A DNA stretch of 64,000 nucleotides from an uncultured Pseudomonadota bacterium (GTDB taxonomy: Bacteria; Babelota; Babeliae; Babelales; RVW-14): contig CAYMBP010000001.1 of the NCBI GenBank assembly GCA_964388745.1, forward strand, positions 28,244 through 92,243, written 5' to 3'. Positions 1 through 64,000 of this stretch are shown piece after piece. Within the stretch, counting starts at the first letter, position 1. The number at the start of each line of letters is the position of its first letter. Both the position numbers and the translations under genes were made by a program. Under the pieces are notes generated by a model. It saw only the letters and a list, made by a program, of their open reading frames with translations. It was not told where the DNA came from and searched no databases.

Positions 1-17846: not shown

Positions 17847-20066
17847 TTAGATGAGCGCGTTAGCGACTTCTTGGCCCTTATCAGAAACAACAGAATGTTC
17901 TTCAAAGCCTAATTCAATAATCTGATCAATAAACTCCATGGGACGAAGTCCTATTTCTGCAGCTTGATGGAAAATACAGGTAGCCGGCGTAAGCCCTGGC
18001 AGGCTGTTACATTCAAGAATAACGACGCGAGGCTTATTGGTTGGGCTTTGTTCTGCATTTTGATAAAAGCAATCAATGCGAGCATAGCCCTTGCAGCCAA
18101 GGGCTTGATAAGCATTGCCTATAGTTTCTTGAACAAGTTTTTGTGCATCAGCAGGAATGAGTGCTGGTGTTTGATTTTCTCCCTGCCCTGGCAAGAATTT
18201 TTCTTCTATGCTTAAGATATTATTTTGTGTAATAACTTGTGATGGTGGAAGAACCGTTGTTTCATTATTACCTAAAACACCGCAGGTGAGCTCTGTTCCT
18301 ATAATATACTCTTCAATAAGAGCTTCAGATTGTCCTTCATTAAATAATTGATGAATCGCTTTTATCATATCGTCAATAGATTTTACCATATTGACCATTA
18401 CACTGCAGCCATCATCATGAGGCTTGACAATCAGTGGAGTGTGAAGTTTCTTTGTAATTGTTTGACAGAGTGTTGATTGCTCTTCTTCGGTTAATGTTGT
18501 CCAATTTGCTTTAGTTAAAAAGTAAGATTGAGGAACAGAGAAGCCATTTTCTTGTAAGAAGGTGTTTGTGCGATATTTATCAATAGTTAGGCTGCTTGTA
18601 AGAACTCCTGATCCGTTATATGGAATGTTAAGCATTTCAAGGGTTCCTTGGACTGAACCATTTTCACCTATGCCACCATGAAGACCAATAAAAATAAAAT
18701 CAAAATCTTTAGCAAGAGAGTTCCACGTAATAGCTTCATTGCCATCAAGAGACTGCTGTATTTCTCTTGTTGAGTTTTGAAGTAATTGCCGCGTTGAAAG
18801 AGCATGAAGTTTCATCTGATCATCAACAAAAAGCGGGGTAACTTCATATTTGTGGGGTGAGAGTTTGTAACAGACATTGCGGCCTGATTCGAGTGATATT
18901 TCACGCTCATTAGTATTTCCGCCAAGAAGAACTCCAATCCGTTTTTTATCATTTTTTTGATTGTTTGCATTGAGGATTGCTTCTTGCATGAGAGAGCCTT
19001 TGTAATTAGAAAATTCTTGGATAATCAATTTGTTGATTAGTTGCGTATGATTAAGACCAACTTCTGCAGCTTGGTGAAACAGAAATGTTGCAGGAGCTGT
19101 GCCAGGGAGGGTATTCAGATCAAGAATAATAATATTGCCATCTTCCTGCAAAAAGCCATCTATACGGACAATTGTTGAAAAATTACAGAGCTTTGCTACT
19201 CTGGCACATAATGCTTGAATTCGTTGAGTATCTTCTTGTGTGCAGCGGGCTGGTGTAATTTTATGTGCTCGACCTGGCATATATTTTTGTTCATAGTCAT
19301 AAATTTCGCAACCATTTTCTGGCACGACTTCAGTGATGGGAAATGCAGACCAATCTTGCTTAGCATTCTGAATAAGAATGCAGACAAACTCCATACCCGT
19401 AATTTTTTCTTGAAGTAGGACGTCTTGTTCGTGTCGGTGATCAATGGTTCGAGCATTATCAATGGATTTTTTAAGTTCTTTAGGTGAGTAAGCAACATTA
19501 ATACCAAGGCTTGACCCTTCACATGAAGGCTTGACAATAAGAGGGAATGCAATATTTTGTTCATCAAGTTGCATTTGTATATTTTTGAGATCAATTGTTT
19601 TGCTATCATGTGATTTTATAATGACACTGCGGGGAGCTGGAATCTTATGACGTTTAAAAAAGTTTTGCTGGAGAGCTTTGTCCATTGAAAAAGCGCTTGC
19701 TAATACTTTGCTTCCTATGTATGGGATGGCAAGTACTTCCATTAATCCTTGGATACAGCCGTCTTCGCCATATCGTCCATGAAGAGAGATATACATAAAA
19801 TCAATACGACTGGGAAGGTCATCCCATATTATTTTTTCAGCTTCATCGGCAAGTCGATGAATAAAGTCTGTTGTTTTTCCTCGGTGTAAAAAGTGCCAGG
19901 GAAGTTGATAGAGGGTGCCATCTGTTGTCTGGAAAAGGGGGATAACGGTAAAAAGATTGGTATCAAGATGATCGCAAATAGTGCGACCCGAATTAAATGA
20001 GACTTCGCATTCTATTGAGCGACCGCCCATTAAAACACCAATAACAAGTTGTGATGTCTGTACCAT
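17847..20066 (-). CDS. ddl: tandem-duplicated D-alanine--D-alanine ligase (Ddl-Ddl fusion)
   Basis: 739 aa, about twice a normal Ddl. Two collinear modules are visible. 'VIGVLMGGRSIECEVSFNSGRTICDHL' matches 'RIGVLLGGNTNEREISLESGRNVCYKL'. 'SLHGRYGEDGCIQGLMEVLAIPYIGS' matches 'GLHGGIGENGSVQGTLEMLNIPYNGS'. 'LDLNTLPGTAPATFLFHQAAEVGL' matches 'LECNSLPGLTPATCIFHQAAEIGL'. Confidence 0.85.
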   Translation of the reverse strand: MVQTSQLVIGVLMGGRSIECEVSFNSGRTICDHLDTNLFTVIPLFQTTDGTLYQLPWHFLHRGKTTDFIHRLADEAEKIIWDDLPSRIDFMYISLHGRYGEDGCIQGLMEVLAIPYIGSKVLASAFSMDKALQQNFFKRHKIPAPRSVIIKSHDSKTIDLKNIQMQLDEQNIAFPLIVKPSCEGSSLGINVAYSPKELKKSIDNARTIDHRHEQDVLLQEKITGMEFVCILIQNAKQDWSAFPITEVVPENGCEIYDYEQKYMPGRAHKITPARCTQEDTQRIQALCARVAKLCNFSTIVRIDGFLQEDGNIIILDLNTLPGTAPATFLFHQAAEVGLNHTQLINKLIIQEFSNYKGSLMQEAILNANNQKNDKKRIGVLLGGNTNEREISLESGRNVCYKLSPHKYEVTPLFVDDQMKLHALSTRQLLQNSTREIQQSLDGNEAITWNSLAKDFDFIFIGLHGGIGENGSVQGTLEMLNIPYNGSGVLTSSLTIDKYRTNTFLQENGFSVPQSYFLTKANWTTLTEEEQSTLCQTITKKLHTPLIVKPHDDGCSVMVNMVKSIDDMIKAIHQLFNEGQSEALIEEYIIGTELTCGVLGNNETTVLPPSQVITQNNILSIEEKFLPGQGENQTPALIPADAQKLVQETIGNAYQALGCKGYARIDCFYQNAEQSPTNKPRVVILECNSLPGLTPATCIFHQAAEIGLRPMEFIDQIIELGFEEHSVVSDKGQEVANALI

Positions 20067-20086
20067 GTGTTAAGCCTTTCAGGTGA

Positions 20087-20749
20087 TTATTGCTGAGCCT
20101 TTTCATATAAGTCATGAAGAGATTGAGTTGGATTGTCAGTATAGAAAAGCGCAGAAGCTGCTGCAACAGAATTAACACCCAATTGAGAGAGTTGGGCAAT
20201 GTTTGATAGGTTAACGCCTCCATCAACGCTTACTTCAAAAGATAAAGATTTTTGTTGTCGTAGCATGCAAAGCTGCTCAATTTTTGTATAGATTGTCGGA
20301 ATAAATTTTTGACCAGAAAAGCCAGGATTCACTGTCATAACCAAGATAAGATTAATGTTATTAAGCCATGGCTCAATTGACTCAATACTTGTTTCTGGAT
20401 TGATAGCTATTCCTACTTGCCAACTGGCCTCTTTTATTTTTTTTATTAATTCTGTTAAAACTTGAGCTGTTACAGCTTCACGGTGAAAGATAAAATAATC
20501 ATATTCATTTAGCTTGAGACGATCAATCCAAATTTCAGGATTGCTTACCATTAAATGTACATGAAGGGGGAGCGTTGTTGCCTGTTTAATTGCATTGGTG
20601 AAGGCTGCTCCCCAGGTTAAGTTGGGAACAAAATGGTCGTCCATAATGTCAATATGGTAGCCATTACAGAGTGAGTTAAACTCTGTGAGCGTATGCTCGA
20701 GTTTCAGGAGAGGAGATGAAATAAGTGATGGATAAATATGCATTGCCAT
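20087..20749 (-). CDS. rpe: ribulose-phosphate 3-epimerase
   Basis: 'SLISSPLLKLEHTL', 'HIDIMDDHFVPNLTWG', 'HLMVSNPE', 'VMTVNPGFSGQKFI' and 'VDGGVN'. Confidence 0.9.
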   Translation of the reverse strand: MAMHIYPSLISSPLLKLEHTLTEFNSLCNGYHIDIMDDHFVPNLTWGAAFTNAIKQATTLPLHVHLMVSNPEIWIDRLKLNEYDYFIFHREAVTAQVLTELIKKIKEASWQVGIAINPETSIESIEPWLNNINLILVMTVNPGFSGQKFIPTIYTKIEQLCMLRQQKSLSFEVSVDGGVNLSNIAQLSQLGVNSVAAASALFYTDNPTQSLHDLYEKAQQ

Positions 20750-20767
20750 GGTCCTTATTTTGAATTC

Positions 20768-21727
20768 TTAGGTTTTCTCTACTAAAGATTCTCCCATGCG
20801 AACAGCCGTTTCATATCCCAGTTGCGTATTTTTTATAAGGTCTATTCGAGGAGTAGCCGTATTTTTTTTAAATAAAAGAAGAAGTGATGATCCACCAAAG
20901 CTGAAGTAGCCAGCTTCATCACCTTGTGAATGAGGCTGGTCATGCTTAAAAGTTTCAATAATTGCTCCAACAAAAAGAGCACCAACTGGTATTAAAAGAG
21001 CATTTCCATGAGGTGTTTTTGATAGGGTAATGATATGTCGTTCATTGATTAAATAGGGATTAATTCCTTGAGAAAAAACAGAGGGGTTGACAGACTCACA
21101 CGTACCATGAATCAGCGTTGGCTTAAGCGGTGTACAGGCTAAAGGAAAATGAAAGCGGTGGTAATCATATGGTGCAAGTCGAATAATAAACAGTGTTCCA
21201 CCTTCAAATTCTTGGGCAAGAGTTTTATTCTTAATGATACTAATTAATGAGCAGCGTATATTTTTGACTGAAAACTGATCAATGGGACTTATCTGCTCAT
21301 ATGCTAGCACTTTGCCATCAGTGGGACAGATAACGGATGTTTTTTCTTGAGGGCGGGCATTTTCTTTGAGTGTGCGAATGAAAAAATTATTGAATGATGA
21401 GTATCCATTTTCAGGAATATTATATTGCATCATATCAATGTTATAGTAGTCAATAAAAGGTTTAATGTGATATCTGCTCATGCTTGTTGAATAGTACCAA
21501 CCAGTCATCTTTTGTACTGACTTTGTTTTTAACATTGTGCGAATCAATTTGCCAAGCGGGTTGTTATATAAAAAAGCGAGTGATGTATTATTGCTATTTT
21601 TTTCAGGGATGAGTTTGCCGTTATGATTGAAATAGAAGACGAGTGTTTTATTCTTTTTTCTAAGAAAGCAATAAAGACTGAAAAACATAAATATAAAAAA
21701 TATATAAATAAGGTAAGCACTATTCAT
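20768..21727 (-). CDS. psd: phosphatidylserine decarboxylase proenzyme
   Basis: N-terminal TM helix. 'RLAPYDYHRFHFP'. Self-cleavage-type 'YFSFGGSSLLLLF' near the C-terminus. Confidence 0.85.
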   Translation of the reverse strand: MNSAYLIYIFFIFMFFSLYCFLRKKNKTLVFYFNHNGKLIPEKNSNNTSLAFLYNNPLGKLIRTMLKTKSVQKMTGWYYSTSMSRYHIKPFIDYYNIDMMQYNIPENGYSSFNNFFIRTLKENARPQEKTSVICPTDGKVLAYEQISPIDQFSVKNIRCSLISIIKNKTLAQEFEGGTLFIIRLAPYDYHRFHFPLACTPLKPTLIHGTCESVNPSVFSQGINPYLINERHIITLSKTPHGNALLIPVGALFVGAIIETFKHDQPHSQGDEAGYFSFGGSSLLLLFKKNTATPRIDLIKNTQLGYETAVRMGESLVEKT

Positions 21728-21740
21728 TTTATGTATAAGG

Positions 21741-21791
21741 TAAAAAGATTTACGAGCTATGATATATCATATTATTAGTATATCATAGCTC
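21741..21791 (-). terminator. 13-bp perfect inverted repeat (terminator or operator) between the Cys-rich gene and psd
   Basis: gagctatgatata (21754-21766) pairs with tatatcatagctc (21779-21791), with a 12-nt loop. On the minus strand it is followed by gtaaatcttttta. Confidence 0.5.
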
Positions 21792-21854
21792 TTATGATAG
21801 GTCTTACTATTCTTGTTGGATATTTTTACTCTGTTGCTTCTTGCATGGGGATGT

Positions 21855-22655
21855 CTACTGTTTATCTTTTTTATTAATAATTTTAAGATTCCCAACTGTT
21901 TGGAGGTTGTCTTTTTGAGTTGATTTATCGTGCTGATCAATTCCTTTTTTTTCAAAAATTATGTCTCCATTGCTTACCCAGGCAAGAAGGTTTTTCAGTA
22001 GATTATGGATGTGCGGGGTGAGAGAGGGATCTTCATCATTAATAATTTCTTCACTTATTGCTGCAAGATTTTTGACATAGTTAAGACAAATAAGTCTTTC
22101 GCGTTCATCTTGAGACTGTGCAGAAATAGTAAAGTGTCCACTTTGTTTGTTGTTATATCGTTTATATTCATTAACACTCTGAGTGTTTAGTGTTGATTGA
22201 GTGATGTTTTGTACCATTTCCCCGGTTATTTCAATAATTTTAACATATCGTGAATCAAGAGTTTTTTGAGGTGCTTCCGCTTCAGAGCTTTCAGCTGCAA
22301 GTTCTATGCCTGTTTCAATAAGGTTAAGAATTGCTGCTTGTGTTGCAATTTTATCATGATTACTTTTGGCATGAAGGAGTGAGCTAACGTGAATAAATGC
22401 CTTTGCAACAGCATTAAGTATTTTTTTTGCAGAAAGCTTGCCTCTTGTTATAGGGGGAAAAGAGTTATTGTTCTTACAAGGACATGCTGAACAACAATTG
22501 CAGCTGCTGCCACAGGCACACTCAGCGGTTGTGTTATTGCAGCAAGATGGAATACTTGTTGATTCAAAATTTTGTTTTTTGGGGGGGTGAGGAGATGATG
22601 CAAGAGGTGTTGTGGTGAGTGCTATCATTACAAGGCTAACTATCAATTTATTCAT
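21855..22655 (-). CDS. secreted protein with a metallothionein-like cysteine cluster
   Basis: RBS aaaaaGGAGtcttctctATG. Signal-like 'MNKLIVSLVMIALTTTPLASS'. 'SCCNNTTAECACGSSCNCCSACPC' has 9 Cys within 23 residues (nt 22476-22544). The rest looks helical and is unrecognised. Confidence 0.55.
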   Translation of the reverse strand: MNKLIVSLVMIALTTTPLASSPHPPKKQNFESTSIPSCCNNTTAECACGSSCNCCSACPCKNNNSFPPITRGKLSAKKILNAVAKAFIHVSSLLHAKSNHDKIATQAAILNLIETGIELAAESSEAEAPQKTLDSRYVKIIEITGEMVQNITQSTLNTQSVNEYKRYNNKQSGHFTISAQSQDERERLICLNYVKNLAAISEEIINDEDPSLTPHIHNLLKNLLAWVSNGDIIFEKKGIDQHDKSTQKDNLQTVGNLKIINKKDKQ

Positions 22656-23043
22656 AGAGAAGACTCCTTTTTTCGTAAAAACTTATTTTTACAATCTATT
22701 AATCGTTGATGAGCTTATAGCCTTGTCAGGCTAACTACTCTTTTTCATTTGGCGCGAGCAATAGCTTTGTGCTTTATCTGCAGAGCTTTTTTATATTATG
22801 TATTGCGGGGGGTAATTATTGGATTATGCTTCACGTATATACTCTCTGATTGCTCTGATATTACCAATCCTTTTCTCTCTTGAGAGTCTAATATGAGAAG
22901 TAAAAAAAGTTAATAATTAAAATCTATATTTTTGTGATACCTCTGTGAGTAATTCCTTTATCAGGTATTCTCGATGTTAGACTAAAAGCAAAAAGTATTC
23001 ATCAAGTTGAAAATGACTTCGTAGGGTTAAGACCGTGCAGAGG

Positions 23044-23811
23044 TTATATCTTTTGGGCAACTGTTAAAATTCTTTCAGATTCTTTTTCACTCAAAGCGCT
23101 TCTTTTTATATTAGTCTGTTCAACAATTTTAAATCCGCTAGATTCAAGAAGTTTGGTCAATTGGACACGGTTGTATACCTGAAGTGTTTGACAAGCGTAT
23201 GAAGTGGTCGGCTCTTCACCCTTTTTTTCTTCATAATAAATATCATGAGAAGCAAGAACACCTTCTTGATTGATAGTGCTATACTGAATTTCTCGTCTGA
23301 TTTTATCTTCAGATTTTTTGAGCCAGTCAATGGTGAGCTTGGTAATATTGTCTTTGTGCAGAAGATAGTCCAGATTAAAAATATCAAAAATATATAGTCC
23401 ATCAGCTTTGAGATTTTTTCCAATGTTGTGGATTGTTTTCTTAAAATCTTGCTTGGTGAGATGGCCAATTGAATTAAAGATAGTGATGACCGCATCAAAC
23501 TCACCGGCTTGAGTGGTGCGCATGTCACCCTCATGAAAAGAAAGATTAAGAGATGCTTGTTCTGCTTTTGCTTGAGCTTGTGCGATCATTGTTGGGCTGA
23601 TGTCATAACCGACAACGTCAAAACCTTTTGAAGAGAGGTAAAAAACTTGAGATCCTGTTCCACTAGTGAAATCTAGCACTGTCTTGACTTTGTGCTCAGA
23701 GAGTATTTGCTCGATGAGTTGATTCGTCTTTTCTGAGTTTTTTTCGTTAAAAAGATCATAGGTTGAAGCTTCTTTGTCATAGTGTGTATGCAAGGCGCTT
23801 GTGTGTTTCAT
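23044..23811 (-). CDS. class I SAM-dependent methyltransferase
   Basis: Motif I 'VLDFTSGTGSQVFYLSSKGFDVVGYDISPTMI'. Post-I acidic residue. 'FDAVITIFNSIGHL'. Substrate unknown. Confidence 0.8.
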   Translation of the reverse strand: MKHTSALHTHYDKEASTYDLFNEKNSEKTNQLIEQILSEHKVKTVLDFTSGTGSQVFYLSSKGFDVVGYDISPTMIAQAQAKAEQASLNLSFHEGDMRTTQAGEFDAVITIFNSIGHLTKQDFKKTIHNIGKNLKADGLYIFDIFNLDYLLHKDNITKLTIDWLKKSEDKIRREIQYSTINQEGVLASHDIYYEEKKGEEPTTSYACQTLQVYNRVQLTKLLESSGFKIVEQTNIKRSALSEKESERILTVAQKI

Positions 23812-23829
23812 TTTTTATCTCTTGTAGTT

Positions 23830-24756
23830 TTAGTTAATTTGAAGGTGACTATTAATAATGCTTAATCGAGCGCCACTCGTCATAATAAGGTCAGCATTGC
23901 TATCGAAAGAGAGAATTCCTCCATCAAAGTTAAATAATTGTGATTGACCTTCAATAAATAGTCGACCATTGCCTTCTATACGATTTGTTTCAAGAATGGC
24001 ATTATTTAAAAAAAGGTCTGATTGATTAGCTCTAACATCAACGTAATCACATTTTACTTGAGCGCTTGGTTCAATTGTGCAAGAAGATTCTATGGTAATG
24101 CGTAAACGATCAGTTATATCAAAAAGCCCACCAATACCTTTGAGAATAACGTCACCAAGAACATCAATTCTATCAAGAGAGAATGTGCTAGATGTTATGT
24201 TAAGTTTTCCATCTCTCATATTAATAGTTTTAAGGCCACCAGCATTAAATAAAATATTCTGTGCACTTATGATCTCAAGGCTAACAAGTGAGAGATTGTT
24301 ATTATCAAGCAAAACAATGTTGCCAGTACCTCCAAGTTTAAATCTTCCTGTTCCTCCACCATGTAATGATGGAGCACCATTAAAGAAAAGGGTTCCTCTG
24401 TTGCTTATATTTAAATTTCCGTGAATATAAATTGTATGATTATTTGTTACAAAAAAACAGCTTCCTGTAATAGAAGCTTCTTCACCAAGGTGTAGATCTT
24501 GTTCTAATATGATTGTTCCATTGTTGAGTGTAAGGGGGCCATCAACTAGTTGATTAATGCCTAAAAAAATTGTTACACCTGGGGTGATATCAAATCCTTG
24601 ATTGAATTTAACAAATCCTCGGGCCCATTCAAAAGCAGTAAGGCTTGGTGTTGTGTCAACAACAATGGAGCTTCCATCTTTGCCATTAAAGATGCTTTGA
24701 AGTTTATGAAAAGAAAAGAGTGCTATAAAAAATATAAATATTACTTGTTTCTTCAT
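23830..24756 (-). CDS. secreted beta-helix-like repeat protein (Pmp-like FxxN / GG[AIL] motifs)
   Basis: Frame is open to 24795, but ATG 24756 follows AGGA and starts 'MKKQVIFIFFIALFSFHKLQS'. Repetitive G/N/L/I-rich strands: 'LFFNGAPSLHGGGTG', 'ILFNAGGLKTIN', 'QLFNFDGGILSF'. No C-terminal barrel. Ends 18 nt before the methyltransferase start. Confidence 0.5.
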   Translation of the reverse strand: MKKQVIFIFFIALFSFHKLQSIFNGKDGSSIVVDTTPSLTAFEWARGFVKFNQGFDITPGVTIFLGINQLVDGPLTLNNGTIILEQDLHLGEEASITGSCFFVTNNHTIYIHGNLNISNRGTLFFNGAPSLHGGGTGRFKLGGTGNIVLLDNNNLSLVSLEIISAQNILFNAGGLKTINMRDGKLNITSSTFSLDRIDVLGDVILKGIGGLFDITDRLRITIESSCTIEPSAQVKCDYVDVRANQSDLFLNNAILETNRIEGNGRLFIEGQSQLFNFDGGILSFDSNADLIMTSGARLSIINSHLQIN

Positions 24757-24824
24757 TACATCCTTTTTATAGGTGATTCGTTGGGCAGACACCATACAAA
24801 ACTGGTATCAAATATAGCAAATAG

Positions 24825-25345
24825 TTATGCATAAGTGTAGAGATTGCGATTGAGGGCATAAAGCAATAGAAAGTAAGAGATAGTTTCAATATTATTGCTT
24901 AATGATTTTAGGCCACAGAGACCAATGAAAAGATCATGATCTATTTCTGTAATTGTCCACATTTCAAGGTGAGTTTTTAACGTGTATTTCTAGAGAAATA
25001 TCTAAAGGAGCAAGGGCTGTAAAATTTTTGTAGGTAAAGTAAAAGGCAAAAATATCTTTTTGTTCAAGGACTCGCTTAATTTTGTTTCGTCGATAATTTT
25101 TTTATCTTTTTTGTGAATAATGACCATAAAAAAACCGGTGAAGATTTTCGATTCTCGAGAAAGAGCGTTGCTGGCGATATGTTTTTGGGTTGTTTCTAGG
25201 CTTGGATCATGTGCCCATGGCATCCATTTTTGTAATGAGCTCAAAGAGTTGTTGATAGCGTTGTTCAAAGGAATTGCATCAGTTAGTTGTACGGGGCGAA
25301 TAATAAGTCGAGGAGTTGCTATTTTTTTGAGGGTAAAATTTTTTT
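24825..25345 (-). pseudogene. decayed GNAT (RimJ/RimL-like) N-acetyltransferase
   Basis: The minus frame reads 'TPRLIIRPVQLTDAIPLNNAINNSLSSLQKWMPWAHDPSLETTQKHI', which is GNAT N-terminus-like. Its only ATG (aaATGaaaaaaatt) is in another frame across an A-run. Two in-frame TAG stops follow (25002-25004 and 24990-24992). Then comes '...DHDLFIGLCGLKSLSNNIETISYFL' and premature termination at 24825. Confidence 0.5.
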
Positions 25346-25348
25346 CAT

Positions 25349-33347: not shown

Positions 33348-34814
33348 ATGGATGAAAAATCACGGGTACAAGCCGTCGTTCTTGCTGCAGGCAAATCAAC
33401 CCGCTTTAAAACAAAAAAAAGCAAATTACTCTTTGGTATTTGTGGTCGATCAATGATTATGTACCCCATGTCGGTTCTGAACTCACTTGGTATAGCATCA
33501 ACCGTTGTTCTTGGTTATCAGGGTGATAAAATTCGTAAAGAAATAGAAGCTCACGTTACAAGTGATGTGGCATTTATTAATCAGGAAGAGCAGCGAGGTA
33601 CTGGCCATGCCGTGTTACAAACGGTTTCAACGTGGCAAGGTGACGATATTCTTGTTCTTTCAGGCGATACTCCGCTTATTACACAAGAGCTTATTGAGCA
33701 ATTAATCAAAGAGCATAAAAAAAATAATAATGTGATCACCTTTCTTACAACGCAAGTGATTGATCCAACTGGCTATGGAAGAGTGTTAGAGCTTGATGGC
33801 TTTGTTAAGATTATTGAGGATAAAAATTGTACTCCTGAGCAAAAGCTTGTGACGCGTGTTAATGCGGGCATTTATCTTTTTAAGCGAGCATTTATAGAGC
33901 AGTATATTACTCAGCTACAGCCCAACGAGTTAACGGGTGAGATATACCTTGTAGATCTTATTGAAAAGGCAAGTGAGCTTGAGCTTGGAGTAAAGACAAT
34001 TCCCGTTCCGTATGATTTGGTTCGAGGGGTGAATACGCTCCAGGATCTTTGGGGTGTTGAGCAGGTTAAGCGCTCTGAGCTCATTCGTTATTGGATGCAT
34101 GAAGGAGTTCGTTTTGAACTTGCCCAAAGTATTCATATTGATCTTGATGTAACCATTGGAGCGGGCTCTTTTATTGGAACAGGTGTGCATCTTCTTCGTG
34201 GAACACGTATTGGTGAAGAGTGCTTTGTTGGGGCTTTTTCAATGGTTGCAAATACACAGCTTGGTGATGAGAGTATGATTCATTCCCATTCAGTCGTTCA
34301 GGATAGTAAGCTTGGCTCTCATGTACGAGTTGGTCCATTTGCACGGCTTCGTGAGCAGGTAGTTTTAGAGGATGGAGCAGAAGTAGGTAATTTTGTTGAG
34401 GCAAAGCAGACGACACTTGGTGAAAAATCAAAAGCAAAGCATTTAAGCTATTTAGGCAATGCTGCAATCGGTAAGAATGTTAACATTGGAGCCGGAACAA
34501 TTTTTTGTAATTATGATGGCTATGAAAAACATACGACAACGATACAAGATGATGTTTTTGTTGGAAGCAACAGTACGCTTGTTGCGCCGATTACCATAGA
34601 AAAAGGTGGCTATACAGCTGCAGGGTCAACAATTAATAAAGATGTTCCAGCAGATACGCTCGCTTTTGGCCGAGCGCGACAAGAAAATAAAGAGGGGTAT
34701 GCACAAAAGCTCAATAAAGAGAAAAGAACTGATAATCTTTGTGAAGAAGAAGAGACATTTGATTTTACAGCTGCAATAAGATCTGCAGAAGATAAAAAAG
34801 AAAGTATTATATGA
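33348..34814 (+). CDS. glmU: bifunctional GlcNAc-1-P uridyltransferase / GlcN-1-P acetyltransferase
   Basis: ATG 33348 follows AAGGAG; the ORF is open from 33318. 'VVLAAGKSTRFK'. Left-handed beta-helix hexapeptide repeats in the C-terminal half. About 35 aa of acidic C-terminal extension. Confidence 0.9.
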   Translation: MDEKSRVQAVVLAAGKSTRFKTKKSKLLFGICGRSMIMYPMSVLNSLGIASTVVLGYQGDKIRKEIEAHVTSDVAFINQEEQRGTGHAVLQTVSTWQGDDILVLSGDTPLITQELIEQLIKEHKKNNNVITFLTTQVIDPTGYGRVLELDGFVKIIEDKNCTPEQKLVTRVNAGIYLFKRAFIEQYITQLQPNELTGEIYLVDLIEKASELELGVKTIPVPYDLVRGVNTLQDLWGVEQVKRSELIRYWMHEGVRFELAQSIHIDLDVTIGAGSFIGTGVHLLRGTRIGEECFVGAFSMVANTQLGDESMIHSHSVVQDSKLGSHVRVGPFARLREQVVLEDGAEVGNFVEAKQTTLGEKSKAKHLSYLGNAAIGKNVNIGAGTIFCNYDGYEKHTTTIQDDVFVGSNSTLVAPITIEKGGYTAAGSTINKDVPADTLAFGRARQENKEGYAQKLNKEKRTDNLCEEEETFDFTAAIRSAEDKKESII

Positions 34815-36049
34815 TTTTTTTTCACACCGCTGATATTCACTATGGTGTTGAAAATTATGGACGTATTGACCAAGCAACCGGAATACACTCTCGTTTGCTT
34901 GATTTTAATAAGGCATTTAGTTCTCTGGTTGATCAGGCAATTGAGCAAGATATTGATTTTATTATTTTTTCTGGAGATGCATATAAGACAGCGTATCCAA
35001 CACCAACGCAACAAAAGTTGTTAGCTGAGCAGCTATTTCGCTTGCAAAAAGCAGGAATCCCTGTTGCGATCATTGTTGGAAATCATGATCATCCTTTAAG
35101 CTTTGGTAAGGCAAATGCTCTAGACGTATTTGGTTATTTACCGGTAAAAGGATTTTATGTCTTTTCAAAGCCTGAAATTAAGACTATTTCAACAAAAAGT
35201 GGTGAAGTGCAGATTGTTGGAATTCCCTGGCCAACACGTAATAATGTTATTGCTCATGAAGGCCATCGTTTTAAAAATAATCAGGAAATTGCGCAGTATT
35301 TATCAGATCGGGTAAGCACATTAATTGCTCACTTTGCAGAGCAGCTTGATATTTCTAAACCTGCTATTTTAGCAGGTCACTTGACAGTGAGTAACGGAAT
35401 TTTTTCAGGGTCCGAGAAATGTGCTATTTTTGGGACTGACCCATTATTTCTTCCATCACAACTTGCTCTTCCTGCGTTTGATTATGTTGCACTTGGGCAT
35501 CTTCATCGTTATCAAAATCTTAATAAAGGGGGAGCGCCTGCTGTTGTATATTCAGGCTCTATAGAGCGTGTTGATTTTGGAGAGCGGAAAGAAGAAAAAG
35601 GATTTTGTAAGGTAGTAATTAATAAGAAGGGAGCTAAACGATTTTGCACTCATGAGTTTATTAAGATAGAAGCTCGTCCTATGTTGCAAATAGAAGTTGT
35701 CCTTAAGAGAGATGATCAGACTGAGCAAATTATTGATGCGCTAAGTCATTATGATTTGAAAGAGGCAATTATAAAAATTGTCTATTATCTTCCTGAAGGA
35801 AAGAAGGACTCTGTTGATTTAAATGCTGTGCATAGATCTTGTCAGCAGGCACACTATGTTGTTGGAGTTATTCCTGTACATGCTATCGGACAACGTTCTT
35901 TGAGGGCGGATATCTCTGTTGATATGACTTTCCCTATTATTTTGGAACATTATATTGCAAAAAAAGACCATCTTAAAAAAAGAGAAAAGTCTTTATTAAA
36001 AAAGGGTATTGAGCTTTATAATCAAATAGAAACGCCTAAAGAAAGTTGA
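34811..36049 (+). CDS. sbcD: SbcD/Mre11-family nuclease
   Basis: Calcineurin-like phosphoesterase motifs 'FFHTADIHYG', 'DFIIFSGDAYK', 'VGNHDHP' and 'ALGHLH'. The ATG overlaps the glmU TGA (ATGA). Confidence 0.8.
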   Translation: MIFFHTADIHYGVENYGRIDQATGIHSRLLDFNKAFSSLVDQAIEQDIDFIIFSGDAYKTAYPTPTQQKLLAEQLFRLQKAGIPVAIIVGNHDHPLSFGKANALDVFGYLPVKGFYVFSKPEIKTISTKSGEVQIVGIPWPTRNNVIAHEGHRFKNNQEIAQYLSDRVSTLIAHFAEQLDISKPAILAGHLTVSNGIFSGSEKCAIFGTDPLFLPSQLALPAFDYVALGHLHRYQNLNKGGAPAVVYSGSIERVDFGERKEEKGFCKVVINKKGAKRFCTHEFIKIEARPMLQIEVVLKRDDQTEQIIDALSHYDLKEAIIKIVYYLPEGKKDSVDLNAVHRSCQQAHYVVGVIPVHAIGQRSLRADISVDMTFPIILEHYIAKKDHLKKREKSLLKKGIELYNQIETPKES

Positions 36050-36063
36050 TAATTAAAAGCATC

Positions 36064-36092
36064 TTATTTTTGCTTGACAGAGTCTTCCCCGA
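36064..36092 (+). promoter_or_regulatory. orphan sigma70-like promoter motif
   Basis: TTGACA (36064-36069), a 17-nt spacer, then TAGGAT (36087-36092). Lies in the sbcD / lipoprotein-gene spacer. No annotated + strand gene is downstream. Confidence 0.3.
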
Positions 36093-36190
36093 TTGTTAGG
36101 ATTTTGCATGTTCGGGCTTATGCGAGCTGATCAATTAATGTATAAAATCCCTAAATGAACGATACGTTAATGTATTGTTCGCCCCCCCAA

Positions 36191-36226
36191 CCCTCCAGCT
36201 TTTCCTAAGTTGGAGGGACTTTTTTC
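36191..36226 (+). terminator. hairpin terminator
   Basis: ccctccagctt (36191-36201) pairs with aagttggaggg (36207-36217): 11 bp with one mismatch. A T-run follows (36220-36225). Arm 2 overlaps the last codons of the convergent minus-strand gene. Confidence 0.6.
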
Positions 36227-36645
36227 AAAAGCAAAATATTGCTTGATGAGCCTTGCAAGCAGTGTCCGTTGACTTGATAAAGTCCTCTCATCATATAGCC
36301 AGAGGTATATTTTTTTGCAACATCATTGAATCTATGTTGTGTTACATCAAAAAATTTATATGGTTCGAAGCTAATCAGAGTATTATTACTGAGTCTGTAG
36401 AGTGCGTAACCATGAAGAATTGCACCCTCAGGAATATCTTTTGGCGGGAGCCAACATAAGGTAATTTTTTTATTTTTTCTTATTAAAGAAGTTAGTTTTG
36501 CAGCAGGAAGCTTTAGGCGAGGATAAGGATGTGATTTTTTGATTTCAAAATTAAAGAGATTATTTTGTTTTCTTCCACATCCAGAGAAAAATAAAATAAA
36601 AATTATACAAGAGTAGTAAGAAATAGTAAGTTTATATATTTTCAT
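36205..36645 (-). CDS. putative lipoprotein
   Basis: Lipobox 'LFFSGC' after a hydrophobic N-terminus. 146 aa, otherwise unrecognised; there is a possible Ig/FN3-like beta segment 'ITLCWLPPKDIPEGAILHGYALYRL'. Confidence 0.5.
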   Translation of the reverse strand: MKIYKLTISYYSCIIFILFFSGCGRKQNNLFNFEIKKSHPYPRLKLPAAKLTSLIRKNKKITLCWLPPKDIPEGAILHGYALYRLSNNTLISFEPYKFFDVTQHRFNDVAKKYTSGYMMRGLYQVNGHCLQGSSSNILLLKKVPPT

Positions 36646-36724
36646 TATAATTTGTGAAATAAATGAAGTGAAAGCTTACGATATTCTTCATCGCAAGCTT
36701 TGTTTGAAGTTTTTTTGATTGTTA

Positions 36725-38245
36725 TTAAGGGTGCGTTGACGGTTTAGTGAAGATGACACTGAATTCCTCAACAGCTTTTTTAAGTTCTTCGAATTGTTCT
36801 TCGGTAATATCTCGAGTCTCTTTAAGGCTATTGTAAAGATTTTCATGTGAGCCTTTAATATATGAAACACAGGTAATTGAAAAATCTTTGAGCTCTTCGA
36901 TTTTTACCTTATCTAGATAGTTTTCTTTGAGGAGAAATAAGAATATAAGCTGATCAGTTAAGTCATGTGTTTGGCGTTCATTTTGTTTAAAAAGAGCAAC
37001 TGCACGTTTACCTCGATCCAAGGCTTTTCGACTACTTTTGTCGAGTTCGGTTCCAAATTGAGCAAAGGCCAGGAGTTCATTATATTGAGCAAGTTCAAGC
37101 TTGAGGTTGCTACTCATTTTTTTTGTTGCTTTTGTTTGTGCTGCACCACCAACACGAGAAATTGAAAGTCCAATGCTTACAGCAGGGCGAATGCCTTGGT
37201 TAAACAATGTAGTATCAAAAAAAATTTGCCCATCTGTAATGGAGATAAGATTTGTTGGAATGTATGAAGAAATATCATCTCCCTGTGTTTGAATAACAGG
37301 AAGAGCCGTTAGCGACCCTCCTCCAAGTTCACTATTAAGTCTTCCTGCTCGCTCAAGAAGACGTGAATGCACATAAAAAATATCTCCAGGATAAGCTTCT
37401 CGCCCAGGGGGGCGTTGGAGTAGGAGAGAAAGTTCTCGATAAGCGATAGCGTGTGCTGTGAGATCATCGTAAATAATCAGTACATCTTTACCTTGCTTCA
37501 TAAAATATTCTCCAATAGTACAACCAGCATATGGAGCAAGGAATTGATTAAGGGCTGTCTCTTTAGCGCTAGCATCAACAAGAATTGTATATTCAAGGGC
37601 GCTATGTTGCTCAAGTTCATAAATAATACGAGCAATGCTCGCTTGCTTGTGGCCAATCGTTACATATACACAGATTACATTCTTGCCTTGCTGGTGCAAA
37701 ATAATATCCATTACCAAGGATGTTTTTCCAGTGCTTCGATTACCAATAAAAAGTTCCCGTTGTCCTTTTCCAATTGGAATGAGTGTATCAATAACTGTAA
37801 CACCCGTTTCAAGGGGTTCATTGACCGGTTGGCGTTCAGTAATTCCTGGGGCTGTTAATTCAATTGGTTCGTATGAGGAGGCTTCAATCTCTTCAAGACC
37901 ATCAAGGGGTTTGCCAAGAGCATTAATAATTCTTCCACACAAAGAGTCACCAACAGGAATAGAAAAAACATTGCCAGTTCTTTTGGCATATTCTCGTTCA
38001 ATAACTGGTCGTGTATTTTCTAAAAGTCCTACAGATACAAAATCTTCATCAAGATGCAAAATAATTCCGGTACTTCCGTTTTCAAACTCAATCAATTCCC
38101 CAAAAATAGCATTAATAAGCCCGTATACTTTGCAAATGCCATCGCCAACTTTGATGACAATGCCTATTTCATCAAATGATTCTTGTGGTTTATCATTAAG
38201 TGCATTTTCAAGAAGTGATATGAGGTCAGTATCTTTTTCAATCAT
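36725..38245 (-). CDS. atpA: F1 ATP synthase alpha subunit
   Basis: 'RELFIGNRSTGKTSLVMDIIL' (Walker A). 'ALEYTILVDASAKE'. 'REAYPGDIFYVHSRLLERA'. 'SLTALPVIQTQGDDISSYIPTNLISITDGQIFF'. Confidence 0.92.
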   Translation of the reverse strand: MIEKDTDLISLLENALNDKPQESFDEIGIVIKVGDGICKVYGLINAIFGELIEFENGSTGIILHLDEDFVSVGLLENTRPVIEREYAKRTGNVFSIPVGDSLCGRIINALGKPLDGLEEIEASSYEPIELTAPGITERQPVNEPLETGVTVIDTLIPIGKGQRELFIGNRSTGKTSLVMDIILHQQGKNVICVYVTIGHKQASIARIIYELEQHSALEYTILVDASAKETALNQFLAPYAGCTIGEYFMKQGKDVLIIYDDLTAHAIAYRELSLLLQRPPGREAYPGDIFYVHSRLLERAGRLNSELGGGSLTALPVIQTQGDDISSYIPTNLISITDGQIFFDTTLFNQGIRPAVSIGLSISRVGGAAQTKATKKMSSNLKLELAQYNELLAFAQFGTELDKSSRKALDRGKRAVALFKQNERQTHDLTDQLIFLFLLKENYLDKVKIEELKDFSITCVSYIKGSHENLYNSLKETRDITEEQFEELKKAVEEFSVIFTKPSTHP

Positions 38246-38796
38246 GACGTTATCCGTTGAGACATAAAGAGGTTAATAGATCGAAGGATTTTTTTCACCG
38301 AATGTTCCCACAATAAGGTGGGGCTTTGTATTTTAATACCGTTAATGAGTGATGCATCGACAGTAAATTGTGCAACACTATTGCTGCTGACTTTCTTTTG
38401 TAGATGCTCAGTAATAGCTTTTTTTTCTATTTCTTCAAGCGGATGAGCTGTTGTAACAGTAAATAATTCTTTTTTTATTCTGACATTGTAGAGTTGCTCA
38501 ATTTGATAAAGTATAGAATCAAGTAAAATAATTTTTTTATGACTAAGTAGGAGGTAAATCAATTTTTCAATATATTCTGGGCAATCAGTTATTTGGCAAA
38601 TTTTTTCTATTGCAGCTCTGCGAGTTTCATCATTTACTTTTGATATTGTTAAGCAGGCATAGGTCCACCGATTTTTTTGTAAAAAATGAGCTAGCGAGGT
38701 AAATTGCGCAATATACCTTGGGGAGAGATGTTGTTGATAACAGTTAAGAAATGCATGAGCATAGCGGCGTGCCTCTGGTTTATAATGATGAATCAT
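38242..38796 (-). CDS. atpH: ATP synthase delta (OSCP) subunit
   Basis: 184 aa, positioned between the b and alpha subunits. The stop overlaps the atpA start. OSCP-like C-terminal 'VDASLINGIKIQSPTLLWEHSVKKIL'. Confidence 0.6.
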   Translation of the reverse strand: MIHHYKPEARRYAHAFLNCYQQHLSPRYIAQFTSLAHFLQKNRWTYACLTISKVNDETRRAAIEKICQITDCPEYIEKLIYLLLSHKKIILLDSILYQIEQLYNVRIKKELFTVTTAHPLEEIEKKAITEHLQKKVSSNSVAQFTVDASLINGIKIQSPTLLWEHSVKKILRSINLFMSQRITS

Positions 38797-39334
38797 GCCA
38801 CTCCTTTTCTTGCTTGACTGTTGACTGTAAAAAGTGCTGAATGCTTTGTGCTGAAAAAGAATTAGATGAGGTTTTTTGGAAAGCTATTATTTCTTTTTCA
38901 GCTTTTATAAGAGCCTCGGGTAATGCTTTTTTAAGGAGCATTGAGGCATAAATTTCTTTACGTTGTCGTGTACGTCGGTCATTAAGCGCCTGAGTTCGTA
39001 GTCTATTTATTTGTTCTTGTTCATTTGCATTATGTTGTTGGGCTTTATACCATTTTTGAATGTTACGCTCAAAAACAACGAAGCTTTTTTTCTGTTGCTT
39101 TATTTGATTTTGAAGGCGTAGTTGAGTAGAGGTTAACAGCTTATCTTTTTCTATAATTTCCATTTGCTGATTTTTTTCTTTATTTAAAAGATTATAAAGT
39201 AAGGGAATTACATACTGTTTAATTGGATTAATAAGCGTATGAATAAGAAGTCCAAATAGACAAAAATGGAAAATAATATCAATTAAAGATATGTTAACGT
39301 GCATGACAAATTCTCTCCACAATAAAGGATTCAA
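38780..39334 (-). CDS. atpF: ATP synthase subunit b
   Basis: One N-terminal TM helix followed by a long charged helix. Position in the operon supports the call. The real start may be the internal Met at 39304. Confidence 0.55.
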   Translation of the reverse strand: MNPLLWREFVMHVNISLIDIIFHFCLFGLLIHTLINPIKQYVIPLLYNLLNKEKNQQMEIIEKDKLLTSTQLRLQNQIKQQKKSFVVFERNIQKWYKAQQHNANEQEQINRLRTQALNDRRTRQRKEIYASMLLKKALPEALIKAEKEIIAFQKTSSNSFSAQSIQHFLQSTVKQEKEWHDSSL

Positions 39335-39650
39335 TATGCTCTTTTGCCTGATTAACTTTATCAGGAGTTATAGAAAGCAAAGTAAGTGTTGCCGTTTCTT
39401 GTGGCTGGGATGTTGGCTGCTTATAGTGCTCCTTGATGTGATTTTGAAATTGAATAAGCTGTTGCATCTTGTTATCTTGCAGTGTGGTTAAGAGCTTATC
39501 TTTTGCTTGTAGTTTTTCAACAACAAGCTTATATCCATTTTCTTGATCTGTAATATAACGAACAAATGGACCAAAAAAAAATCTATCAAGAAATAGGTAT
39601 ACGAGATAAAAATGAATTATTTGAGCAAAAAGTGTAATATTTATATTCAT
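39294..39650 (-). CDS. ATP synthase subunit b' (second b-type subunit)
   Basis: 118 aa. N-terminal TM 'ITLFAQIIHFYLVYLFLDRFFFGPF' followed by a helical tail. Lies between the c and b subunits. Confidence 0.5.
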   Translation of the reverse strand: MNINITLFAQIIHFYLVYLFLDRFFFGPFVRYITDQENGYKLVVEKLQAKDKLLTTLQDNKMQQLIQFQNHIKEHYKQPTSQPQETATLTLLSITPDKVNQAKEHIESFIVERICHAR

Positions 39651-39683
39651 TATTTACCTTCTATGTGCTCTACTTGTTAATTA

Positions 39684-39929
39684 TTACCGAACAACATAAA
39701 TAATCAAAAGAAGTGCAATTAAAAGCGCATAAATAGCACTTGTTTCTACCATAATCAATGCTGTAAACATTGCACGCATAATAAGCCCGGCATTTTCAGG
39801 ACGCTTGCTGATGCTTTCACAGGCTTTTCCGCCAACAAATCCTTGTCCAAGCGCTGGGCCAAGAGTCCCTAAGCCCATACAAATACCTGCTGCAAGATAC
39901 GCTGCTATCTTTACTGACTCCATAGCCAT
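39684..39929 (-). CDS. atpE: ATP synthase subunit c
   Basis: 81-aa hairpin. 'GICMGLGTLGPALGQG', polar loop 'KRPEN', and the ion-binding Glu in 'MVETSAIYALLIALLLI'. Confidence 0.9.
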   Translation of the reverse strand: MAMESVKIAAYLAAGICMGLGTLGPALGQGFVGGKACESISKRPENAGLIMRAMFTALIMVETSAIYALLIALLLIIYVVR

Positions 39930-40382
39930 GAATGACCTTTCGGGTTAAGATTGAATATTCCTAATAATACGTTATTCTAGCACCAACTCATCAAAATCTG
40001 CAATATGATTTTTATTTAAGTGAAAATAATGTGGTTTTGTATGTAAAAATTAATAAAAATTGAATACAAGAATTTATAATTATTACTCTTTTGTTAAAGA
40101 AGCATATTTTATTGACAAGATTCTTTTTATGAGTAAATTTGCCATAACATAATGTTAACAAACTAACGGTTCTATTTTTTATGAAAATAGGCTAAGATGA
40201 GAGGCATTCGTTCTTTTAGGGTATAGCCGTTTCGAAGTTTAGTATCCATTTTGTGTATTGATTAAAAGAGTGTATCAATATTACAGATTTATTTAAGTTT
40301 GAGTGTGATCTAAAAAATATTTAATAAAGAGGTATCTTACTATTATTTAATAGTCATTAGAGCAACACTGTAGGTTTATACT

Positions 40383-41954
40383 ATGAATTATGAAAATAAA
40401 TGCTTTTTTAAAAAAATGCTTACTTTAATTATTTTACTTAAACCGATTTTTTTCACTGCTTATGCATGGGTGAATGATCATGATCTTAGCTATTTTTCAA
40501 TGGAGAGATTATTAGAGCTAGAGGAAGAACTTGGCTTAGATATGAATTTTAAAATGTCAAAGATTGAAGCTTCTGATTTGCGTGCACTTTTTGCAACATA
40601 TCCTCTTGATGGGCCATTGTGGAAAAGTACACGAGCTCCTTCGGGGCGAGACCCTCTTTATTTATTGCCACAAAAAATTATTGCTATTGAATATGGTGGG
40701 GTGGCTATAAGTTTTTTCTATAATCAAACAAATAGAATGCCAATGACAGTCTCTACACTTTTTGGTGATTTGTTTGATCCTCCTGGAGCTGGTGGTGAGC
40801 CAAGAGGATTTATTCCACTTTTACAAACTTCAATCGAAGGTTTTATTGCAGATTCTGAATCAAGCGTTAATCCAGAGCAAGTGAGTCGTGACGTCGTGAC
40901 ACTGCTTCCTTTTTTGCGAAACTTGACAACACAGCAGCGACAAGCTGGTTTTTTCGTACAAGCAGGTTTTGCCATGGGTCCTCTCATGCTGCAGGTGCAT
41001 ACCCCATTTCTTATTTCTGAACGAAATTTTTGGCTTGGTGCTCGAGACCGAAGGCTTGTTGAAGAGCTTATGAAAAATTATGCAACAAGTGCTGCTGATT
41101 TTGATTATAGTGAGTTGTTTCATATTCGGTATGGTTTAGGAGATACTCGTCTCAAGCTTGGCTTGAACATGGTCAATATGACAAATTTTGCGCTTGATTT
41201 TGGAGGGGAGGCTATTCTTCCCACAAGCTTGCTTTCTTATGACCCTCGCTTTCAGACTCACTCTGAACAGGTTGTTGAGGCAACTCCTATAGCAATTGAT
41301 GATTTTGTAACGAATATGACAGATGTTTTAAGGGGGATTCGTGATTATTGGCTTGATCCTCGTCTTGGTAACAATGGTCATTGGGGAGCAGGTATTTATT
41401 TAGAAACGAAATTTGGCCTTTTTCATGATTTTTTCCAGTTATGGACAAGGGTTTCTTACGACTTGCTAATGCGGGGTAAAGAGGATAGGTTATTTATGTT
41501 TGTTCCTACTTTAACAAGTGAGAGTTTAGATAGTATTCCTCCAAGTGACAATCGAAATCAGGCTGAAGCTGACTTAGTTAATGCCTATCTTAAGCAATAC
41601 GTGCTTCCGTCGGCCTTTCGCTGTACAATTCGCCCTGGAGGGGTATTTAATGCAGTTGCTGTAGGAACCGTAAATTGGGGGCGTTGGCGTTTTTCTTTAG
41701 GCTATGATTATTATGCTAAGCAAAAAGAGCACTTGCATCGTTTGCATGATACGAATGTTAAGATTTCAGATCTTGCAGTTGAGGCTGGTCTTGTAGAGCG
41801 AGTACAGCAGCATAAAATTTTCTCAGAGTCGTTATATTCGTGGACGAGTAAAAAAGCTCAATACTCATTTGGCTACGGAAGTGACTTTACTTTGGCTAAT
41901 GAAAATATTGGGAGCGATTGGACTGTTTATTTAAAATTTGTAGCATCGTTTTAG
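40383..41954 (+). CDS. putative outer-membrane beta-barrel protein
   Basis: Signal-like 'MLTLIILLKPIFFTAYA'. Alternating amphipathic strands. The C-terminus 'WTVYLKFVASF' ends in Phe, as in many OMPs. No family recognised. Confidence 0.45.
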   Translation: MNYENKCFFKKMLTLIILLKPIFFTAYAWVNDHDLSYFSMERLLELEEELGLDMNFKMSKIEASDLRALFATYPLDGPLWKSTRAPSGRDPLYLLPQKIIAIEYGGVAISFFYNQTNRMPMTVSTLFGDLFDPPGAGGEPRGFIPLLQTSIEGFIADSESSVNPEQVSRDVVTLLPFLRNLTTQQRQAGFFVQAGFAMGPLMLQVHTPFLISERNFWLGARDRRLVEELMKNYATSAADFDYSELFHIRYGLGDTRLKLGLNMVNMTNFALDFGGEAILPTSLLSYDPRFQTHSEQVVEATPIAIDDFVTNMTDVLRGIRDYWLDPRLGNNGHWGAGIYLETKFGLFHDFFQLWTRVSYDLLMRGKEDRLFMFVPTLTSESLDSIPPSDNRNQAEADLVNAYLKQYVLPSAFRCTIRPGGVFNAVAVGTVNWGRWRFSLGYDYYAKQKEHLHRLHDTNVKISDLAVEAGLVERVQQHKIFSESLYSWTSKKAQYSFGYGSDFTLANENIGSDWTVYLKFVASF

Positions 41955-41981
41955 TGGGTTAACACTTGTTGTATTATTAAT

Positions 41982-42662
41982 ATGAAAGGCTTTGTAATGA
42001 GTACAAGTTGTAGAACATATGCGGTTGCGGTTGTGTTATTTTTTGCACCATTAACAGTAAGTGCGCAAGGGGCACAAATAAAAAAACAATCTCCTGTCAT
42101 TGGTAAAAAATTAGAAGGAGATAAGGTAACATTACCAATGGTGATGGTGAATAAAATTTTAAAAGCGAATGGCCTTGCTACTGCTCGTATGGTTTATGCT
42201 CAGATAACTGCACGAGAGATTATTGATTCTATAGATGCGTATAATGTTTCACGATCAGAAGGTAAAAAGCCTAATGGTATTACTATTACGCGAAAAGTTT
42301 CAGGTAAGACAGAAGCAACTTGTAAGGGAGAAGAAGAGTTTGTTAAAGAGAGTATCAATTCAATTATTGAGCCAGTTGAAGTGTTTATTGGCGCACTTAA
42401 AAAACAAGAAAAAGAGTTGCGCCCTATTATTGAAAAGAGTCTTGGACAAGGCAGAGCTCCTCGCTTGATTAAGTATTTTCAGCAAACTGGTAATTTTAAA
42501 GAAGTTGTGCAAAAAGATATAACAACAGTTGATGATCTTCGTAATGTTTGTGAAGACCTTGAAACGCTTTTTGCTGATATTTATGAAAGTTTAACCCCAG
42601 AAGCTCGTCAAGCATATGAGAATATAAAAGCAAAAATGGCTGAAAGAACAAAAGAAAAATAA
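41982..42662 (+). CDS. secreted hypothetical protein
   Basis: Signal peptide '...AVAVVLFFAPLTVSAQG'; ATG 41997 is an alternative start. K/E-rich and helical. Begins 27 nt after the OMP gene. Confidence 0.45.
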   Translation: MKGFVMSTSCRTYAVAVVLFFAPLTVSAQGAQIKKQSPVIGKKLEGDKVTLPMVMVNKILKANGLATARMVYAQITAREIIDSIDAYNVSRSEGKKPNGITITRKVSGKTEATCKGEEEFVKESINSIIEPVEVFIGALKKQEKELRPIIEKSLGQGRAPRLIKYFQQTGNFKEVVQKDITTVDDLRNVCEDLETLFADIYESLTPEARQAYENIKAKMAERTKEK

Positions 42663-42691
42663 GGTACTTTTCTACCTGTTAGGAATAATGT

Positions 42692-44884
42692 ATGAGCGGG
42701 GAAATAACAGAAATTTGTGGTTCAGTTGAGCGAGTTGTCTTCAAAAGTGAAGAAAATAATTTTTCTGTTGTTTCCCTGCGTGTTTCGCGTACAGAGTCCG
42801 TTACGCTTAAGGGTTATATTCCAGATGTTCATCAAGGAGTTCAGGTTTCTTGCAAAGGACGTTGGGTTTTCCATAAAAAATTCGGGCAGCAATTTGAAGC
42901 TGATGAGTGTTCAATAGAGCTTCCATCTTCTGCTTCAGGTATTCAAAAATATTTAGCATCAGGTCTTGTTAAGGGTATTGGACCTAAGTTTGCAGAACGC
43001 CTTGTTCAAAAATTTGGGGAAAAGACGCTTGATGTTATTGACAAAGAGCCGCGACGGTTGCTTGAGGTTAGTGGTGTTGGGCCTGCTCGCGTGACAGCGA
43101 TCATTTCTGCATGGGAAGAGCAAAAAGAGGTTGCGGCAGTTATGATTTTCTTGCGAGGCAAGGGCGTCTCTGCTGCATTTGCTGTTAAAATTTTTAAAAC
43201 ATATGGTCAGCAGTCTATTGAAAAAATGCAAAGCAATCCCTATCAGCTAGTTGATGATATTTGGGGAATTGGTTTTAAAACCGCTGACCAGATTGCTCTT
43301 AAGTTGGGCTTGGCTTCTGATTCGTTAGATCGTATTAAAGCTGCCATTCTCTTTATCCTTTCAGATGTTACCAATAGTGGTCATTTGTATTGCGAGGTTG
43401 AAGAAGCCAAAAAAAGGGTTATAGAGTTATTGGGGTTAGATACAGATGAAATACTTTCTCAAATTAAAAAGGGGATGAATCAGCTGTATCAGAAAAATAA
43501 AATGATTCTTGTTTATCATGATAATATTTATTTTATAGCATTGCCTCAGTTTTATTATTCTGAAAAAGCAATCGCTGTAAAAATTGATGAATTACTTCAA
43601 GCACAAGCAAAGCTTGTTGATGTTGATGTTAATGAGGTATATCAAAAATTGCGCTCTCCAGATCTGGCTGGTGTAATGATGAATGAAGACCAGCAGCGTG
43701 GTATTATTTCATGTTTTCAACATAAAGTTGTGATTATTACAGGTGGTCCTGGAACAGGTAAAACAACAATGATTAAACGCCTACTTGACTTGTATGAGCT
43801 GTACAAAATTAAGTTTAAATTAGCAGCTCCTACAGGTAGAGCTGCCAAGCGAATGTTTGAAAGTACTGGCCGATCAACTGAAACACTTCATCGTCTTTTA
43901 GAGTTTTCTCCAGCCATTATGAATTTTTCACGAAATGAGACTAATGCAATTGATTGTCAGGTGTTAGTTGTTGATGAAGCTTCAATGATAGATGTCTTTT
44001 TAATGAATTCAGTTTTGAAAGCATTGCCTCGAAATGCAACGCTTATTTTAATTGGGGACGTTGATCAGTTGCCTTCTGTTGGGCCAGGGAATGTGTTAAA
44101 TGATTTTATCAATACTGGTAAAATTCCAACAACTCGTCTTAAGCAAATATTTAGACAGGCCCAAGATAGCTTAATTGTGGTTAATGCGCACCGAATTAAT
44201 GAAGGAAGCTTTCCTATTTCATCGCTTCCAGGAGCACAAAAAGACTTTATGTATATCAAAGAGCTTGAGCCTGAAAATATATTTGCATTGCTTTCTCAGT
44301 TGTATAAAAAAAAATTGATTCAAAGGGGTATTGCTCCAGAAGAAGCGATGGTGTTAACGCCCATGAATCGTGGGGTTGCAGGTGCAACGCGCATTAATCA
44401 AGAGTTGCAAATAATTTTAAATGGTGGAAATGATGATCGACCAACGGTTTCACAGTTTGGTCGTCTTTTTAAAATTGCTGATCGTGTTATGCAAGTACGA
44501 AATAATTATGATAAGTTTATTTTTAATGGTGATATTGGTACTATTACCAGAATTGATAAATCGGCTCAAAAGTTAAATGTTCAATTTAATGAGCGTGATA
44601 TTGAATATGATTTTGCAGAGTTAAATGAACTTGTTCTTGCGTATGCGATTTCAATTCATAAGAGTCAGGGTTCAGAATTTAAGGCTGTGATTATTCCACT
44701 TTTTATGCAACATTTTATTTTACTGCAGCGAAATCTTATTTACACTGCAATTACACGTGCAAAAAAATTATGCATTATAATCGGTCAACCGAAAGCTGTT
44801 GCCATGGGTATAAAAAATGATAAAGGTGTTGATCGAAAAACATTTCTTAAAGAGCTCATGACTGAAGGGCTTGAAGTTCGCTAA
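42692..44884 (+). CDS. recD2: RecD2-like SF1B DNA helicase
   Basis: 730 aa. Helix-hairpin-helix region 'GIGPKFAERLV...GVGPARV'. Walker A 'ITGGPGTGKTT'. 'LVVDEASMID', 'LIGDVDQLPSVGPG', 'AISIHKSQGSEF' and 'YTAITRAKK'. Confidence 0.88.
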   Translation: MSGEITEICGSVERVVFKSEENNFSVVSLRVSRTESVTLKGYIPDVHQGVQVSCKGRWVFHKKFGQQFEADECSIELPSSASGIQKYLASGLVKGIGPKFAERLVQKFGEKTLDVIDKEPRRLLEVSGVGPARVTAIISAWEEQKEVAAVMIFLRGKGVSAAFAVKIFKTYGQQSIEKMQSNPYQLVDDIWGIGFKTADQIALKLGLASDSLDRIKAAILFILSDVTNSGHLYCEVEEAKKRVIELLGLDTDEILSQIKKGMNQLYQKNKMILVYHDNIYFIALPQFYYSEKAIAVKIDELLQAQAKLVDVDVNEVYQKLRSPDLAGVMMNEDQQRGIISCFQHKVVIITGGPGTGKTTMIKRLLDLYELYKIKFKLAAPTGRAAKRMFESTGRSTETLHRLLEFSPAIMNFSRNETNAIDCQVLVVDEASMIDVFLMNSVLKALPRNATLILIGDVDQLPSVGPGNVLNDFINTGKIPTTRLKQIFRQAQDSLIVVNAHRINEGSFPISSLPGAQKDFMYIKELEPENIFALLSQLYKKKLIQRGIAPEEAMVLTPMNRGVAGATRINQELQIILNGGNDDRPTVSQFGRLFKIADRVMQVRNNYDKFIFNGDIGTITRIDKSAQKLNVQFNERDIEYDFAELNELVLAYAISIHKSQGSEFKAVIIPLFMQHFILLQRNLIYTAITRAKKLCIIIGQPKAVAMGIKNDKGVDRKTFLKELMTEGLEVR

Positions 44885-44903
44885 TAAAAGGATTTATGTT
44901 GCT

Positions 44904-46346
44904 ATGAGTGAAAAAGCTATAGTCAGTCGACCTGGTCGATATTTAGATGAATGTTTATTTGTTATTTTTGGAGGGGCTGGAGATTTAGCAAAGAGAAAGC
45001 TTATTCCTGCTTTGTATAAGTTAATTAATGATGGTCGATTAGAAAAATTTGGGTTACTTGCGGTTTCTATTGATGAAACTACGATTGAAGATATTGTTCA
45101 ACAGGTTAAAGGCTTTATTCATAATCCTAAGCAACATATTTTGGATGAGATTGTAGCACATGCGTATTACATGAAAATGAATTTTCATGAGAATCAGCGT
45201 TATAAAGATCTCAAAAAAAAAATAGAAGATATTGAAAATAAGCATGATCTAAAAGGTAACCGAATTTTTTATTTTGCTACGATGCCTGAGCATTTTGATG
45301 TTCTTACCAAAAATTTAGCAAAAGAAGCTATTGTAACGCCAGTTGAAGATGCTGAGCAGGCAAAAAAGTCTCCTTGGTCTCGTCTTGTTTATGAAAAGCC
45401 CTTTGGTAATGACTTTAAATCTGCTCAATTAATTAATACTTCTATTGAGCAAGCGTTTCATGAAAGTCAAATTTTTAGAATAGATCATTACTTAGGAAAA
45501 GAGCTTGTTGGTAATATTGCTCTTGTGCGATTTACTAATCAAATATTTGAACCTCTATGGAATAATAATCATATTGAATCTGTTCAAATTATTATGAAGG
45601 AGGCAATCGGCATAGAGGGGCGAGGTGCTTTTTATGATGCAAATGGTGCACTGAAAGATATGGTGCAAAGTCATATGCTGCAAATTTTTGCGCTTATTGG
45701 CATGGAACCACCATCATTGTTAACACCTCGACACATTAGAGATCAAAAGGCAGCATTATTGAGCAAAACATATGTTGATTCAGTTATTAAGGGACAGTAT
45801 GAGGGATATCAAGATGAATTGCGTGTGCGAAAAGAATCATCAACGGAGACATTTGTAGCTCTCAAGTGTTTGGTTGATAATCAACGGTGGAAGGGTGTAC
45901 CTTTTTATTTAAAAACGGGTAAATTTTTAGATAAAAAAGAGACAAGTATTCATATACGGTTTAAGCAGGTTCCTTGTTTACTAGATATTTGTCCTTCAGA
46001 TTCAAATTATTTAACAATACGGATTAATCCTAATGAAGGGATGTATCTTGAATTAAATGTTAAAGTGCCTGGTGTACCCAATCGGGTAATGCCAGTAACT
46101 ATGGATTTTGCTCACAATGTAATGTTTGGACCAAATACGCCAGAGGCCTATGAAGTTCTATTAGCAGATGTTATGCAACATGATCATTCTGCATTTGTTC
46201 GAGCAGATGAAATTCAGCATTCGTGGCGAATTGTTGAAGAGGCATATGGCTTTACAGGACAGCTTTACTCGTATAAAAAAGGATCAAAGGGGCCAACAGC
46301 ATTATATTTATTAGATCAAGACAGGGAGATACGATGGCGGGCATAA
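44904..46346 (+). CDS. zwf: glucose-6-phosphate 1-dehydrogenase
   Basis: 'FVIFGGAGDLAKRKL', 'YEKPFGND' and active-site 'RIDHYLGKE'. ATG 44904 is preferred over TTG 44871, which overlaps recD2. Confidence 0.9.
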   Translation: MSEKAIVSRPGRYLDECLFVIFGGAGDLAKRKLIPALYKLINDGRLEKFGLLAVSIDETTIEDIVQQVKGFIHNPKQHILDEIVAHAYYMKMNFHENQRYKDLKKKIEDIENKHDLKGNRIFYFATMPEHFDVLTKNLAKEAIVTPVEDAEQAKKSPWSRLVYEKPFGNDFKSAQLINTSIEQAFHESQIFRIDHYLGKELVGNIALVRFTNQIFEPLWNNNHIESVQIIMKEAIGIEGRGAFYDANGALKDMVQSHMLQIFALIGMEPPSLLTPRHIRDQKAALLSKTYVDSVIKGQYEGYQDELRVRKESSTETFVALKCLVDNQRWKGVPFYLKTGKFLDKKETSIHIRFKQVPCLLDICPSDSNYLTIRINPNEGMYLELNVKVPGVPNRVMPVTMDFAHNVMFGPNTPEAYEVLLADVMQHDHSAFVRADEIQHSWRIVEEAYGFTGQLYSYKKGSKGPTALYLLDQDREIRWRA

Positions 46347-47242
46347 CTATAGGTGTTATTGGTTTAGGGCGAATGGGAGAAGCAGTTGTTCATCGATTAG
46401 CTCGGGGTAAATTTTCAGTTATTGGTTTTGATCCAAGTGAAGATGCGCGTAGCGAAGTAAAGAAGCTGGGAGTTAATGTTGCTGATTCCCTTGAATTAGT
46501 TGCAAAAAAAGCTAAGTACTTGTGGCTTATGGTTCCAGCTGGAGAGGTTGTTGATCAGGTAATCGATAACCTTCTTCCTTTCTGTGGGCATGGTACCGTG
46601 ATAATTGATGGCGGTAACAGTAATTTTCGTGATTCAGTGAGGCGTGAAAAAAAATTAGCAAAAGCTGATATCGCATTTCTTGATTGTGGAACCTCAGGAG
46701 GTCTTAAAGGACGAGAAATAGGATTTTCTTTAATGGTTGGAGGGAAGAAGTCAATTTATGATCAGTGCTTGCCTTTTTTTAAAGCGATTGCAGCTTCCAA
46801 TGGTGTTGCCTACATGGGGGGTGCTGGATCTGGGCACTATGTGAAAATGATTCATAATGGTATTGAATATGCGTTATTGCAAGCATATGCTGAAGGGTTT
46901 CATTTACTTAAAAATGGCTCTTATGAAAATCTTGACTTGAAAAATATTGCTCAGGTATGGATGAATGGCTCTGTAGTTAGGTCTTGGATTCTTGATTTAG
47001 TACATGAAGTTTTTGAAGCAGATCAAGAACTTGAAGAGATATCTGGTGCTATTGGGGAAAATAAAACTGGTCGCTGGACACTTGAGGAGGCACAAGAGCA
47101 GGGTGTTCCTGTTGATTTGATTGAGCGCTCACTTGATATTCGTGCTGAATCGCGCAAAACTGGTGGTAATTTTGCTACCAAAGTTGTTGCTATGCTTCGC
47201 AATAAATTTGGTGGGCATCCTGTTGATAAGACAAAGGAATAG
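46334..47242 (+). CDS. gnd: 6-phosphogluconate dehydrogenase, short (YqeC/Gnd-like) form
   Basis: 'IGVIGLGRMGEAVVHRL'. 'IIDGGNSNFRDSVRREKKL...FLDCGTSGG'. 'GSGHYVKMIHNGIEYALLQAYAEG'. Overlaps the zwf stop by 13 nt. Confidence 0.85.
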   Translation: MAGITIGVIGLGRMGEAVVHRLARGKFSVIGFDPSEDARSEVKKLGVNVADSLELVAKKAKYLWLMVPAGEVVDQVIDNLLPFCGHGTVIIDGGNSNFRDSVRREKKLAKADIAFLDCGTSGGLKGREIGFSLMVGGKKSIYDQCLPFFKAIAASNGVAYMGGAGSGHYVKMIHNGIEYALLQAYAEGFHLLKNGSYENLDLKNIAQVWMNGSVVRSWILDLVHEVFEADQELEEISGAIGENKTGRWTLEEAQEQGVPVDLIERSLDIRAESRKTGGNFATKVVAMLRNKFGGHPVDKTKE

Positions 47243-47243
47243 T

Positions 47244-47870
47244 GTGCGTAAAAAGTATATCGATATTAGTTGGCCAATTACTGAAAACATGACTGCATAT
47301 AAAGATAATTATGTAGTGCAAATTGAGGCTGTTAAAAATTTTGATGAGCATGGAGTTAGAGACTCTCTTGTTACGATGGGTACTCATACAGGGACTCATA
47401 TTGATGCACCAGCACATTTTATGAAAGAGGGTGATACAATTAATAATCTTGACTTATCTGCAGTGATTGGCAAGGCACGGGTTCTTGATTGTATGTCATG
47501 TGAAGGTGTGATTACAGCTGATGATTTTAAAAAACATGATATTAAAGAGGGTGAGCGAATTTTACTTAAGACAAGAAATAGCTTGCGTCCTGCAACGCAA
47601 GCTTTTGATTATAATTTTGTCTATGTTGCTCAAGAGGCTGCTGAGTATTTGGCATCATGTAATATTCGGTCTGTTGCTATTGATTATCTTGGTATTGAGC
47701 GTAAGCAGCCTGATCATGAAACGCACATGATTCTTTTTCAAAAAAATATTGTTATTATAGAGGGTGTGCGGCTGGCTGATGTTGCGTCAGGGGACTATGA
47801 ACTAGTCTGTTTGCCACTTTTGCATGAGGGGCTTGAGGCTGCACCGGCTCGAGCTATTTTGATACAATAA
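47244..47870 (+). CDS. cyclase-family protein (kynurenine formamidase-like)
   Basis: 'MGTHTGTHIDAPAHF' (HxGTHxDxPxH). GTG 47244 follows AAAGGAA and lies just after the gnd stop. The longer ORF from 47121 overlaps gnd and is discounted. Confidence 0.7.
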   Translation: MRKKYIDISWPITENMTAYKDNYVVQIEAVKNFDEHGVRDSLVTMGTHTGTHIDAPAHFMKEGDTINNLDLSAVIGKARVLDCMSCEGVITADDFKKHDIKEGERILLKTRNSLRPATQAFDYNFVYVAQEAAEYLASCNIRSVAIDYLGIERKQPDHETHMILFQKNIVIIEGVRLADVASGDYELVCLPLLHEGLEAAPARAILIQ

Positions 47871-47935
47871 GTATTAAGGAGTATGATTAAGCTTGCTGAT
47901 AATTAAAAATTACATTGTATAAGAAAGAAGAAAAC

Positions 47936-48541
47936 ATGAAAGTAGTATTTGTTCCTGGTAATGGAGGCTCTACAACCCGTGATAATTGGTTTCCAGCATT
48001 ACAGCAAGATCTTGAAAATAAAGGAATAAGAGTAGTTGCTGCAGATTTTCCAGATGCGCAGCTTGCACGTGAGTCACACTGGATTCCCTTTTTGCTCAAA
48101 GAATTACAGGTTGATGAAAATACAATTCTTGTTGGGCATTCTTCTGGTGCACTTGCAGCAATGCGACTTGCTGAAAAACATAAAATTTGGGGGTCTGTTT
48201 TGGTTGGAGCTTATCACTCTGATCTTGATATGGAAACAGAGCGATTATCTGGTTACTTTAGCCGTTCGTGGGATTGGGAAAAAATAGTGGAAAACCAGAA
48301 GTGGATATCGCTTTTTGCTTCAGAAGATGATCCATGGATTCCTATTGATGAGCCTCGCTTTATTCATACACAGCTTAATTGTGAATATCACGAATATAAA
48401 AATCAGGGACATTTTGGTGGTGATTATTTTAAGGCCGAGTTTCCTGAGCTAGCATTTGTTATATTGAATGCTATACAGATGGATAAATCTTCTCGCTTGA
48501 CATCTGCGAATACTGTTGCCCAGCCCCAACATCCAGTTTAA
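47936..48541 (+). CDS. alpha/beta serine hydrolase (YdeN/RBBP9-like)
   Basis: 'MKVVFVPGNGGSTTRDNWF'. Nucleophile elbow 'LVGHSSGA'. 'DDPWIP' and 'GHFG'. Confidence 0.7.
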   Translation: MKVVFVPGNGGSTTRDNWFPALQQDLENKGIRVVAADFPDAQLARESHWIPFLLKELQVDENTILVGHSSGALAAMRLAEKHKIWGSVLVGAYHSDLDMETERLSGYFSRSWDWEKIVENQKWISLFASEDDPWIPIDEPRFIHTQLNCEYHEYKNQGHFGGDYFKAEFPELAFVILNAIQMDKSSRLTSANTVAQPQHPV

Positions 48542-48644
48542 ACAAAAACTTATAGCCGTGTAGATTATAGGGTTATCTTAGGCCCTATGCTTCTCTTTAT
48601 AAAGCAATGTGATAGGGTCTATCGCTAAACTCTATTATTAACTG

Positions 48645-49970
48645 CTATAATTTTTTGTCTTGCACTGCATACCCTAATGCTTTAATTTGATCACGGAGGG
48701 AGTCTGCCTGAGCCCAGTCTTTAGCTTTGCGAGCTGCATCTCGTTTATCAAATAAATTTTGCACTTCATCAGGTATAGTTTTTTCTTCCTGATGAAGTAA
48801 ATCAAGTCCCATGATATTTCTAAATAAAAATGCAACTATTTTACCGGTTATTTCATCTGTTGAAATTTGTTTAATATTCTCAAAAAATATGCCTAAAAAT
48901 TTGGGTGTGTTTAGATCGTCACAGAGGGCTTGTATTAGTTGCTTACTAATTAAATTATTTTCAATTTCTTCAAGATTAAACACTTTTTTATCTTTATAGT
49001 GACTGAGCGTTTGACAAATTCGTTTATATGTTGTTGTTGCTGCCTGAATATCATCTTCGTTAAAATCAACAGGTTTTCTGTATTGATGTTGTAATAAATA
49101 AAAACGCATGATCATTGGATCAATCATTTTAAATGCATCATCAAGTGTAATAAAGTTGCCTAGTGACTTTGACATTTTTTCTTTATTGATGTTGATAAAT
49201 GCGTTATGAAGCCAAAAATGTGAAAATTCTTTTTCAAAGAGAGCTTCTGACTGGGCAATTTCGTTTTCATGATGAGGAAATATTAAATCCATGCCGCCAC
49301 AGTGAATATCAATTGATTCACCCATGAGTTCATAGGCCATTACTGAACACTCAATGTGCCAGCCTGGGCGTCCATGTCCCCATGGAGATTTCCAGTATTT
49401 TTTTTCACTGTTACCTTTCCACAATGCAAAGTCGCCACTGTTTCGTTTTTTACTACAGACGGTAACGCGTGCCCCAGCCTCTTGTTCATCAAGTGATCGT
49501 TTTGATAGTTTACCATAGCTTTGAAAACTTGAGATATCAAAGTAGACATCATGATCAACTTGATATGCTTTTCCTTTAGCAATAAGTTGTTCAATGAAGT
49601 TAATTATTTGTGGGATGTACTCGGTAACACGAGGCTCATGAGTTGGTGATTGGCATCCAAGTGCAGACATGCTTTCATGAAAGCTTGAAATGAATTTTGT
49701 AGAAATATCAAAGGGAGTAGATTTTTCCTTTATGGCTCGGTCAATAATCTTATCATCAATATCTGTAAAGTTACGGGTGTAGGTAACTTTGTATCCAAGA
49801 AATTTGAGTACTCGATACAAAAGATCAAATGTCACATAGACTCTGCCATGTCCTAAGTGAGGCTTATCATAAGGGGTAATACCACAGACATACATGCGTA
49901 CATTTTGAGAGGATTGAGAGAAGAATGCCTCTTTGGAGCGAGTCATTGTATTGGTGAGCCAAAGTTTCAT
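48645..49970 (-). CDS. cysS: cysteinyl-tRNA synthetase
   Basis: 'MYVCGITPYDKPHLGHGR' (HIGH) and 'KMSKSLGN' (KMSKS). ATG 49970 follows GAGG and aligns with the E. coli N-terminus. Confidence 0.92.
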   Translation of the reverse strand: MKLWLTNTMTRSKEAFFSQSSQNVRMYVCGITPYDKPHLGHGRVYVTFDLLYRVLKFLGYKVTYTRNFTDIDDKIIDRAIKEKSTPFDISTKFISSFHESMSALGCQSPTHEPRVTEYIPQIINFIEQLIAKGKAYQVDHDVYFDISSFQSYGKLSKRSLDEQEAGARVTVCSKKRNSGDFALWKGNSEKKYWKSPWGHGRPGWHIECSVMAYELMGESIDIHCGGMDLIFPHHENEIAQSEALFEKEFSHFWLHNAFININKEKMSKSLGNFITLDDAFKMIDPMIMRFYLLQHQYRKPVDFNEDDIQAATTTYKRICQTLSHYKDKKVFNLEEIENNLISKQLIQALCDDLNTPKFLGIFFENIKQISTDEITGKIVAFLFRNIMGLDLLHQEEKTIPDEVQNLFDKRDAARKAKDWAQADSLRDQIKALGYAVQDKKL

Positions 49971-50104
49971 GGAGGGCCTCATTGATAAATAATGACAATA
50001 ATTATTAATAAACTGATCTCAATAATATCTGTCTTGAATGAAGTGAGCAGGTTAATCAGATTACAAAAACAATGATGTACCCCTAAAGTATAGTCAAAAA
50101 TAGA

Positions 50105-50572
50105 CTATTCGGCAAAAGCTTTGGAGAGATGATTGATTAACTTGTCTTTTTCTATAACACCAATAATGTTTGTATTTTTATTAATTTGTTTGCCATTTTT
50201 AAAGAAAAGAAATGCAGGTATGCCTTTGACTAAATATTTTGTTGCTAATGTTTGAAGTCCGTCAACATCCACTTCAGCAATAATGTAGTCAGGATAAAGT
50301 TCTTCGGCTATTTCTTTAACTCGAGGATTCATTACCTTGCAAGCACTACACCACTTTGCAGAAAATTTTACCATAACTGGTTTTTTTGACTCAAGCACTT
50401 TTTTTGTAAAGTCTTCTTCTGTTGAAATTGTAATTATCTTTGAAAGAGTTTTTGAGTGATTCTCTTTTTTTTTCATCATTGGAAGCCATCGGCATGATGG
50501 AATGGTTGAAATACAGGCCGGTAGAATAAGAAGAGCTCCACAAGATAGTGCTAAAAGATGAGAGTGTTTCAT
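50105..50572 (-). CDS. periplasmic/lipoprotein thioredoxin-fold protein
   Basis: Lipobox-like 'LLILPACIS'. Thioredoxin fold with 'FSAKWCSACKVMNP' (C-S-A-C) and 'GIPAFLFF'. Confidence 0.75.
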   Translation of the reverse strand: MKHSHLLALSCGALLILPACISTIPSCRWLPMMKKKENHSKTLSKIITISTEEDFTKKVLESKKPVMVKFSAKWCSACKVMNPRVKEIAEELYPDYIIAEVDVDGLQTLATKYLVKGIPAFLFFKNGKQINKNTNIIGVIEKDKLINHLSKAFAE

Positions 50573-50724
50573 CTGGTAATCCTTTCTATTCTATAAGGTA
50601 GTAATTTTTGTCAATGTTCTTTACTCTAACATATTCATCTTTCTAAAATAAAGGATACGAATGAAAGTTGTCTAAATTTTTTTAAGGAAGGGAATCATTG
50701 TGTACTTACCAAAAAGATTGTCTA

Positions 50725-50988
50725 ATGAGTCCTGTTAACCGCTGTTTGTCTTTATGGGTGAGTCTTATTATGTTAGTTACAATTTATCAGCATAATAAAT
50801 GCATGGTTCTTTCTCATGAGCTTAAGAGAGTTGCCTCTCTGCTTCAAAAAGAGCGATCACGAGAGCAGAGATTACTATCATCAATAAGTAAATGGAATGA
50901 TTATACAGTAACAAGTAGCTTTGCTCAGTCAAGAGGCTTTATCTTTCTTAAGTGGAATCAATATTGTTTTCCAAAAGAGGAAGAATAG
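50725..50988 (+). CDS. ftsL: FtsL-like cell-division protein
   Basis: Small bitopic protein with TM 'LSLWVSLIMLVTIY' followed by a coiled coil. Lies immediately upstream of, and overlapping, the PBP gene. Confidence 0.45.
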   Translation: MSPVNRCLSLWVSLIMLVTIYQHNKCMVLSHELKRVASLLQKERSREQRLLSSISKWNDYTVTSSFAQSRGFIFLKWNQYCFPKEEE

Positions 50989-52640
50989 TGAAGTTAGAGC
51001 AAGATAAAAAATATGTTTTTAAGTATGGGAGTATTCCATTTATATTTATTGCTTTTTTATTAATTGTTCGGTTAATTTGGTTGCAAGTTTATAAAGCTGA
51101 TTTTCTTTCTTTTTATGGCGATCAACAGCGGTTGATAAAGGTGAAGATTCCTTCTTATCGTGGTATCATCTATGATAGATACGGTAGGGTCATTGCGAGT
51201 AATGATCGTCGCCCATCACTGTTTATTACCCCCTTTGATCTATCATTCTCATCAACAGAAGCAACTTTATTATACGATCAATTTCCTCATCTTTACTCTG
51301 CTCTTAACCGTGATAAAGTGAGTCCATTTGTTTGGCTTGAGCGCTCATTAAATATGAAGCGGTATCAAGAGCTGCAGGAATTACCTAAACAGTTAGTACA
51401 TACGTTGTATGAGCCAACTCGCTGTTATGCTGAGCGATCTTTTAACTCGGTTATTGGTAATACCAATATTGATATGTGTGGCATTTCAGGAATTGAGCTT
51501 GCGCAGGAATCTTTATTAAAGGGAGGAGCTACACCTATATTGATTGAGCGAGATGCTCATGGTGGAAATTTTGCAATAGAATATGATAATTGTCTAACAA
51601 TTAGAGATGGCAGTACACTCACATTGAGCTTAGATGCAGCTTTGCAGTGGATGGTCTCGCAAGAATTAGAAAAAACAGTTACTCAATATAAGGCTGAGCT
51701 TGGGTCTGCTCTCATTATGGATCCTGTCTCAGGAGAAATTATTGCTATGTCTGACTATCCGTATGCATTTGATCAGACATCAACACAGCTTTTAGTAAGA
51801 AGTAATAATTGTATTACGCAATGTTACGAGTTAGGTTCAGTATTTAAAGTTTTTGCAGCCCTTGCAGCTCTAGCTGACAATGTTGTTGAGCCTGATGAAG
51901 TGATTAAATGTGATGGGAAGGCTTCTTGTGTTCGAGGATTTCGTGTAGTAAATTGGAAACCTATGTATGATCAAACATTTAAAGAAGTCGTTCAGCATTC
52001 AAGTAATGTGGGAATTGCTAAGGTTATTGATCGTCTTGGTTCGCGATTATTTGATCATTATGATCGATTAGGATTTGGTAAAAAAATGGAAATAAATTTT
52101 CCAGGGCAAAGGCATGGGTTTGTTAATCCACCTGCACGTTGGAGTAAATCTTCACCTTATGTACTTTCATTTGGGTATGAAGTAATGGCAAGTTTGTTGC
52201 AGCTTGCTCGGGCATTTAGTGTTGTTGCAAATGGTGGTTATGAGGTAAGTCCAACTTTTTTTAAACAAAAGAATACTAATCATAAAGTAGAGAGAAAGCT
52301 GCTATATGGTCAGCGAGAAATAAATGTACTACAAGAGATTTTAGAACGAATTGGCTCCCGTTATTCGGTGCCGGGTGCCCATGTTATTGGAAAAACAGGG
52401 ACAGCTCGTTGTGTAGAACAAGGCCATTACTCTAGTAAGCGACATATTTATACCTTTGTTGGAGCAGTAAAAAATAATAACTATCAACGAGTAATTGTGA
52501 CTTTTATCAAGCATCCATTACAAGATGACTTATGGGCTTCTCAGGTGACAGGACCTCTTTTTCAACGAATAGCTCAACGCATGTTTCTCCATGACAGAGT
52601 GAACGCTTACCAAGAGTTAGATACAAAAGCATTTTCTTGA
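50988..52640 (+). CDS. ftsI: class B penicillin-binding protein (FtsI/PBP3-like transpeptidase)
   Basis: N-terminal TM anchor. SxxK 'GSVFKVF', SxN 'HSSNVG' and KTG 'GKTGTA'. GTG 50988 follows GAGGA and overlaps the upstream TAG. Confidence 0.85.
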   Translation: MKLEQDKKYVFKYGSIPFIFIAFLLIVRLIWLQVYKADFLSFYGDQQRLIKVKIPSYRGIIYDRYGRVIASNDRRPSLFITPFDLSFSSTEATLLYDQFPHLYSALNRDKVSPFVWLERSLNMKRYQELQELPKQLVHTLYEPTRCYAERSFNSVIGNTNIDMCGISGIELAQESLLKGGATPILIERDAHGGNFAIEYDNCLTIRDGSTLTLSLDAALQWMVSQELEKTVTQYKAELGSALIMDPVSGEIIAMSDYPYAFDQTSTQLLVRSNNCITQCYELGSVFKVFAALAALADNVVEPDEVIKCDGKASCVRGFRVVNWKPMYDQTFKEVVQHSSNVGIAKVIDRLGSRLFDHYDRLGFGKKMEINFPGQRHGFVNPPARWSKSSPYVLSFGYEVMASLLQLARAFSVVANGGYEVSPTFFKQKNTNHKVERKLLYGQREINVLQEILERIGSRYSVPGAHVIGKTGTARCVEQGHYSSKRHIYTFVGAVKNNNYQRVIVTFIKHPLQDDLWASQVTGPLFQRIAQRMFLHDRVNAYQELDTKAFS

Positions 52641-52975
52641 TATTCGACAAAAAAATTTGCTCCGTTATTCATGACGATAGCAACATCAAATCGAATGATA
52701 TGATTAAAGAGCTTATGAATTAGCATATATTTTTTTGCGGTTTTAATTATTTTTTGTTGTTTACTCTTGGTAATGAGTTGTGATAAAGAAAAATGTCGCT
52801 TTGTGCGTGTTTTAACTTCAACAATAACAACAAGATTATTTTTTTGGGCAATAATATCAGCTTCACCAAAACGAGTTGTGTAGTTGACTTCACGGATAAA
52901 AAAAGAGCGATCAAGCAGCCATTGTACGACTGCTTGTTCACCTTTAAGTCCAAGTTTTTTTATACATGAAGTCAT
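52607..52975 (-). CDS. yraN: YraN-family (UPF0102) endonuclease-like protein
   Basis: 'GEQAVVQWLLDRSFFIREVNYTTRFGEADIIAQKNNLVVIVEVKTR'. Confidence 0.8.
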   Translation of the reverse strand: MTSCIKKLGLKGEQAVVQWLLDRSFFIREVNYTTRFGEADIIAQKNNLVVIVEVKTRTKRHFSLSQLITKSKQQKIIKTAKKYMLIHKLFNHIIRFDVAIVMNNGANFFVEYQENAFVSNSW

Positions 52976-53766
52976 AAAATAAATTTTGGTTTTTCTAACA
53001 TTGAGTGGGCCATACGTGTATATTGAGACTCTGGGAATTGAGTGTCAAGCTCTTGAAGGTGTTCTTTGACCTTATCTGCTTTATTCATTTTTTTTGCAAG
53101 CTTACATTCAAGATAAACAAGGCGTGGCGCAATGTCCGGATGTTTAATTAGTTGGTTTTTTGCTAAGAAAGTTAAGCGTTTTTCTGCAGCATCATATTTT
53201 TTCTGCTTGAGGTAAAAATTAAAAATGTATATCTCTTTATCAATTAACTTATATTCACAGGTTTTTTTTATGTCGACAACATCTTGTTTGTAAGAAATAT
53301 CTGGGTTATTTTCAAGATAGTTAAGGCATAAATTAATTGTTTTTTTTGTTGGTTCTTGATCACAGTCAGTTCTAAGAGTTTGATTAAATTGTGAAAGAAT
53401 TGAGCGATATCGAGTGTATTCAGCATGAATGTCTGATGGGTACATCTGTTGATAGTGATTATAAAGTTCTTGAGCTGCTTCATAATGTTCATTTTTATAA
53501 TATATTTCAGCAAGCAAGAGCTTATATTTGTTTATATCTTCTCGTTCATGATGTCGTGCAATAATTTGTTGAAGATATTCAATAGCTAACTCATTTCGTT
53601 TACTTTCAACCATCGCAAGAGCTTTTGTTTTAAGTTCTTCAAAATTCATTTCATCTTTGGTTTTTTGTCGTGCACATGAATTAAAAAGTATCAACGTTAT
53701 GCAGTATAAGCTAACCATAAAAATATTTTTGAGATGATATTTTTGCATAAATGCAGTCTGTGTCAT
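52972..53766 (-). CDS. bamD: BamD/ComL-like outer-membrane assembly lipoprotein (TPR)
   Basis: Lipobox 'LFNSCA'. TPR-like helices ('AIEYLQQIIARH', 'YKLLLAEIYYKNEHYEAAQELY'). Confidence 0.55.
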   Translation of the reverse strand: MTQTAFMQKYHLKNIFMVSLYCITLILFNSCARQKTKDEMNFEELKTKALAMVESKRNELAIEYLQQIIARHHEREDINKYKLLLAEIYYKNEHYEAAQELYNHYQQMYPSDIHAEYTRYRSILSQFNQTLRTDCDQEPTKKTINLCLNYLENNPDISYKQDVVDIKKTCEYKLIDKEIYIFNFYLKQKKYDAAEKRLTFLAKNQLIKHPDIAPRLVYLECKLAKKMNKADKVKEHLQELDTQFPESQYTRMAHSMLEKPKFIL

Positions 53767-54033
53767 AGATTCATTCCTTAGTTTTGATAGTGTGGTGTAA
53801 GGGATTTGGTTACAGGTATTTCTCAGTATACTTATTTTTAGAGGTATGAAAATATATGAGAGCTATGTTTTTGATCTAGGCTTCGGTTGTTATGAATGTT
53901 CAGATTGGCAATAAAAAGATGGTTGGTGCGTGATATTCTTGTATTTGACTAGATAGAAGGAAACTTCTTTGGTAAACTTTTGGTACTTTTCTATGTTATT
54001 CTTCGTATTATCTGTATTTTTCATGTTTAAACG

Positions 54034-55686
54034 ATGAAAGCGTTTTTTATGAATAAGCATGTACTTGTTGTGGTGTTATCATTACTTACTGTATGGGGCG
54101 TTAATTACATGACGCAAAAAAGCTCAGGGCCTGTTAACTTTGGTGGAGAAGTTGCTGTTGAGCAAAAAGAGGCACAGCTTGGGGAGCCGATTATTGTACC
54201 AACAAAGCAGGAGCTACATGCACCACTTAATTTTATGATAGAGCGAGTTGAGTCAGAAACATTTGAATCATATGATGATACTTCTGTAGCAACTGATCAA
54301 GCAAAGCTTCATTTTTCAGGGCAGGGAGCGAGTATTGCTCATTTGCAGTTTAATGAGCATCATGGCAAAGGAGGGCTGCCATTAGCAACAGTAGAGTATG
54401 AGCCAAAAGATAATCGTAAAGATATAAATCAGAAAATTGCACCAAACACAATGTTTTTTCTTGGTTTAGAAAAAGGCCTGTTGTGGAATTATAGGCTTGT
54501 TGAACAATATGCAGATAATCAAAGTACAAAGATTATTTATGAGACGGATCATGTTGGATGGCGAGTGCGAAAGACTTTTGTTGTTTATAAGGCGACGTAT
54601 AAAATTGATGTTACGCTTTCATTTGAGAAGCGTGATGAGCAGGCTGAAAGCTTAAAGCCTCGCCTGCTTCTTGCTGCACCTCAAATAGCACAGCTGGAAG
54701 CTGATTCTGCTTCGTTGCTTGTATTGAATGAACGCTCTGGGTCTATTGATAAAAAAAATACTCAAGAGGCAGGAGATGTACATCAGTTGGCATGGCACTG
54801 GCGTACACCTGGGGTTATTTTTGGGTTAGAAAATAAGTATTTTGTGCATACATTGTTTAATGATCCACAACGTTTTGTGCAGCGTGGTTATGTGTTAGAT
54901 CAAACAGAACAGACTATGCAAACTCCTGTGAGTGTAGTGCTCGAAGGGCCGCGTATTGATAAAAGTGCATCATGGACAATGTCTTATTATTGTGGCCCTA
55001 AAACGGTAAAAGATCTTGGTGCTGTTGATGCACGCCTTGAAGAGTTGCTTTCATTCGGATGGCTTTCATGGTTATGTAAATTATTGCTTCGTATTTTACA
55101 AATGATCTTCGGGTATGTTCATAATTATGGTGTAGCCATTATATTATTGAGTATTTTGCTTAAGTTACCGTTTATGCCCCTCTCAATTTATGCGCGAATT
55201 ATTACAGAAAGATATCAACGTTATCAGCCAACAATTAATAAGATTCGCTCAAAGTATAAAAATAATTTACAATTGCAGCAGCAAGAATTAATGCGCTTTC
55301 ATAAGGATCATAACTTATCTCCAGCAACACCTTTGCTTGGTTGTTTACCGCTGTTAATCCAGATGCCGATTATGTTTGCGTTATATAAGGTTTTGAGTGG
55401 GCATATTGATCTTTATCAAGCTCCATTTTTTGGATGGATTACTGACTTGTCAGCAAAAGATCCTTATTATATTATTCCTATTTTGATGGGAATTGCTATG
55501 TTTTGGCAGCAGATGAAGGCGCCAATTTTGGATGAGAAGCAGCGCTTTGTTATGGCAATTATGCCTATTGTAATGACAGGTCTTTTTGCAGGATTTCCTG
55601 CTGGATTGGTCCTTTACTGGTTTATGAACGGAAATATTCTTGTTATTGGAGAGGACTATATAAGAAAGATTTTCTTTAAACGCTAG
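54034..55686 (+). CDS. yidC: membrane protein insertase YidC
   Basis: N-terminal TM, a large periplasmic domain, then the conserved core 'YGVAIILLSILLKLPFMPL', 'MPIMFALYKVL' and 'PAGLVLYWFMNGNI'. Confidence 0.9.
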   Translation: MKAFFMNKHVLVVVLSLLTVWGVNYMTQKSSGPVNFGGEVAVEQKEAQLGEPIIVPTKQELHAPLNFMIERVESETFESYDDTSVATDQAKLHFSGQGASIAHLQFNEHHGKGGLPLATVEYEPKDNRKDINQKIAPNTMFFLGLEKGLLWNYRLVEQYADNQSTKIIYETDHVGWRVRKTFVVYKATYKIDVTLSFEKRDEQAESLKPRLLLAAPQIAQLEADSASLLVLNERSGSIDKKNTQEAGDVHQLAWHWRTPGVIFGLENKYFVHTLFNDPQRFVQRGYVLDQTEQTMQTPVSVVLEGPRIDKSASWTMSYYCGPKTVKDLGAVDARLEELLSFGWLSWLCKLLLRILQMIFGYVHNYGVAIILLSILLKLPFMPLSIYARIITERYQRYQPTINKIRSKYKNNLQLQQQELMRFHKDHNLSPATPLLGCLPLLIQMPIMFALYKVLSGHIDLYQAPFFGWITDLSAKDPYYIIPILMGIAMFWQQMKAPILDEKQRFVMAIMPIVMTGLFAGFPAGLVLYWFMNGNILVIGEDYIRKIFFKR

Positions 55687-55694
55687 GAATTGCT

Positions 55695-56294
55695 ATGTTG
55701 TCTCAGCTTCCAACGTTACAAAAACTTATACGGCAGTTGCAAAGACTGCCGTACTTAGCTTCAAAAAATGTATATAAAGTTGCGGTGCATCTGCTTCAGT
55801 CTGATGACAAAAGTGTAAGTCAGCTTGTTCGATTAATTGAGCAGGCTCGACAACAAATTCATTATTGTTCACATTGTTTTAGTTGGGTTGAAAATGATGT
55901 TATTTGTAGTATTTGCTCATCAAAAAATCGGGATAAAAGTATTATTTGTGTTGTGAGTTCGTGGCATGATTTATGTGCTATTGAAAGCTCTGGTGAATAT
56001 AAGGGCTTGTATCATGTGTTAGGTGGTGTTTTGAGTCCTCTTGAAGGGATTGGTCCTGAGAGCTTAAGAATACAAGAGCTTCTTACACGGATTTCTCCAG
56101 AGATTAAAGAGCTTATTTTTGCATTGAATCCAACACCAGAGGGTGAAGCTACAGCAACTTATATTTTAACGCATTGTCCATCTCAGGATTTTAATATTTC
56201 CAAGTTGGCGCGAGGTATGCCTGTGGGTTCGATGCTTGAGTATATGGATCGTGTGACTATTTGTAAGGCGCTAACAGACCGTAGACCGTTTTGA
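55695..56294 (+). CDS. recR: recombination protein RecR
   Basis: HhH-like 'LIRQLQRLPYLASKNV'. Zinc finger 'CSHCFSWVENDVICSICS'. Toprim 'ICVVSSWHDLCAIESSGEYKGLYHVLGG'. Confidence 0.9.
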   Translation: MLSQLPTLQKLIRQLQRLPYLASKNVYKVAVHLLQSDDKSVSQLVRLIEQARQQIHYCSHCFSWVENDVICSICSSKNRDKSIICVVSSWHDLCAIESSGEYKGLYHVLGGVLSPLEGIGPESLRIQELLTRISPEIKELIFALNPTPEGEATATYILTHCPSQDFNISKLARGMPVGSMLEYMDRVTICKALTDRRPF

Positions 56295-58630
56295 CGAGTA
56301 ATGCATATTATTATATTTTCGGCCTTTTTTTTTTATTAATTACAGCATCACAACAGTTGAATGCAGACCTTACTCGATTTGTAAGATCAATTGAAAAAAT
56401 TTCAGTGAAAAGCCTCAAGCAAAAGTTTTTGAGCAATGAAGTTGTTCTGTTTGAAGGAGATGTTGAGGTTTTAATTGATCATAAAATGCATGTTTGGGCT
56501 CATCAGGTTTTAATTAATAAAAAAAATCAAACGATTTCTGCCTCTGGTTGTGAAGAGTCTCCCTTGTTATTTGAGCATCATAATACGACGTTACTTGCAG
56601 ACTACTTGTTCCTTGATTTATCAACAAAGAGGGGGTCTGCACAAAATATTCGTCTGCATTTTAATGATGGGTACATTCTTGCTTCGTCGGCAAGCAAAAA
56701 AAGTGATTATGTGTGGGAGGTTGAAAATATTACTTATACCTCGTGTGAGCATAGTCCTGCACATTGGAGTATTCATACGACTAAGGCCCAATTGCATGGA
56801 GGTTATTTGTTAACGGCTTCCGGCCTTTCATTTTATATAGGAAAACTCCCAATTTTTTGGTTTCCCTATCTCATTCTTCCCTTACAAGGGCAGTCGCTTT
56901 CAGGTTTTTTAATTCCACGTTTCTTTTTTGATTATCAGTATGGTTTTGGATTTAAACAACAGTACTATCAATCATTGGGCTCTCACTCAGATACTACGCT
57001 TACTTTTGATTGGCGAGAGAAACGAGGTGTTGTTCTCTCAGATGAATTTCGCTGGGCTCGTTCACTAACTGATTATACCAAAATGAATGCAAGCTTTGCT
57101 ATTGTGCGAGACATGCTTGTACAACAAGGGGATTGTTTGTGCAAGCGGACAAGATACCGGTATTGGATTCAAGGGCTTGATTTTGCGCAGTATGAGTTAG
57201 GGACCTATGACCGGCTGTATCGCTTAATGAGTGTTGATGTAGGTACAGACAAGCGACTAGGTTACCACTTCTTTAATAATATTGCCGATATTGAAAATAC
57301 CTTTAATACTGCTTTTATTCATCGACTTTTTTCATCTAAGCGATTGTGGTCTATTGATATTGATAGCCATATTACACGCCAAAAAGTATTTCAAGATAGA
57401 GACATTAATCAATCCATGGTGACTGATTTGTGCTGCTATGAATCATGTAATAATCAGGTGCAGCAAGAATCTGAGACACAGGTCACAGTGGTACATCTTC
57501 CTCATTGTGAAATTAATTCGGCCTATCTTGATTTGAGTAAGCTTTGTTCATTGCGGTATGATTTTTTTGCTGACTTTGTTCATTATAAAAAACATCTTAC
57601 TGAGCGTTTTTTTTATGGAAAAACGCTCGTTTCTGAGCAAGAAATTGTTAAATTACAGAAAAAAGATGTTATTCGAGCTGAACTGATTACCTCATTTTAT
57701 AAATCCCTTAATTATGGGGGGCAGGCGCTTTCAATGAGTGTGAGTCCTCATCTTCAAATGAGAAGCCATCGGTTGAAAGATAGGGAGCCAGAGAATAGTC
57801 GTGGGGTGTATGAGCAGGCTATTTTTGGAAGTGGAGTATACCGTTTACTAACAACAGTTCAGGTTGAGTGGGGAATGCCAGAAATGAATTATGCCTTTGA
57901 GGGTGCTGATCTGATGATTCTTCCAACGTTGACCTGGTCGTACAGCCCCTCGTTTGATCAGAGCCATTGGATTGTTGCTGACAAGTGGGATAAAATTTAT
58001 TCGCACAATGCACTAACCGGTTCAGTACTCGCTTCTTTTGTGACAGAGCATGCTTCTTGTGATATCTATCTTGAGCAGGGGTATGACTTTGAAGGGCCGG
58101 AGAATCGATTTTTTTTACAGCATTCTGGGAGTCGCCATTTGTTACCCTTCAGGTGTGATATACTTTTGCATGCAGGTAGCATGCTTCTTGCTTCAAATAC
58201 TGAGTATAACTTTAAAACAGGTGATCTTATTGGTGCCCAAATAAAAAGTTCATTTCAATGCCGAGCAATTGAATTGAGCGTTGGGTATCTTTACTCTTCT
58301 CCTTCTGTGATGAAGAGGCGAGAGCTTTTATCAACGCTTCCACACTTCGTTACCTTAGATTGTTCCCTTGCTCTTAGTGATCGACTTCATCTGTACTATG
58401 AGGCGCAGTTTTATGCACGAGGGAAAGATGCATTCTTTCGGATTGTTCATTTGACGCCTGTTTTACATCGTGTTGGACTTGAATATAAAGGTCACTGTTG
58501 GAGCGCGTATCTTGGTTTTGAAGAAAAGAAATATCAAGAGCTTGGCCATGACAAAACGGAACAGGTTATGCTATTTTCCGTAAAATTTGACGCACTTGGA
58601 TCTTTTGCAAAAAAAATTAAAAAATTATAG
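56291..58630 (+). CDS. lptD: LptD/OstA-like LPS-assembly outer-membrane protein
   Basis: 779 aa with a signal peptide. OstA-N-like 'VVLFEGDVEVLIDHKMHVWAHQVLINKKNQTISASG'. Long beta-rich C-terminal region. TTG start overlaps the recR stop. Confidence 0.6.
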   Translation: MTSNAYYYIFGLFFLLITASQQLNADLTRFVRSIEKISVKSLKQKFLSNEVVLFEGDVEVLIDHKMHVWAHQVLINKKNQTISASGCEESPLLFEHHNTTLLADYLFLDLSTKRGSAQNIRLHFNDGYILASSASKKSDYVWEVENITYTSCEHSPAHWSIHTTKAQLHGGYLLTASGLSFYIGKLPIFWFPYLILPLQGQSLSGFLIPRFFFDYQYGFGFKQQYYQSLGSHSDTTLTFDWREKRGVVLSDEFRWARSLTDYTKMNASFAIVRDMLVQQGDCLCKRTRYRYWIQGLDFAQYELGTYDRLYRLMSVDVGTDKRLGYHFFNNIADIENTFNTAFIHRLFSSKRLWSIDIDSHITRQKVFQDRDINQSMVTDLCCYESCNNQVQQESETQVTVVHLPHCEINSAYLDLSKLCSLRYDFFADFVHYKKHLTERFFYGKTLVSEQEIVKLQKKDVIRAELITSFYKSLNYGGQALSMSVSPHLQMRSHRLKDREPENSRGVYEQAIFGSGVYRLLTTVQVEWGMPEMNYAFEGADLMILPTLTWSYSPSFDQSHWIVADKWDKIYSHNALTGSVLASFVTEHASCDIYLEQGYDFEGPENRFFLQHSGSRHLLPFRCDILLHAGSMLLASNTEYNFKTGDLIGAQIKSSFQCRAIELSVGYLYSSPSVMKRRELLSTLPHFVTLDCSLALSDRLHLYYEAQFYARGKDAFFRIVHLTPVLHRVGLEYKGHCWSAYLGFEEKKYQELGHDKTEQVMLFSVKFDALGSFAKKIKKL

Positions 58631-58656
58631 TCTGCCAAGGGGTAAAAAAGAGAGAG

Positions 58657-59997
58657 ATGGTGAAAAAAATTTTTGTTTTTTTATGTGGATTGCTATTTGT
58701 TTCTTTTTATGTGAAAGGAGATGCAAAAAGAATGATGAACAACGTTGATCTTTTTAAGAAGCGGCGGCAAAAGCTTGTTGCAACGGTGGCTCAAGAACAT
58801 GGTCGCGGGGTGCTTGTTTTGAGTGCAGGTTTTGATCAAGATGGTACAGTTATACCTTTTAGACAAGATAAAGATTTTTATTATTTTACAGGCTTGCAAG
58901 AAACCGGCCTTGTATTGCTGTGTTATCCTGATGGCAAAGAAGAGCTTTACATTCCTCACTATTCAGATGTTCGTGGACAGTGGGTGACTGGTGGAATAAA
59001 GATAGATGATGATCCAGCAAGTTATGGCGTTTCAAAAATTATGCACCTTGGGCAGTTGGTGAGAGGGTATGATTGTCCTCTTGTATATCAAAAAGAACGA
59101 TATAAAAACTTGATTAACGAACTTAGTATGCATGAAAAAATTTTTCTTTTAAGCGATATTGAGAGTAAACTTTTTACGCCTAAAAACTTATTATGGTGTT
59201 GGATTGCGCAGCAGGATAATGAGCTCAAGAAAAAGATAATAGATGTTTCTTACTTCGCCCATGAAATGCGTCGCATAAAGGATGATGTTGAGCTGCAGAA
59301 TCTTCAGCGGGCCATAGATATAACGCTTGAAGCTCAAAGTGTTGTTGCGCGTGAGATACAAGAAGGGCGTTGTGAATATGAAGTTAAAGCGGCTTTAGAA
59401 TATGTTTTTTTGAAGAATAACGCATACTGTTCATTTCCTTCAATTGTTGCCACAGGAGTTAATGGAACAATTCTTCATTACACAGATAATCAGGCAGTGT
59501 TAAAAAAAGGAGATTTGGTTGTTGTGGATATTGGAGCAGAAGTGAATGGATATGCTGCAGATATTACTCGAACGTTTCCTGTAGGAGGGGTTTTTTCTGA
59601 GCGACAGAAAGAAGTATACGATTGTGTTTATGAGACACAAGCATATGTTGCCTCGCGTGCTCGTCCAGGAGTGTTTTTAAGAAATAGTGAATGTCCAGAT
59701 AACTCTTTACATCATTTGGCACTAGCTTTTCTTAAGGATCGAGGGTATGATCGATACTTTGTTCATGGCATAGGACACTACTTGGGGCTTGATGTTCATG
59801 ATGTTGGTGATTATAAAACTCCATTGCAAGTTGGAGATGTATTTACTATTGAACCGGGCATTTATATTCAAGAAGAAGCACTTGGAGTGCGTATTGAAGA
59901 TGACTATCTTATTACGGAAGGCGGTTGTTGTTGCTTAAGCAATGCATTGAGCGCAGAACGTAGCGCTATTGAAATATTAATAGCAGATAAAGGCTAG
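58657..59997 (+). CDS. pepP: Xaa-Pro aminopeptidase (M24B) with a signal peptide
   Basis: 'VVDIGAEVNGYAADITRTFP', 'HGIGHYLGLDVHD' and 'FTIEPGIY...VRIEDD'. N-terminal 'MVKKIFVFLCGLLFVSFYVKG'. Confidence 0.85.
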   Translation: MVKKIFVFLCGLLFVSFYVKGDAKRMMNNVDLFKKRRQKLVATVAQEHGRGVLVLSAGFDQDGTVIPFRQDKDFYYFTGLQETGLVLLCYPDGKEELYIPHYSDVRGQWVTGGIKIDDDPASYGVSKIMHLGQLVRGYDCPLVYQKERYKNLINELSMHEKIFLLSDIESKLFTPKNLLWCWIAQQDNELKKKIIDVSYFAHEMRRIKDDVELQNLQRAIDITLEAQSVVAREIQEGRCEYEVKAALEYVFLKNNAYCSFPSIVATGVNGTILHYTDNQAVLKKGDLVVVDIGAEVNGYAADITRTFPVGGVFSERQKEVYDCVYETQAYVASRARPGVFLRNSECPDNSLHHLALAFLKDRGYDRYFVHGIGHYLGLDVHDVGDYKTPLQVGDVFTIEPGIYIQEEALGVRIEDDYLITEGGCCCLSNALSAERSAIEILIADKG

Positions 59998-60086
59998 TAG
60001 TTTGAGTTATTTTCTTTTCTTCTTCAAGTAGGTTATCTTGTGCTTTAGTTTTACAGTATTCACAAGAACAGAAAGATTGATAAATT

Positions 60087-61736
60087 ATGGAAGAAAAAGA
60101 ATTGCGAGATCAAGTTATTGAAAAAAACATATCATTTATTGTTGTCACAGGAGGAGTTTGCTCATCAATTGGTAAAGGTGTACTTGTTTCTTCGTTGGGT
60201 GTGTTGCTCAGGCAGGCGGGTTATAGGCTTTCTCTTGTGAAGTGGGATCCTTATTTAAATGTTGATCCAGGAACAATGTCACCTTTGGTGCATGGAGAGG
60301 TTTTTGTTACTGCTGATGGAGCAGAAACAGATCTTGATTTAGGTCACTATGAACGATTTGTTGGTATTGAGCTGGATCGCTCTTCATCAGTTTCTTCAGG
60401 TCAAATTTTTGAAGAAGTATTGCAAAAAGAGAGGGCTGGAGAGTTTCTTGGGAAATGCATACAATTAGTCCCTCATGTAGTTGATGCAACAAAAAAACGC
60501 CTCTTACAATTTGCTCTTGCTAAGAACGTTGAGTTTGTTTTGCTTGAGATTGGTGGAACAGTTGGAGATATGGAGGGGAATGTTTTTCTTGAAGCAATTA
60601 GACAATTGCGAATGGAGCTTGGAAAAGAGCGGTTTATGCATGCTCACTTGAGCTATGTTCCCGTGCTTGGGTGGACAGGAGAAATAAAAACGAAGCCAAC
60701 GCAGCATAGTGTAATTCAATTAAAGCAGGCAGGGCTTACTCCTGATTGCTTATTTTTGAGGTCAGATGCAGAAATTGACAGATCAAATGTTGATAAATTA
60801 TCAGTAATGTGTGGTGTTGCAAAAGAGCTGATTTTTCATGTTCCAACAGCTCGTCCTATATATTCACTTTTTTTGAATCTTAAAGAACAATGTGTGGGGC
60901 AGAGGATACAGGAATATTTTGGTGTTACTCAGATTAAAGATATTGATTTGTCTGAGTGGGCTAAGCTGATTGATATGATCGCAGCGGTTCAAAAAGAAGT
61001 CCGGGTTGTTTTGGTTGCGAAATATGTTGGAACAAATGATCCATATATCAGTGTTATTGATGCTCTTAAAGTGGCAGGATATCATTGTGGTGTTGAGGTA
61101 AAGATACGAGTAGTCGATGCTGAACGAGCTGAAAGAGAGCCTGACTATTTATTAGAAATGCTTTCTGACGCGCAAGGCGTTGTTGTGCCTGGTGGTTTTG
61201 ATACACGAGGAATTAGTGGAAAAATTGCTGCAGCACGGTATGCTCGAGAAAATAAGATTCCTTATTTTGGGTTATGCTTGGGTATGCAAATTATGCTTAT
61301 TGAATTTGCTCAATCTCAGCTTGGTATGCAAAATGCAAATAGTACTGAAGTTGATAAAAACACTCCGCATCCAGTTATTTCATTACTTATTGAGCAGAAG
61401 AATATTGAACTTAAAGGAGCAACAATGCGTCTTGGCAATTATCCTTGTGCTATTATGCCAGAGAGTAAAGCTTATCAAGCTTATCAGCAAGATGTAGTTA
61501 TTGAGCGACATCGTCATCGGTATGAATTTAATAATAGTTATAAGAAAATATATGAGGATGCGGGAATAGTATTTTCAGGTATATATAAGGATAAAAATCT
61601 TGTTGAAATAGCTGAAATTAAAGATCAAGATTTCATGCTTGCAACACAGTTTCATCCAGAGTTTACGTCTTCACCATTGCGAGTACATCCCTTGTTTAAG
61701 CTTTTTATTGAAAATGTTGCCAATAAGGAATTATGA
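60087..61736 (+). CDS. pyrG: CTP synthase
   Basis: 'FIVVTGGVCSSIGKG' and 'DPYLNVDPGTMSP'. GATase 'GLCLGMQ' and 'HRHRYEFN'. Confidence 0.93.
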   Translation: MEEKELRDQVIEKNISFIVVTGGVCSSIGKGVLVSSLGVLLRQAGYRLSLVKWDPYLNVDPGTMSPLVHGEVFVTADGAETDLDLGHYERFVGIELDRSSSVSSGQIFEEVLQKERAGEFLGKCIQLVPHVVDATKKRLLQFALAKNVEFVLLEIGGTVGDMEGNVFLEAIRQLRMELGKERFMHAHLSYVPVLGWTGEIKTKPTQHSVIQLKQAGLTPDCLFLRSDAEIDRSNVDKLSVMCGVAKELIFHVPTARPIYSLFLNLKEQCVGQRIQEYFGVTQIKDIDLSEWAKLIDMIAAVQKEVRVVLVAKYVGTNDPYISVIDALKVAGYHCGVEVKIRVVDAERAEREPDYLLEMLSDAQGVVVPGGFDTRGISGKIAAARYARENKIPYFGLCLGMQIMLIEFAQSQLGMQNANSTEVDKNTPHPVISLLIEQKNIELKGATMRLGNYPCAIMPESKAYQAYQQDVVIERHRHRYEFNNSYKKIYEDAGIVFSGIYKDKNLVEIAEIKDQDFMLATQFHPEFTSSPLRVHPLFKLFIENVANKEL

Positions 61737-61744
61737 TTTCTGAG

Positions 61745-61773
61745 ATTGACCCTTTTGTAAATTTATCATACAA
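61745..61773 (+). promoter_or_regulatory. sigma70-like promoter upstream of rplM
   Basis: TTGACC (61745-61750), a 17-nt spacer, then TACAAT (61768-61773). Lies about 63 nt before the rplM ATG. Confidence 0.5.
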
Positions 61774-61836
61774 TGAAGTCACCTCTTTTCTCCTTGTAGA
61801 TTTTACCACAAATGAAAATAAAAGGACTAGCTTATT

Positions 61837-62262
61837 ATGGATATGAACAAGAGCTTCTATTTAAAAAAGGAGCAACGAGCGCCTAAGTGGCATGTAATAG
61901 ATGCTACAGATAAAATTCTTGGACGATTGTCAACAGAAATTGCCGATAAATTGCGAGGTAAAGTTAATCCTTTTTACACACCATCAACAGATTCTGGAGA
62001 CTATGTTGTGGTTATTAATTGCGATAAGATTAAGTTGACAGGTAATAAGTGGGAAGACAAGATTTATAGAACATATTCAGGATGGCGAAGTGGCCAGAAA
62101 GAACGCACAGCCTTGGAGCTTTACAAAAAAGATCCTCGGGAGATTGTACGTCTTTCTGTTCGAGGAATGCTTCCTAAAAATAAGCTTAATCGCTGTATTA
62201 TTAAAAAACTTAAGCTTTATTCTGGAGCTGAACATAATCATCAGGCTCAGGTGGGCGTATAA
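61837..62262 (+). CDS. rplM: 50S ribosomal protein L13
   Basis: 'WHVIDATDKILGRLSTEIADKLRGK', 'GDYVVVINCDKI' and 'VRGMLPKN'. Confidence 0.93.
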   Translation: MDMNKSFYLKKEQRAPKWHVIDATDKILGRLSTEIADKLRGKVNPFYTPSTDSGDYVVVINCDKIKLTGNKWEDKIYRTYSGWRSGQKERTALELYKKDPREIVRLSVRGMLPKNKLNRCIIKKLKLYSGAEHNHQAQVGV

Positions 62263-62295
62263 GCTTTAATATCAGAAGAAGCAAAATAAAAGTTA

Positions 62296-62331
62296 AGCAG
62301 GGGCTATTGTAAAATGCCCCTGCTTTTTTTG
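62296..62331 (+). terminator. rho-independent terminator after rplM
   Basis: agcaggggc (62296-62304) pairs with gcccctgct (62316-62324). A T7 run follows. Confidence 0.8.
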
Positions 62332-62358
62332 TATTGTACAAATACTTATGGAGATAAG

Positions 62359-63228
62359 ATGATGAGTAGTTTTCAAAAAACTGTCAAAAAATCAGTTTTT
62401 CTTGGGGGTATTGGTGTTCACTCTGGAGGACCTGTTTCTTTGCAAATTTATCCAGCAGAAGCGGATACAGGAATCATTTTTAGAAATAATAAACACTTGC
62501 AAGACCCTATTAAAATTGGAAAAATTGTTCCAGAAGAAGCAATGCATGCAACAGTATTAAAAGGGCGGTCATGGGGGTTAAGTACTGTTGAACATCTAAT
62601 GGCTGCGTTGATGGGAATGGAAATTGATAATGCTGAGATAATTGTAAATGGGTATGAGGTTCCTATTTTTGATGGGAGTGCTGCGCCATTTGTTCATGCA
62701 ATTCAAGAAGCCGAATTAGAGGTTTTAAAAGCCGCTCGAAAATGGATAACTCCTCGAAAAGAGATAATGCTTGAAAAGCAAGAAGGAATTCGATTGTTTT
62801 TATCTCCAGATGCTCAGTTGTATAATGAAAAAGCTCTTTATATGGAGTATTCTGGATCTTTTGATCATCCTCTTATTGGTAGTGGAATAGAGCAAGGCAA
62901 AGTGACTTCTGAGTATTTTATTAAATCTATTGCCCCTGCAAGAACATTTGGATTTCTTGAGCAATTACCATTTTTGCGTAGCTACAATCTTGCTCAGGGG
63001 AGTTCTTTGGGGAATACAGTTGTATTGAGTAAAGAGGGATTTGTAAATAATATCCGTTATAAAAATGAATGTATGCGCCATAAATTTCTTGATCTTTTTG
63101 GAGACTTGGCTCTTCTGGGTTACGCTCTTGTTGGTAGAGTTTCTGCCAGAAGAACCGGACATAATTTTAATCGGATGGTCATTCAGCATTATCTTAATAA
63201 TAATGATGAATGGCGAGTGTTTGAGTAA
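62359..63228 (+). CDS. lpxC: UDP-3-O-acyl-GlcNAc deacetylase
   Basis: ATG 62359 follows GGAG; the ORF is open from 62314 across the terminator. 'FLGGIGVHSGGPVSLQIYPAEADTGIIF', 'STVEHLMAAL' and 'HKFLDLFGDLAL'. Confidence 0.9.
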   Translation: MMSSFQKTVKKSVFLGGIGVHSGGPVSLQIYPAEADTGIIFRNNKHLQDPIKIGKIVPEEAMHATVLKGRSWGLSTVEHLMAALMGMEIDNAEIIVNGYEVPIFDGSAAPFVHAIQEAELEVLKAARKWITPRKEIMLEKQEGIRLFLSPDAQLYNEKALYMEYSGSFDHPLIGSGIEQGKVTSEYFIKSIAPARTFGFLEQLPFLRSYNLAQGSSLGNTVVLSKEGFVNNIRYKNECMRHKFLDLFGDLALLGYALVGRVSARRTGHNFNRMVIQHYLNNNDEWRVFE

Positions 63229-63231
63229 AAA

Positions 63232-64000
63232 TTAAAAAAACTTACTTTTTATCATGAGATAGAACTGATAGATTCGTTCACCAAAAAGAGAGGCAACATC
63301 TTTATAAGTAAGGAAAAGAAAGAGTGCAATAAATAAAACAAATGATGTTAAATTAATTCCGAGTTTAATTGAATCTGGAATTTTTCGTCGAATAATAGCC
63401 TCTATGGTAACAAAAAGAAGTTGCCCACCATCAACAATTCCAAGAGGTAAAAGGTTAATAAGGGCAAGATTTATGCTGATAATTGCTAAAAAAATAAAGA
63501 ATGGAATAAACCCTACTTGAACTGAAGTAAAGCTATTAGCTAAAATCAGGAGAGGTCCTCCTGCACCATCTAAAGAGCCGCTTGATATAAGCTTGCTAAT
63601 GCTTTGACCAATAAGCTTTATCCATTTAATAGTTTCATAAAATCCCTTTTTAAGAGCCTGAGAAAAGGAAGCTTTTTGATACGGCATTCCTAAGGCTACA
63701 CCGAGTGCACCAACGGCTTTACCTTGTTCCATGCGAGAGCCAAGAGTGATTGAGAATTCTTTTTTGCTATTGTCTCTCATGACAGTAAGGGAAATTGTTT
63801 GATTTGGATTTTTTCTTGTCTCCTCAAGAAAAAGAGTGTCTGCATTTTCAATAAGATTGTTTTGATTGTCAATAAGCTTAATAGTGTTAATTTCTACAAT
63901 AAGATCCTTAGGAAGCAAGCCCCCTTTGTCTGCCGCAGATTGAGTAGTAACTCCAGTTACCAATAAACCTGGATTGTTACTTTCAGCTCCAACAAGAAAA
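63232..64000 (-). CDS. rseP: RseP-type site-2 (M50) zinc metalloprotease, C-terminal part; gene continues past the window end
   Basis: PDZ-like 'GVTTQSAADKGGLLPKDLIVEIN'. C-terminal TM core 'NLALINLLPLGIVDGGQLLF'. The frame stays open to nt 64000, and the HExxH part is off-window. Confidence 0.8.
   Translation of the reverse strand, partial: FLVGAESNNPGLLVTGVTTQSAADKGGLLPKDLIVEINTIKLIDNQNNLIENADTLFLEETRKNPNQTISLTVMRDNSKKEFSITLGSRMEQGKAVGALGVALGMPYQKASFSQALKKGFYETIKWIKLIGQSISKLISSGSLDGAGGPLLILANSFTSVQVGFIPFFIFLAIISINLALINLLPLGIVDGGQLLFVTIEAIIRRKIPDSIKLGINLTSFVLFIALFLFLTYKDVASLFGERIYQFYLMIKSKFF

Follow-up and report, generated by a model that had tools for sequence, protein, structure and literature searches.

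A tandem D-alanine-D-alanine ligase whose two modules carry different sets of conserved active-site residues

The ddl gene of the window (the whole 64,000-nucleotide stretch of DNA analysed) encodes a genuine fusion of two complete modules of Ddl, the ligase of D-alanine with D-alanine, and the fusion is not an artefact. To judge from the sequences compared here, the family to which the protein belongs is old and widespread in bacteria; its N-terminal module looks standard, while the C-terminal module always has a different active-site set. The reading we favor, to which we assign a probability of about 0.55, is that the protein serves as cell-wall Ddl in the form of a single chain of two subfamilies, in which both sites would be active and the acceptor pocket of the C-terminal site would be altered.

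Gene, module layout and predicted fold

The ddl reading frame opens with an ATG and contains no internal stops over its 739 codons, the stop codon lying at 17847-17849 (Table 1). An identical protein, P0001, is found at NCBI on a 137-kb contig. Both Pfam domains of the enzyme occur twice in the product, Dala_Dala_lig_N with E 8e-49 (165.6 bits against a cut-off of 34.6) and Dala_Dala_lig_C with E 2e-76 (256.5 bits against a cut-off of 24), and the NCBIfam Ddl models span residues ~5-352 and ~374-725 from end to end. With TIGR01205 (cut-off 245.65 bits) the whole protein scores 455 bits, the N-half 240.2 and the C-half 219.9; with NF002378 (cut-off 243 bits) the corresponding values are 465, 230.5 and 238.0. 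Aligned with each other, the halves are 32% identical over 349 residues (E 2e-58), which is far beyond chance. The single frame, the duplicated domains and the alignment of the halves bear out the initial annotation, which had read the protein as two complete Ddl modules in one polypeptide; its module boundaries (nt 18945-20066 and 17850-18944) proved correct to within the linker of about 20 aa. This linker varies in length and sequence among homologues.

Table 1. Position of the two-module ddl gene, its parts and its discriminating codons in the window
Feature	Coordinates	Strand	Evidence or remark
Two-module ddl gene, complete, 739 aa	17847..20066	(-)	ORF list; Pfam and NCBIfam domains; identical NCBI protein
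N-type Ddl module, aa 1-352	19011..20066	(-)	Residue mapping against E. coli DdlB
Linker, aa 353-372, ~20 aa	18951..19010	(-)	Family alignment across junction; lower pLDDT
C-type Ddl module, aa 373-739	17850..18950	(-)	Residue mapping against E. coli DdlB
D316 codon, DdlB E270 Mg2+-ligand position, N-module 'LDLN'	19119..19121	(-)	Asp in 119/120; discriminating column
C554 codon, DdlB S150 position, C-module	18405..18407	(-)	Cys in 120/120 close relatives; discriminating column
F624 codon, DdlB Y216 position, C-module omega loop	18195..18197	(-)	Phe in 120/120
Spacer of 20 bp, rpe stop to ddl start, with GAAAGG Shine-Dalgarno-like motif	20067..20086	(-)	Sequence read

The AlphaFold model of the 739-aa protein (pLDDT 89.2, pTM 0.85) has parallel secondary-structure elements in its two halves, and its pLDDT drops to 59-73 in the linker. 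In Foldseek comparisons with Ddl chains the probability was 1.00 and the TM-score to target 0.78-0.92, with values up to 0.92 against 2dln, 1iow and 4c5a. Both halves are thus modelled as three-domain Ddl ATP-grasp folds, which answers the concern, voiced with the initial annotation, that one half might lack this fold. The two modules probably pack together as an intramolecular counterpart of the Ddl homodimer, an arrangement judged here by the pTM. A structure search found no tandem Ddl among solved structures.

That two adjacent paralogous ddl genes were joined by a frameshift or misassembly, a possibility raised at the outset, can be given a negligible probability. A related contig (L082) does carry the modules as two genes, whose stop and start overlap in GTGA, and the frame is interrupted at three loci (L019, L021 and L075). 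Against this, the junction is open in the window, the NCBI protein is identical, 77 of the 80 loci from species genomes show one uninterrupted frame, all 30 homologues whose alignment across the linker was inspected read through it, and more than 120 independent homologues are full length.

Two module types and their distribution

Residues were numbered by mapping onto E. coli DdlB, and conservation was counted over 120 listed close relatives. E15, H63, K97, K144, E187, K215, R255, D257 and N272 (DdlB numbering) occur in both modules, in 119-120 of the 120. When DdlB E270 is included, both modules keep all the ATP, Mg2+ and catalytic residues checked, the sole change being a conservative E270D in the N-module; the first-substrate residues checked are present in the N- and C-module alike. 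Since neither half shows variation in its ATP, Mg2+ and catalytic residues, a purely structural half, as the initial annotation had contemplated, is unlikely.

Outside this common set the modules part ways. The N-module has a canonical triad, E19/S185/Y262, equivalent to E15/S150/Y216 of DdlB, as well as D316 at the position of E270 and F328 at that of L282; this S/Y/D/F combination recurs in 119 of the 120 close relatives and in the majority of the distant two-module proteins. The C-module keeps E387 (DdlB E15) and E685 (E270), but its triad reads E387/C554/F624 throughout the family, unlike that of dipeptide-forming Ddls. Relative to DdlB, it thus has C554 for S150 and F624 for Y216, together with L618 for Y210, D552 for E148, C697 for L282 and, in addition, D211S. 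The glycine of its GSSxG loop (DdlB G153) is M, F or L in most close relatives.

The contrast between 'LDLN' and 'LECN' pointed out in the initial annotation corresponds to DdlB E270, which has become D316 in the N-module and is kept in the C-module, and the catalytic positions that differ between modules confirm that the halves have diverged. Where that divergence lies was only partly anticipated: module 1 does carry the E270D change, throughout the family, but it is in module 2 that the known determinants of specificity are altered (S150C, Y216F, Y210L and L282C). An unbiased scan singled out only DdlB columns 150, 216 and 270 as near-invariant within each module type yet different between the types, with S/Y/D in the N-module versus C/F/E in the C-module across three deeply diverged tiers of the family. 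Positions 150 and 216 are members of the hydrogen-bond triad, and position 270 is a Mg2+ ligand. In known Ddls, Tyr or Phe at position 216 of the E15-S150-Y216 triad determines whether a dipeptide or a depsipeptide is made; for Phe, the switch to depsipeptide is documented by the Y216F form of E. coli DdlB, by F261 of L. mesenteroides and by F258 of L. reuteri (PMC5996685, PMC3378904). A conserved asymmetry between the N- and C-modules of tandem Ddls is nowhere mentioned in the literature searched.

A taxonomic survey of the fusion, proposed with the initial annotation, found more than 120 full-length homologues in Dependentiae/TM6 (52-61% identity; query coverage 96-100% in all 120 listed) and, more distantly related, two-module proteins in several phyla including Bacteroidota, CPR, Chlamydiae, Proteobacteria and Actinobacteria. 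Across tiers, identities are 29-37% between N-modules, 35-40% between C-modules and 26-29% between N- and C-modules. A neighbour-joining tree recovers a C-type clade, with a bootstrap value of only 56% for a single clade. The types also occur apart from each other. A large family of stand-alone C-type proteins from Syntrophales, annotated as Ddl, carries the C-type signature in 120 of 120 members, and stand-alone N-type genes occupy the syntenic psd-rpe-ddl position at two loci (L087 and L085), with no C-type partner nearby. N and C therefore need not be paired, and either type may function by itself, which weakens the idea of an obligate heterodimer. An N-terminally extended protein present solely in UniParc (P0190) belongs to Bacteroidota, and no eukaryotic names appear among the clusters of long or N-extended representatives. 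Literature searches turned up no described bacterial tandem Ddl and no described Ddl from Dependentiae.

Proposed function and competing readings

The gene context ties family members to the D-Ala and cell-wall pathway. Of 60 distant loci, 25 have an alanine racemase gene near ddl; 16 of the 30 racemase ORFs are downstream on the same strand, and the median gap over all 30 is ~16 bp. One homologue (P0246) is a Ddl-Ddl'-MurF fusion whose MurF part scores 323 bits with TIGR01143 (cut-off 288.6). Ddl-Ddl'-PASTA fusions also occur, and some members of the family have an extra GNAT domain. In the window, which also encodes GlmU, a class B PBP and LpxC, there is no convincing terminator between psd, rpe and ddl, and ddl is probably co-transcribed with psd and rpe as an operon; the same gene order is found at L087. 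No second Ddl is encoded within the 64 kb, and from a view of this extent we infer that the two-module protein is the only Ddl of the genome. Genes for D-lactate dehydrogenase (ldhD), VanH or VanX/ddpX-like proteins were found neither among those window ORFs of 150 aa or more that were annotated nor among the recurrent neighbour families of 80 related loci; their absence there argues against a classical depsipeptide pathway.

In the model that we favor, the two-module protein would be the peptidoglycan D-alanine-D-alanine ligase of the organism, itself most likely an intracellular member of Dependentiae/TM6 (Babeliales). The N-type module, essentially a canonical Tyr-type Ddl, would supply D-Ala-D-Ala to MurF. 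The C-type module would be a second catalytically competent ATP-grasp ligase, binding ATP, Mg2+ and the first D-Ala in the ordinary way, and from the residues retained in both halves we infer that both sites are active. The acceptor subsite of the C-module would have lost the Ser-OH/Tyr-OH hydrogen-bond network, replaced by Cys and Phe, and its omega loop appears remodelled in an invariant way. Such changes would be expected to affect the choice of the second substrate or the affinity for it. The specificity of the C-site is accordingly predicted to differ from that of the N-site; it might make D-Ala-D-X (e.g. a depsipeptide) or D-Ala-D-Ala with other kinetics. Packing of the N- and C-modules as a pseudo-dimer would fix them at a 1:1 ratio.

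One could also envision that both modules make only D-Ala-D-Ala, in like manner, and that the fusion stabilizes the dimer or fixes dosage, the residue differences having no effect on the product. The retention of all catalytic residues in both modules would fit this, as would a context pointing only to D-Ala metabolism (alr, MurF), the description of the plant tandem DDL simply as a D-Ala-D-Ala ligase (PMC7432710) and the D-Ala-D-Ala termini of moss precursors (PMC9434261). We nonetheless regard it as unlikely. Neutral drift would not hold C150/F216/L210 in the C-module and S150/Y216/D270 in the N-module invariant across Dependentiae, Bacteroidota, CPR, Chlamydiae and Actinobacteria; the C-type signature persists in stand-alone genes, and the discriminating columns are exactly those of the specificity triad and the Mg2+ ligand. 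The same columns lend themselves to the opposite interpretation, in which the C-module is a dedicated D-Ala-D-Lac, D-Ala-D-Ser or other D-Ala-D-X ligase and the cell has two stem-peptide termini. Phe at 216 is the documented depsipeptide switch (PMC5996685, PMC3378904), S150, the second triad member, is replaced too, and so are L282 and Y210 of the acceptor pocket. Such a dual product also seems rather improbable, given the lack of ldhD, vanH and vanX/ddpX-like neighbours in the window and at related loci. Furthermore, the C-module has no close phylogenetic tie to the known ligases for D-Lac or D-Ser and misses the Van-type NCBIfam cut-offs widely, and the Tyr/Phe rule comes from proteins that keep Ser150, making its transfer to a Cys/Phe site uncertain.

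A C-module that binds nucleotide or product without turnover, acting as an allosteric or scaffold partner of the N-module, is a very improbable alternative. It would be in keeping with a disrupted triad for positioning the second substrate and with the replacement of G153 in the GSSxG loop. Yet the C-module holds K215, R255, D257, E270, N272, E15, K97, K144 and E187 invariant, and catalytic residues of this kind are usually lost in pseudoenzymes. A pure regulator would, moreover, have no reason to exist alone, as the large stand-alone C-type family annotated as Ddl does. The favored reading of two active sites can be extended in a direction that we consider possible but doubtful, namely that the tandem proteins form an ancient hetero-functional Ddl class. 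A Tyr-type site would be permanently paired with a Cys/Phe-type site having another product (a D-Ala-D-hydroxy-acid depsipeptide or D-Ala-D-X) or serving a distinct physiological regime; the class would span Dependentiae, CPR, Chlamydiae, Bacteroidota and Actinobacteria and be the bacterial source of plant DDL. A class of this kind would account for the retention of both halves in plants, and for that of DDL even in the absence of MurF.

Among antibiotic targets Ddl is a classic (D-cycloserine), and it also sets the terminus of peptidoglycan that is recognized by vancomycin. A two-site Ddl is used by a bacterial set that is large and phylogenetically broad and takes in many host-dependent lineages whose genomes are small; in these bacteria the specificity triad of the C-site is fixed and non-canonical. 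If the product or the kinetics of that site differ, the cell-wall chemistry of these lineages and the predictions of their susceptibility to vancomycin and D-cycloserine need revision. If the two sites are equivalent, the protein is an ordinary housekeeping enzyme of unusual but known architecture.

Relation to known Ddl systems

Each module of the window protein has the fold and the ATP, Mg2+ and catalytic residues of canonical Ddl, represented by E. coli DdlB (PDB 2DLN/1IOV) and by the DdlA-type structures 7U56 and 3R5F. Canonical Ddl is a homodimer, whereas the window protein links its modules covalently. The N-module departs from the canonical enzyme at E270D and L282F, its E15/S150/Y216 triad being kept; the C-module departs from it at S150C, Y216F, Y210L, D211S, E148D and L282C. 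The C-module shares Phe at DdlB position 216 with the Phe-type depsipeptide ligases (LmDdl2, PDB 1EHI; Lactobacillus Ddl) and differs from them further in having Cys at the position of Ser150. Since 1ehi is its weakest PDB Ddl match (80.7 bits), F624 is to be taken as a shared feature and not as a sign of membership in the LmDdl2 lineage. Each half scores 139-140 bits with the D-Ala-D-Lac model NF000206 (cut-off 550), 149-157 with the D-Ala-D-Ser model NF000207 (cut-off 520) and 168-185 with the VanG model (cut-off 495). Assignment to VanA, VanC or LmDdl2 was rejected, as the curated cut-offs were missed and PDB similarity was weakest to those enzymes.

The chlamydial MurC-Ddl protein (NF011171) likewise fuses Ddl to an enzyme of peptidoglycan precursor synthesis in an intracellular bacterium, but the partner is a Mur ligase. 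The window protein is not of this kind: it has no Mur-ligase Pfam domain and reaches 227 bits against 1015 with NF011171, matching only the Ddl part (profile positions 450-791). Nor is MurC-Ddl, the fusion named in the initial annotation, the only one known for Ddl, since a plant Ddl-Ddl has been described (PMC9954125) and two-module Ddls are widespread in bacteria. The two-module Ddls of Bacteroidota (~900 aa; Thermonema rossianum, T. lapsum, Flammeovirga pacifica and Hymenobacter sp.) and the forms of 780-830 aa from CPR, Chlamydiae, Proteobacteria and Dactylosporangium share with the window protein the N-then-C order and the module signatures, at 30-42% identity across the two modules. The Bacteroidota forms have an insertion of ~60 aa in the N-module, and the window protein is without the Bacteroidota insertions; third-tier two-module forms carry inserts in the C-module. 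We found no papers on these bacterial two-module Ddls, which are known only from database annotations.

A close analogy is with the DDL of plants and mosses (Arabidopsis At3g08840, Physcomitrella PpDDL BAE45860 and rice BAF22630), compared here by published description, which likewise consists of two Ddl units and is a described Ddl-Ddl fusion of two complete units (PMC9954125). The architecture is therefore not new, and the window protein is less exceptional than the initial annotation implied. The literature describes the tandem enzyme of plants as a functional D-Ala-D-Ala ligase (PMC7432710) and, in moss, as necessary for plastid peptidoglycan (PMC9954125, PMC7432710); the moss precursors reported are the ordinary D-Ala-D-Ala pentapeptide (PMC9434261). 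Arabidopsis ddl T-DNA lines are without phenotype, for which the C-terminal half alone may be responsible (PMC9954125). Plant DDL has been inferred to come from Chlamydiae/CFB bacteria (PMC3493653), and Dowson et al. found the identity of plant and moss DDL to be closest to the FCB group (PMC9434261). These reported donor groups are groups in which bacterial tandem Ddls occur in the present study. The plant enzyme is eukaryotic, nuclear-encoded and longer, with a targeting sequence, whereas the window protein is bacterial and compact at 739 aa. Bacterial tandem Ddls offer a tractable model for plant DDL.

The two-module gene and its distribution

The ORF listing gives ddl as a single uninterrupted frame, starting 20 bp downstream of rpe with a Shine-Dalgarno-like GAAAGG motif in between. 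The Pfam N- and C-terminal Ddl domains each occur twice (E values 8e-49 and 2e-76), full-length matches to NCBIfam Ddl models span residues ~5-352 and ~374-725, and the two halves share 32% identity across 349 residues (E 2e-58). The module boundaries of the initial annotation were correct, as was its contrast between LDLN and LECN, in which D316 of the N-module and E685 of the C-module both occupy the position of E270 in E. coli DdlB (whose numbering is used below). No second Ddl was found within the 64-kb window.

The fusion is a real and conserved two-module Ddl. An artefact joining two adjacent paralogues, against which the initial annotation had cautioned, is ruled out by an identical NCBI protein, located on a 137-kb contig, by more than 120 full-length homologues and by the open linker. 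The best 120 of these homologues are 717-906 aa long, with 96-100% query coverage and 52-61% identity, and the named proteins among them are mostly from Candidatus Dependentiae, TM6 or Babeliales. The linker (~20-35 aa) varies in sequence, and the junction is open here and in each of the 30 homologues printed over this stretch. When one genome per GTDB species was scanned, a single open frame covered 96% or more of the match to both modules in 77 of the resulting 80 loci. The tandem gene is broken in three loci (L019, L021 and L075), for which long-read frameshifts, a contig end or pseudogenes are possible causes.

The possibility that one half lacks an ATP-grasp fold is likewise disfavored by modeling. 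An AlphaFold model built on a 63-sequence alignment (pLDDT 89.2, pTM 0.85) predicts parallel secondary-structure elements in both halves, with low confidence limited to the termini and linker; for a two-module chain, this pTM implies a defined arrangement of the N- and C-modules. Foldseek matches in the PDB were single-module Ddl chains only (TM-score up to 0.92 to the target, ≤0.41 to the query), with no solved tandem Ddl among them.

The taxonomic survey proposed initially took the tandem Ddl far beyond Dependentiae. Loci L002-L021 are Dependentiae-like (47-56% identity). Identity is only 25-30% in L022-L081, yet both modules are covered; the hosts are Peregrinibacteria and other CPR, Saccharibacteria, Parachlamydiaceae and other Chlamydiae, Alpha- and Gammaproteobacteria, Bdellovibrionota, Holophagae, Clostridia and three cultured Dactylosporangium genomes. 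An exhaustive search of 1.84 billion protein representatives yielded three tiers: tier i, Dependentiae (700-754 aa); tier ii, Bacteroidota (839-1285 aa, 37-42% identity); and tier iii (780-830 aa, 30-35% identity). Some MAG labels may be wrong, and the breadth of the distribution is anchored by cultured genomes; those of tier ii include Thermonema, Flammeovirga and Hymenobacter, whose tandem proteins are labeled simply D-alanine--D-alanine ligase in databases.

The window itself, encoding ankyrin and RING-like proteins, an Hc2-like histone, GlmU, a class B PBP, LpxC, LptD and BamD, fits a diderm intracellular bacterium of the Dependentiae. Its other features are listed below, together with coordinates from related loci. 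Three ORFs near ddl have no Pfam match; a hydrophobic segment lies at the N-terminus of the 266-aa one, which also contains a Cys-rich stretch (CCNNTTAECACGSSCNCCSACPC).

Coordinates of features in the window and in related loci (L-numbers)
Sequence	Position (strand)	Product	Remarks
Window	17847-20066 (-)	739 aa	Two-module Ddl
Window	1442-2941 (+)	499 aa	Ankyrin-repeat protein; looks like a eukaryote-like effector candidate
Window	9533-10066 (-)	177 aa	Chlamydial histone H1-like nucleoprotein Hc2 in an apparent Dependentiae genome; PF07382, 61.5 bits (cut-off 40)
Window	15481-16731 (-)	416 aa	Weak RING-finger match below cut-off, long Ser/Thr-rich tract; looks like a eukaryote-like effector candidate
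Window	16775-17701 (-); 21855-22655 (-); 23830-24795 (-)	266-321 aa	No Pfam match
Window	25349-28935 (-)		DabA (744 bits) and NuoL/Mrp-like DabB; inorganic-carbon uptake system, unexpected for a host-dependent bacterium
Window	30284-32797 (-)	837 aa	C-terminal bacterial EndoU nuclease toxin domain; hence probably a polymorphic toxin
L019	5983-8248		Broken tandem gene
L027	12190-14379		Second tandem-like ORF, 4 kb downstream of tandem gene
L047	9480-10517		Additional Ddl_C-like ORF adjoining tandem gene
L082	2919-5164		Adjoining N-type and C-type genes
L084	8001-9077		Stand-alone C-type gene
L085	3022-5158		psd-(rpe)-ddl, single N-type module
L087	2590-5086		psd-(rpe)-ddl, single N-type module

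Asymmetry and ancestry of the modules

Both modules were mapped onto genuine E. coli DdlB, an alignment also suggested at the outset, and conservation was counted in 120 close relatives. The catalytic residues are present in both: E15, H63, K97, K144, E187, K215, R255, D257 and N272 are retained in 119-120 of the 120. The N-module keeps S150 and Y216, with D270 in 119 and F282 in all 120. The C-module has C150, F216, L210 and D148 without exception, S211, and C282 in 113 of 120, and keeps E270. Tiers ii and iii carry these signatures as well. An unbiased scan covered all 365 columns of an alignment of 70 proteins, with the tiers balanced. Columns were called discriminating when they were at least 85% invariant within each module type, tier by tier, and differed between the two types; only 150, 216 and 270 qualified, two of them belonging to the E15-S150-Y216 hydrogen-bond triad and the third being a Mg2+ ligand. 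The modules are thus differentiated alike throughout the family.

Cross-tier identities are 29-37% between N-modules and 35-40% between C-modules, against 26-29% between N and C. In a neighbor-joining tree (100 bootstraps) of tandem modules, stand-alone C-type proteins and canonical Ddls, all C-modules and stand-alone C-type proteins form one clade (56% support), canonical Ddls lie on the N side, and tiers ii and iii have their own N and C clades (84-97%). These identities and the tree argue that the N-type/C-type split is older than the spread of the family.

Single modules also exist. Stand-alone C-type proteins of 357 aa make up a large family in Syntrophales/Syntrophobacterales, with the full signature (C150, L210, S211, F216, G219, G221, N223, T281, V282) in 120/120 members of the family of protein P0191; the one gene examined lies outside the dcw cluster, and the subfamily appears to be uncharacterised. 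Stand-alone N-type genes (D270/F282) in L085, L086 and L087 occupy the psd-rpe-ddl position seen in the window, with no C-type gene found within ±4 kb. In L082, N-type and C-type genes (49% and 47% identical to the respective window modules) adjoin beside priA with a GTGA stop/start overlap. Either the fusion underwent natural fission there or the assembly contains a 1-nt frameshift; as both genes nest within tier i in the tree, the two-gene state is probably a secondary split.

Functional context and comparison with known ligases

Fusion partners and neighbors offer functional clues. An alanine racemase gene lies near the tandem ddl in 25 of 60 tier iii loci (16 of 30 such ORFs downstream on the same strand; median gap ~16 bp over all 30), and ftsA is nearby in several. 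A 1262-aa protein from a Logan contig (P0246) is a triple fusion, Ddl-Ddl'-MurF, whose C-terminal 460 aa score 323 bits against TIGR01143 murF (cut-off 288.6). Because MurF consumes the Ddl product, this fusion links the tandem Ddl, in Rosetta-stone fashion, to the synthesis of peptidoglycan precursors. Three Bacteroidota tandem Ddls (P0132, P0162 and P0211; 994-1285 aa) carry C-terminal PASTA domains, normally extracytoplasmic modules of PBPs and Ser/Thr kinases that bind muropeptides or beta-lactams, and in a 987-aa ENA protein (P0215) an N-terminal GNAT acetyltransferase domain precedes the tandem Ddl.

Tyr or Phe at position 216, within the Y216-E15-S150 triad, decides between dipeptide and depsipeptide synthesis, as judged from E. 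coli Y216F, Leuconostoc F261Y and L. reuteri F258Y (PMC5996685, PMC3378904). By this rule the N-site would be a dipeptide ligase and the C-site of the Phe type. However, the C-module is unrelated to the depsipeptide ligases of lactic acid bacteria (1ehi is its weakest PDB match) and to VanA enzymes (Van-type cut-offs are missed widely), it also replaces Ser150, unlike the documented triad, and no vanH, ldhD or vanX-like gene was seen among the annotated window ORFs of at least 150 aa or the recurrent neighbor families of the related loci. For these reasons we propose only that the second site is putatively active and that its acceptor subsite is altered; that it makes a distinct product is predicted.

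The initial annotation cited MurC-Ddl alone as a known fusion, but a Ddl-Ddl fusion has already been described: in plant DDL, two putative DDL enzymes are joined (PMC9954125), and the protein is recorded as a functional D-Ala-D-Ala ligase (PMC7432710). Bacterial tandem Ddls or module asymmetry found no mention in the literature searched. Of most interest here is that the two active sites differ in a conserved manner, which is directly testable. The origin of plant DDL has been ascribed to Chlamydiae/CFB bacteria (PMC3493653), and its closest identity, according to Dowson et al., is to the FCB group (PMC9434261). These are groups in which we find bacterial tandem Ddls; compared by published descriptions, plant DDL thus very probably belongs to the same family. 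The window protein is a new bacterial representative of an already known architecture.
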